NCBI GenBank assembly: GCA_963555825.3
Contig: CAUVXB020000002.1
Location: 3,488,001-3,552,000, forward strand
Origin: Alphaproteobacteria bacterium
GTDB lineage: Bacteria > Pseudomonadota > Alphaproteobacteria > JAAXGF01
DNA length: 64,000 nt
Reading direction: 5' to 3'
Under the pieces are notes generated by a model, which saw nothing but the letters and a program-made list of their open reading frames with translations, was not told the DNA's origin and did not search any database. Position 1 is the stretch's first letter; each line of letters opens with the position of its first letter. Shown here piece after piece: positions 1 to 64,000 of the stretch. The position numbers were made by a program, and so were the translations under genes.

Positions 1-323
1 CCGCACTGCATGACCCGCGCGATCCCGGCGGCATCGTTCCGGTCGCTCTTGTTGATCTGCATCGACAGCGCCGCCTTGGCATGACGCGCATCGATGCAGA
101 TCACCGGCAAGCCGAGCGCCCTGAGCTCATGCCACAGCCAGGTCGTCGTCGGACCGGTCTCCAGACCGATGCGCTTTGCGTGCGGCGCCGTTGTCCTGAT
201 ATACGCCGCGATTGCCGCCGGCTCCGAGATCACCACGCCCTCGGACACGATCTCGCCGTTGTCATCGACCACGCAGATCGAGGTCTCCTTGAGCGATACA
301 TCCATTCCAACATACAGTTCCAT
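1..323 (-). CDS. IS110-family transposase, N-terminal part (runs off window)
   Basis: Minus strand from ATG 323 reads MELYVGMDVSLKETSICVVD...GLETGP...LPVICIDARHAKAALSMQINKSDRNDAAGIA, the DEDD domain of IS110. Not in the ORF track because it is truncated by the window edge. Confidence 0.9.
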   Translation of the reverse strand, partial: MELYVGMDVSLKETSICVVDDNGEIVSEGVVISEPAAIAAYIRTTAPHAKRIGLETGPTTTWLWHELRALGLPVICIDARHAKAALSMQINKSDRNDAAGIARVMQC

Positions 324-415
324 AGCTGCTCTCCTGCTCTTTCAGTGTGCTCGCCCGGCCCATGCCGGTCGTTGCTACATTAAGGAGAGCAGTGCCCGAT
401 CCCCGAGTTACGCCA

Positions 416-572
416 TGTGTAAAAACCGCCCCCGAGCGCTATCGGCACGATTTTCTCTGAATTCTCGAATTTCTAAACTCAACAAAATCAATATCTTATC
501 AGAGGACACCTTCGAAGAATTGACCGAACACTCTCCTGTTAGTGGGATTTGCCGGCGTTTTTACACAGCCTG
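416..572. mobile_element. MITE with IS1182-like termini, left TIR truncated by the IS110 end
   Basis: Close homologue of 61013-61174. Right TIR GTTTTTACACAGCCTG is intact; left TIR lacks its first 5 bp (CAGGC). Followed by AGCC. Confidence 0.85.
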
Positions 573-768
573 AGCCACAAGCCGACATTCGAGTCTCGCC
601 GTTAGACCCGGCAATGCGGCATGCCAATGCCGGCAAAACCGCGGCAATGGTCGTAGAGGCTCGGCTTCGCGATCACCAGCACGAAATCATCGAATTCGAT
701 CATGTACGCCCCCGCTTCATCGTTGGCCCCACCATGCCACAAGCCCGCGCCGGCTTCGGCACGCCGGT

Positions 769-1635
769 TCAGGAGGCGCTTCTCACCAGGGGGAAGGTCT
801 TGCAAGTGATCGGCCCGCCGTGGACCAGGTTCTCGCCGCGCTGCGAGGGGTCCGAGCTCTGGGGCATGTCGTTGTAGGTGACGTCGTCGCCCGCCCAGTT
901 GGTCGAGAGCGCGGCGCGGCGGCGGTCGAGGCTGTTGCCCGGCGCGCTGTGAAAGGTGCGCGAGTTCCACACCAGGGTGTCGCCGGGCTCCATTGTGCAG
1001 CTCACGATTTCGGCGTCGGGTTCAGCGTCGAAATCGGGCGGCAGGGGCCGGTCTGTCATGGTGTTGGTGTATTCAAGGCCCGGGCCGAACGGGATGACGC
1101 GATAGACCGTGCCCTCGGCGTGCGAGCCTCTGACGAAGCGCAGGGCCGTCTCGGGCGGAATGGCGTCCAGCGCCGTCCAGCAGTTGATGATCTTGGTGCC
1201 GTTCAGCGGATAGTAGGAATGGTCCTGGTGCCAGGGCGTCGCCGCGCCGGCGCAATGGGCCGATTTCACCAGCAGGAAGTCGTAGTAGAAGTTCAGGCTC
1301 TTGGATTCGAGCAGCGGCCAGAAGAGGTCGGCGGCGTGGGACTCGAAGATGAAGCGCCGGAACGGCTCGACCTCCTTCCACATGACCGAGTCATAGTAGA
1401 AGAACCCCTCGCCCCCCTCGGGCGTTACCTTTCCCGCGCTCGAGCCGTGCAGCGCCATGGCCTGTTCGATGCCACTCTCGATCACGTCGAGCCAGTCGCG
1501 CCCGAAGGCGCCGCGCAAGCAGATCACGCCGTCACGCTTGTAGGCGGCGATAGCCTCGGGCGCCGGCCCGCCCGCGACAGGCAGCTCGAAGCTGGCGACC
1601 TCGCCGACGGCCCGATAGCTGCTCGATGCCGGCAT
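769..1635 (-). CDS. Phytanoyl-CoA dioxygenase (PhyH) family Fe(II)/2-oxoglutarate dioxygenase
   Basis: TPWHQD and FHSAPGN facial-triad motifs, YKRDGVICLRG N-terminus. ATG 1635 follows a GGAGGGG RBS; the ORF-track start at 1887 runs through repeats. Confidence 0.85.
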   Translation of the reverse strand: MPASSSYRAVGEVASFELPVAGGPAPEAIAAYKRDGVICLRGAFGRDWLDVIESGIEQAMALHGSSAGKVTPEGGEGFFYYDSVMWKEVEPFRRFIFESHAADLFWPLLESKSLNFYYDFLLVKSAHCAGAATPWHQDHSYYPLNGTKIINCWTALDAIPPETALRFVRGSHAEGTVYRVIPFGPGLEYTNTMTDRPLPPDFDAEPDAEIVSCTMEPGDTLVWNSRTFHSAPGNSLDRRRAALSTNWAGDDVTYNDMPQSSDPSQRGENLVHGGPITCKTFPLVRSAS

Positions 1636-1860
1636 CGCATCCCCTCCGGACGCTGGCCCGGCCGTGAAGCTGGTACGGGCCGGATCAAGCGGGCTAATCG
1701 TGGCCTTCACGATAGTCATTCTCGACATGGCGAGGCAAATGAACCGACCCCAGGGGCCTCCCAAATATTGTGCCACTGTAGCAAGAACGGCACGTCCATG
1801 GAAGATCGGGCAACTTTGCCGGCTTCTGGCCGCGCTTCGTCGAGCCACGTCGCTTCCGGG

Positions 1861-2007
1861 GTCCGCTTTGTCGCGGGAACCAGACATCGAAGGTCGAGTC
1901 TCCGAACTCCTCGGCGCCAGGGTCCGCCTACGAGCGGGAACCGGACCTCCAAAGCTCAGAATTGAAACTTCACGGCCTCAATGTCAGCTAACCGGCGTGA
2001 ACCAGAC
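1861..2007. repeat. Cluster A of GTC..GAC palindromic sites (three 25-bp units, 61-bp period)
   Basis: Units 1861-1885, 1922-1946 and 1983-2007, all GTC(C/A)GC-N13-CC(A/G)GAC. Confidence 0.8.
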
Positions 2008-2138
2008 CTCCCCGGAGAATCCGGTGACGGTGGAGCATGTCACACCTTCGACCCAAGCCCAAGCGGCCGCGGCCAGGGCGGGGAGCGGGGTAAGCACCCG
2101 AGGAGATGCGCGTCCTGTAACCATCGATCCGTTGCCAG

Positions 2139-2441
2139 CTATTCCCTCTCGACTTGATTCACAAGTCTTTCCAGACCCGTCATCGGACGCGCCTCGCCTC
2201 GATGGCGGCTGTCATAAAATTGAAGGAACCGCAGGAAATCCTCCATTATGCCCTCGGTGTCGAGTGGATCGTCGGTAGCGCGGAAGGCAAACGCCGTGAA
2301 GTTTGCCGCGGCATGACGCAAAGCCGACGCGACAACCATCGGATGAATTCCGGCCTCCAGCTTGTTGTTCGCGAATTCGACGAGTTCGTTCGCTATACCT
2401 CGGCTGACCTCCTCCTGGCCGCTTCTCTCTTCTTCGGCCAT
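2139..2441 (-). CDS. Hypothetical protein (100 aa, helical)
   Basis: GGAGG RBS before ATG and protein-like composition. Confidence 0.75.
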   Translation of the reverse strand: MAEEERSGQEEVSRGIANELVEFANNKLEAGIHPMVVASALRHAAANFTAFAFRATDDPLDTEGIMEDFLRFLQFYDSRHRGEARPMTGLERLVNQVERE

Positions 2442-2576
2442 CGGCTCGACCTCCTATGCCTTGCTGATTGGCCTATCTCCCCCGTTGCTACTGATTGGCC
2501 TGCCAGACAAACTACAAACATTCTCAGGTACGGTAGCACATGGAGCCGCGCGTTTCGCGAATGTCCGCTCGGGGTC

Positions 2577-4260
2577 CAGACTGTGTAAGAACGTTTGCTG
2601 CGTGATCTGTACGGCGCGTCTTTGGCTTCGATGATCCGTCGCGGCGGGTATTCCGGGATTAAGGATTTTCGCCACTCGTGCGGACCTGTCGGCCGGCTGG
2701 CGCCGGTGTGAGCTGCGATTTGGCCGGATATGGGCGCAATTTGCGGCGCAGAGAGGCCTATGCGGTCCTCATCGCCGCGATCAGCGGGTCGATGCCCGTG
2801 ATGTTCATGACGCGCTTGAGATTGTAGGCCAGCACGTGCAGGGCCATCTCGGTCCTCACCCGTTTCAGCGTCTTCGTCTGGAAATGCGTCGCGCCCATCC
2901 AGGACTTGATGGTGCCGAAGGGATGCTCGGCCGTCTCGCGCCGCCGACGCATCGCCTCCGGGTGCTCGTCGAGCCGCCTCTCGACGGCCTCGAGAACATG
3001 CTCGTGCTGCCAGCGGGTGATGCGGCGCTGCTTGGCCGTGGTGCAGCGATGCTTGATGGCGCATCCCTGACAGGCGTTGGTCCAGTAGCGCCGCATGCTC
3101 AGCCCCCTCTCCTGGCTGGTGAAGCGGTAGACCAAACGCTCGCCGGCCGGGCAGCGATAGACATCGTCGGCGGCCAGATAGACGAAGTCCTGTTTGCCGA
3201 AGCGGCCCTTGGCCTTGGCTCCAGAGGTCAGCGGCTTAGGCAATGTGACGGTGATGCCGGCCTCATCGCAGGCCAGAATCTCCTTGCCGTTGTAGTAGCC
3301 GCGATCGGCAACGACATCCAACTCGTCGGTCTCCAGAGCCGCCTTGGTCCGCTTCGCCATGGCTGAGAGCTGGGCGCGGTCGGTGCCCTGATTGGTCACC
3401 TCGTGGGCGACGATCAGGTGGTGCTTGGTGTCGACGGCGGCCTGAACGTTGTAGCCGACCACGCCGGAACCCCGGCCGCTCGTCGCCATCGAGCGGGCAT
3501 CGGGATCGCTCAGAGAGATCTGCTGGTCCGGGCTCGCACGCCGCTCGACTTCAAGCGCCTTCAGGCGCCGCATCTCCTCCTTGAGGATCGCGATCTTGTC
3601 GGCCAGACGAGTCGTCTTGGTCGTGCGCGCCAGCGACGGCTCTTGCCGGTCGGCGCTGTCCAACTGGTCCAGATAGCGCGCAACGCTCTCCTCGATCTGC
3701 GCCACCCGCCGCGCCATCTTGGCCCGCGTGAAGTTCCTGTCCCGGCTGTTGACCGCCTTGAACTTCGAGCCATCGATCGCCACGCTCGCCTCGGCGAACA
3801 GCCCGAGTTGCCGGCACAGCGCGACGAACCGGGCGCAGACCTTGCGGATCGCACGGCCGTTGTCCTTGCGGAAGTCGGCGATCGTCTTGTGATCCGGCGC
3901 CAGCCGGCCGACCAGCCACATCACTTCCACATTGCGCCCGGCCTCCCTCTCGAGCCGACGGCTCGACTGAACCCGGTTGAGATAGCCGTAGATGTAGAGC
4001 TTCAACAAATCGCAAGGATGATAGGCCGGCCTGCCGGTCGCCAGCGGCTCGACCCGGTCGAACCCGAGGCCGCCAAGATCGAGCTCATCGACGAAGACGT
4101 CGATCGCCCGAACCGGGTTGTCGTCGCCGATCCAGTCTTCCAGGCGCTCCGGAAACAACGTGCCCTGGCTGCGATCGACACCCTCGACAAAACGCTTCAT
4201 CAGACCCTCCCGCCAAAGCACGAGAGAATCATAACACCATCGACGTTTTTACACAGTCTG
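2577..4260 (-). mobile_element. IS1182-family insertion sequence, copy 1
   Basis: TIRs CAGACTGTGTAA(G/A)AACGT; 4-bp target duplication GGTC at 2573-2576 and 4261-4264. Confidence 0.92.
2758..4200 (-). CDS. IS1182-family transposase
   Basis: GRPAYHP..LLKLYIYGY..SSRRLERE, PDHKTIADFR, IDGSKFKA, GYNVQ, ADRGY and EHPFGTIK motifs. Confidence 0.93.
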   Translation of the reverse strand: MKRFVEGVDRSQGTLFPERLEDWIGDDNPVRAIDVFVDELDLGGLGFDRVEPLATGRPAYHPCDLLKLYIYGYLNRVQSSRRLEREAGRNVEVMWLVGRLAPDHKTIADFRKDNGRAIRKVCARFVALCRQLGLFAEASVAIDGSKFKAVNSRDRNFTRAKMARRVAQIEESVARYLDQLDSADRQEPSLARTTKTTRLADKIAILKEEMRRLKALEVERRASPDQQISLSDPDARSMATSGRGSGVVGYNVQAAVDTKHHLIVAHEVTNQGTDRAQLSAMAKRTKAALETDELDVVADRGYYNGKEILACDEAGITVTLPKPLTSGAKAKGRFGKQDFVYLAADDVYRCPAGERLVYRFTSQERGLSMRRYWTNACQGCAIKHRCTTAKQRRITRWQHEHVLEAVERRLDEHPEAMRRRRETAEHPFGTIKSWMGATHFQTKTLKRVRTEMALHVLAYNLKRVMNITGIDPLIAAMRTA

Positions 4261-4264
4261 GGTC

Positions 4265-4593
4265 AACAGCAGACGTCCAGCGAGCCCGTCTCCGGCGTCC
4301 GCTTTCGAGCGGTAACCAGACCTAAATCGCGCGACTTCCAGATTTCATGAAACTCGCGTCTGCTTTTGAGCGGAAACCGGACGTCGCAGCGTGGTTCGTC
4401 TAATGTCTGCAATTAGCCGAGGGTGTTGAAGAAGTCGGTTGAGGGTCCAATTTCGTGATTTCCCTGGAACCAACGAAATTTTGATTTCAATGAAATCAAC
4501 GGCTTAGGAAACTCCCGATTTCGAAAATTCGGCCGATTCAGGCTCAAAATCGAATATTCGCGACTTCTTCAACACCCTCAGCCATCAGCAGAC
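4265..4593. repeat. Cluster B of palindromic sites (24-22-25-36-25-22-24 spacing once insertions are removed; begins at 2563)
   Basis: Units 2563-2576+4265-4274, 4297-4321, 4358-4382 and 4405-4418+4584-4593. Homologous to 10619-10776. Confidence 0.8.
4419..4579. mobile_element. 161-bp MITE
   Basis: Perfect 19-bp TIR GAGGGTGTTGAAGAAGTCG, 4-bp duplication AGCC (4415-4418 and 4580-4583), AT-rich non-coding interior. Confidence 0.9.
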
Positions 4594-4721
4594 CTACGAG
4601 TGGGAGCGAGAAGTCGATTAATCCTTGCCCAAGCCGAGCCCATCTGGCGCGGCATGGTCGAGAACTTCATCGGCTTCGAGCTGGCCGAGTACAGTCGCAT
4701 CCACGGCGGCTGACCGGCGCG

Positions 4722-5933
4722 TCAGGAACCCAGGCCAAAGGCGGGGCGCAGGCGCACGCCGATCCAGGTGCCGGCGAGCGCGCAGACGATCCACAGCCAG
4801 CCGTGCAAACTCGTCGAGGCGACGCCCGAGAAGAAGGCACCAATGTTGCAGCCGAAGGCGAGGTGCGCGCCGTAGCCCATCAACAACCCGCCGACAACCG
4901 CCGCGACGAGTGATCGCGGCGCGATGCGGAGCGTCGGCGCGAAGCGCCCGGCGAGCCCAGCGGCGGTCAGCGCGCCGAGGACGATGCCGAGGTTCATCAC
5001 CGAGGTGGTATCCTGGAATATACCGCGCGCCAGCGCCCGGGCGGGGAAGCCGCTGTTCCAGAAGGCACTGGCCGCCGGCTCCCAGCCGAGCGCCTGGGCG
5101 GTCTTGGCGCCCCACAGCGTGAACGCCCAGGTGATCGTCCACGGATGGCCAGCGATGAGCAGTGTCACCCAGTTGAGCAGCGCCAGCAGCCCGGCGCTGA
5201 GCAGCAGCGGCCACGGCCCGTGGAGCAAGCACCGCCAGTCGAGCCCGTCACCCCACAGCGGCCGCTGCGCGGCGCCGCCGGCCCAGCGCCTGAGACCCAG
5301 CCAGAGCGCCGCCAGCACGCTAAACTGGAGCGCCAGCGCGAGCGGCCAGCCGAATTCCTGCGCCAGCGACACGCTGCGCCAGCGCGGCGCGGCGGCCCAC
5401 AGGTCCATGTCGAGGCTGCCCCACAACCCGCCGAAGCAGAAGGCCACCAAGGTGACCACCATGCGCGTGCTGCCGCCGCCGACCGTGTAGAGCGTGCCCG
5501 AGCCACAGCCGCCGCCGAGCTGCATGCCGAGCCCGAACAGCAAGCTGCCGACGGCGACCTGGACGCCGACCGGCGCGACCGCGCCGACCACCCCGTGACC
5601 CAGGACCTGGCCCTGGGCGAGCACCGGCGCGAACAGCAGCATCGCGGCGCCGAGCATCACCACCTGGGCGGCGACGCCCGAAATGTCGCGGTGCGTGATG
5701 GCGTTGCGATAGGCCGCGGTGAAACCGAAGGCGGCGTGATAGAGGCTCATTCCGAGCAGCCCGCCGACGACCAACAGCGCGCCGAGCCTCGGGCTGTCGA
5801 GCCCGAGCGCCAGCGCGCCGCCAAAGAGGACAAAAACGCCGAGCGCAGCGACGCCCCATTGTGATGGTGGTCGCGTCGGATCGGCCGCGGCGCTGGGCAC
5901 ACTTACGCGCCCGCCCCCCGGCTCCCTAACCAA
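4722..5933 (-). CDS. YeeE/YedE family (thiosulfate/sulfur-compound) membrane transporter
   Basis: Multi-TM protein with GMQLGGGCGSGTL and AFGCNIGAFFSG motifs. Start uncertain. Confidence 0.88.
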   Translation of the reverse strand: MVREPGGGRVSVPSAAADPTRPPSQWGVAALGVFVLFGGALALGLDSPRLGALLVVGGLLGMSLYHAAFGFTAAYRNAITHRDISGVAAQVVMLGAAMLLFAPVLAQGQVLGHGVVGAVAPVGVQVAVGSLLFGLGMQLGGGCGSGTLYTVGGGSTRMVVTLVAFCFGGLWGSLDMDLWAAAPRWRSVSLAQEFGWPLALALQFSVLAALWLGLRRWAGGAAQRPLWGDGLDWRCLLHGPWPLLLSAGLLALLNWVTLLIAGHPWTITWAFTLWGAKTAQALGWEPAASAFWNSGFPARALARGIFQDTTSVMNLGIVLGALTAAGLAGRFAPTLRIAPRSLVAAVVGGLLMGYGAHLAFGCNIGAFFSGVASTSLHGWLWIVCALAGTWIGVRLRPAFGLGS

Positions 5934-5954
5934 TTGCTGATCAATCGGCGGCCA

Positions 5955-6419
5955 TTAATCGAGATTGCTCGCCTTGATCAACAGCGGAATGGGAAACGCC
6001 TTGCCGTGGTGAGGCTCGAATTCATTCGCTGCCAAGAAGTACCACTGGTTCGATTTCATGCTGCCCAGTTGACCTGGGAACCTAGGCAGATCCCCGACAT
6101 TGATACCCGCCTCAACCAGCGGCTTGGCATTCACAAAGTCGATCACGTCTTCCGTGGTGCCGGAAGGGTCGATCGCGTAATGGGTCATGTGTCCGCCCTT
6201 GCCGAGACCAGCGTTGAAGCAGTACTCGCCGCTGACGCTCGAAAAGTCGATTGCCGTCTTCGGTCGAGTCTGGAGATGCTTCGCAATGGTGCTCAGTTCC
6301 GCACCGACGACGGCGGCCTGTCTCAGAGCCGCCGCAGCCTTTTCGGCCTCAGTCGCGGCAAATCCTAGATTGGGCAGCCCAATGATGACGACCACTGCCC
6401 CGATAAGAAGCATTTTCAT
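5955..6419 (-). CDS. Secreted hypothetical protein
   Basis: GGAGGG RBS; signal-peptide-like MKMLLIGAVVVIIG...GFA; His-containing motifs GGHMTHY and EPHHG. Confidence 0.75.
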   Translation of the reverse strand: MKMLLIGAVVVIIGLPNLGFAATEAEKAAAALRQAAVVGAELSTIAKHLQTRPKTAIDFSSVSGEYCFNAGLGKGGHMTHYAIDPSGTTEDVIDFVNAKPLVEAGINVGDLPRFPGQLGSMKSNQWYFLAANEFEPHHGKAFPIPLLIKASNLD

Positions 6420-6695
6420 CGTTCTCCCTCCCAATGTTTTAATCAGCCCCAGGGCCTGGCCATGTATTTTGGATACGACACGGCCGGGCCAAGCCGACAA
6501 AAAATCCGCCGCAGCTAAGCTGGGCGGTTATCCGATCGCTTTAGCTGCATTTATAACGCGCCCGCAATCTGATTAGGTCAAATCGGCGCGTAATCGCAAG
6601 CTAGGGCGAGTCCTTACGAGCGTCAAGGGAGCCCGGCGCTGCAAACGCTTCCGACAGCCTTTGGTCTTCATCGCATTCAACACGATGATGCTGTC

Positions 6696-7037
6696 GTGAA
6701 CGACTGCCAGGTTTGGCTCGCCGAGCATTACGCCGTTCTGGACCCGGTCTCGGCGATGATCGAGCGTTCGGGGCTGCCGCCGACGACGTTCGCCCGCCGG
6801 TTCAAGCGCGCGACCGGGTATCGCCCCATGGACTATGTCCACACCTTACGGGTCGAGGAAGCCAAGGAAATGCTCGAGATGAGCGACTGCACCATCGATC
6901 ATGTTGGGCACGAGGTAGGTTACGAGGACCCGTCGTCGTTCCGGCGGCTGTTCAAGCGCAAGGCAGGTTTGACACCCAGCGACTATCGGCGCCGCTTTGG
7001 CAGTCGCCGGTTCGACCAATATGAACTGGTGCATTGA
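6696..7037 (+). pseudogene. AraC/GlxA-type regulator, C-terminal HTH only (N-terminal domain missing)
   Basis: TFARRFKRATG..P..Y....R and VGYEDPSSFRRLFKRKAGLTPSDYR. No sensor domain upstream. Confidence 0.7.
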
Positions 7038-7229
7038 GCTGCCAATTAAAGTTTACCCGTGTTTGCAACAGACTCACGATCTCGGTCGGGATGATCGGGT
7101 CGGGCGGGTATGTGACGTCGAAACCGATTGGACCGACGGGATTCTCGCGGCTGATCAGCGCCGCACTTTCCGAATCGCCCCGCGTGACGCTGAATGTGAA
7201 CTCAAGCGGGTCGGCCGCCGTCGCGGGCG

Positions 7230-7283
7230 CGTGACAGCCCCGCACAAGCAACCGCCCGTCACGGGCATCGTCTTCTCTCCCAT
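7230..7283 (-). pseudogene. N-terminal fragment of a GFA/CENP-V family protein
   Basis: RBS plus MGEKTMPVTGGCLCGAV, after which similarity is lost. Confidence 0.45.
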
Positions 7284-7400
7284 CACGTCCTTCCTGGTTT
7301 TCTTGTTATCGATTTTCGAACGTCATGGTCGCGCTATCAGGTCGGCAAGTCGAGTCCACGGTCGGCCTTTTGCTCCGTGCCCCAATGACCGCTTTGGGTC

Positions 7401-9085
7401 CAGCCTGTGTGAGAACGTTTGCTGCTATTTCTGTGTGGCGCGTCTTTGGGTTTGGATGATCAGTCGGGACGTGTTTTCCGGGATTATGGATTTTCGCCGC
7501 TCGTGCGGGCTTTTCGGCCGGCTGGCGCCGTTGTGAGCCGCGATGTGGCCGGGTATGGGCGTAATTGTCGGCGCAGGGGCGCTATGCCGTCCTGATCGCC
7601 GCGATCAGCGGGTCGATGCCCATGATGTTCATGACGCGCTTGAGATTGTAGGCCAGCACGTGCAAGGCCATCTCGGTCCTCACCCGCTTCAGCGTCTTCA
7701 TCTGGAAGTGCGTCGCGCCCATCCAGGCCTTGAGGGTGCCGAAGGGATGCTCGGCCGTCTCGCGCCGCCGACGCATCGCCTCCGGGTGCTCGTCGAGCCG
7801 CCTCTCGACGGCCTCGAGAATGTGTTCGTGCTGCCAACGGGTGATGCGGTGCTGCTTGGCCGTGGTGCAGCGATGCTTGATGGCGCATCCCTGACAGGCG
7901 TTGGTCCAGTAGCGCCGCATGCTCAGCCCCCTCTCCTGGCTGGTGAAGCGGTAGACCAAACGCTCGCCGGCCGGGCAGCGATAGACATCGTCGGCGGCCA
8001 GATAGACGAAGTCCTGTTTGCCGAAGCGGCCCCTGGCCTTGGCTCCAGAGGTCAGCGGCTTAGGCAACGTGACGGTGATGCCGGCCTGATCGCAGGCCAG
8101 AATCTCCTTGCCGTTGTAGTAGCCGCGATCGGCAACGACATCCAGCTCGTCGGTCTCCAGAGCCGCCTTGGTCTGCTTGGCCATGGCTGAGAGTTGCGCG
8201 CGGTCAGTGCCCTGATTGGTCACCTCGTGGGCGACGATCAGGTGATGCTTGGTGTCGACGGCGGCCTGAACGTTGTAGCCCACCACGCCGGAACCCCGGC
8301 CGCTCGTCGCCATCGAGCGGGCATCGGGATCGCTCAGAGAGACCTGCTGGTCCGGGCTCGCACGCCTCTCGACTTCAAGCGCCTTCAGGCGCCGCATCTC
8401 CTCCTTGAGGATCGCAATCTTGTCGGCCAGACGAGTCGTCTTGGTCGTGCGCGCCAGCGACGGCTCTTGCCGGTCGGCGCTGTCGAGTTGCTGCAGATAG
8501 CGCGCAACGCTCTCCTCGATCTGCGCCACCCGCCGCGCCATCTTGGCCCGCGTGAAGTTCCTGTCCCGGCTGTTGACCGCCTTGAACTTGGCGCCATCGA
8601 TCGCCACGCTCGCCTCGGCAAACAGCCCCAGTTGGCGGCACAGGGCGATGAACTGGGCACAGACCTGGCGGATCGCAGAACCATTGTCCTTGGCCGAAGT
8701 CGGCGATCGTCTTGTGATCCGGCGCCAGCCGGCCGACCAGCCACATCACTTCCACATTGCGCCCGGCCTCCCTCTCGAGCCGACGGCTCGACTGAACCCG
8801 GTTGAGATAGCCGTAGATGTAGAGCTTCAACAAATCGCAAGGATGATAGGCCGGCCGGCCGGTCGCCAGCGGCGCGACCCGGTCGAACCCCAGACCACCA
8901 AGATCGAGCTCATCGACGAAGACGTCGATCGCCCGAACCGGGTTGTCCTCGCCGATCCAGTCTTCCAGGCGCTCGGGAAACAACGTGCCCTGGCTGCGAT
9001 CGACACCCTCCACAAAACGCTTCATCAGACCCTCCCGCCAAAGCACAAGAGAATCATAACACCATCGACGTTTTCACACAGGCTG
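7401..9085 (-). mobile_element. IS1182-family insertion sequence, copy 2
   Basis: TIRs CAGCCTGTGTGA(G/A)AACGT; GGTC duplication at 7397-7400 and 9086-9089. Similar to, but not identical with, copy 1. Confidence 0.92.
7582..9025 (-). pseudogene. IS1182 transposase with +1 frameshift near 8693
   Basis: Split into ORFs 8375-9046 and 7582-8607. TCCTTGGCCGAAG here versus TCCTTGCGGAAG in copy 1. Real mutation or sequencing error. Confidence 0.85.
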
Positions 9086-9166
9086 GGTCACAAGATGCTA
9101 TGAGGCTGAAGGACGCAGCCTCAAGCTCCTTCGATTATTTCAACCTCGATCAGAAGGAGCGACACG

Positions 9167-10300
9167 ATGGCACAGTTTCCGGTATCGACCTCCAATGAAC
9201 ACGCTATTTATGCGGCACTGGAGTTGAGCAAGAACAGCTGGCTTTTGGCGATCCAGGCTCCGGGGCGGGGCAATCCGAGCTTGCATCCGATCAAGGGCGG
9301 CGACGCTGAAGGACTGATGGCCAAGCTGGACGCGGCGCGGGACCGGGTGGTCAAGGTGACGGGTCGAACGCCGACGATAACGCTGTGCTACGAGGCCGGC
9401 TACGACGGCTTCTGGTTGGCGCGGTTCCTCGAGCAGCGCGGCATCGAGTGTCTGGTCATGGAGCCGGCCAGCTTGCGGGTCAACCGCCGGGCGCGGCGGG
9501 TGAAGACCGACCGCATCGATGTCGAGAATATTCTTCATACGCTGATCGCCTGGTGCCGCGGCGAGCGTCATGTCTGCTCCATGGTGGTGATTCCGAGCGT
9601 CGCGGAGGAGGACCTTCGCCGCTCTCATCGGGAACGTGACCGATTGGTCCGCGAGCGAACCGCCCACATCAACCGGATCAAGGGTCTGCTATTCGGTCAG
9701 GGCATTCGCGGCATCAATGTCAAGGCGCGCTACAAGACCTTGACACCGGCGGCGCTGGTCACCGGAGACGGCCGACCCCTGCCGGACCGTCTCGGCCGCG
9801 AGATCGCGCGGGAGATCGCGAGACTGGCCCAGGTCCAAGCGCAGATCGTCGAGGTCGAGCGTGAGCGTGATCAAGCGCCGACACCGTGTGTGGCCACGGA
9901 AAGCAAGCGTCACCAGCTGCTGCGCTTAAAGGGCCTCGGCCCGGCCTTATCCACGACGCTCGCACGGGAAGTCTATTATCGCCAGTTCGCCAATCGCCGA
10001 CAGGTGGCAAGCTATATCGGGATCACGCCCAGTGCCTATGACAGCGGCGACGGGCGCCGCAGCCAAGGCATCTCCAAGGCGGGCAATCGGCTGGCACGGG
10101 TTGCCATGATCGAAGCCGCATGGCTTTGGGTCCGCCATCAACCCGATAGCGCTCTGACCCAGTGGTTCCATGACCGCACCCAAGGTCAGAAGGGGCGCAT
10201 CAGGCGCGTCATGATCGTCGCCCTGGCCCGCAAACTGGCGATCGCGCTTTGGCGGTATCTGGAAACCGGGCTGATCCCGGTGGGTGCTGTCGTCAAATAG
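9167..10300 (+). CDS. IS110-family transposase/recombinase
   Basis: ALELSKNSW, CYEAGYDG, KTDRID and GITPSAYDSG..SQGISKAGN motifs. Confidence 0.93.
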   Translation: MAQFPVSTSNEHAIYAALELSKNSWLLAIQAPGRGNPSLHPIKGGDAEGLMAKLDAARDRVVKVTGRTPTITLCYEAGYDGFWLARFLEQRGIECLVMEPASLRVNRRARRVKTDRIDVENILHTLIAWCRGERHVCSMVVIPSVAEEDLRRSHRERDRLVRERTAHINRIKGLLFGQGIRGINVKARYKTLTPAALVTGDGRPLPDRLGREIAREIARLAQVQAQIVEVERERDQAPTPCVATESKRHQLLRLKGLGPALSTTLAREVYYRQFANRRQVASYIGITPSAYDSGDGRRSQGISKAGNRLARVAMIEAAWLWVRHQPDSALTQWFHDRTQGQKGRIRRVMIVALARKLAIALWRYLETGLIPVGAVVK

Positions 10301-10309
10301 GACTGCGGA

Positions 10310-10590
10310 TCAGCTCAGCGTTCTAACGGGCTTCATTCCCCGATGGGAACGCTTGTTGGCAGGTTGGATGTGTGACTGCATGTCTCCTTGGCGAAGGTGC
10401 CGTCCACAAGATTAGTCCCATCCCCGTCCTGTGATGGTCCATGTATACAGCATTGTGGCAAGCCGGATCGGAGCTGCCGGATATAAGGTGATGCGATCAC
10501 TCGCACGAAACATGGAACTCATCGCAAGACCCGCCCTGGATACAAAGCCATAACCAATGGAAGAGACGATCATGTGGCGTAGATTAAATC
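10310..10590 (+). ncRNA. Putative bridge/seek RNA of the IS1111-type element
   Basis: Position downstream of the transposase, as in IS1111. Two stem/internal-loop units carry segments matching the target and donor junctions (see findings). Boundaries approximate. Confidence 0.7.
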
Positions 10591-10618
10591 CACCTTGACA
10601 GCAAACGCCTCATATAAG

Positions 10619-10776
10619 GAGACATTGGCGGAGGCGGCGTGCGATGTCCGCTTCGGAGCGGTAACCAGACCTAAAAGCCCCATTGCCAAATTTCACGATA
10701 CTCGCGTCTGCTTTCGAACAGAGAGCGGTCCTCGCAGCGTCACTCGCCCAAGGTCAGCCTGTCGCCGGGACCCGAC
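10619..10776. repeat. Cluster C of palindromic sites (24-22-25-35-25-22-24; begins at 7387)
   Basis: Units 7387-7400+9090-9094+10619-10623, 10646-10670, 10706-10730 and 10753-10776. Confidence 0.8.
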
Positions 10777-10905
10777 ATTCGAGAGTCCGCAAAAATGTTA
10801 CCCGTGTACGTCCATCGATGGCGCGACGACCCTATTATCACGCCCATCCTCCCGGTCAACCTGGCGGGTCGCAGCTTCAAGGCGACCGAATGCGGCGTGA
10901 CCCGA

Positions 10906-10969
10906 GCCGGGTTTTCGCATGGCCGGGTTTTCGCATGGCCGGGTTTTCGCATGGCCGAGTTTTCGCATG
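10906..10969. repeat. 16-bp tandem repeat x4 (GCCGGGTTTTCGCATG)
   Basis: Four contiguous copies with one mismatch and no spacers. Confidence 0.95.
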
Positions 10970-11108
10970 GATGGTCACAAAATGGTCACGACTCAGTCAA
11001 TACGGGTCGATATGGATCATGACGGGACGGGCGTGAGAACCCATAATAATGGCGGATTCCCGGACGATGCAGCACGGTCCGAGACGGACCAATACGGCTT
11101 GAATGGAA

Positions 11109-11139
11109 TTTCGAGACCGCCCCGTTCGACCACGCCGGC
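11109..11139 (-). other. 5' half fragment of tRNA-Ser(CGA), probable att-site relic
   Basis: Minus strand GCCGGCGTGGTCGAACGGGGCGGTCTCGAAA resembles the D-arm and anticodon loop of tRNA-Ser(CGA). No T-arm follows. Direct repeat ATGGTCAC-AAA-ATGGTCAC at 10971-10989. Confidence 0.65.
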
Positions 11140-11698
11140 GGCCCGCCGCCGAGAGCGGCGGTCGCGTTTCCGCCGCGCGTCTCGAGTGTGTCGGTCGAGC
11201 CCGTCGAGGGCGGTGCCGTCGCCGATGGTCCTAGATGTTAATCGCCCCGTCGATAAAGGCTCTGGCGCACTGAGGGTACGGGTTTGGTAAAGCGTTAATG
11301 CGCTAGTAAGATGCATTGCGAATCAATCTTGCGCTCTGACGATCTTCGCAAACGTTTCCACGCAACCAAAACCCAAGCCGGCCCATAGGTATGGCTATTG
11401 CCAAACGGCAATCATCGGCCAGGTGCGGTCGGTCGAGTCTGCTACCCTCAGGGCCGGTTTAGGATCAGAAAGCGGTCGATTAAGGTTCACCGCGCAGACG
11501 GTGAAAGTTGACCCGAAGCCGAATTTTCTGGGTTGGCGGCAGGTATGAGGAATTGTGGCTTGCGTGAGCTAGCGATCGATCACTGCGCCGTCCCAGGGCG
11601 CCAAGTTATGATCAAGGAGCCGCTTCCATCGTTCTAGACAGCAAGAATTCTCACAGGTAGCCAATCCGTCCGAAGGCGTTTGCAGATTGCAGCTTGAC

Positions 11699-12601
11699 CT
11701 ACTGAGCGCTATTCCTGGAGCGCTTGTCACATTCAGCCACGAGCCAGTCGAAAAAGCGACGGACGGCAGTGTCTTCGTACGCCTTAGTGGATGCAACAAC
11801 ACAATAATACTTCTTTCGCGATGGGGCCTTTTTACTGTGCGCGGCAATGAGGCGCCCCGAAGAAAGGTCAGCATCGATGAGAGGATGATAGCCAATTGCA
11901 ATACCCAGCCCCGCAGCAGCCGCTTCGACAGTGACGTTGGGCTCGTCGAAAACCGGCCCATTGTTGGCCAAGCCCGTCGGTAGGCCTGCGGCGGCCAACC
12001 AATCACGCCAGTCATCACGATCCCTGACATGCAAAAGCGGATACTTGGCGAACCAATCCGCATTGGCTTGAGCCGCTGATCCTATTAAGCTCGGCGCAGA
12101 TATCGGTTGCATATCGAGCGACATAAGCTCTCGCACGATGGGTGCGTGCCATCCCCCTGTACCCCAGCGGATAGACAAATCGATTTCATGGCCCGGGGTC
12201 TCGCTAGTAAGAGAGTGACGAAGCTCAACAAGGACATCTGGGTTTGCTTCGCCGAACCGGTTGAGCTGCGGGGTGAGCCAGCGAGCGGAGAAAAATGGGC
12301 CGACTTGCACCTTGATCGAAGTCTTGACCCTGGAGTCGTCGATATCGCGAACCGCCTCGGACAACTCCATAATGGCGCGAGTCGCTGCGAGCCCGAGCCT
12401 GACGCCGCTTTCCGTCAACACGACCTCTCTCGACCGCCTCTCAAACAGCTTACGGCCCAGAAAATCCTCCAGCGATTTTACGTGCTGGCTGACTGCGCCG
12501 GGTGTGACGTTTAGCTCGCCCGCCGCCGCCTTGAAGCTCCTATGTCGCGCGGCGGCCTCGAAATAGCGAAACCACTGGAGAGGTGGAAGTCTCACACTCA
12601 T
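11699..12601 (-). CDS. LysR-family regulator (GcvA-like)
   Basis: LPPLQWFRYFEAAARHRSFKAAAGELNVTPGAVSQHVKSLE HTH; divergent from the CoA-transferase gene. Confidence 0.92.
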   Translation of the reverse strand: MSVRLPPLQWFRYFEAAARHRSFKAAAGELNVTPGAVSQHVKSLEDFLGRKLFERRSREVVLTESGVRLGLAATRAIMELSEAVRDIDDSRVKTSIKVQVGPFFSARWLTPQLNRFGEANPDVLVELRHSLTSETPGHEIDLSIRWGTGGWHAPIVRELMSLDMQPISAPSLIGSAAQANADWFAKYPLLHVRDRDDWRDWLAAAGLPTGLANNGPVFDEPNVTVEAAAAGLGIAIGYHPLIDADLSSGRLIAAHSKKAPSRKKYYCVVASTKAYEDTAVRRFFDWLVAECDKRSRNSAQ

Positions 12602-12671
12602 TGTTAACCTCAAGGGAACAGTCCGCTGGCCGATGTCGAAGCGACCGTGTGGAGAAATATTATGCGGCTCA

Positions 12672-12687
12672 GTTTAGCTCAGCTAAT
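12672..12687. promoter_or_regulatory. Putative LysR operator GTTTAGCTCAGCTAAT
   Basis: T-N11-A dyad in the divergent intergenic region; 15/16 identical copy upstream of the leuC-like gene. Confidence 0.7.
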
Positions 12688-12799
12688 ACACTAAGCCGAA
12701 AATCTCGCTTGCCGTCAACCGCAATGCAGGTCCACTCTAACGCGGAGAATAGCGGGTCGGGCGGTGCGACGGAGCCGTCCTCCGGAATCGTGGAAGGAC

Positions 12800-14197
12800 A
12801 TGGGGACAGTCAGTCAAACCCAGCGCACGCTCAACGAGGCATGGACGGCGCTCGGCGGCGACCACGACCGACTAGGGAGCGTAGCCTTCTCACACGACGG
12901 AGAGTTGCGATCCGTCTATCCGGTCGACGATCTCGCCTCAGCCATGGTGGGGTGCGCTGGCATGGCCATAGCCGAGCTGATCGAGCACCACGCCGGCGAA
13001 CGGCCGAACGTAATCGTTGACCGAAGGCTGACGTCTTTGTGGTTCGACTCAACCGTTCGCCCAATTGGCTGGACACTGCCTCCGCAGTGGGACGCCATCT
13101 CCGGCAACTATCGAGCCAAAGATGGCTGGATCAGAGTACATGCATATCTTCCCAAGCACTCTGCGGCGGTGCGACATGTCCTTGGGACGAACAGTAATCC
13201 GAAAGAAGTCGCTGCGGTAGTCACGACACGGGATTCGATCACGATAGAGACAGACATTGTCGAGAGTGGCGGTTCGGCGGCCGCAATGCGGAAGCTCTCC
13301 GATTGGGAGCGGCATCCCCAAGCTGTGGCCAACTCCGCGGAGGCGGTGGTCCACGTCGAGCCTGGCATGAGATCTCCCGTGCCAGGGCTCGCGTTCGTTC
13401 GAGATCGGCCTCTTACGGGCGTCAGGGTGCTCGACCTGACGCGCATCGTTGCAGGCCCGGTCGCCACCCGATTGCTCGCGGGCTTCGGCGCTGAGGTCCT
13501 GCATCTCGCTGCTCCGGGATGGCGCGAGCTTGCCTTGGAGCCCGATCTATCAGTTGGAAAAAAATGTGCCTTTCTCGACCTGAGTGATGCCTGTGGCAAA
13601 CAGGAATTCGAGCGTCTCCTAAGCCAGGCTGATGTCTTTGTTCATGGCCTGCGCGCGGACGTTTTGCCGAAGCTGGGCTACGATGCGACGTCTCGCCAAA
13701 GGATTCGACCCGGACTGATCGACGTCTCGCTGAACGCCTACGGTTGGAACGGGCCATGGACGAACCGCCGCGGCTTTGACACCGTCGTCCAGATGAGTAC
13801 GGGCGTCGCGGCGACGGGCATGGAAGCAACGGGCGCCGATAAGCCGGTAATGCTGCCGGTATCGGCTCTGGACCATTCAGTTGGCTATCTTCTGGCGGCG
13901 GCGACGATTCGCGGACTGGTGAACCGCCTCTCCACGGGCAGCGGTGTTATTGTCCGAAGTTCTCTCGCGCAGATGGCGGCGCTGCTGACGGGTTGCGGAG
14001 CGTGCAGCGCGGATGATCAGTCTCGGCCTGCGTACAAAGACGAGGAGCCGTCGTATGCCGAGGGCACATTCTGGGGGCCGGCGAAACGGCTTCGAGCTCC
14101 ACTGAGCGTCGCCGACACAGCGTTCCATTGGGACCGTGCGGCGGGCCCATACGGCGCATCCACTGCAAAGTGGGAGGCGAGCCGCCGATGCCCATAG
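12800..14197 (+). CDS. CoA-transferase family III (CaiB/BaiF-like, long form)
   Basis: PLTGVRVLDLTRIVAGPVATRLLAGFGAEV and RRGFD motifs; GAAGGA RBS. Confidence 0.88.
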   Translation: MGTVSQTQRTLNEAWTALGGDHDRLGSVAFSHDGELRSVYPVDDLASAMVGCAGMAIAELIEHHAGERPNVIVDRRLTSLWFDSTVRPIGWTLPPQWDAISGNYRAKDGWIRVHAYLPKHSAAVRHVLGTNSNPKEVAAVVTTRDSITIETDIVESGGSAAAMRKLSDWERHPQAVANSAEAVVHVEPGMRSPVPGLAFVRDRPLTGVRVLDLTRIVAGPVATRLLAGFGAEVLHLAAPGWRELALEPDLSVGKKCAFLDLSDACGKQEFERLLSQADVFVHGLRADVLPKLGYDATSRQRIRPGLIDVSLNAYGWNGPWTNRRGFDTVVQMSTGVAATGMEATGADKPVMLPVSALDHSVGYLLAAATIRGLVNRLSTGSGVIVRSSLAQMAALLTGCGACSADDQSRPAYKDEEPSYAEGTFWGPAKRLRAPLSVADTAFHWDRAAGPYGASTAKWEASRRCP

Positions 14198-14257
14198 CTC
14201 AGACCGGCGTTGGACCCGGTACACTCAGCCTATTCCGTCCTACAACTGGAGAAAGCA

Positions 14258-15586
14258 ATGGAGCCTTGCGATCTAAGCGCGACCGATGCGATTGCGCTCA
14301 TCTCTTCTGAGAAGCTCAGCGCGGAGGAGCTGGTCCGCTCCTGCCTGGCCCGAATTGAGGCGCGTGAGCACATCGTGAAGGCTTGGGCGTGGATCGATCC
14401 GCAAAAAGCCGTGCGCGACGCAAGAGAGCTCGATAATAAGAGACTCGCGGGCGGGCCGGTCGGTGTCCTCAACGGAATTCCCTTCGGCGTGAAAGATGTC
14501 ATCGATACTGCCGACATGCCGACGAGCGGCAACTCGGCTCACCGCATCGGATATCAGCCGAGCGAAGATGCGAGCTGTGTCGCCATCGCCAGATCGTGCG
14601 GGGCGCTGCTCCTGGGAAAGACAGAAACGGTCGAGCTCGCATGGGGCGGTCGGATCCCTCGAACCCGGAATCCACTGGACCCACGATTCACGCCAGGAGG
14701 CTCGTCCTCCGGCTCCGCCGCGGCGGTTGCCGACAACCACGTGCCACTCAGCATCGGCACGCAGACCTATGGCTCTCATATCAGACCTGCATCATTCAAT
14801 GCGATCTATGGTTATAAGCCGACACATGGCTTGATCCCGTGGACCGGAGCCTGGCAGAACTGCCCCAGCCTCGATACGATTGGCTGGTACAGTCGAGACC
14901 CGCGGGACTTCTCGTTGCTTGCACGGGCCTTTCAGTTCGCCGGCGCCGAAGAGCGCGTCGACGTCAGAGCCCACGCGCTCCGGCTCGGGATCGCTCGGAC
15001 GCACAACTGGGACATGACAAGCCCCGACTGTCGGAATGTGGTCCAATCCGCCATCGCAGCCCTGAAGTGCGAGAAGATCTCCGTGGTCGAGGTCGAGTCG
15101 CCGGCTGAGTTCAGATGCCTGAACCATTCGCATGAAGTCATCGCGCGCCATGAAGCGAGAATTCATCTCCTACCTGAATACCTTCGTACTGGTGGAAGGA
15201 TGGAAGCGGACTTCCAGGAAATTATGGCGGACGAAGCAAGAATCTCGCCCGAAGACTACCTGAAGTGCATTGACCATGCCGCCCGCAGCCGAACCATGTT
15301 CGACTCGATGTTTGGCGCTGATTTGGACTGCATCATTACGCCCGCTGCGATCGGCGAACCTCCGAAAGGATATGACACAGGCGACTGGGTTATGTGCTCA
15401 ATTTGGACGCTCTTGCACGCTCCATGTGTTGCCGTCCCGGTAGGCAAGGGTCAAAACGGACTGCCCATAGGCGTCCAGATTGTCGGACCGCGCCTGGGAG
15501 ATATTCGGCTTCTTGAGATTGTCGAGCAGCTAGCTCCTATCCTACAAGGCGGCAATGACGGCGTCAGCGACTTCGCTGGAGCTTGA
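14258..15586 (+). CDS. Amidase-signature family enzyme
   Basis: GIPFGVKD, TPGGSSSGSAAAVA and GTQTYGSHIRPA. Confidence 0.9.
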   Translation: MEPCDLSATDAIALISSEKLSAEELVRSCLARIEAREHIVKAWAWIDPQKAVRDARELDNKRLAGGPVGVLNGIPFGVKDVIDTADMPTSGNSAHRIGYQPSEDASCVAIARSCGALLLGKTETVELAWGGRIPRTRNPLDPRFTPGGSSSGSAAAVADNHVPLSIGTQTYGSHIRPASFNAIYGYKPTHGLIPWTGAWQNCPSLDTIGWYSRDPRDFSLLARAFQFAGAEERVDVRAHALRLGIARTHNWDMTSPDCRNVVQSAIAALKCEKISVVEVESPAEFRCLNHSHEVIARHEARIHLLPEYLRTGGRMEADFQEIMADEARISPEDYLKCIDHAARSRTMFDSMFGADLDCIITPAAIGEPPKGYDTGDWVMCSIWTLLHAPCVAVPVGKGQNGLPIGVQIVGPRLGDIRLLEIVEQLAPILQGGNDGVSDFAGA

Positions 15587-16624
15587 GCTCCCTCTCATGT
15601 CCGGCGTCTTTAAACCGTTGTCCAGGGCCGCGGATACGGCCAGCTCGATTTCCTTCGCGAGATCAGAGCGGTCAAGAGAGTATTCGAGCAGCATGGCCGC
15701 GCTCAAGATTGCGCCGAGCGGATTGGCGAGGCCCTGTCCGGCGATATCATTCGCGCTTCCATGAACCGGTTCGTACAGACCGAACTGTCCGCCATCGCAG
15801 GGACGCGCGCCGAGCGAGGCTGATGGCAGCATTCCGAGTGAGCCGGTGATCATCGCGGCTCCGTCCGATAGAATATCGCCAAAAAGGTTCTCCGTGACGA
15901 TTACATCATACTGCCTCGGATTCCGGACGAGTTGCATGGCTGCATTGTCTACATACTGGTGCTCAAGGTCTATGTCGGGATAGCGAGCTTCATTCAGGTC
16001 CGAGAATATCTGTCGCCAGAGCACGCTCGACTCCAGCACATTCGCCTTGTCGACGGACACCAGCTTGCTGTTGCGCCGCTGTGCGAGAGAGAATGCGACA
16101 TGGGCGATCCGCTCGATCTCCCACTCGGCATAGGTCAGGGTATCCGTCGCAATCCTATGGCCGTCGTCCTGACGCGATATTCCGCGGGGCGCGCCAAAAT
16201 AGATTCCACCGCAGAGCTCTCGCAAGATGATGAAGTCGACATCAGCGATAGCTTCTGGCTTGAGTGTGGAAGCGTCGATCGCCGACTTCATCGGCCTGAT
16301 CGGCCTCACATTAGCGAATAGATTGAGCTTCCTGCGCAACCGCGCCAGGCCGCTTCTTGCCTCGGGCGGACCATCGAGCTCCAAGCCATCCCATTTGGGA
16401 CCGCCTTCTGATCCGAACAAGACGGCGTCAGCTTCGCGGGCTTCTTCTAGCGTCTCGTCCGTCAGAAAGCACCCCGTTCGGTCGTAGCAAGCGCCACCCA
16501 CCATTCCATATGTGAATGCAAGTTCAAAGCCTTCTCGATTTGCCAAGTGCTCCAAGACCCGAATCGCGCAGGCAACGACTTCCGGCCCGACCCCGTCGCC
16601 GGGCAGCACTAGGATGTTCGACAT
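15542..16624 (-). CDS. leuB: 3-isopropylmalate dehydrogenase family (beta-decarboxylating dehydrogenase)
   Basis: LPGDGVGPEV, DKANVL, NLFGDILSD and YEPVHGSA. Probably a second, accessory copy. Confidence 0.85.
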   Translation of the reverse strand: MSNILVLPGDGVGPEVVACAIRVLEHLANREGFELAFTYGMVGGACYDRTGCFLTDETLEEAREADAVLFGSEGGPKWDGLELDGPPEARSGLARLRRKLNLFANVRPIRPMKSAIDASTLKPEAIADVDFIILRELCGGIYFGAPRGISRQDDGHRIATDTLTYAEWEIERIAHVAFSLAQRRNSKLVSVDKANVLESSVLWRQIFSDLNEARYPDIDLEHQYVDNAAMQLVRNPRQYDVIVTENLFGDILSDGAAMITGSLGMLPSASLGARPCDGGQFGLYEPVHGSANDIAGQGLANPLGAILSAAMLLEYSLDRSDLAKEIELAVSAALDNGLKTPDMRGSSSSSEVADAVIAAL

Positions 16625-16670
16625 GCCTTCATCTCCTTGTCACGCTGATTGAACGCAGGATCTCTACGCA

Positions 16671-17177
16671 TCAGCGCCTCCGCAGCTCCGACTTCAGCAA
16701 AGGCACAATGCCACCGACCTCCAATATCCTGAGGACGTCCTCGGGGAACGCTGGAAAAGTGAATTTGGCGCCGGTTGACTGGTTTGCAATCGCACCTGCC
16801 TGGAGGTCGATCGAGCAGAGCTCGCCGTCCCGGAAGCGCTCGCGCGCATCCGTCACCTCAATCACCGGCAAGCCTCCGCTGATAGCATTTCGCATGAAGA
16901 TTCCGGCGCAGGACTCTACAACCACGCAAGAGACCCCAACCGCCTGGAGGAGGCGGGATCCGAGCCTGCTCGAACCGCACCCGAAGTTTTCACCTGCGAC
17001 GACTATGTCGCCTCTGACCACGTTTTCTGAGAATTCGGGCCTTATCGCGCGCATGCAGTGACGTTTTGCTTCCTCTTCACTCATCTTCGAGAGCATCACG
17101 TGCCCTGGCATCATGTACTCGGTGCTGATATTGTCGCCGAATGCCCAGACGCGTCCCGCTGGCTTCATTGTGCCCAT
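16671..17177 (-). CDS. LeuD/HacB/DmdB-like aconitase-family small subunit
   Basis: FGDNISTE, GENFGCGSS and IFMRNAISGGLP. Confidence 0.88.
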   Translation of the reverse strand: MGTMKPAGRVWAFGDNISTEYMMPGHVMLSKMSEEEAKRHCMRAIRPEFSENVVRGDIVVAGENFGCGSSRLGSRLLQAVGVSCVVVESCAGIFMRNAISGGLPVIEVTDARERFRDGELCSIDLQAGAIANQSTGAKFTFPAFPEDVLRILEVGGIVPLLKSELRRR

Positions 17178-17185
17178 GTCGCCAC

Positions 17186-18439
17186 CTAAATCGCCGCCGG
17201 GTCGGTGATAGCGCCCACGACGGCGCTGGCCGCAACCGTCGCCGGCGACGCTATATAGACTTCGGCGCTCGGGCTGCCCATCCGGCCTTTGAAGTTCCGG
17301 CTGCTTGACGCGATGCAGACCTCTCCATCTCCGAGCACACCCATGCTCAGCCCCATGCAAGCGCCGCACGTAGAGTTTGTAACGATCGCCCCGGCATCTA
17401 CAAAGATTTGCATCAAGCCAGAACTCGCCATTTCACGGAAAACTGCCTGCGACGCCGGGGTAACTATCATCCGGACATGATTGGCGATCTTGCGGCCACG
17501 CAGGATGCTGGCGGCGACTTCCATATCTTCCATACGTCCATTCGTGCAACTTCCCAGAAATGACTGATCAATACGAACACCAGAGAGATCTCGCGCCGGA
17601 GTTACCTTGAACAGATTGTGAGGGCCCGCGACGAGGCTCTGAATCTCACCCAATTCCAGATAGATGGAGCGTTCCACGGCGGCACCTGGATCCGACCTAA
17701 CTGGCTTGAAGGGTTGGCGTGCTCGTCCATTCAGGAATCTCCTGGCGATGTCGTCGAACTCGAATAGGGCGAACTCTGCACCCAGATCGACAGCCATGTT
17801 CGAAAGTACCATCCTACTTTCGATCGAGAGGTCCTTCAGTGCGCTTCCCCTGTACTCGATGGCGCGGTTCAGGAAGGGGCGGAAGCCAAACCTGTGACAT
17901 AAGTATAGAATGACATCCTTTGATGATATCCATCGTGCCAACTTGCCGTTCAGGGATACTGAAACGGTCGCGGGCACCTTGAACCAGAGCTCCCCTTTGG
18001 CGAGTACGTAGATGATTTCTTGGAGCACGCCGCGACTCGCCATGTTCAACGCGCCGTAAGTGGTCGAATGCGAGTCGTTTCCGATCGCCAGCTGACCAGG
18101 CAATGCGAAGCCTTGCTCGACAAAGAACTGGTGGCAGATGCCGTGACGGCCCATATCGAAAAAGTTGGCAATGCCGAACCTGGAGATCATCTTTCTTGAG
18201 TTTGCATACATTGTCGCAACCGCGGATGACGAAGGAGGCACCTCATGATCGTGAATGACCACAACCCGCTGCGGATCGAACACTTTGGACAGGCCGATCT
18301 CGTGGATTGCTTCGATAAGATGGCCATCGAAGCTGTCGAGCATTAGCCAGTCCACTTTGCAGGTTATGATCTCTCCAGGCGAAACTCGCTCGAGGCCGGA
18401 CTTTTCTGCTAAGATTTTTTCAACTATGGTCGACGTCAT
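17186..18439 (-). CDS. LeuC/HacA/DmdA-like aconitase-family large subunit (417 aa)
   Basis: GICHQ, DSHSTTYGA, GSCTNGR, CGACMG and RNFKGRMG. Confidence 0.9.
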   Translation of the reverse strand: MTSTIVEKILAEKSGLERVSPGEIITCKVDWLMLDSFDGHLIEAIHEIGLSKVFDPQRVVVIHDHEVPPSSSAVATMYANSRKMISRFGIANFFDMGRHGICHQFFVEQGFALPGQLAIGNDSHSTTYGALNMASRGVLQEIIYVLAKGELWFKVPATVSVSLNGKLARWISSKDVILYLCHRFGFRPFLNRAIEYRGSALKDLSIESRMVLSNMAVDLGAEFALFEFDDIARRFLNGRARQPFKPVRSDPGAAVERSIYLELGEIQSLVAGPHNLFKVTPARDLSGVRIDQSFLGSCTNGRMEDMEVAASILRGRKIANHVRMIVTPASQAVFREMASSGLMQIFVDAGAIVTNSTCGACMGLSMGVLGDGEVCIASSSRNFKGRMGSPSAEVYIASPATVAASAVVGAITDPAAI

Positions 18440-18524
18440 TTGTCAGCCGATCTCCAGGTGGCTTTGCATCAGTAAACCTACAGCCGCAGCCTCATCACAA
18501 CAAACCATGACTCCAAGCGTGAAG

Positions 18525-18540
18525 ATTAGTTGAGCTAAAC
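18525..18540. promoter_or_regulatory. Putative LysR operator upstream of the leuC-like operon
   Basis: Reverse complement GTTTAGCTCAACTAAT matches 12672-12687 at 15/16. Confidence 0.7.
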
Positions 18541-18864
18541 TATCTCGGGGGAGCCAGTTTTCTGCTTTGTTGAGGGATCGTGATTCGATGGAAACCGATT
18601 TCGGGTGATGATTCGCCTCGGGCGGGCCTATATGAACATGTCCTCGTATGGCTACTTTCGCCCTAACCGATGGCCGGTGGCAGATGACCGGTCTGGGATC
18701 CAAAAGCCGACGTTCTGTTCGCCGATCAAGAAAGACCGAGTTGGGTCGACTCCGGCCTTTGGCCGGGCCGAGCCCGTCGAGGGCGGCGCGAAAGGGCGCC
18801 GAACAGCGGCCCCCGGGCAAGCGCGGACGCGCCGCCTGAGCGCCTGTTTTCGGCGCAAAAGCCG

Positions 18865-18892
18865 TTGACAGGCGCAAAGCCGTGGGTATAGT
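18865..18892 (+). promoter_or_regulatory. Sigma70 promoter of rplU-rpmA
   Basis: TTGACA-N16-TATAGT, about 60 bp before rplU. Confidence 0.7.
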
Positions 18893-18953
18893 CGCGGCTC
18901 TCCACCCAAGGACGGTTGGCGTTGACTTTATCCGGCTCAGGCGGGCAGGTTCG

Positions 18954-19520
18954 ATGTATGCAGTGATCAGCACTGGCGGCAAGCAATACAAGGTCGCCGC
19001 GAACGACGTGATCAGCGTCGAAAAGCTCCCCGGCGAGACCGGCGAGACGATCGGTTTCGACGACGTGCTGATGGTCGGCGAGGGCGCCGAGACGACCATC
19101 GGTACGCCGCTCGTCGACGGCGCGCGCGTCGAGGCAACGATCCTCGAGCAAGGGCGCGGCCCCAAGATCATCGTCTTCAAGAAGCTGCGGCGCAAAAATC
19201 ATCGCCGCAAGAAGGGCCACCGCCAGGACCTGACGGTGCTGCGCATCACCGACATCCAAGCCATCGGCGCAAAGGCGGCCAAGAAGCAGGCGGCGCCGGA
19301 GGCCGCGGCGGCACCCGTCGAGGCGGCCGCAACGGAAGAGCCGGCCGCAGCCGAGGCGAAGCCCAAGGCGAAGAAGGCCGCGACCAAGAAGGCACCCGCC
19401 ACGGACGCGGGCGAGACCAAGACGGCGAAGAAGGCGGCGCCCAAGAAGGCCGCGGCCAAGAAGCCGGCGACCAAGAAGGCGGCCAAGCCAGCGGCCACCG
19501 ACGGCGAGGAGACTTCGTAA
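18954..19520 (+). CDS. rplU: 50S ribosomal protein L21 with Ala/Lys-rich C-terminal tail
   Basis: [14 protein letters not shown]...RRKKGHRQ. Confidence 0.97.
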
Positions 19521-19777
19521 TGGCTCACAAGAAATCAGGCGGCAGCTCGCGCAACGGGCGCGACACCGCGGGGCGCCGGCTGGGCGTCAAGAAGTACGGC
19601 GGCGAGGCGGTCATCGCCGGCAACATCATCATCCGCCAACGCGGCACCAAGTATCATCCGGGCACTGGCGTCGGCATCGGCCGCGACCACACGATCTTCG
19701 CGCTGATCGACGGCCATGTCGCGTTCCGCCGGCGCGCCGGCGACCGTCCGGTCGTCTCGGTGGTCCCGCCGAGCTAA
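19520..19777 (+). CDS. rpmA: 50S ribosomal protein L27
   Basis: [15 protein letters not shown]...IIIRQRGT. Confidence 0.98.
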
Positions 19778-20046
19778 GCCCGGAGTTCTCACTATGGACA
19801 GGCGCGTCATCGCGTCGGGCGGTCGCCGATCCGCCAGGAGAAGGCCGCCGCGCGTGGCCTGGGCCACGGTCAAGGCCTTCGACGCCGCGGGCGGCCCGCC
19901 CGGCGCGACCCGCAGGGCGGCGGATCTCGGACGACAGGCCGCGTCAAAGCGCTTGCCCGATGCGACAGCATCGCGCCGCGCGCTTTTCCTAGCCTGTCGT
20001 GCGATATCCGCCGTGCCGCACCTGTCCATAGTGAGAATTCCGGGCT
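19777..20046. mobile_element. ~270-bp MITE-like structured repeat, family A copy 1
   Basis: ~26-bp TIR AGCCCGGA(G/A)TTCTCACTATGGACAGG; further copies at 54589 and 57035. Confidence 0.88.
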
Positions 20047-20125
20047 AGACACCCGATAGTCATGTGATTGTCGGGGGAATGGTTGTTCATTCCCCCTTTT
20101 TCTTTTTCGCCATGACGAGGCGTCG

Positions 20126-21156
<1,031 letters not shown>

Positions 21157-21160
<4 letters not shown>

Positions 21161-22275
21161 GCGAGCGCCTGTCCGGCGCGCGGCGCGTCGTCGTCAAGAT
21201 CGGTTCGGCGCTGCTGGTCGAGCCCGCGACTGGCGCGCTGCGCCGCGACTGGCTCGACGCGCTGGCCGACGACATCGCGGCGATGCGCAAGCGCGGCCAG
21301 GAGGTCGTAATCGTCTCGTCGGGCGCCATCGCGCTCGGCCGCCGCCGCCTCGGCCTGACCAGCCAGCGCAGCCTGCGCCTCGAGGAGAGCCAGGCCGCCG
21401 CGGCCTGCGGCCAGATCCACCTGGCGCACGCCTACGAGGCGACCCTGGCACGCCATGACGCCGCCGCCGCCCTGGTGCTGGTGACGCTCGGCGACACCGA
21501 GGAGCGGCGCCGTTACCTCAACTTCCGCTCGACCATCGACCAGCTGCTGCGTGTCGCCGCGGTGCCCGTGATCAACGAAAACGACACCGTGGCGACGGCG
21601 CAGATCCGCTACGGCGACAACGACCGCCTGGCGGCCAAGATCGCCCAGATGGTCAGCGCCGACGCGTTGGTGCTGTTGTCCGACGTCGACGGGCTCTATA
21701 CCGCCGATCCACGCCTCGACGCGGCCGCCGCGTGGGTCCCAGAGATCGCCGAACTGACGCCCGCGATCGAGGCCATGGCGGGCCGCCCCAACCCCGACGT
21801 CGGTTCGGGCGGCATGGTCACCAAGCTGGCCGCCGCGCGCATCGCCATGGCGGCCGGCTGCCACATGGTCGTCGCCGACGGCAAGCCCTTGAACCCGCTG
21901 GCCGCCATCGAGGCCGGCGCGCGCTGCAGCTGGTTCATCGCCCACGCCAACCCGCGCGCGCTGCGAAAGCAGTGGATCGCGGCCAGCCTGAAGCCGGCCG
22001 GCAACCTGGTCATCGACGCCGGCGCGGTGGCCGCGCTGGGCCGAGGCAAGAGCCTGCTGCCGGCCGGCGTCGTCGCGGTCGAGGGCGAGTTCGGCCGAGG
22101 CGACGCGCTCAGCGTCGTCGGCCCCGACGGCGCCGAGCTGGCGCGCGGCCTGAGCGCCTATTCGGCGGCCGACGCGCGCCGCATCGCGGGCCACAAAAGC
22201 AGTGAATTCACCGCCCTGCTGGGCTACCGTGGGCGCGAGGAAGCGATCCACCGCGACGATTTGGCGCTTCTTTAG
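21157..22275 (+). CDS. proB: Glutamate 5-kinase
   Basis: [26 protein letters not shown] and C-terminal PUA domain; ATGA overlap with obgE. Confidence 0.96.
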
Positions 22276-22288
22276 AGGAACCGGGATC

Positions 22289-23572
22289 ATGACAGCGCTG
22301 CAATCGGTCGAGAGCGACGACCTGCGTGCCGAGATGGCCGCCATCGGCGCCGCCGCGCGCGACGCCGCGGCAGTGCTGGCGACCACGCCGCGCGATGCCA
22401 AGGACGCCGCGCTCGGCGCCGCCTCGGCCGAGATTCGCGCATCCGCCGACAACCTGCTCGCGGCCAACGCCAAGGACATGGCCGCGGCGCGCGACAAAGG
22501 GCTGAGCGGCGCCTTGCTCGACCGCCTCGCCCTCACACCCGAACGCATCGAAGCGATGGCCACCGGCCTCGAAGACATCGCCCAACTCGACGACCCGGTC
22601 GGCGTCGTCATCGACAGCTGGACGCGGCCCAACGGGCTGGCCATCGAGCGCGTGCGCACGCCCTTGGGCGTCATCGGCGTGATCTACGAATCGCGACCCA
22701 ACGTCACCGCCGACGCTGGCGCGCTGTGCCTGAAAGCGGGCAACGCGGTGATCCTGCGCGGCGGCTCGGAGAGCTTCCATTCGTCGGGCGCGATTGGCCA
22801 ATGCCTCGCGAACGGCCTCGCCGCCGCCGGATTGCCTCTCGGCGCCATCCAGGTGGTGCCGACACGCGACCGCGCCGCGGTCGGCGAGATGCTGCGCATG
22901 GCCGACGTCATCGACGTCATCGTGCCGCGCGGCGGCCGCGGCCTGATCGAGCGGGTGCGCGCCGAAAGCCGCATCCCGGTGTTCAGCCATCTCGATGGGC
23001 TGTGTCACACGTATGTCCACGAGGCCGCCGACGCGCAGATGGCGCGAAATATCGTCGTCAACGCCAAGATGCGGCGCACCGGCATCTGCGGCGCGACCGA
23101 GACGCTGCTGATCGACCGGGCGGTCGCCGTCGAGCAATTGCCGGGAATTCTGGACGCGCTGATCGAGGCCGGCTGCGAGGTGCGCGGCGACGCCGAGACC
23201 CAAGCGATCGATGCCCGCGTCGCGCCGGCGAGCGCGGCGGATTGGGATACCGAGTATCTCGACGCCATCCTGTCGATCAAGGTGACCGACGATATCGACG
23301 ACGCGATCGACCACATCGCGCGCCACGGCTCGCACCACACCGAGGCGATCGTGACCGAGGATGCGGCCGCCGCCGAGCGCTTTATCGCGCGGCTCGACAG
23401 CGGCATCATCCTGCACAACGCCTCGACCCAATACGCCGACGGCGGCGAGTTCGGCATGGGCGCCGAGATCGGCATCTCGACGGGCAAGCTGCACGCCCGC
23501 GGACCCGTAGGCGTCGAGCAGCTGACGAGCTACAAATACATCGTCCGCGGCGCCGGCCAAGTCCGCCCCTGA
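22289..23572 (+). CDS. proA: Glutamate-5-semialdehyde dehydrogenase
   Basis: [16 protein letters not shown] and [18 protein letters not shown]. Confidence 0.97.
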
Positions 23573-26012
23573 GTGGACGTCAACCCTTTCGTGCTCTCGC
23601 GTGCCATTTGACAATCGGACTCCGGCGCGATTCCATGTCCCCGAAGTTTCCGTCGCAACAAACGTGACTCCCAGTGGCTACCCTGCTTGAAGCCTATCTC
23701 GGCAAGATTAAGCAGATTCGCTCGCTCGGCGCGGCGACCGAAGAGCTGACCTACTACGAGGCGCTCCAAGAGACGCTCAATACCCTCGGCAGCAAATGCA
23801 AACCAAAAGTGTTCTGCATCGGCCAGCTCAAGGACATGGGAGCGGGACACCCCGATTTCGGCCTCTACACGGCCAATCAGCTCCGCAAGGCGACGTTACG
23901 CGACCCGGTACCGGATCAACTGCCCGAGCGGGGCGTCATCGAAGTCAAGGGTGTGAATGAATCGGTCGGGCTCGTCGGCGAGACCGCGCAAATCGGCAAG
24001 TACTGGGAACGTTACGGCCTGGTGCTGATCACCAACTATCGCTCGTTCCGCCTGATCGGCCGCGACGCGCGGGGTCAGCGCGTCGAACTGGAATACTTCC
24101 GCCTAGCAGAGTCGCCGGATGCGTTCTGGGAGATGGTGGCGACCCCGCGCAAGACCGCCGCGAGCGTCGCGCTGCAATTCGAGGAATTCCTCAAACGTAT
24201 CTTGTTGCACAATGCGCGCTTGAGCCAGCCGCGGGACGTCGCGTGGTTTCTCGCGTCCTACGCCCGCGACGCGCTGGCGCGTCTCGACGACGCCGGCGAC
24301 ATGGAGGCCCTCGATCTCTTGCGCTCATCCTTGGAAGAAGCGCTCGGCATGACCTTCGAGGCCGACAAGGGCCGCCACTTCTTCCTCTCGACCCTCGTGC
24401 AGACTCTGTTCTATGGCCTGTTCTCGGCCTGGGTGCTGTGGTGCAAGCAGCACGCCGGCGATCCCGAGAAGCGCAAGGGCTTCGACTATCGCAGCGCCCA
24501 CTGGCACATGCGCCTGCCGGTCCTGCGCGCACTCTTCGAACAGGTCAACTCGCCCGCCAAGCTCGGCCCCCTGAAGCTCGACCAGATCATGGAGTGGGCG
24601 GTGATCACACTCCACCGCGTCGATGAAGCCGCCTTCTTCTCGCATTTTCGCGAGGAAGAGGCCGTCTTGTACTTTTACGAACCCTTCCTGGAAGCCTTCG
24701 ATCCGACGCTGCGCAAGCAGCTCGGCGTCTGGTACACGCCGCCCGAGGTCGTCGAGTACATGGTCGAGCGCGTCGACACGGTGTTGCGCACCGAACTCGA
24801 CATCGCCGACGGCCTCGCCGACCCGAGCGTCTACGTGCTCGATCCCTGCTGCGGCACCGGCTCGTACCTGGTCGCCGTGCTCAAGCGCATCGAGCGGACG
24901 CTGCGCGCCAAGGGCGAGGATGCGCTGATCGGCGCCGACATCAAGGCCGCGGCGCTCGACCGGGTCTTCGGCTTCGAGTTGCTGCCTGCGCCCCTCGTCG
25001 TCGCGCATCTGCAACTCAACCTGCTGCTCGAAGGGCTGGGCGTCGAGCTCGGTAAGCGCTTCGCACGCGGCACCGAAGAGGTCGAACGCGCCGCCGTGTA
25101 CCTGACCAACGCGCTGACCGGCTGGCAGTCTCCCGAAGAGCGCGACCATCATCTGCCGCTCCCCGAACTCGAGAACGAGATGGACCGGGCGGGAGAGGTC
25201 AAGGAGCAGAAGCCGGTCCCCGTGGTGCTCGGCAACCCGCCGTATTACGGATACGCGGGCATGGCCGTCGCCGAGGAACGCGATCTGAGCACCGCCTATC
25301 GCACCGTCAAGCGTGTCCGGCCCCCCGAGGGACAAGGCCTCAACGACCTCTACGTCCGCTTCTTCCGCATGGCCGAGCGGCGCATCGTCGAACGCACCGG
25401 CCGCGGAGTCGTCTGCTTCATCTCGAACTATTCATGGCTCGACGGACTGTCGTTCACGGGTATGCGCGAGCGCTACCTCGAAGCCTTCGACCGAATCTGG
25501 ATCGACTGTCTCAACGGCGACAAGTACAAGACCGGCAAGCTGACGCCCGACGGCGCATCCGACCCCAGCATCTTCTCGACTGAACGCAACCCCGCAGGTA
25601 TCCAAGTCGGCACCGCGATCGCATTGATGGTCCGAAAGGAAGACCACGCGCCGAGCGACAGCGTCCACTTCCGCCACCTGTGGGGCAAGGAAAAGCGTGC
25701 CGAACTGCGCGCCACCGCAGAGCAGAAAGACCACACGCTCTACGAGACAGTGACGCCGCCGATCGAGTTGGGCCTCCCGGTCATGCCGACACGCGTCGCG
25801 CCCGACTACCTCGACTGGCCCCTCCTGCCCCAGTTGTTCCCGGTCTCGTTTCCCGGCGTCAAGACCAGCCGCGACCAGGCCCTCGTCGACATTGACCGCG
25901 CCCGGCTCGAACAACGCATGTCGCTCTACTTCGATCCCAACATGACCGACGAGCAGGTTGCTAAGTTTGAGTCGGACCCGATTTCCTTGGACACAGAATT
26001 GGCTTAATCGAA

Positions 26013-26444
26013 GTGTCCAAGGAGGACCGGAACATGACCGACAATTTTGAGAACAAAGTTGCTGTTGATGGGCCTGTGGTAAACGAGGGCGAGCTTGGCT
26101 CGTCCACGTTTTCCCCGGGCCAGGTTTCGCCGGCAGGCCCGCTGGGACTTGGCCAGCGGTGGACGGTGACGCGCAAGCGTGAGGTTGCCCTGCGGCTTTT
26201 GCGTGGCGAGCCGGTGGAACTTTTGTCGCGGCAGTTGGGCGTGGAGATTTTCCGGCTCGAGCAGTGGCGTGAGAAGGCGATCGCCGGGATCGATGCCTCG
26301 CTCAAGGAACGCAAGGGCGATCCGGTGAAGGCGGAACTGGACATCGCCATGAAGCGGATCGGGGAGTTGATCATGCAGGTGGAACTGCTGGAGGCCAAGA
26401 CGGAGACGTCCGGCCCTTTGGGGCGGCGGAGGTCGCGGCGATGA
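26013..26444 (+). CDS. IS OrfA (HTH protein)
   Basis: RWTVTRKREVALRLLRGE..LSRQLGV HTH plus coiled coil; ATGA overlap with OrfB. Confidence 0.85.
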   Translation: MSKEDRNMTDNFENKVAVDGPVVNEGELGSSTFSPGQVSPAGPLGLGQRWTVTRKREVALRLLRGEPVELLSRQLGVEIFRLEQWREKAIAGIDASLKERKGDPVKAELDIAMKRIGELIMQVELLEAKTETSGPLGRRRSRR

Positions 26445-27352
26445 GTGCCGCCACCTCTCCCGGCACGGGTTTGGCCTACGGCCTCCAGCGGGTCTGTGCG
26501 GCCTGGGGTTTTGCCCGTTCCTCGTTCTACGCCATGAAATCCCGGCAGCAGGCCACCGCTGAGCGCCCACCAGCAAAGCGCCGGGGACCGAAGCCCTCGA
26601 TCTCGGACGAGGCTCTGCTGGTGGCCATCGAGGCCGACCTGGAGGCATCCCCCTGGGAGGGCGAGGGACACCGCAAGGTCTGGGCTCGGCTTCGGGTCTG
26701 TCGTGGCATCCGTGTTTCCCGCAAGCGGGGGCTCCGGGTGATGCGCGAGAACAACCTGCTCTCGCCCCATCGCTGCCGCCGCCGTGGCGGAAATCCCCAT
26801 GTCGGTGAGATCATCACCCATGCCCCCAACCTCATGTGGGGCACGGACGGCGTTCGGGTGTTCACGGTGGACGACGGCTGGGGCTGGATATTCACCGCCA
26901 TCGAGCATTGGAACGCCGAGTGCGTCGGCTGGCATGTGTGCAAGCGAGGCGACCGCTTCGCCGCCCTTCAGCCGATCTCCATGGGGCTTGCGAGGCTGTA
27001 TGCCTCGACCTCCGCCGGTGCGGCGCGGGGGCTGGCCTTGCGGATGGATCACGGCTCCCAGTATCTGTCGGACCACTTCACCAACCAGATCAAGTTCTGG
27101 GGCATCCAGCCGTCCTACGCCTTCGTCGAACAGCCCCAGACCAACGGCGTCGCCGAGAGGTTCAATCGCACGCTCAAGGAACAGATCATCCATGGCCGCA
27201 TCTACCGCAACATCGCGGAGCTGCGGAACGCCGTCCGCGGGTTCGTCGAACAGTACAATGCCCAGTGGATCGTGGAGAAGAACGGCTACCTGAGCCCCGC
27301 TCAAGCTCGTCAGGCGTGGCACACCGCGATGTCACTCAGGCCCGCCGCATGA
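26441..27352 (+). CDS. IS OrfB DDE (rve) transposase
   Basis: WGTD, DHGSQY and PQTNGVAERFNRTLKE. Confidence 0.9.
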   Translation: MSAATSPGTGLAYGLQRVCAAWGFARSSFYAMKSRQQATAERPPAKRRGPKPSISDEALLVAIEADLEASPWEGEGHRKVWARLRVCRGIRVSRKRGLRVMRENNLLSPHRCRRRGGNPHVGEIITHAPNLMWGTDGVRVFTVDDGWGWIFTAIEHWNAECVGWHVCKRGDRFAALQPISMGLARLYASTSAGAARGLALRMDHGSQYLSDHFTNQIKFWGIQPSYAFVEQPQTNGVAERFNRTLKEQIIHGRIYRNIAELRNAVRGFVEQYNAQWIVEKNGYLSPAQARQAWHTAMSLRPAA

Positions 27353-28514
27353 GACAAACTTGTGTCCAAGGAACCGGGTGCGATACACAGGTTGCTAAGT
27401 TCGACCCGGCGCTGATGACCGATACGGCGCGATTTGATGCAAAAAAGACTCGAGAATTTCTAATTCGTCGCGGCTTTCGCCCTGACGGCATTGTCCGATA
27501 TTGCTATCGGCCCTTCGATCAAAGATGGCTTTACTGGGAACCGGAGACAAGATTGCTGGACAGGAACCGGGCGAATTACATCCCTCACGTCGACCAAAAG
27601 CACCCTTGGATCGAGGCTCGGGGAAGGCAGATAAAGGGAAACTTCGACAGAGGTTATCTGGTTCGTGTGCTAGCAGATAATTTCGGAAATGGGTTATCGA
27701 GCTATTTTCCTCTTTACCTGAAGCGAAATGCGGGAAGCGGACTTTTACTGCAGAGCGACGAGCTCGAACCGAACCTCTCACCAAATGCCACGGACTATTT
27801 GGAAACGGCCGACGCGAATGAACAAGACCTCTTCTATCATGCGCTCGCCACGCTAAACACTCCAGCCTATCGAACTGACAATGCGGGTGCATTACGTCAG
27901 GATTGGCCCAGGGTGACGTTACCGGCGTCGACGGATGCGCTTCTGCAATCGGCCGAGTTGGGGCGCGAGCTGGCGGATTTACTCGACCCGGGCGCGGCCG
28001 CGGACGGCGTGTCCTCGGGAGCGATCCGCGCGGAGATCAAGGCGATCGGCGCGGCGGCCCGCGTCGGCGGCGGCCAGCTTTCCGAGAAGGACCTGAAGCT
28101 CGCCGCGCGCTGGGGATACGCGGGCCAGAACGACGTCACCATGCCGGGGCCTGGCGATGCACGCGAGCGCGACTACGATGACGAGGAGCGCAAGGCGATC
28201 GCCCGAGGCGCCACAGCGCTCGGCATGGCGCCGGACGAGGCGTTGGCGCTGCTCGGCGAGACGACCTACGACGTTCATCTCAACGACACGGCGTATTGGG
28301 GCAACGTGCCGGCGCGCGTGTGGCGCTACACCCTCGGCGGTTATCAAGTCATCAAGAAGTGGCTGTCCTACCGCGAGTTCGACCTGTTGGGCCGGCCGCT
28401 GCGCACCGAGGAAGTGCGCGAAGTGACCGGCATCGCCCGCCGCATCGCCGCGATCCTGCTCATGGCGCCGGCGCTCGACGCCAGCTATCGCGCGGTTTGC
28501 CAGGATACCTACGC

Positions 28515-29153
28515 GTGGCCGCGCGACAATTAAAGCCGCCCGTCGCGCCCAGGCGCCGCCGCCGCGTCGGTCTGCTCGGCGGGTCGTTCAATCCGGCGCA
28601 TGACGGGCACCGCTACGTCTCTCTCTTGGCGCTCAAGCGCCTCGCGCTCGACGAGGTGTGGTGGCTGGTGTCGCCGCAAAACCCGCTCAAACCGAGCGCC
28701 GGCATGGCCGAGCTGGCGAGCCGGCTCGACGGCGCGCGCGCCGTCGCCCGGCACCGGCGCATCCGCGTCACCGACATCGAGCGCCGGCTCGGCACCCGCT
28801 ATACCGCCGATACGCTCGCCGCGTTGGGCCACCGCTTTCCGCGCCACGCCTTCGTCTGGCTGATGGGCGCCGACAACCTGGCGCAGATCGAACAGTGGAA
28901 AGACTGGCCGAAAATCTTTACCAGCGCACCCATTGCCGTCATCGACCGGTCGACCTATTCTTATAGTGCGTTGGCGGGAAAGGCGGCGCGCCGCTTCCGG
29001 CGGGCCCGCCTCGATGCACGACGGGCGACATCGCTCGCCGTCACCGAGCCGCCGGCGTGGGTATTTATTCGCGGCAAGCCGCACCCCGCCTCGGCGACGG
29101 GCATACGCGATGCGCGCGCAGGGCAAAGGAACGGCGCCGACGGCGCAAACTGA
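28515..29153 (+). CDS. nadD: Nicotinate-nucleotide adenylyltransferase
   Basis: GLLGGSFNPAHDGH, VSPQNPLK and WLMGADNL. Start uncertain (in-frame GTG 28515). Confidence 0.92.
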   Translation: MAARQLKPPVAPRRRRRVGLLGGSFNPAHDGHRYVSLLALKRLALDEVWWLVSPQNPLKPSAGMAELASRLDGARAVARHRRIRVTDIERRLGTRYTADTLAALGHRFPRHAFVWLMGADNLAQIEQWKDWPKIFTSAPIAVIDRSTYSYSALAGKAARRFRRARLDARRATSLAVTEPPAWVFIRGKPHPASATGIRDARAGQRNGADGAN

Positions 29154-29164
29154 GGGAGACGAGC

Positions 29165-29566
29165 ATAGCCAAGTCACGCAAAACAGCCGCCAAGAGCGAC
29201 GCGGCGATCCCATCGGCGACCCTGCTGGATCTGATCAATACGACGCTCGACGACGGCAAGGCCGAAGACATCATCGTCATGGACGTCGCCGACAAGACGA
29301 CCATTTCGGATTTCATGGTCATCGCCAGCGGCCGTTCCCAGCGCCAGGTCGCATCGCTCGCCGAAAACCTCATCGTCAACCTCAAGCACGCCGGCTTCGG
29401 CACGCCGGGCGTCGAAGGCCGCGCGCGCGCCGACTGGGTGCTGATCGATGCGGGCGACGTCATCGTGCACCTGTTCCGCCCCGAGATCCGCACCTTCTAC
29501 AACCTCGAGAAAATGTGGGCGGTGGCGCCGGACGAGGCCGAGCACAGCGCGGCCGCCAGCGTCTGA
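29165..29566 (+). CDS. rsfS: Ribosomal silencing factor RsfS
   Basis: DDGKAEDI, WVLIDAGDVIVHLF..RTFYNLEKMW. Start uncertain. Confidence 0.92.
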   Translation: MAKSRKTAAKSDAAIPSATLLDLINTTLDDGKAEDIIVMDVADKTTISDFMVIASGRSQRQVASLAENLIVNLKHAGFGTPGVEGRARADWVLIDAGDVIVHLFRPEIRTFYNLEKMWAVAPDEAEHSAAASV

Positions 29567-29641
29567 CGACGCCTTGCGCGCCCGACGACAGCCCTTCGGG
29601 GCGCTATCCGCCGCTCCCCGTTGCTGTTATATAACCGCCGC

Positions 29642-31210
29642 ATGAACGAACGCTTCCGCCCGGTCGTGCTGTGCATCCTCGACGGTTGGGGCCACAGCGA
29701 CACGCACGACGACAATGCCATCGCCCAGGCACGGACGCCGGTCTGGGATGGATTGGTGGCGCGTTGCCCACACGGCCTGCTCGACGCCTCGAACAGCGAT
29801 GTCGGTCTGCCCGACGGCCAGATGGGCAATTCCGAGGTCGGCCATATGAATATCGGCGCCGGCCGCGTCGTCACGCAGATCCTCGCGCGCATCGACCGCG
29901 CAGCCGCCGACGGCACGCTCGACAGCAACCCAGCGCTCGCCAATTTCGTCGCCAAGCTGCGCGCGACCGGCGGCACCTGCCATCTGATCGGCCTGATCTC
30001 GCCGGGCGGCGTGCACAGCCACCAGGACCAGATCGCCGTGCTCGCCCGCGCCGTCGCCACGGCCGGCGTGCCGGTCGCCGTGCACGCGCTGCTCGACGGC
30101 CGCGATACGCCGCCGCGCAGCGCGCGCGGCTACCTCGCCGATTTCGCCGCCGCGACCGCCGGCGTGCCCGGCGTGGCGATCGCGACGGTCGGCGGGCGCT
30201 ACCACGCGATGGACCGCGACAAGCGCTGGGAACGCGTCGCCCACGCGTACGACACACTGGTGCTGGGCGCGGGCGAGAAGGCGGCCGACGCGGATGCCGC
30301 GATCGCCGGGGCTTACGCGCGCGGCGAAAGCGACGAGTTCGTCGCGCCGACCGTGATCGGCGACTACGCCGGCATGGTCGACGGCGACGGCTTGGTGGTC
30401 GGCAACTTCCGTGCCGATCGCGTGCGCCAGATACTCGCCGCGCTGGTCGACCCGGCGTTCGACGGTTTCGCGCGGCCCCGGACGGTGCGTTTCGCCGCGG
30501 CCTGCGGCATGACCGGGTATTCCGCGGCGCTGAACGCATACCTCACCGCGCTGTTTCCGCAGCGCGAACTCAGCGGCATTCTGGGCCAGATCGTGGCCGA
30601 CGCCGGGCTGACCCAGCTGCGCATCGCCGAGACCGAAAAATACGCCCATGTCACGTACTTCCTGAACGGCGGGAAGGAGACGCCGTTCACCGGCGAGGAA
30701 CGCATCCTGGTTCCCTCGCCCAAGGTCGCGACCTACGATGAGCAGCCCGAGATGTCGGCCCACGAGGTAACCGATAAGCTGATCGCCGCGATCGAGAGCG
30801 GCCGTTTCGACCTCGTCGTCGTCAACTATGCCAACACCGACATGGTCGGGCACACCGGCAACATGGACGCCGCGATGCGCGCCGTCGAGACGGTCGACGC
30901 CTGTCTCGGGCGGCTGGCCGCGGCGGTCGAGGCGGCGGGCGGCGCGCTGGCCATCACCGCCGACCACGGCAACGCCGAGATGATGCGCGACGCGTCGACC
31001 GCGCAGGCGCACACCGCACATACCTCGAACCCGGTGCCCTTCGTTGTCGTCGGCCCGGCGGCCGGCGAAATCGCGACGCGCGACGGTCGGCTCGCCGACG
31101 TCGCGCCGACGCTGCTCGCGCTCATGGGTCTCGCGCAATCAAGCGAGATGACCGGAGTATCGCTGCTCGTGCCGGCGCCGAGCGCGGCGGCGGCGGGGCA
31201 AGGCGGCTGA
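29642..31210 (+). CDS. gpmI: 2,3-bisphosphoglycerate-independent phosphoglycerate mutase
   Basis: LDGWG, MGNSEVGH, AETEKYAHVT and DMVGHTG. Confidence 0.97.
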   Translation: MNERFRPVVLCILDGWGHSDTHDDNAIAQARTPVWDGLVARCPHGLLDASNSDVGLPDGQMGNSEVGHMNIGAGRVVTQILARIDRAAADGTLDSNPALANFVAKLRATGGTCHLIGLISPGGVHSHQDQIAVLARAVATAGVPVAVHALLDGRDTPPRSARGYLADFAAATAGVPGVAIATVGGRYHAMDRDKRWERVAHAYDTLVLGAGEKAADADAAIAGAYARGESDEFVAPTVIGDYAGMVDGDGLVVGNFRADRVRQILAALVDPAFDGFARPRTVRFAAACGMTGYSAALNAYLTALFPQRELSGILGQIVADAGLTQLRIAETEKYAHVTYFLNGGKETPFTGEERILVPSPKVATYDEQPEMSAHEVTDKLIAAIESGRFDLVVVNYANTDMVGHTGNMDAAMRAVETVDACLGRLAAAVEAAGGALAITADHGNAEMMRDASTAQAHTAHTSNPVPFVVVGPAAGEIATRDGRLADVAPTLLALMGLAQSSEMTGVSLLVPAPSAAAAGQGG

Positions 31211-32457
31211 TGTCGATGCGACGCGCCATGACGATGGCTTTCGCGCTCGCCACGGGGCTCGCCGCGTTTGCGGCGGAAGCGGCCGACGGCGTTGACGACA
31301 AACTTGGCACGGTCGAACGCGCGCTCGAGGCGGGCCGCGACAAGGAACGCGCGCTGGAAGCCAAAACCGAGACCATCGAGCAGCAGATCATCGCCCTGCG
31401 CGCCGAACTGGTGACCGCCGCGCGCGCCGTACAGAACAGCGAGGAAGCGCTCACCACGCTCGAGGTGCGCCTCGCCGCGCTGACCCGCGAGGAGAGTGCG
31501 GCGGCGGCGACGCTCGGTCGGCGCCGCGTTGAGTTGATCGCGACGCTCGGCGCGTTCGAGCGGCTCGCCTTGCTGCCACCCGAGGCGGTCATCGCGACGC
31601 CGGTGGCGCTGGCCGACACGGTGCGCACCAGCCGGCTGCTGCGCGCCGCGGTGCTGGCGTTGGAGGGCCGCGCCGATCTGTTGGCCGCCGAGTTGATCGC
31701 GCTCGCCGGCCTGCGCGCCAAGATCGGCGCCGAGCGCGACCGCGTGGCCCTGACGCGTGGCGCGCTGGCGGCCGAGCAGAAGCGAGTCGACGCGCTGCTC
31801 ACCCGGAAATCCGCGTTGCGCGGCCGCACGCTCGAGGCGCAGCACGCACAAGAGGCCCGCGTCGCGGGGCTCGCCGCCGAGGCCACCGACTTGCGCGAAC
31901 TGATGGCCAAGCTGGCCGCCGCGGCCGCCACCGCGCCGCCGCCCCCGCAGTCGAAACCCGCCGTCGAGGCGCCGCCCCCGGCGCCCGAGACGGCGATGGC
32001 CGCCGCCGTGCCGCCCGCCGGCTTTACCGCGCCCGAGGGCACGCGCTCGTTCACCCAGGCGCGCGGCACCCTGCCGCTGCCCGCGCGCGGCCGGCTGGTC
32101 GGCGCCTACGGCCAGACCGACGCGAACGGCGAGCGGGCGCACGGCATCACCATCGAGACACGCGCCGGCGCCGTCGTCGTCACACCTTACGACGGCCGGG
32201 TCGCCTTCGCCGGGCCCTACCGGGGCTACGGGCAGCTCTTGATCATCGATCACGGTGAGGGATATCATACGCTGCTTGCGGGATTCTCCCGTATCGACGT
32301 CGTCCTCGGCCAATGGCTGCTGGCCGGCGAGGCGGTCGGCGCGATGGGACGGCCCACCGATGGTGGCCCGAAATTATACGTTGAGCTGCGCTACAACGGC
32401 GACGCGATCAACCCGCTCCCCTGGTTGGCGGCAAGCGAGAGAAAGGTTAGTGGATAA
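31210..32457 (+). CDS. Murein hydrolase activator EnvC (coiled coil plus M23 domain)
   Basis: Signal peptide, coiled coil, YGQLLIIDHG and LYVELR; conserved position between gpmI and the S41 protease. Confidence 0.88.
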   Translation: MSMRRAMTMAFALATGLAAFAAEAADGVDDKLGTVERALEAGRDKERALEAKTETIEQQIIALRAELVTAARAVQNSEEALTTLEVRLAALTREESAAAATLGRRRVELIATLGAFERLALLPPEAVIATPVALADTVRTSRLLRAAVLALEGRADLLAAELIALAGLRAKIGAERDRVALTRGALAAEQKRVDALLTRKSALRGRTLEAQHAQEARVAGLAAEATDLRELMAKLAAAAATAPPPPQSKPAVEAPPPAPETAMAAAVPPAGFTAPEGTRSFTQARGTLPLPARGRLVGAYGQTDANGERAHGITIETRAGAVVVTPYDGRVAFAGPYRGYGQLLIIDHGEGYHTLLAGFSRIDVVLGQWLLAGEAVGAMGRPTDGGPKLYVELRYNGDAINPLPWLAASERKVSG

Positions 32458-33743
32458 TGGGTAGAAATTCGATTGGCGCCCTGGCTTTGGTGGCGCTCCT
32501 GTCGTGGCCGACTGGCTCGGACGCGGCGAGCTCCGAGACATACCGCCAGCTCAACCTGTTCGGCGACGTCTTCGAGCGCGTGCGCTCGGATTATGTCGAG
32601 GAGGTCAGCGACAAGGAACTGATCGAGTCGGCGATCGACGGCATGCTGGTATCGCTCGATCCGCACTCCAGCTACCTCAACCCGGAGCGGTTCGAGGATA
32701 TGCAGGTGCAGACCAAGGGCGAGTTCGGCGGCCTCGGCATCGAGGTCACCATGGAGAACGGCTTGGTCAAGGTGGTCTCGCCGATCGACGACACGCCGGC
32801 GTTCCGTGCCGGGCTCCAGGCGGGCGACCTCATCACCCACCTCGATGGCGAACAGGTCATGGGCTTGACGTTGTCGGAGGCGGTCGACCACATGCGCGGC
32901 CCGGTGGGCGCCGATATCGTGCTGACGATCCGCCGTGATTCGGAACCCGACGCGTTCGACGTCACAATCACGCGCGATATCATCCGAATTCAATCGGTGC
33001 GCTGGCGCATCGAGGACCACGCCGCCTACGTTCGCATAACCTCGTTCAACGAGCAGACCGAATCGGGCGTCAAGAAGGCCTTCAAGAAGATCCGTGAGGA
33101 GCTCGGCGAGACGGTCACCGGCGTCGTGCTGGATCTCAGAAACAATCCGGGCGGCCTCTTGGATCAGGCGGTCGCCGTCTCCGACCTCTTCCTCGACAAG
33201 GGCGAGATCGTCTCGACGCGCGGCCGGCGCGCAGACTCGATCCAGCGCTTCAACTCGGCCCCCGGCGACCTCGCCGAGGGCCTGCCCGTCATCGTGCTTA
33301 TCAACGGCGGTTCGGCGTCGGCGTCCGAGATCGTCGCCGGCGCGCTGCAGGACCACAACCGCGCCCTGGTGCTGGGCACCGATTCATTCGGCAAGGGCTC
33401 GGTGCAGACGATCATCCCGCTGTCGGGCCACGGCGCCATCCGGCTGACCACGGCGCGCTACTACACGCCATCGGGACGCTCGATCCAGGCCAAGGGCATC
33501 GTGCCCGACATCGTCGTCGAGGCGGCGCGCATCGAGGCCATCGAGCAGTCGGGGCGCACCGAGGCGGGGCTGCGCAACCGCCTCGCCAGCGAGGAAGAGC
33601 TGAACGGTGACGAAATGCCTGCCGAGGGTGAAGAGGCCGAGTCCACCGGCCGCTCGGAGCAGACGCTGCAGGACTATCAGCTGGTTCGCGCGCTCGACCT
33701 GCTGCACGGCCTGTCCCTATTCGGCGGAAAAATCGCTTACTAA
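32457..33743 (+). CDS. S41 family C-terminal processing protease (CtpA)
   Basis: [36 protein letters not shown] and GKGSVQ. Confidence 0.95.
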
Positions 33744-33779
33744 TCCACCCGCCGCCACCAGGGCGGCGGCGCCGCGGTT

Positions 33780-34802
33780 GTGAACATGTCACCGAGGCAT
33801 CCATCGCAGGGCGCCCCGCGGGCGCCGACGCTCATCGCTCTGGCCATCGCCGCGCTTGGCGCAGGCGTTGGGCTTTGGCTGGTGCTCGATTCCATGGCGG
33901 TGTCGACCGGCGCGCATGCGCCACCGCTCTCGGCGGTGACCGTATTGCTCGAACCACCGGCCAGTGCGCCGGACGACACCATGATCGAATTGGCGGCGTT
34001 GCGGGTGCCGGCCGCAATCGAACCGGCCGAGGCGCCGCCCCCGCCGCCCGACGATCCGGGCGTCGAGATCGCCGCCCGGGACGCATGGCTCACCTATGCG
34101 CGGCCATTCGACGCCCCGCCCGGCACGCCGCGCATTGCCATCGTCGTCACCGGTTTGGGCACCAGTGCCTCGGCGACGGGCGCCGCGATCCTGCTGCCGG
34201 GCGGCGTGACGCTGAGCTTTTCGTCGCAAGGCCGCAACCTACAGGATTGGGTCGACAAGGCGCGCGCCGCCGGCCACGAGGTCATGATCGATCTGCCGAT
34301 GGAACCGCTCGACTATCCGGCGCTCGATCCCGGACCGCAGACGCTGCTGACCTCGCTGACCAGCGCCGAGAACGTCGCGCTGCTCAAATGGCATCTGGGG
34401 CGCGCGATCGGCTTCGTCGGCGTAATGCACTCGATGGGTTCGCGCTTTACCGCCTCGCCCGACGCGCTGCGCCCGGTGCTGTCCGCGCTCAAGGTGCGCG
34501 GCCTGATCTTCCTCGACGGCCGCACGACCTCGCACTCGGTTGCCGCCCGTCTGGCCTCGTCGATCGGACTGCCGCGCGCGATCAACGACCGTTTCCTCGA
34601 CGACCACGCATCGCGCGACGCGATCGACCGGCGGCTCGCGGAAATCGAAACGATCGCGCGCGACACCGGCTATGCTGTGGCTATCGGCCGCGCCTATCCG
34701 GTGACGTTCGAGCGGCTCGCCAACTGGCTGCCGACGCTCGCCGAGCGCGGCTTCGTACTCGCGCCGATCAGCGCCCTGATCAACAGGCAGGCGCTCCAGT
34801 GA
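33780..34802 (+). CDS. Divergent polysaccharide deacetylase family protein
   Basis: [18 protein letters not shown] and MGSRFT; typical neighbour of ctpA. Confidence 0.85.
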
Positions 34803-35269
34803 CCGATCGGCGGCCTTACCGGAAGGGCGTTGGCATCATGCTGATCAACGACCGCCGCGAGGTCTGGGTCGGCCGCCGCGTCGGCGTGGGCGACGATGCC
34901 TGGCAGATGCCCCAGGGCGGCATCGACGCCGGCGAGACGCCGCGCGCCGCGGCGCTGCGCGAGTTGGCCGAGGAGACCGGCACCGACAAGGCCGAGATCG
35001 TCGCCGAAAGCGTCGACTGGCTGAGCTACGACCTGCCGCCCGAGGTGGCCGCGCGGGTGTGGCAGGGGCGCTACCGCGGCCAGCGGCAGAAGTGGTTCGC
35101 CCTGCGCTTCACCGGCGCCGACGCCGATTTCGACCTCGAGACCCACCACCAGCGCGAGTTCGCCGCCTGGCGCTGGATGGAATCCGGTCGACTGGCGCGC
35201 CTGATCATCCCCTTCAAGCGCCCGGTCTACGAAGCAGTCATCGCGGAGTTCCGCGCGCTCCTGTGTTGA
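34799..35269 (+). CDS. rppH: RNA pyrophosphohydrolase
   Basis: [32 protein letters not shown] and GQRQKWF. Confidence 0.93.
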
Positions 35270-35352
35270 CCGTAGCCCGGTCGATGGCGCCATGCCGGGT
35301 CATGCCCGCCACATGGGTATATGATGGGGCCTCCCCTGCAGAGGAGGTGGCC

Positions 35353-35691
35353 ATGGCCAGATGGATCGCGGTGCTGGCGTTCCTGGTGTTGGCGGGCGAG
35401 ACGCACGCGTCGGGCTTCTGGGACAGCGGTGTCGAGCTTGAGCTGCAATGCCATTCCGACGACGACGCGCGCCGGGCGGCCTGCCGGGGCTACATCGTCG
35501 CCGTCGCCGACGTCTTCTTAGGCGACGACGCACGGGTCGCGGGCATACGCGCGTGTTTCAGGGGCGGCACCTCGGTGCCGCGGCTCGTCGAGACGGTGAC
35601 GGGCTACATCGATCGGCACCCCGAGCTGCGGCATTTCGCCGCCGTGATCGTCGTCACCATGGCGCTCGAGGAAGCCTTCCCCTGCCGTTGA
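35353..35691 (+). CDS. Rap1a/Tai-like secreted protein
   Basis: Signal peptide; G..L...C, C.GYI..V.D, C.., YI..HPE and AL..AFPC pattern. Confidence 0.75.
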   Translation: MARWIAVLAFLVLAGETHASGFWDSGVELELQCHSDDDARRAACRGYIVAVADVFLGDDARVAGIRACFRGGTSVPRLVETVTGYIDRHPELRHFAAVIVVTMALEEAFPCR

Positions 35692-35701
35692 ACCGGTCGG
35701 G

Positions 35702-36622
35702 CTAGTTCAACCGCCGCAGGTACTGGTCGACGAAGTCGAAACCGAGGAACGCCTTGTAGGCGTCGATCAGCCGGGCGGTGACCGGGCCAGGCACGGCGCC
35801 GCCGAGGCCGCGGCCGTCGACCGAAGAGACCGGCACCATGCACAGGCTGGTCGAGGTCAAGAACACCTCGTCGGCGCCGTAGGCGTCGAACAGATCGATG
35901 TCGGCCTCGCGGCAGTCGATGCCCGCTTCGCCGGCGAGCCGCATGACGTTGGCGCGGCTGACACCCGGCAGGACGTAGCGTTCCCGGGGCGTCAGCAGGC
36001 GGCCGTCGCGGACGACGAAGATGTTGCTGCCGAGGCATTCGCACAGGTTGCCGTTCTCGTCCAACAGGATCGCCCAGGCCTCGGCGTCGCGCTGGCGTAT
36101 CTCGCGGTCGGCCATCATCAGGTTGGGGTAGTTCTGCGTCTTGGCGCGCGGGCTGAGCGCCGACGGCGGCGTGCGGCGGAACGACGAGGTCGCGACGTGC
36201 AAGCCGTCGCGAAAGTAACGCGCGCGCGCCGCGAAGGGGATCGGCGTGCAGTCGACGATGACCGTCGGGCCGCCACCGCCGTCGCCGAAGAACGGGTCGC
36301 CGCTGCCCGGCGTGACGCGGATGAAGACCCAGTAGTCCTCGTCGTCGGCGACCAGGTGGCGGTTGCGCTTGACGACCTCTTGGGTGATCTCGTGGAACTC
36401 GTCGGCCGTATGATGCGGGTCGATGCCGATATAGGCGAGCGAGCGGTAGAGGCGCTGGATGTGCTCGTCCATCTGCCTGAGTTCGTGGCCGAAGGTGCGG
36501 GCCGTGTCGAAGACCGCCTCGCCGTATATGAAGCCGCGGTCGCGAAACGGGATCAACACTTCGCTCTCGGGTACATAGCGGCCGTTGAAATAGGCGGTGC
36601 GTTCGTTGGCGCGTTCGACCAT
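35702..36622 (-). CDS. Aminotransferase class IV (IlvE/Dat-like)
   Basis: DRGFIYGEAVFDT, AK..NY, LPGVSR and ADEVFLTST. Confidence 0.9.
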   Translation of the reverse strand: MVERANERTAYFNGRYVPESEVLIPFRDRGFIYGEAVFDTARTFGHELRQMDEHIQRLYRSLAYIGIDPHHTADEFHEITQEVVKRNRHLVADDEDYWVFIRVTPGSGDPFFGDGGGGPTVIVDCTPIPFAARARYFRDGLHVATSSFRRTPPSALSPRAKTQNYPNLMMADREIRQRDAEAWAILLDENGNLCECLGSNIFVVRDGRLLTPRERYVLPGVSRANVMRLAGEAGIDCREADIDLFDAYGADEVFLTSTSLCMVPVSSVDGRGLGGAVPGPVTARLIDAYKAFLGFDFVDQYLRRLN

Positions 36623-36890
36623 CGGTCTTCTCTCGGCGATTGATTGTCGGGCTCACACCGCGGCGAGCCGCCGGGCACGATGCTGCATCAGCCACCAGGC
36701 GATACGCGCCAGCCCCCCGATCGAACGACTCCCCGGCGTCGCGGCCGAGCGCCTTGGGCGCCATGGCGTGACCGAAGCGGCATCACGTTTGCGGTTGCCT
36801 CGGCTACGGCGCGTCGCGCAACCGCGCCAGATCATTGTGCGGTCACCTTCACTTCGTGAAAATGACCTGCGCTCAATCGCCGCGCATGCT

Positions 36891-37295
36891 TTAGGCGATC
36901 GCCACGAGCATCGCCTCGCAGACCGCGATCTCGGCCTCGGCCTTGACGCGCTCGTCGTCGTTGTCGGCGTCGGTCAGCTCGTCCTGGGCGGCCTTGAGTC
37001 GCTCCTCGACCTCGCCACGGTCGAGCTCATCGATCGGATACGCCTCGCTCGACAGCACGATGCAGCCCCGCTCGTTGACCTCGGCGAAGCCGTCGGCGAC
37101 GAAAATGCGCTGATCGATCTTGTCGCCGTCGTAGACATCGATCACGCCGGCGCGCACGGTCGAGATGAACGGCGCGTGGCCGGGCAGCACGCCGAAGTCG
37201 CCCTCGGCGCCCGGCACGACAACCATGTCGACCGCGGCCGAGACCAGCAGAGCCTCGGGCGAGGCGAGTTCGAAGGATACTTTGTCGTCGCTCAT
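36891..37295 (-). CDS. atpC: ATP synthase epsilon subunit
   Basis: FELASPE, PGAEGDFGVLPGHAP; operon position. Confidence 0.96.
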   Translation of the reverse strand: MSDDKVSFELASPEALLVSAAVDMVVVPGAEGDFGVLPGHAPFISTVRAGVIDVYDGDKIDQRIFVADGFAEVNERGCIVLSSEAYPIDELDRGEVEERLKAAQDELTDADNDDERVKAEAEIAVCEAMLVAIA

Positions 37296-37305
37296 GGCGC
37301 GCGCC

Positions 37306-39670
<2,365 letters not shown>

Positions 39671-39698
39671 GGGCTGCCCGTTTCCGGCGTCTCGGTTC

Positions 39699-41227
<1,529 letters not shown>

Positions 41228-41228
<1 letters not shown>

Positions 41229-41788
41229 TATCCGATCCCTTTCATCGCGAGATGCAATCTTTGAAGCTTGGTGCGCATCGAGGTGTCGACCATGCGCGAG
41301 CCGACGCGTACGACGAGGCCGCCGAGCAGCGCGTCGTCGACCGTGGTCTCGACCGCGACGTCACCGCCGATGGCGCGCTTGAGGGCTGCCTCGATGGCGC
41401 TCACCTGGCCGTCGTCGAGCGCGACCGCGGCGGTCACTTCGGCGCGGACCTCGCCGCGGTGTGCGGCGAGCAATCGGTTGAAGGCGGCGACGATGTCGGC
41501 GAGCACGAACAGGCGCCGGCGCTCGGCCAGCAGGCCGATGAAGCGGCGTGTCAGATCGGTTGCGCCGGCGCGCTCGAGGAGCGCGGCGACGGCCCGCGAT
41601 TGCTCGGCGCGGGTCAGCACCGGGCTGCGCACCAGCCGCTGCAAATCATCGCTTTCGACAAGCATATCGCCAAGCGCGGCAAGATCCGCCGCGACCCCGT
41701 CGATCGCCTTGTCTTCAGCCGCCAGCTCGAACAGGGCGGCTGCATACCGCCCGGCGAGACCGGCTACCCCACTGACATCTGTCGCCAC
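41228..41788 (-). CDS. atpH: ATP synthase delta subunit
   Basis: AGRYAAALF and [15 protein letters not shown]. Confidence 0.96.
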
Positions 41789-41967
41789 GCCGGATTACCT
41801 CCAACGTCTCCGCAAGAGAAAATTTGCGAACTTTTTGCCGTCCTCCCAACACGACACGCGCTCGTACCAAAAGCCCGGCCGCGGCGGACACCTAGCCCAC
41901 AGAGTGTTGCTAACATAGGACCTTCGGCGATGCAACATCGCCCGCGCGGGCGGCTTCGGGACGCCTA

Positions 41968-42228
41968 TACCAAGGGTCAGTGATAGAGGCTCCTAGAGAT
42001 CGCGGCCGCTTTTCGCCGGGTAGGAAGGAGGCCGCGGGCGATGCAGCGCATCGGCTAGGCAACCTGGCGCCCACCGGCGATAAGCGGGCGCGACCCGAAG
42101 GGCGGCTTGCCGTGGCATTCGGACGTCGTTCCACCCGTCTTGCGATGCCAAGCATCGCCGCGACGGGCGCGCCTAGCCGAGAACCACGGCAAGCCGTCTC
42201 TAGGGGTCTCTATTTCTGATCCTTGGTA
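41968..42228. mobile_element. 261-bp MITE-like structured element, family B (IS630-like TACC ends)
   Basis: ~32-bp imperfect TIR TACCAAGG(G/A)TCAG..ATAGAG...CCTAGAGA with TA-containing flanks; abuts the priA stop. Confidence 0.8.
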
Positions 42229-44442
42229 TTACATGAAGCTGTACGGGTCGATGTCGATCTGCACGCGCAGGCCACCGCGCGGGCTGACGCCGCCGAGCCA
42301 TTCGCGAAGCAAACGCTGGATGTGCGTTTCGCGCGGCGTCTTCATCAGGAGGCGGTATCGGTAGCGGCCGCGCAGCAACGCGAGCGGCGCCGGCGCCGGG
42401 CCGAGCACCTCGACGCCGACGACCTGCGGCGCGGTCCGGCTCAGCCGCCGCGCGAGACGCCGGACCGCGTCCTCGGACGGGCCCGAGACGATGACCGCGG
42501 CGAGCCGGCCGAACGGCGGCATGCCGCGCTCGCACCGGTCGGCCGCCTCGAGCCCCAAGAAGCGGTCGCGGTCGCCGTCGACCAGCGCCTGCATGACCGG
42601 ATGCTCGGGCATGTATGTCTGCACCAGCACGCGGCCCGGATGATCGGCGCGGCCGGCACGGCCCGCCACCTGGTGCAAAAGCTGGTAGGTGCGCTCGGCG
42701 GCGCGCAGATCGCCGCCCGCCAGGCCGAGATCGGCGTCGACCACGCCGACCAGGGTGAGCAGCGGGAAATGGTGGCCCTTGGCCATGATCTGGGTGCCGA
42801 TCAATAGATCGATCTCGCGCGCCGCAACGCGACGCACCAGCTCGGCCGCCGCCGCCGGGCCGCCGACCGTGTCGCTCGCCATGACCGCGAGACGCGTCTC
42901 GGGGAACAGCGCGGCGATCTCTTCGGCGAGGCGCTCGACGCCCGGACCACAGGCGGCGAAACGGTCCTCGGCGCCACAGCTCGGGCAGTCGTCGGGCAGC
43001 CGCGCCGCATAACCGCAATGATGGCATTCGAGGCGCCCGAGATGGCGGTGTTCGACGAGCCATGCCGTGCAGTTGGGGCAGCCCATTCGAAAGCCGCAGG
43101 CGCGGCACAGCGTAAGCGGCGCATAGCCCCGGCGATTGAGGAACAGCATGGCCTGCTCGCCGGCCTCGAAGGTCTCGGTCAGCGCCTCGCTCAGAACGGG
43201 CGAGACCCAGCTGCCGGCGGCCAGCGGCGCGTCGCGCATGTCGACCGCCTCGATCGTGGGCAGCGTCGCGCGGCCGTGCCGGTCGGGCAGGCCGAGGCGG
43301 TCGTAACGCCCGGCCTCGACGTTGATCACGGTCTCGAGCGACGGCGTCGCCGAGCACAGCACGACCGGCACGCCTTCGAGCCGGCCGCGCACCACGGCCA
43401 TGTCGCGGGCGTGGTAGATGACGCCATCCTCCTGCTTGAACGAGGCGTCGTGTTCCTCGTCGATGACGATCACGCCGAGTTCGGAGAACGGCAGGTAAAG
43501 CGCCGAGCGCGCGCCGACGACGACGCGCGCCGCACCTTCGGCGACCGCGCGCCAGGTGTCACGCCGCCGGGCATGGGTCAGTTCCGAGTGCCATTCGGCG
43601 GGCGCCGCGCCGAAGCGGGCGGCGAAGCGCGCCAGCCATTGCGCGCCGAGCGCGATTTCGGGCAGCAGCACGAGCGCCTGCCGGCCCCGCTCGAGGGCAC
43701 CGGCAATGGCCGCGAAATAGACTTCCGTCTTGCCCGCGCCGTTGACGCCGTCGAGCAGCGTGACGCCGAAACGCGCCGCGCCAACCTTGCCGGCGAGATC
43801 GTCCGCCGCGACCCTTTGCGCCGCCGACAGCGCGGGCCCCGGGTGGCGCCAGTCGGGCGTCTCGAACAACGCGCCCGGCGGCAGAAGAACGCTTTCGAGC
43901 ACGCCGGCGTCGGCCAGCGCGCGCACGACCCCCGGGCTGACGCCGGCGGCGCGCGCCAGCTCGGCGGCCGGGCGCGGCGGGCCGTCGGCGATTTCGGCGA
44001 GCACGCGCGCGCGCGCCGCGGTCATGCGTTCGGGCTCGATCGAACCCTTGCCGTACGCGGTGCGCGGCCGCGGCGGCTCGAGCGCCTCGGGTACATTCAT
44101 CGCCATGCGCAAGACGGCGCCCGGCGGCGTCAGCGTATAGCCCGCGACCCAGTCGACGAAATCCCTGAGCGGCGCGGTCATCGGCGGCGCCGGCAGCCGC
44201 GCGCGGACATCCTTGAGCTTCTCGTCGGCGACGTGGCCGCCGCCTTCGCCCCACACGACGCCGACCAGTTCGCGCCGGCCAAGCGGCACGCGCACGAAGC
44301 TGCCCGGCGGCGCCGCAAGATGACCGGGCAGCCAGTAGTCATAGGCCTCGCTGAGCGGCAGCGGCAACAGGACGCTGACACGACGATCGCCGGAATTCGT
44401 GATTTCGCCGGCGTCGGGGGAACTGGTGCGGCGCAAAGCCAT
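42229..44442 (-). CDS. priA: Primosomal protein N'
   Basis: GKTEVY, DEEHD, SATPS, LNRRGYA and four CxxC motifs. Confidence 0.96.
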
Positions 44443-44531
44443 GGTCTACACTGTGGCGGTCGAAGCGATGGGCTTCAAGCATTGCGCGCAAGCCTGTCGC
44501 GCATCGGCGAAAAGAGCGATAGGCTGAGTGC

Positions 44532-45197
44532 ATGAAGTTTTTTGTCGATACCGCAGACGTCGAGGAAATTCGCGAGTTCGCCGCCACCGGCATGCTCGAC
44601 GGCGTGACCACGAATCCGTCGCTGGTCGCCCAGTCGGGGCGCGATTTTTTCGAGGTGCTGGCCGAGATCTGCGCGCTTGTCGAGGGGCCGGTGAGCGCCG
44701 AGGTGACCGCCACCGAGACCGACGGCATGTTGGCCGAGGGCCGCAAGCTCGCCGATGTGGCGCCCAACGTCACGGTCAAGGTGCCGCTCACCTGGGACGG
44801 CCTCAAGGCGTGTCGGAGCCTGACCCAGGGCGGCATCAAGGTGAACGTCACGCTGTGTTTCTCGGCGGCCCAGGCGATCCTCGCCGCCAAGGCGGGCGCG
44901 ACCTTCGTCTCGCCCTTCGTCGGCCGGCTCGACGACATCGGCCAGAACGGCATGAACCTGGTCGCCGAGATCCGCGAGATCTACGACAACTACTCGGACA
45001 GCTTCCGAACCGAGATCCTGGTCGCCTCGATCCGCCATCCGATTCACGTCGTCGAGGCCGCGCGTATCGGCGCCGACATCGCTACCGTACCGCCCAAGGT
45101 GCTGCGCCAGCTCGCCAACCATGCGCTCACCGACAAAGGCCTCGCCGCCTTCCTCGCCGACTGGCAGAAGACCGGCCAGGCGATCATCGCCGGGTAG
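44532..45197 (+). CDS. fsa: Transaldolase / fructose-6-phosphate aldolase (short type)
   Basis: [14 protein letters not shown] and [10 protein letters not shown]. Confidence 0.92.
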
Positions 45198-45217
45198 CGG
45201 GGCAGCGGGAGCGCGCC

Positions 45218-45955
45218 ATGGCATCGCCCACCGACACCGCCGCCCTCGACACGGCACCGGGCGCCAGCGCCGACCAGGTCGCCGCCTATCTGAAGCGCCA
45301 TCCCGATTTCCTGATCGACCATCCCGAGCTGCTCGATGCCTTGGCGCCGCCGTCACGGATCGCCGGCGACGGCGATGGCGTGGTCGATATGCAGACCTTC
45401 ATGATCGACCGGCTGCGCAGCGAGATCGGCGCGCTGCGGGACGAGCAATCCGCCCTCGTCTCGACCAGCCGGCGCAGCCTGTCGAAACAGCGCCAGGTGC
45501 ACGCCGCGGCGATCGCCATGCTCGGCGCGACGACCTTCGAGCATCTGATCGAGGTCGTTACCGTCGACTTCCTGTCGCTGCTCGACCTCGACGTCTCGAC
45601 GCTGTGCGTCGAGAATTGCGCCGACAGCGTGCCGAGCGACGCCCGCGCCCGCGTGCTGTGTGTCGAACCCGGCATCATCGACGCCGTGCTCGGCACCGAG
45701 CGCGACATGGTTTGCGCCCGGGAGAATGCCGGCGACGCGAGCGTCTTCGGCGCCGGCGCCGGGCTGGTTCGCTCGGCCGCGCTGGCGCGTATCACGCTCG
45801 GCGACTCCGCGCCGGCCTGCCTGCTGGCACTCGGTTCGCGTCGCACCGGCCGCTTCGGTAGTGGCCGCAGCGCCGAGCTGATCAGCTTCCTGGCCCGCGC
45901 GTTGGAGCTGTGCATGCGCACCTGGCTCGACCTGCCGGCGGCCGCGCGCAAGTAA
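45218..45955 (+). CDS. DUF484 family protein
   Basis: VAAYLKRHPDFL..HPELL; usual position upstream of xerC. Confidence 0.85.
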   Translation: MASPTDTAALDTAPGASADQVAAYLKRHPDFLIDHPELLDALAPPSRIAGDGDGVVDMQTFMIDRLRSEIGALRDEQSALVSTSRRSLSKQRQVHAAAIAMLGATTFEHLIEVVTVDFLSLLDLDVSTLCVENCADSVPSDARARVLCVEPGIIDAVLGTERDMVCARENAGDASVFGAGAGLVRSAALARITLGDSAPACLLALGSRRTGRFGSGRSAELISFLARALELCMRTWLDLPAAARK

Positions 45956-46036
45956 CCGTCGCGGCGGTGCGCCGCGCGTAAGTATATGTCGCGGCGGTGC
46001 GCCGCGCGTAAGTATATGTCGCGGCGGCGCGCCGCG
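45941..46036. repeat. 30-bp tandem repeat, ~3.2 copies
   Basis: GCCGCGCGTAAGTATATGTCGCGGCGGTGC repeated between DUF484 and xerC. Confidence 0.9.
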
Positions 46037-46063
46037 ACCCGGAGTAATCGGACTGGTCATCGC

Positions 46064-47023
46064 ATGACCCCTGCATCCGCCATCGAGCTTTCCGTCCGGG
46101 CCGACCTGGCCGCGGCGGTCGAGCGCTGGCGGCGCTGGCTGGCCGACGAGCGGCGTGCCTCGGCGCATACGCTCGACGCCTACGGCCGCGACCTCGCCGG
46201 CTTCCTCGCCTTCCTCGCCGAGCACTTGGGCGGCCAGCCGGGTTTGGCCGATCTCGATGCGCTGCGTACCGCCGACTTCCGCAGCTGGCTCGCGCGGCGC
46301 GCCAGCGACGGCTTGAGCGCCGCCTCACGGGCCCGTGCACTGTCCGTGGTGCGCGGTTTCTTCCGCTTCCTCGACCGCGAGGGGCTGGCGCACAACCCGG
46401 CGGTCGCAGCGTTACGCACGCCCAAGCACCAGCGGCCGGCGCCACGGCCACTGACCGTCGACCAGGCGCGCGCCACGCTCGAGGCGGTCGGTGAGCTCGG
46501 CTCGACGCCATGGATCGGCAAACGCGACAGGGCGCTGATCGCGCTGCTCTACGGCGCCGGCCTGCGTATCGGCGAGGCGTTGGGTCTCGACCGCGGCGCC
46601 CTGCCCAGCGCCGGGCGCGGCGACGCGGCGATCGTCATCACCGGCAAGGGCGACAAGCAGCGCGTCGTGCCGCTGCTCGCGGTGGTGCGCGCCGCGATCG
46701 CCGACTATCTCGCCGCCTGCCCCTACCAGCCCGGCGACGACGGCCCGCTGTTCGTCGGCGCCCGCGGCGGCCGGCTCAACGCCAGCGTGGTTCAGGCGCG
46801 ACTACGCCGTTTGCGCGGCTTCCTCGGTCTGCCGGCCAATGCCACGCCGCACGCGCTGCGCCACAGCTTCGCGACCCACCTGCTGGCCGAGGGTGGCGAT
46901 CTGCGCACCATCCAGGAGCTGCTGGGCCACGCCTCGCTCTCGACCACCCAGCGCTACACCGAAGTCGACGCCGAGAGCCTGCTCAGGGTCTACGACGCGG
47001 CGCACCCCAAGGCGCGCGGATGA
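46064..47023 (+). CDS. xerC: Tyrosine recombinase XerC
   Basis: GLR..E, GKG.KQR, TPHALRHSFATHLL and LLGHASLSTTQRY. Confidence 0.93.
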   Translation: MTPASAIELSVRADLAAAVERWRRWLADERRASAHTLDAYGRDLAGFLAFLAEHLGGQPGLADLDALRTADFRSWLARRASDGLSAASRARALSVVRGFFRFLDREGLAHNPAVAALRTPKHQRPAPRPLTVDQARATLEAVGELGSTPWIGKRDRALIALLYGAGLRIGEALGLDRGALPSAGRGDAAIVITGKGDKQRVVPLLAVVRAAIADYLAACPYQPGDDGPLFVGARGGRLNASVVQARLRRLRGFLGLPANATPHALRHSFATHLLAEGGDLRTIQELLGHASLSTTQRYTEVDAESLLRVYDAAHPKARG

Positions 47024-47631
47024 CCGGCCAGGTGATCGTCGACTTCTACTATGGCCTGGGCAGCCGCTATTCCTATCTGGCGGCGACCCAGATCGCCGCG
47101 CTCGAGGCCGCGACCGGCTGCCGCGTCGCATGGCACCCGATCGACAGCCGCGCCCTGATCCCGCGCGGCGGCGGCGACCCGTTCGACGGCAGCGTCATCT
47201 CGGGCCAATACGATTGGGCCTACCGGCAATACGACGCCGAGAGCTGGGCGGCCTTCTACGGCGTGCCCTACAACGAGCCGAATTTCGATGACTATCTGTC
47301 AGCCGAGCTGGCCCGCGCGGCGGGCGCGGCCAAACGGCTCGGCGCCGTCGTGCCATACAGCCACGCGCTGTTTCGCAAGGTCTTCGTCGACGGCGGCGTG
47401 ATCGACGAAACGGTGTACGCAGCGCTCGCCGACGACGTCGGCCTCGACCGCGACGCCTTCGCCGCGACGCTCGCCGACGCCAGCCTCGACGCCGAACTCG
47501 TCGCAACGGTCGACGCCGTGCAGGCGCGCGGCGCCTTCGGCGTACCGACCTTCTTCGCCGGCGAACGCCTGTTCTGGGGCAACGATCGCCTCGTCCTGCT
47601 GCGCCACCACCTGCTTGAAGCAGCTCACTAA
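47020..47631 (+). CDS. 2-hydroxychromene-2-carboxylate isomerase / DsbA-family (GST kappa) protein
   Basis: DFYY...S.YSYLA and GAFGVPTF...LFWGNDR. Confidence 0.88.
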   Translation: MTGQVIVDFYYGLGSRYSYLAATQIAALEAATGCRVAWHPIDSRALIPRGGGDPFDGSVISGQYDWAYRQYDAESWAAFYGVPYNEPNFDDYLSAELARAAGAAKRLGAVVPYSHALFRKVFVDGGVIDETVYAALADDVGLDRDAFAATLADASLDAELVATVDAVQARGAFGVPTFFAGERLFWGNDRLVLLRHHLLEAAH

Positions 47632-47703
47632 TTTAAACGTAAGCAGTATATATTTAATTACGCTGGCAACGTATTGATAAATATATACTGCTTACGTTTA
47701 AAT
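47631..47703. repeat. AT-rich 73-bp hairpin (26-bp perfect inverted repeat) between convergent genes
   Basis: ATTTAAACGTAAGCAGTATATATTTA ... TAAATATATACTGCTTACGTTTAAAT. Confidence 0.9.
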
Positions 47704-48915
47704 GCGGCGCGCCAGGAGCGCCAGCGCGACCGGGCCCATGAAGACGGCGACGCCGAGGCTGGCGAAGGCGAGGCCCCAGCCCGCGAGGTGGTCGGCGCCG
47801 GCGATGTCGAGCACGACGCCGAAGGCGAGCGGGCCGATGAAGGCGCCGACGAAGCCGAGCCCCGAATGCACCGCCATCACCGCGCCACGGCCGCCCTTCG
47901 GCGCGGCCTGCACGGCGCCTGTCGTGATCGCCGCCGAATCGGCGGTGACGAACATGCCGTAGACCATCGCCAACGCGGCGACCAGCGGGAACGGCAAGCC
48001 GGCCGTGAAGCCATAGAGCGCGGCGAGCAGCGCCGAAAGGGTCATGATCGTCGAGACGTAGCGCCGCCGCGTGAAGCGCATGGCGATCTCGCCGCCGATG
48101 ATGCTCGACGGCACCGCGATCAGCGCCACCAGGGTCGCGATCAGCGTGACGTTCCAGCCGCCATAGCCGGGCTGCAGCGTCTGGCTGAAGACCAGGAAGG
48201 CGACGATCCAGCCGCGCAGGCCGAACAGTTCCCAGTTGTGCGCCGCGTAGGCCAGGATGTAGCCCATCGCCTCGCGGTTGCGCAGCACCGGGCGGAAATC
48301 GAGGAGATGCGTCTCGGGCGCCGGATGCGCCGTGCCACGGCGCACGGTCAAGGCCCAGCCGGCGAGCACCATCGAGACCGGCGCGCCGAGAGCGGCGGCG
48401 CCGAAGGCCCACTGCCACGACCAAAGCGTCGCGACCTCGCCGGCGACCAGGAACGAAAGGCTGGTGCCGATGCCGAAGCTCGAGGTGTAGAAGGCGACGG
48501 CGCGCGGCTGGCCCGGCCCCTCGATGCGGTCGGTGAGCGCCTTGAGGCCGGGCATGTAGGTGCCGGCCAGCGCGATTCCGGTGAGGGTGCGGAATATCAG
48601 CGCGCTCCAGAAGCCGTCGGCGATCAACGCGAAGCCGAGCAGGCTCGAGGCCCCCAGCGCGGTCGACAACAGGTAGATGCGCAACGGATCGACCCGGTCG
48701 GTCAGGCTGACCAACACCGGCACCGAAAGCGCGTAGCCGGCGAAATAGATGCCGGTGATCCAACCGGCGTCGGCGTAGCTCAGGGTCCATTCGGCCTGCA
48801 TCGTCGGCAGCAGCGCCGAGAACGTCGTGATGCCCAGCATGCCGAACACCTCGGCGGCGCACATGACGAGGAGCAGGTTGCGGTCGGAGAGTCTCTCGCC
48901 GGCGGGCGGGGTCAA
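47698..48915 (-). CDS. MFS transporter
   Basis: About 12 TM segments, SLTDRVD motif A-like, HNWELFGLRGW. Confidence 0.9.
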   Translation of the reverse strand: MTPPAGERLSDRNLLLVMCAAEVFGMLGITTFSALLPTMQAEWTLSYADAGWITGIYFAGYALSVPVLVSLTDRVDPLRIYLLSTALGASSLLGFALIADGFWSALIFRTLTGIALAGTYMPGLKALTDRIEGPGQPRAVAFYTSSFGIGTSLSFLVAGEVATLWSWQWAFGAAALGAPVSMVLAGWALTVRRGTAHPAPETHLLDFRPVLRNREAMGYILAYAAHNWELFGLRGWIVAFLVFSQTLQPGYGGWNVTLIATLVALIAVPSSIIGGEIAMRFTRRRYVSTIMTLSALLAALYGFTAGLPFPLVAALAMVYGMFVTADSAAITTGAVQAAPKGGRGAVMAVHSGLGFVGAFIGPLAFGVVLDIAGADHLAGWGLAFASLGVAVFMGPVALALLARRI

Positions 48916-48922
48916 GGTTGGG

Positions 48923-50332
48923 TCAGATGTGAATCGGCCGGGCGGCGACGGCGAGCGCCGCTTCGCGCACCGCCTCCGACAACGTCGGGTGGGCGTGGCA
49001 GGTGCGCGCGATGTCCTCGGCCGAGGCGCCGAACTCCATCGCCAGCACCGCCTCGGCGATCATCTCGCCGGCGTCCGGCCCGATCATGTGGACGCCGAGC
49101 ACGCGGTCGGTCGCGGCGTCGGCGAGCAGCTTGACGAAGCCGTCGGTCTGCGCGTTGGTGCGGCCCCGGCTGTTGGCCATGAACGGGAACTTGCCCACCG
49201 TGTAGTCGACGCCGGCGGCCTTGAGCTCTTCCTCGGTCTTGCCGACCGTGGCGACCTCGGGCCAGGTGTAGACGACGCCCGGAATGGTGTCGTAGTTCAC
49301 GTGGCCCGACTGGCCGGCGATGATCTCGACGCAGGCCATGCCCTCGTCCTCGGCCTTGTGCGCCAGCATCGGCCCGGCGACGACGTCACCGATCGCGTGG
49401 ATGCCGTCGACGTTGGTGCGGAAGTGGCTGTCGATCATCACCCTGCCGAGCTCGTCGAGCACGACGCCGACGGCTTCGAGGCCGAGGCCGTCGGTGAAGG
49501 CGCGTCGGCCGATCGAGAGCAGCACGACGTCGGCCTTGATCGTCTCGGCCTCGCCGCCCGCGGCCGGCTCGACGGTCAGCGTGACGTCCTTGGCGCCGGC
49601 CTTGGCCCCGGTCACCTTGGTCTTGAGCCGGAACGTCATGCCCTGCTTGCCGAGGATGCGCTGAAACTGCTTGGAGACCTCGCCGTCCATGCCCGGCGTG
49701 ATGCGGTCGAGAAACTCGACCACGGTGACCCGCGCGCCGAGCCGGCGCCACACCGAGCCGAGTTCGAGCCCGATATAGCCGCCGCCGATGACGACCATGT
49801 GCTTGGGCACCTTAGGCAACGCCAGCGCGCCGGCCGACGACACGATGCGCTTCTCGTCGACGGGCACGCCCTTGAGCGGCATCGGTTCGGAGCCGGTCGC
49901 GACGATGATGTTGGCCGCGCCGAGCACCCGCTCGCCGCCGTCGGCGAGTGTCACCGTGACCTCGCGCTTGCCCGATACCCGACCGGCGCCCGCGACGTAG
50001 TCGACCTTGTTCTTCTTCAACAGATGCGCGATGCCCTTGGTCAGGTCGCCGACGACGCCCTCCTTGCGCTTCATCATCGCCGGCAGGTCGAGCTTGACGC
50101 CCGAGACCTTGACGCCGTGGGCGCCGAGGTGATGGCCGGCGATCTCGAACAGCTCGGAATCGTGCAACAGCGCCTTGGACGGGATACAGCCGACGTTGAG
50201 GCAGGTACCGCCGAGCGTACCGCGGCTCTCGACGCAGGCGGTCGAAAGCCCGAGCTGCGCGGCGCGGATCGCGGCGACGTAGCCACCCGGTCCGCCGCCG
50301 ATGACCACCACGTCGAAGCTGTCGTTTGCCAT
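48923..50332 (-). CDS. lpdA: Dihydrolipoamide dehydrogenase
   Basis: [19 protein letters not shown] and HPTLSE. Confidence 0.97.
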
Positions 50333-50383
50333 ATCCCTCCCCCTGTCGCCGCGCATTCGACGCCGCGGCGTGTTTGATTCGAC

Positions 50384-51607
50384 TCAGACGTCGAGCAGCA
50401 GCCGCTCGGGGTCCTCGATGCACTCCTTGACGCGCACCAGGAAGGTCACCGCCTCGCGACCGTCGATGATGCGGTGATCGTAGCTCAGCGCCAGATACAT
50501 CATCGGCCGGGCCTCGATCTCGCCGTCGACCACCATCGGCCGTTGCTGGATCTTGTGCATGCCTAAGATGGCCGACTGCGGCGGATTGAGGATCGGCGTC
50601 GACAGCAGCGAGCCGTAAATGCCGCCGTTCGAGATGGTGAAGGTGCCGCCCATCAGGTCCTCGAGCGCGAGCTTGCCGTCGCGCGCCTTGACCGCGACGT
50701 CGTAGATGGCCTTCTCGATCTGGGCGAAACTCATCTGGTCGGCGTCGCGCAGCACCGGCACGACGAGGCCCTGGGGCGAACCGACGGCGACGCCGATGTT
50801 GTAGTAATTCTTGTAGACCAGGTCGGTGCCGTCGACCTCGGCGTTGACCGCCGGGATTTCCTTCAGCGCGACGATCGCCGCCGTAACGAAGAACGACATG
50901 TAGCCGAGGCGCACGCCGTGCTTCTTCTCGAAGGCGTCGCGATAGGTCTTGCGCAGCGCCATCGCCGCCGACATGTCGACTTCGTTGAAGGTGGTCAGCA
51001 GCGCCGCCGTGTTCTGCGCCTCCTTGAGCCGCTCGGCGACGCGCTGGCGCAGCCGCGTCATGCGCACGCGCTCCTCGCGGTCGGCGTCCGGGCGCGGGCC
51101 CGACGGCGCCGGCGCCGGCTTGGCCGCCGGGGCGGCTTCAGGCACCGGCACGGGCGCCGGCGCGGCAGGCGCCGCGCCCTCGAGCGCCTTCAGCACGTCG
51201 CCCTTGGTCAGGCGACCACCCTTGCCGGTAGCCGCGATCGCCGCGGGATCGAGGTCGTTCTCGTCGATCAACTTGCGGACCGCCGGCGACAGCGGCATCT
51301 CGGCGGCCGGCGCCTCGGGCTCGGGCTCGGCGGCGGGCGCTGAGGTGGGCGCTGCGGCCTCGCCGGCGGCGCCTTCCTCGATCAGCCCCAGGACCGCGCC
51401 GACTTCGACGTTCTCGTCCTCGGCGACGCGAATTTCGGCAAGCCGGCCGGCAGCCGGCGCCGGCACCTCCATGGTGACCTTGTCGGTCTCGAGCTCGACC
51501 AGCATTTCGTCGGCGGCGACAGCGTCGCCCGGCGCCTTGAACCATTTTGCAACGGTCGCTTCGGTCACCGACTCGCCCAGCGCGGGCACCTTGATTTCAA
51601 CGCTCAT
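50384..51607 (-). CDS. sucB: 2-oxoglutarate dehydrogenase E2
   Basis: Lipoyl ETDKV, E3-binding domain and SYDHRIIDG. Confidence 0.97.
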
Positions 51608-51634
51608 TGTCGCCTCGACCCTCCCGGTGTCGGC

Positions 51635-54520
<2,886 letters not shown>

Positions 54521-54588
54521 GGTCCTAATACCGTAGTGAATTGGGTGTGCTTCGCATGTCTTCCCTAACCGGTCGTTGACCGCCGGCC

Positions 54589-54857
54589 AGCCCGGCGTTC
54601 TCACCATGGACAGGCGCGTCATCGCGTCGGGCGGTCGCCGAGCCGCCAGGAGAAGGTCGCGGAGCGTGGCCCGGGCCACGGTCAAGGCCTTCGACGCCGC
54701 GGGCGGCCCGCCCGGCGCGACCCTTAAGGGCGGCGGATCTCGGACGACAGGCCGCGTCAAAGCGCTTGCCCGATGCGCAAGCATCGCGCCGCGCGCTTTT
54801 CCTAGCCTGTCGTCCGATATCCGCCGTGCCGCACCTGTCCATGGTGAGAACTCCGAG

Positions 54858-54859
<2 letters not shown>
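54589..54859. mobile_element. Family A MITE-like repeat, copy 2
   Basis: Homologous to 19777-20046; end overlaps the sucD TAG stop. Confidence 0.88.
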
Positions 54860-56902
<2,043 letters not shown>

Positions 56903-57034
56903 TCGGACCTTACTGACGCCTGTTCTTGGGCGGAACAGACGACCCGGCGGTTACGATCGCGATCTACTTTAGCACTCGAAAATCCCCGCGCAACCCGTTG
57001 TGACGGGGAAACATCTGAACCGCCGGGGAAAACT

Positions 57035-57307
57035 GGCCCGGCCTTCTCACCATGGACAGGTGCGGCACGGCGGATATCGGACGACAGGCTAGGAAAAGCG
57101 CGCGGCGCGATGCTTGCGCATCGGGCAAGCGCTTTGACGCGGTCCTGTCGTCCGAGATCCGCCGCCCTTAAGGGTCGCGCCGGGCGGGCCGCCCGCGGCG
57201 TCGAAGACCTTGACCGTGGCCCAGGCCACGCTCCGCGGCCTTACTCCTGGCGGATCGGCGACCGCCCGACGCGATGACGCACCTGTCCATGGTGAGAAGT
57301 CCGGGCT
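57035..57307. mobile_element. Family A MITE-like repeat, copy 3 (inverted)
   Basis: Reverse complement of copies 1 and 2. Confidence 0.88.
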
Positions 57308-57317
57308 GGGCGTGTTA

Positions 57318-58492
57318 TACCAGTGAGCCTATGAAATCACCTTCATGATCCATGGATAGGCGCAGAGGGTTCGCATACGATCCGGTTCTGCGATGAGGTC
57401 GATCCATGCTTGGCAACAGGCGTCGATGATGGCCTCGGTGTCGTCGAGGACGCGGAGCGATAGGAAGCGTTCGCGTAGGTAGAGCCAAACCCGCTCGACG
57501 GGGTTGAGTTCGGGACTGTAAGGCGGCAACAGCGCCAAGGTGACGTTGTCGGGGACGGTGAGGGCGCGCTCGTCGTGCCAACCGGCGCCGTCGCACATCA
57601 TGACGGCGTGCGCATCCTGGTCCAGGGTATCGGCGAAGTGTGCGAGAAACAGGTCCATGACCTTGGCGTTGACGCTCGGCATCACCAGGGTGACGTCGTC
57701 GCCGGTGTCCGGGCGCACGGCGGAGAAGATGTAGGCCCACTGGTAGCCGATTTGACGCGTCCCGGGGGCACGCTCGCCCCTGCGCCACCACCGGTGACAC
57801 ACCCGGCCCTTGTTGCCGACGCGCGCTTCATCCTGAAACCACAGCTGTAGGCGCTTGTCGGGATGCGCCGCGGCGGTCGCCTTCAGGATGTCGCGAAGCC
57901 CCCTTTTTTGAAGCGCTCCTGCGCTTCGGCGTCCCTTCGCGGGTGGCTCGGGCGCGCCTTCTGGCGGGAAAATCCCATCCGCCGTAGAACCCGGGTCATG
58001 CTCGAGGGGTGGTAGGTCTTGGCGAAGCGCTCCTCCAGCCAGCGGCACAGATCGGCCCGGGTCCAGGCGCAAACCCCGTCGCGCTCAGGCTCCGGCCCGG
58101 CGATGATGACCGCCGCCAGCGCCGCTTCCTCGTCTGCCGTCAGCCGCCGCGGCGAGTAGCCCTTTGGACGGTCGTGAAGCCCCTCCAATCCCTTTGCATT
58201 GTAACGAACAACCGCGTCGCGAAGCGTTTGGCGATCCATCCCCGCAAGCCGCGCGGCATCAGCCCGGGGCATCTCCTCCAAAGCATTCGCGATCCCATAG
58301 GCCCGCGCCGCCGCTCGACCGTACGATTCCACGCGAGCCCAGCGCCGAAGCTCCAAAGGCGTCAAATCATCCCGTATCTTGAGTGCTGATCCCATGACAT
58401 CCCCCACATCTGGTGGGAGACCATAGAATCACAATCCGCCATCATCCGCCATCAATGAATATCCCGAGAGTCAATTCAGGCGCTCACTGGTA
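57318..58492 (-). mobile_element. IS630-family insertion sequence, copy 1
   Basis: TIR TACCAGTGAGC, flanked by (T)TA duplication; appears identical to 59552-60726. Confidence 0.93.
57329..58395 (-). CDS. IS630 transposase, two ORFs joined by a probable -1 frameshift
   Basis: HTH ORF 57883-58395 plus DDE ORF (FQDEAR, CDGAGWH, LPPYSPELNPVE); slippery AAAAAAGGGGG at about 57899-57909. Confidence 0.9.
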
Positions 58493-59467
<975 letters not shown>

Positions 59468-59551
59468 CTACCTACTCCCTTTCCCGGTACGCCGCAAGTG
59501 GCCCAAAAATGTCGTCGCAAGACTCAATTCGAATCGGGCCAAATGGGCTTA

Positions 59552-60726
59552 TACCAGTGAGCCTATGAAATCACCTTCATGATCCATGGATAGGCGCAGA
59601 GGGTTCGCATACGATCCGGTTCTGCGATGAGGTCGATCCATGCTTGGCAACAGGCGTCGATGATGGCCTCGGTGTCGTCGAGGACGCGGAGCGATAGGAA
59701 GCGTTCGCGTAGGTAGAGCCAAACCCGCTCGACGGGGTTGAGTTCGGGACTGTAAGGCGGCAACAGCGCCAAGGTGACGTTGTCGGGGACGGTGAGGGCG
59801 CGCTCGTCGTGCCAACCGGCGCCGTCGCACATCATGACGGCGTGCGCATCCTGGTCCAGGGTATCGGCGAAGTGTGCGAGAAACAGGTCCATGACCTTGG
59901 CGTTGACGCTCGGCATCACCAGGGTGACGTCGTCGCCGGTGTCCGGGCGCACGGCGGAGAAGATGTAGGCCCACTGGTAGCCGATTTGACGCGTCCCGGG
60001 GGCACGCTCGCCCCTGCGCCACCACCGGTGACACACCCGGCCCTTGTTGCCGACGCGCGCTTCATCCTGAAACCACAGCTGTAGGCGCTTGTCGGGATGC
60101 GCCGCGGCGGTCGCCTTCAGGATGTCGCGAAGCCCCCTTTTTTGAAGCGCTCCTGCGCTTCGGCGTCCCTTCGCGGGTGGCTCGGGCGCGCCTTCTGGCG
60201 GGAAAATCCCATCCGCCGTAGAACCCGGGTCATGCTCGAGGGGTGGTAGGTCTTGGCGAAGCGCTCCTCCAGCCAGCGGCACAGATCGGCCCGGGTCCAG
60301 GCGCAAACCCCGTCGCGCTCAGGCTCCGGCCCGGCGATGATGACCGCCGCCAGCGCCGCTTCCTCGTCTGCCGTCAGCCGCCGCGGCGAGTAGCCCTTTG
60401 GACGGTCGTGAAGCCCCTCCAATCCCTTTGCATTGTAACGAACAACCGCGTCGCGAAGCGTTTGGCGATCCATCCCCGCAAGCCGCGCGGCATCAGCCCG
60501 GGGCATCTCCTCCAAAGCATTCGCGATCCCATAGGCCCGCGCCGCCGCTCGACCGTACGATTCCACGCGAGCCCAGCGCCGAAGCTCCAAAGGCGTCAAA
60601 TCATCCCGTATCTTGAGTGCTGATCCCATGACATCCCCCACATCTGGTGGGAGACCATAGAATCACAATCCGCCATCATCCGCCATCAATGAATATCCCG
60701 AGAGTCAATTCAGGCGCTCACTGGTA
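59552..60726 (-). mobile_element. IS630-family insertion sequence, copy 2
   Basis: Same TIRs and (T)TA flanks; direct orientation relative to copy 1. Confidence 0.93.
59563..60629 (-). CDS. IS630 transposase (frameshift-joined), copy 2
   Basis: Translations identical to copy 1. Confidence 0.9.
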
Positions 60727-60754
60727 TTAGGCACATGAACGAAGGGTGTGTCGC

Positions 60755-61826
60755 CTACCTACCGAGAATATGATTGCGAAGCGAATGGCGATCGGGGGCC
60801 CGATATCCCGGCATCCGATGAACTGGCTCCGCTTGGGAAGGCACTTCATGCCGCGTCGGGACGCCCAACAATGTCATCAGGTCGCGCGCCACGGACTCGC
60901 TTGGCCAATAGTCACCGTGGCGCGCACCAACCAGCTGCTTTCGTGAGCTACCGAAGCTTTGTGGGCTGCCGTTCAAACCAACAGCCGAAAAATAGGCCTT
61001 GGACTCATGACCCAGGCTGTGTAAAAACCGCCCCCGAGCGCTATTGGCACGATTTTCTCTAACTTCTCGAATTTCTAAACTCAACAAAATCAACATCTTA
61101 TCAGAGGGCACTTTAGAAGAATTGACCGAGCACTCTCCTGTTAGTGGTATTTTCCGACGTTTTTACACAGCCTGGACCCATTGCGAACGCAAGACTCTGC
61201 CCGGCGGGAAAAGCAAAACGCAGAACGGGATCGTCCGGAGAATACAGCACAAGGACGCGGGGATCGGCGCGGACGACACCTGCCCGTAGCTCTCCTCCGC
61301 TCTCGACCAATTCAACCGGAACGGCAGCGGCGGCCAAAAGTAGAAAACGTACTTTTGGGAAGCCCGGTGCATCTCCCCGGGCGTACAACGAAAGCATCTC
61401 CAGGACGAGGCGGCAGCCCATTGAATGGCCGACCAAACTGACCTCCCGAAGTCCAGGTATTCCCGCCAGGAATCTCGCGAACACCTGGGCGGATTCCTTT
61501 GCGTCGGAAATTTCGGTCGGATAGCTCAAGAATGAGAATATCCAGAGATCGGCATCGCCCGGCCAGAAGAACTTACCAACATCTGGTTTGGCCCCGCCTG
61601 TCCGAATGTCCCCGCGAGATAACAGCGCGTCAAGATTATCGAGAAAATTGCTGTACGCGGCTCGCGCATCGGCCATGTTGTTGTTGTAACCGTGCACGAG
61701 TAAGACGATGTGCCCACTCGGCGGCGCCGCGAATCGCGGCGGATGTTCTACACTCGGTCGTACCGGTCCGCCAGTTTGGGCAATGCGTACCGACAGCTCG
61801 TAGGCGGCGCCGAACACGTAATTCAT
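60755..61826 (-). pseudogene. Alpha/beta hydrolase (DUF900-like) interrupted by a MITE
   Basis: VHGYNN, FFWPG, GHSMG nucleophile elbow and YSPDD. Removing the MITE restores AMGHESKAY...HGDYW to stop 60755. Confidence 0.82.
61013..61174. mobile_element. 162-bp MITE with IS1182-like TIRs
   Basis: 16-bp perfect TIR CAGGCTGTGTAAAAAC; GACC duplication at 61009-61012 and 61175-61178. Confidence 0.92.
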
Positions 61827-62629
61827 CCCCTCTTTGGCTTTAGAACCTTCGAGAAATCATTGATCATCGGCGCCAAAAGTCCGCCAGCGACCGCCACGAG
61901 TATCCAGAGGAGAAGATCCCCCAAACTCGATGTGGAGCCGCCGCCAAACACACCTGCGCCGAGGAATATGAACAGGCCACTTACGACTACCGACCAAACA
62001 TGCAGGCGTCGGCTCCATTGAGATGTCATCGCGATCATGATGCCATCGAGGCTTCGCTGGAAGTGACTGGCGATCCGATTTCGCGCCTCGACGTAACGCT
62101 CCAGTTCCCTGTGCACCTCTTCGCGTCGCTCCGTGGACGGTTCGTCTCCCTCCTTGGGCGAAACATCAGGACGGCCACCGAATAGAATTTTGAAATCCGA
62201 CGAATCGGCATTCCTCGCGAGGGTTATGATTAGCGCGCGATAGCGGTCTGGTGTCTCGAGAGCCATTTGCAAGGCGGCGTTGATCTGTCCGGCCAACTTC
62301 TCGACGCGTTGATCGTAAAGCGCCCATTGATCGCCTGCCGTCGCAAGCTCATGGAGCTGCGCGAGCACAACGTCGATGGATAACTCCACCGTCGTTCCAT
62401 CACTCGTGGTTATCGATCCGGGCGCTCGTCGCTTCAACCAATTCCGAATCCATTGCTCATTCCACCAGCGGCGAAGACCCAGCACCTTTTTGCCAAACTC
62501 GATCAACGCCATTGCCAACACGCCGACTGACGCGAGTGCTGCCGCAATTGGGCCGAACGTGCCGGCGAAATCCTGCAGAGCACCTTCGATTGCGGTCGGT
62601 ACAAATTCAGTCCAGTTCATTGCATCCAT
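61823..62629 (-). CDS. Hypothetical membrane protein (about 3 TM)
   Basis: One N-terminal and two C-terminal hydrophobic helices; GGAG RBS; ATGA overlap with the hydrolase; lower GC than flanks. Confidence 0.78.
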   Translation of the reverse strand: MDAMNWTEFVPTAIEGALQDFAGTFGPIAAALASVGVLAMALIEFGKKVLGLRRWWNEQWIRNWLKRRAPGSITTSDGTTVELSIDVVLAQLHELATAGDQWALYDQRVEKLAGQINAALQMALETPDRYRALIITLARNADSSDFKILFGGRPDVSPKEGDEPSTERREEVHRELERYVEARNRIASHFQRSLDGIMIAMTSQWSRRLHVWSVVVSGLFIFLGAGVFGGGSTSSLGDLLLWILVAVAGGLLAPMINDFSKVLKPKRG

Positions 62630-62902
62630 GATTCACCACTCCGTTTCGTGCGCAATCCAACGAAATAGGCTGCGGCGACACGATAGTGCCCACAATTGCT
62701 GGCAGACGATTATGGTTGGACGCGCCATTGATGCCTGATCTTGGCCTTGATCCGCTCGTTCGCGAGCGACCCTTGGTAGCACTGGGACATTGTACTGCAT
62801 TTGGATGTAATATTATCAAAAAATGCGATCATCAGTTGCTACGAACAAATCAGCGGCAGAGAATCCCCCCGCGACATGGTCTGTTGGTCCGCGTGCATCC
62901 GC

Positions 62903-64000
62903 TCACGTCAAGTGCGGCGCCGCGAGATAGGCGTCGGACTGCATCTCGTAGAGCCGCGAGACGGTGCGCTCGAAGGCCTTGGCCCCGTCGCCCTTCGGGT
63001 AGAGCGCGTCGGGCGCGACGGCGGCCGAGCACACCAGATTGACCTTATGCTCGTAGAGCGCGTCGATCAGCGTGACGAAGCGTACCGCCTCGTTGCGCTT
63101 CGCGGGACCGAGCGCTGGCACGTCGGCGAGCACCAGAGTGTGATAGAGCCCGGCGATCGCCAAATAATCGGCGGCGCCGAGCGGTTTCTCGCAGAGATCG
63201 GCGAAGCGAAAGCGGGCGACGCCGTCGGCCGCGGCGGGCACCGCGAGCACGCGGCCCTTGAGCGCGATGCGGTCGGGCGCGGCGGCACGGCCTTCGACCA
63301 AGCGGGCGAAGCAAGCGTCGAGCGCCGCGCCGGCGGCCTTGTCCAGGGGCGTGAAGTAGACCTGCATACGCTCGATCGAGCCACGTCGGTAGTCGACGCC
63401 GGCGTCGAGTTCGAAGACGTCGAGGCGTTCGGCGAGAAGCTCGATGAACGGTTCGAAGCGGTCGCGGTTGAGGCCGCCGGCGTAGAGCGCGCCTGGCGCC
63501 GTGTTCGATGTCGCGACGACGACGATGCCGCGCGCAAACAGCGCCGAGAACAGCCGGTCGAGGATCAGCGCGTCGGCCGGGTCGTTGACCTGGAACTCGT
63601 CGAAGCACAATAGCCAGGCCGTCGCGGCCAGCGCGTCGGCGACCGGCGGGATCGGGTCGGCGCCAATGCGCGTGCCGCTCGCGCGCCCTTCCTTGCGCCA
63701 GGCGTGGATCCTTTCGTGGACCTCGAGCATGAAGGCATGGAAGTGGACGCGCCGCTTGCGCGCCACCGGCGCGGTGTCGAAGAACAGGTCCATGACCATC
63801 GATTTGCCGCGCCCGACGCCGCCGAACATGTAGAGGCCGCTCGGCGGCGCGGCGGGCTCGGCCGGCCGGTCGAAGCCGAGGCGCGCGAGCAGGCCGGTAC
63901 CGCCAACCTCGGGCGGGGTGTATGTCTTGAGCCGGCGGTGCAGCAGGTTGAGCTTTTCGGCGGCCAGTTCCTGGGCTGTGTCGCGTTCGATCTCGCCGCT
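62903..64000 (-). CDS. zapE: AFG1/ZapE family ATPase (5' end outside window)
   Basis: GGVGRGKS, CFDEFQV, TSN and RFVTLIDALYE; conserved position upstream of mdh. Confidence 0.93.
   Translation of the reverse strand, partial: SGEIERDTAQELAAEKLNLLHRRLKTYTPPEVGGTGLLARLGFDRPAEPAAPPSGLYMFGGVGRGKSMVMDLFFDTAPVARKRRVHFHAFMLEVHERIHAWRKEGRASGTRIGADPIPPVADALAATAWLLCFDEFQVNDPADALILDRLFSALFARGIVVVATSNTAPGALYAGGLNRDRFEPFIELLAERLDVFELDAGVDYRRGSIERMQVYFTPLDKAAGAALDACFARLVEGRAAAPDRIALKGRVLAVPAAADGVARFRFADLCEKPLGAADYLAIAGLYHTLVLADVPALGPAKRNEAVRFVTLIDALYEHKVNLVCSAAVAPDALYPKGDGAKAFERTVSRLYEMQSDAYLAAPHLT

Follow-up and report, generated by a model that had tools for sequence, protein, structure and literature searches.

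The closest described systems to the element analysed here, which lies in a 64,000-nucleotide stretch of alphaproteobacterial DNA (the window), are ISEc11, ISPa11, ISKpn4 and ISPst6 (Siddiquee et al. 2024, PMC11187229), IS621 of the IS110 group (Durrant et al. 2024, PMC11208160; 8wt6 and related) and ISPpu9 (PMC12288879), the three papers being cited throughout from extracts. In IS1111 seekRNAs, the match to the top strand of the target lies 5' of the match to the bottom strand, and natural retargeting between close relatives is known from ISEc11 and ISXne4 (PMC11187229); bridge RNAs have been predicted in 93% of IS1111 elements, at the right end (PMC11208160). The window element agrees with the IS1111 seekRNAs, as described in these extracts, in guide order and RNA size, and it shares with ISEc11, ISPa11, ISKpn4 and ISPst6 a DEDD transposase, subterminal repeats with short extensions, a long 3' non-coding region and two target matches that overlap at the insertion point (PMC11187229). 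It differs from these four in the length of its transposase (377 aa versus approximately 340), in its 7-bp repeats and in its target, which is mostly the transposase gene of another element, and it is known here from sequence alone.

Another IS1111-type element also has a specific target inside a mobile element, but its target is a terminal repeat, whereas that of the window element lies inside the istA coding sequence, so that insertion disrupts the transposase of the other element. REP-targeting members of the IS110 family were reportedly described by Tobes and Pareja in 2006; unlike these, the window element has most of its insertions in this genome outside REP-like units. With IS621, the window element has in common the two loops, the four guides that include the core dinucleotide, the use of opposite strands of target and donor, and a similar C-terminal transposase domain (E 6.8e-8). 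In IS621, the RNA lies 5' of the gene and has the left guide first in each loop, whereas the RNA of the window element would lie 3' of the gene, with the order reversed. The core of IS621 is CT (a "CT core" is mentioned in PMC11208160), that of the window element AG/AAG. ISPpu9 and the REP-targeting elements resemble the window element in using an invariant AG common to element and target, and their targets are repeated palindromic units (PMC12288879); likewise, a GTCCGC...GCGGAC hairpin is the target of the window element's closest relatives, and two of the five complete sites in the window genome adjoin REP-like units. ISPpu9, however, belongs to the IS110 group and is described in the extract as lacking a junction promoter (PMC12288879).

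An IS110-family element with IS1111 layout

The element (Table 1) belongs to the IS110 family of insertion sequences and is laid out like the IS1111 elements. Its left junction reads GGTCACAAG (9086-9094) followed by ATGCTA (9095-9100) and its right junction CATATAAG (10611-10618) followed by GAGACATT (10619-10626), and the same ends are found in all 11 full-length copies in the genome, confirming the boundaries. A total of 73 istA sites in the genome are empty and have the sequence ...CCACAAGGAGACC... with a single AAG, compared to 9 occupied left junctions; occupied sites of the istA type read CCACAAG^element...ATATAAG^GAGACC, where empty ones have CCACAAGGAGACC (the caret marks the insertion point). 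The uninterrupted istA sites, which hold one AAG, provide further confirmation of the boundaries, and the cut point can therefore be placed anywhere within the shared AAG. Comparison of empty and occupied sites demonstrates that insertion is specific for site and orientation and leaves no duplication beyond the shared core. The subterminal repeats are set in from the ends as in the IS1111 group, with a length at the minimum of the 7-17 bp range of that group, and the non-coding regions (72 nt 5' of the start codon and 318 nt 3' of the stop codon) have the IS1111 layout, the longer one being downstream.

The transposase scores 204.4 bits against NF033542, "IS110 family RNA-guided transposase" (cut-off 140), and exceeds the cut-offs of PF02371 (60.9 bits) and PF01548 (38.7 bits). 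Its C-terminal domain resembles the PDB transposases of IS621 (see above) and ISCro4 (E 1e-8), and GITPSAYDSG in its translation corresponds to the C-terminal G--P----S/T-G motif, as worded for IS110-family transposases in PMC11187229. With 377 residues, the protein is longer than the 330-350 aa that the same extract gives for IS1111 transposases. Judged by its sequence, it is a DEDD transposase of the IS110 family.

A promoter and terminator scan detected no sigma-70-like promoter in the integrated copy and no terminator. The candidate -35 box close to the right end would become part of a complete promoter, TTGACA-17 nt-GATGCT, at the junction of the joined ends, and this junction promoter may drive transposase and RNA together. 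RNA-seq contigs (three libraries, one study) cover the element, including 9799-10536, but are possibly of DNA origin and lack strand and ends; no contig spanning the two ends in joined form, i.e., a circle junction, was present for 8800-10900 in the three libraries or in one unlabelled run.

Table 1. Positions of the element, its predicted RNA and the neighbouring features in the window.
Feature	Position	Strand	Remarks
IS1182-family element	7582..9090	-	transposase split into two reading frames; terminus plus 4 nt provides left half-site
Left target half-site TCACAAG	9088..9094	+	includes core AAG (9092-9094); left target guide matches 6/7
IS1111-type insertion sequence	9095..10618	+	1524 bp; 11 full-length copies in genome
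Left terminal extension ATGCT	9095..9099	+	right-donor sequence; would pair with AGCAT of donor loop
Left subterminal inverted repeat ATGAGGC	9100..9106	+	7 bp, 5 nt in from end; conserved in relatives
Transposase gene	9167..10300	+	377 aa; matches NF033542, PF01548, PF02371
Predicted bridge/seek RNA region	10362..10528	+	target-binding loop, then donor-binding loop
Target-loop closing stem, 5' strand	10366..10377	+	pairs with 10414-10423; 97.9% of cells paired, 24 sequences; compensatory changes at two pairs
Right target guide ATGTCTCCTTG	10380..10390	+	complementary to top strand, core and right flank
Small hairpin GGC...GCC	10390..10401	+	separates the two target guides; paired cells 95.8%
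Left target guide CCACAAG	10404..10410	+	identical to top strand, left flank and core; would pair with bottom strand
Target-loop closing stem, 3' strand	10414..10423	+	partner of 10366-10377
Proposed donor-loop closing stem, 5' strand	10431..10444	+	pairs with 10510-10525; weaker, 58-71% of cells paired in alignment A1
Right donor guide AGCAT	10449..10453	+	complementary to left end ATGCT
Hairpin within donor loop	10456..10479	+	97% of cells paired; three pairs with compensatory changes; invariant U-G pair
Left donor guide ATATAAG	10481..10487	+	identical to right end and core
TTGACA, candidate -35 box	10595..10600	+	18 nt from right end; promoter would be complete only with ends joined in circle
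Right subterminal inverted repeat GCCTCAT	10607..10613	+	7 bp, 5 nt in from end; conserved in relatives
Right terminal extension ATAAG	10614..10618	+	ends in core
Right target half-site GAGACAT	10619..10625	+	right target guide matches 7/7
REP-like palindromic unit	10619..10671	+	provides right half-site; similar units adjoin most IS1182-family element copies

Target guides and insertion sites

The locus displays complementarity, site specificity in the genome, covariation of guides with sites and ends, and conserved stems, and from the site specificity and the guide covariation across relatives we infer a bridge/seek RNA locus. Our best explanation, which we consider probable as a whole, is that the window element is an active or recently active insertion sequence and that a bridge/seek RNA of the kind described in 2024 is encoded in the non-coding region 3' of its gene. 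This RNA would be approximately 170 nt long and form two loops. In the target loop (10366-10423), ATGUCUCCUU would pair with the top strand (core and right flank) and CCACAAG with the bottom strand (left flank and core); in the donor loop (approximately 10431-10525), AGCAU would pair with the left end and AUAUAAG with the right end and core. The RNA-bound transposase would then recombine, at the AG/AAG core and in a single orientation, the circle junction (…CATATAAG^ATGCTA…) with CCACAAG^GAGACAT. The published mechanism of the family suggests that the guide is an RNA, that the transposase binds it and that a circle forms.

The target-loop closing stem's two strands contain GGATG (10366-10370) and CATCC (10419-10423). 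Within the loop, ATGTCTCCTTG (10380-10390) is the reverse complement of CAAGGAGACAT, and this segment and 10404-10410 together cover both target strands, overlapping at the core, as a check with the distinct flanks (six on the left, five on the right) confirmed. When the 306-nt non-coding region was shuffled 5000 times with its dinucleotides preserved, the match of the 11-mer ATGTCTCCTTG was reached twice, making it the sole single match beyond chance; the 6-mer (2874 shuffles), the 5-mer AGCAT (4779) and the 7-mer ATATAAG (831) are at chance level. Both target matches jointly were reached in 1 of the 5000 shuffles and all four matches in none. Three of the four guide matches are therefore uninformative singly, and they gain weight only because they lie in conserved loops and covary in the relatives.

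Five complete insertion sites in the genome have the motif CCACAAG^GAGACAT, and the 14 left junctions (six distinct flanks) and 12 right junctions (five) all fit [C/T][C/T]A[C/T]AAG^GAGAC. We determined occupancy over the whole genome (6 Mb) by mismatches to the 14-mer that the guides define. A site with zero mismatches does not occur in the genome, and the three sites with one mismatch are all occupied. At two mismatches, 97 sites are empty compared to 8 full-length insertions (7 in istA and one at C2:3454581) and 2-3 partial ones, i.e., approximately one in ten is occupied, while at three mismatches 171 sites are empty and none is occupied. The minus strand of 10380-10393, within the element's own guide DNA, is a two-mismatch pseudo-target in 12 copies, with no self-insertion in any of them; self-insertion as the source of the truncated copies was likewise rejected, as their junctions differ from the sequence it would give.

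An earlier note on this DNA had proposed a natural bridge/seek RNA with target and donor guides at these places. All the strings and coordinates it named are correct, with CACAAG at 10405-10410 extending to CCACAAG from 10404, and the guide order, the covariation in 26 element types and the conserved stems bear the proposal out. The note had also named other copies at unrelated sites as a finding that would speak against the proposal; the proposal survived this check, since the six left and five right distinct flanks all fit the guides.

Covariation among relatives and alternative readings

The relatives comprise 81 loci (the window and 80 others), with both ends found in 54, which were grouped into 26 element types; guides were taken from the alignment of relatives and scored at the best offset. 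With shared ancestry uncorrected, the right target guide scores 6.42 of 9 against cognate right flanks versus 4.45 against non-cognate ones, and the left target guide 4.19 of 5 versus 1.44 against left flanks, with 0 of 20000 permutations reaching either value. When the comparison was made free of any alignment, the count was 0 of 10000 permutations (shared ancestry again uncorrected). A few types (L044, L053 and L071) score poorly against their own flanks.

The structure is conserved as well. In 24 sequences, pairing amounts to 96-98% in three helices with compensatory changes (the target-loop closing stem, the inner hairpin and the hairpin of the donor loop) and to 83.4% in the whole structure, compared to 35-42% with partners slid (covariation score 0.227 versus 0.06-0.12). 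A number of pairs, among them one invariant U-G, are G-U only when read on the + strand, in favour of a molecule of the sense strand. Minimum-energy folds of the single sequence were no better than those of shuffles (z -0.05 and +0.11), and an Rfam scan of 8500-11500 with E up to 1 gave no family match. For a possible hairpin at approximately 10322-10358, 5' of the target loop and seen by eye, RNAalifold gives 6 pairs, 0 compensatory changes and an energy near 0.

Guides to both element ends are present in the donor loop, with covariation that is weaker than on the target side, and it is here that another reading has to be weighed. The target loop could be the sole guide, in a short seekRNA of approximately 70-100 nt, with the ends recognised by the protein via the subterminal repeats and with AGCAT and ATATAAG as scaffold or end-like sequence that has no pairing role. 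For ISEc11, an 82-nt seekRNA with target matches alone sufficed for movement (PMC11187229), and both donor segments are at chance level in the shuffles. Ends vary little among the relatives, so that donor covariation is small: the right donor guide scores 4.27 of 5 against cognate left ends versus 3.63 against non-cognate ones, and the left donor guide 6.92 of 8 versus 6.70 against right ends. Moreover, in 4 of the 26 types, the right donor guide has an uncompensated mismatch to the left end at its centre base. In the other 22, however, this base and left-end position 3 make a Watson-Crick pair, with three combinations represented (G:C 10, C:G 9, A:T 3), and the left donor guide follows changed right ends, reading ATATGAG in L059, L076 and L090, GATATAAG in L056 and L057, and CATATAAG in L101. 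Durrant et al. proposed donor loops for IS1111-group elements (PMC11208160), and permutations reached the observed donor values only 0 (right guide) and 8 (left guide) times in 20000, with shared ancestry uncorrected. Taken together, we regard guidance by the target loop alone as unlikely and prefer the two-loop RNA.

Much less probable still is that the guide segments work not as RNA but as the element's own single-stranded DNA. In IS200/IS605-type elements, pairing with the cleavage and target sites is by subterminal DNA. Complementarity, covariation and stems are all read from DNA here, so that RNA and top-strand single-stranded DNA are indistinguishable by these measures, and the RNA-seq contigs are, as mentioned, without transcript ends or strand. 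The guides, however, are situated approximately 100-240 nt inside the right end, away from the cleavage site, the matching NCBIfam model is named for an RNA-guided transposase, and experiments on the family of this protein found a co-purifying RNA and a requirement for it (PMC11187229; PMC11208160). Already disfavoured, and the least probable, is that the matches are a coincidence or by-product and that the protein or DNA structure (such as palindromes) chooses the site: taken singly, three of the four matches do not stand out, and some sites adjoin palindromic REP-like units, but shuffling rarely yields the 11-mer (2/5000), guides and flanks change together over 26 types, the istA sites are coding sequence without REP context, and occupancy drops with guide mismatches.

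Target contexts and possible retargeting

Seven of the 11 full-length copies, and 3 partial ones, are located in istA of an IS21-family element that has approximately 82 copies in the genome; approximately 11% of the IS21-family copies have been struck by a window-type element. By contrast, only two of the five complete sites, that at C2:1503417 and that of the window copy, have a REP-like unit on the right. These numbers do not support the proposal of the earlier note as it was worded, in which the outer unit of the repeat clusters is what the RNA is programmed against. Its suggestion that the sites are a conserved family does not hold as drawn from the window, where a search with a 13-mer gave 6 matches at up to 3 mismatches versus 9.3 expected and no other good match; it does hold for the clade, in which the closest relatives aim at a REP-like hairpin. 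Specifically, the closest relatives (76-89% protein identity) have a right guide ...GTCCGCTT and a target ...AAAG^CGGACAT inside the REP-like GTCCGC...GCGGAC hairpin, while the guides of the window element (right ...GTCTCCTT, left CCACAAG) together fit a site within istA. Given that the closest relatives aim at the REP-like hairpin, the window copy looks naturally retargeted. We tentatively suggest, as a reading that is possible but still short of probable, that the element has been naturally reprogrammed and that a competing IS21-family insertion sequence is its main landing pad, with the IS21-family transposase knocked out each time. A literature search, which was not exhaustive, found no report of an IS1111 insertion target in istA or IS21 among the titles and abstracts listed.

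The known mechanism is unchanged by this locus, which illustrates the bridge/seek RNA rule cleanly in a natural setting, readable from the genome: the guides predict the sites, in that no near-perfect site in the 6 Mb is left empty and occupancy falls with mismatches. The 26 element types, with one scaffold and differing guides, provide the IS1111 branch, less studied than IS621, with a series of naturally reprogrammed elements. The istA target suggests that RNA-guided elements can switch between repeated targets by two or three base changes. If the proposed role of the IS21-family element is true, landing in istA would provide a safe harbour for the invader and, at the same time, a brake on IS21 expansion.

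Anatomy of the element and its predicted guide segments

The insertion sequence is 1524 bp long and has 21 matches in its own genome (6.04 Mb, 2 contigs searched), 11 of which cover positions 1-1524 at approximately 100% identity, the remainder being partial or diverged. The transposase encoded by its only gene scores 204 bits against NCBIfam NF033542 (IS110 family RNA-guided transposase; cut-off 140), and in its C-terminal domain it is similar to two transposases of solved structure, IS621 (E 6.8e-8) and ISCro4 (E 9.7e-9). Non-coding DNA extends for 72 nt 5' and 318 nt 3' of the gene, and 7-bp subterminal inverted repeats lie 5 nt inward of each end. The arrangement matches the IS1111 layout given by Siddiquee et al. 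(PMC11187229) and Durrant et al. (PMC11208160).

An earlier note had read the 3' non-coding region as a bridge RNA carrying two target and two donor guides. All of its strings occur at the positions it gave, and its junctions are backed by other genomic copies and by uninterrupted sites. In istA, the transposase gene of an IS21-family element, we compared 73 empty sites (...GGGG[C/T]CACAAGGAGACC...) with 9 left and 8 right junctions in the same context. AAG occurs once in the empty site and at both junctions when occupied, identifying it as the shared core; among relatives, AG alone is constant. In 5000 dinucleotide-preserving shuffles of the element's non-coding region, the 11-mer match (right target) was reached twice, the 6-mer (left target) 2874 times, the 5-mer (right donor) 4779 times and the 7-mer (left donor) 831 times, so that of the single matches the 11-mer alone exceeds chance; all four jointly were reached in 0/5000.

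Features, insertion sites and guides (window coordinates unless a contig, C1 or C2, or a locus is named; G000, the window's own genome)
Feature	Location	Left	Right	Remarks
Insertion sequence	9095-10618	ATGCT-ATGAGGC...	...GCCTCAT-ATAAG	Left and right ends
Transposase gene	9167-10300			377 aa; PF02371 and PF01548
Possible hairpin	10322-10358			Stop codon to target loop
Target guides		CCACAAG, 10404-10410	10380-10390
Donor guides		ATATAAG, 10481-10487	AGCAT, 10449-10453
Pseudo-target	10380-10393, minus strand	CGCCAAG	GAGACAT	12 copies, 0 occupied
IS1182-family element	7582-9090			Second copy ends near 4265
16-bp unit GCCGGGTTTTCGCATG	10890-10969			About 4 head-to-tail repeats
istA site		GGGGCCACAAG	GAGACCATCGG	7 full copies
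Window copy site		GGGTCACAAG	GAGACATTGG
Site	C2:3454581	TCCACAAG	GAGACGAG
Site	C2:1503417	CATCACAAG	GAGACATCG
Site	C2:798605	GCCATAAG	GAGACATAC
IS21-family element (L022)	G000:C1:11300-14100			IstA 517 aa, IstB 294 aa; 0 copies within window
Shortened istA copies	G000:C2:1618223-1619490, C2:1500117-1501529, C1:1251402-1251634
Remnants of a diverged relative (L014, L021)	G000:C2:3337150-3337775			81% identity over positions 71-404
Relative L023			Guide ATGTCCGCTT, flank CGGACATTC
Relative L028		Guide GGTAAAG, flank GGGGTAAAG	Guide ACGTCCGCTT, flank CGGACGTTC
Relative L036		Guide CCGCGAG, flank ACCGCGAG	Guide GCGAAACCGC, flank CGGTTTAG
Relative L035		Guide CCCTGAG, flank CCCCTGAG
L040-L053 group	e.g. 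L041:2398-4036		...CATATAAA/TCG	Right junction

Guides, flanks and predicted RNA structure among relatives

Comparative evidence supports the bridge-RNA reading along two independent lines. Scanning one genome per species at the protein level gave 405 relatives, the best 80 of which were retained (49-89% identity, mostly Alphaproteobacteria metagenome bins); their downstream regions have a common scaffold and different guide-equivalent segments. Both ends were found in 54 of 81 loci, the other 27 lacking an end or contig sequence, and these gave 26 types with one representative each. In permutation tests on the 26 types, which ignore shared descent among them, cognate exceeded non-cognate agreement for the right target guide and right flank (6.42 versus 4.45 of 9; 0/20000 permutations reach the observed value), the left target guide and left flank (4.19 versus 1.44 of 5; 0/20000), the right donor guide and left end (4.27 versus 3.63 of 5; 0/20000) and the left donor guide and right end (6.92 versus 6.70 of 8; 8/20000). 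An alignment-free guide test gave 14.73 versus 12.76 (0/10000). In 22/26 types the middle base of the AGCAT segment pairs with left-end position 3 (G:C 10, C:G 9, A:T 3); the other four have G/G (two types), A/G (one) or A/A (one). L044, L053 and L071 fit their own flanks poorly, and the L035 right flank matches its guide at 5/9 positions. In the L040-L053 group the right junction reads ...CATATAAA/TCG, but AAG/AG is retained in the left donor guide and at the left junction. Several independent copies thus have a core mismatch at one of their junctions.

RNAalifold, run on 24 sequences, recovered compensatory changes in the target-loop closing stem (columns 14:73 and 16:71) and the donor-loop hairpin (131:148, 133:147 and 135:145). 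A hand-drawn seven-helix structure has 83.4% of cells paired, versus 35-42% with partners slid, and a covariation score of 0.227 versus 0.06-0.12; helices 1, 2 and 6 are 96-98% paired and the donor-loop closing stem 58-71%. Since its G-U pairs, including one invariant U-G, would be C-A on the opposite strand, the structure belongs to the + strand. The predicted RNA fits IS1111 seekRNAs in guide order (top-strand match first) and size, the available excerpts of PMC11187229 giving a long form of 145-170 nt and a short form of 70-100 nt. A possible conserved CAACG...CGTTG-type hairpin was seen by eye in closer relatives and was not recovered by RNAalifold.

Insertion sites in the genome

Six different flanks are represented at the 14 left junctions and five at the 12 right junctions; 5 sites are complete. 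For a genome-wide count, the guides were combined as a 14-nt target, CCACAAG plus GAGACAT, with the AG core obligatory. No perfect target is present in the genome. One-mismatch sites are all occupied (3/3, 0 empty), two-mismatch sites comprise 97 empty (69 in istA, 12 in the element's own guide-coding DNA, 16 others) versus 8 with full-length insertions, and three-mismatch sites are all empty (171, 0 occupied). Occupancy is therefore graded by mismatch to the guide-defined target, which is a prediction of guide-directed targeting. The pseudo-target in the right-target-guide DNA has two mismatches; in each inserted copy, this DNA and the right junction additionally make up an inverted repeat of 10 nt.

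The istA sites lie in a 2.57-kb element whose products are a transposase of the IS21 family and the helper ATPase IstB. It has approximately 82-85 nearly identical copies (BLAST), unusually many for a genome of 6 Mb. The IS1111-type element occupies istA in 9/82 of them, at the codons for RGHKETIG. By contrast with the proposal that the outer unit of repeat clusters is the target, which is only partly right, such a unit supplies the right half-site at 2/5 sites and is not the main target. The window copy has an IS1182-family terminus (approximately 30 genomic copies) on its left and a REP-like palindromic unit on its right, making its 13-nt target a chance composite; the C2:1503417 site has a REP-like unit of the same kind on its right. 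No other good match to the 13-mer exists within the window (6 at 3 or fewer mismatches versus 9.3 expected).

Units like xAGACNT...GTCCGCTT..GAGCGGTAAC.GGAC come after most of 29 aligned IS1182-family ends. One end is almost always followed by approximately 4 variable nt and then a REP-like unit starting xAGAC, and this near-constancy suggests that the IS1182-family element is site-specific beside that repeat family. The transposase of the window copy is broken into two reading frames. The 16-bp tandem repeats lie just 3' of the REP-like unit.

Two shortened istA copies keep the left junction and have lost the element's 3' part, with IS21 sequence resuming 30-90 bp upstream of an unoccupied target that is intact. 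One shortened copy stops at element position 1297 and the third, diverged fragment (88% identity) begins at 1292, both inside DNA coding the right target guide. A possible account is that a break was repaired with an empty IS21 copy as template and that this repair stopped at microhomology. The remnants of the diverged relative lie within rearranged IS21 sequence, a donor-loop-region fragment being joined to it 45 bp upstream of an empty target.

Proposed mechanism and possible retargeting

By analogy with tested family members, the element would excise as a circle. The joined ends would place TTGACA beside GATGCT with a 17-nt spacer, a candidate junction promoter. In 23/26 types the distance between TTGAC[A/T/C] and the right end is exactly 18 nt; the end-finding pattern demanded the motif there but not this fixed distance. 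A transcript from the joined ends would span the transposase gene and the RNA, whose donor loop may hold the circle junction and whose target loop the target, with strand exchange probably at the AG core. A promoter scan of the integrated copy gave 0 hits, and none of the contigs aligned to the element shows a circle junction. The seven istA copies may represent separate insertions or a disrupted copy moved in trans by IS21.

The nearest relatives (L023, L024, L026, L027, L028, L030 and L031; 76-89% identity) carry ...GTCCGCTT in the guide, and those with both flanks seen aim at ...AAAG/CGGAC.. inside a GTCCGC...GCGGAC hairpin. Compared with these, the window element has CG changed to TC in the right guide and CCACAAG on the other side, a combination that agrees with the istA site. 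ISEc11 and ISXne4 have been described as a case of such natural redirection (PMC11187229).
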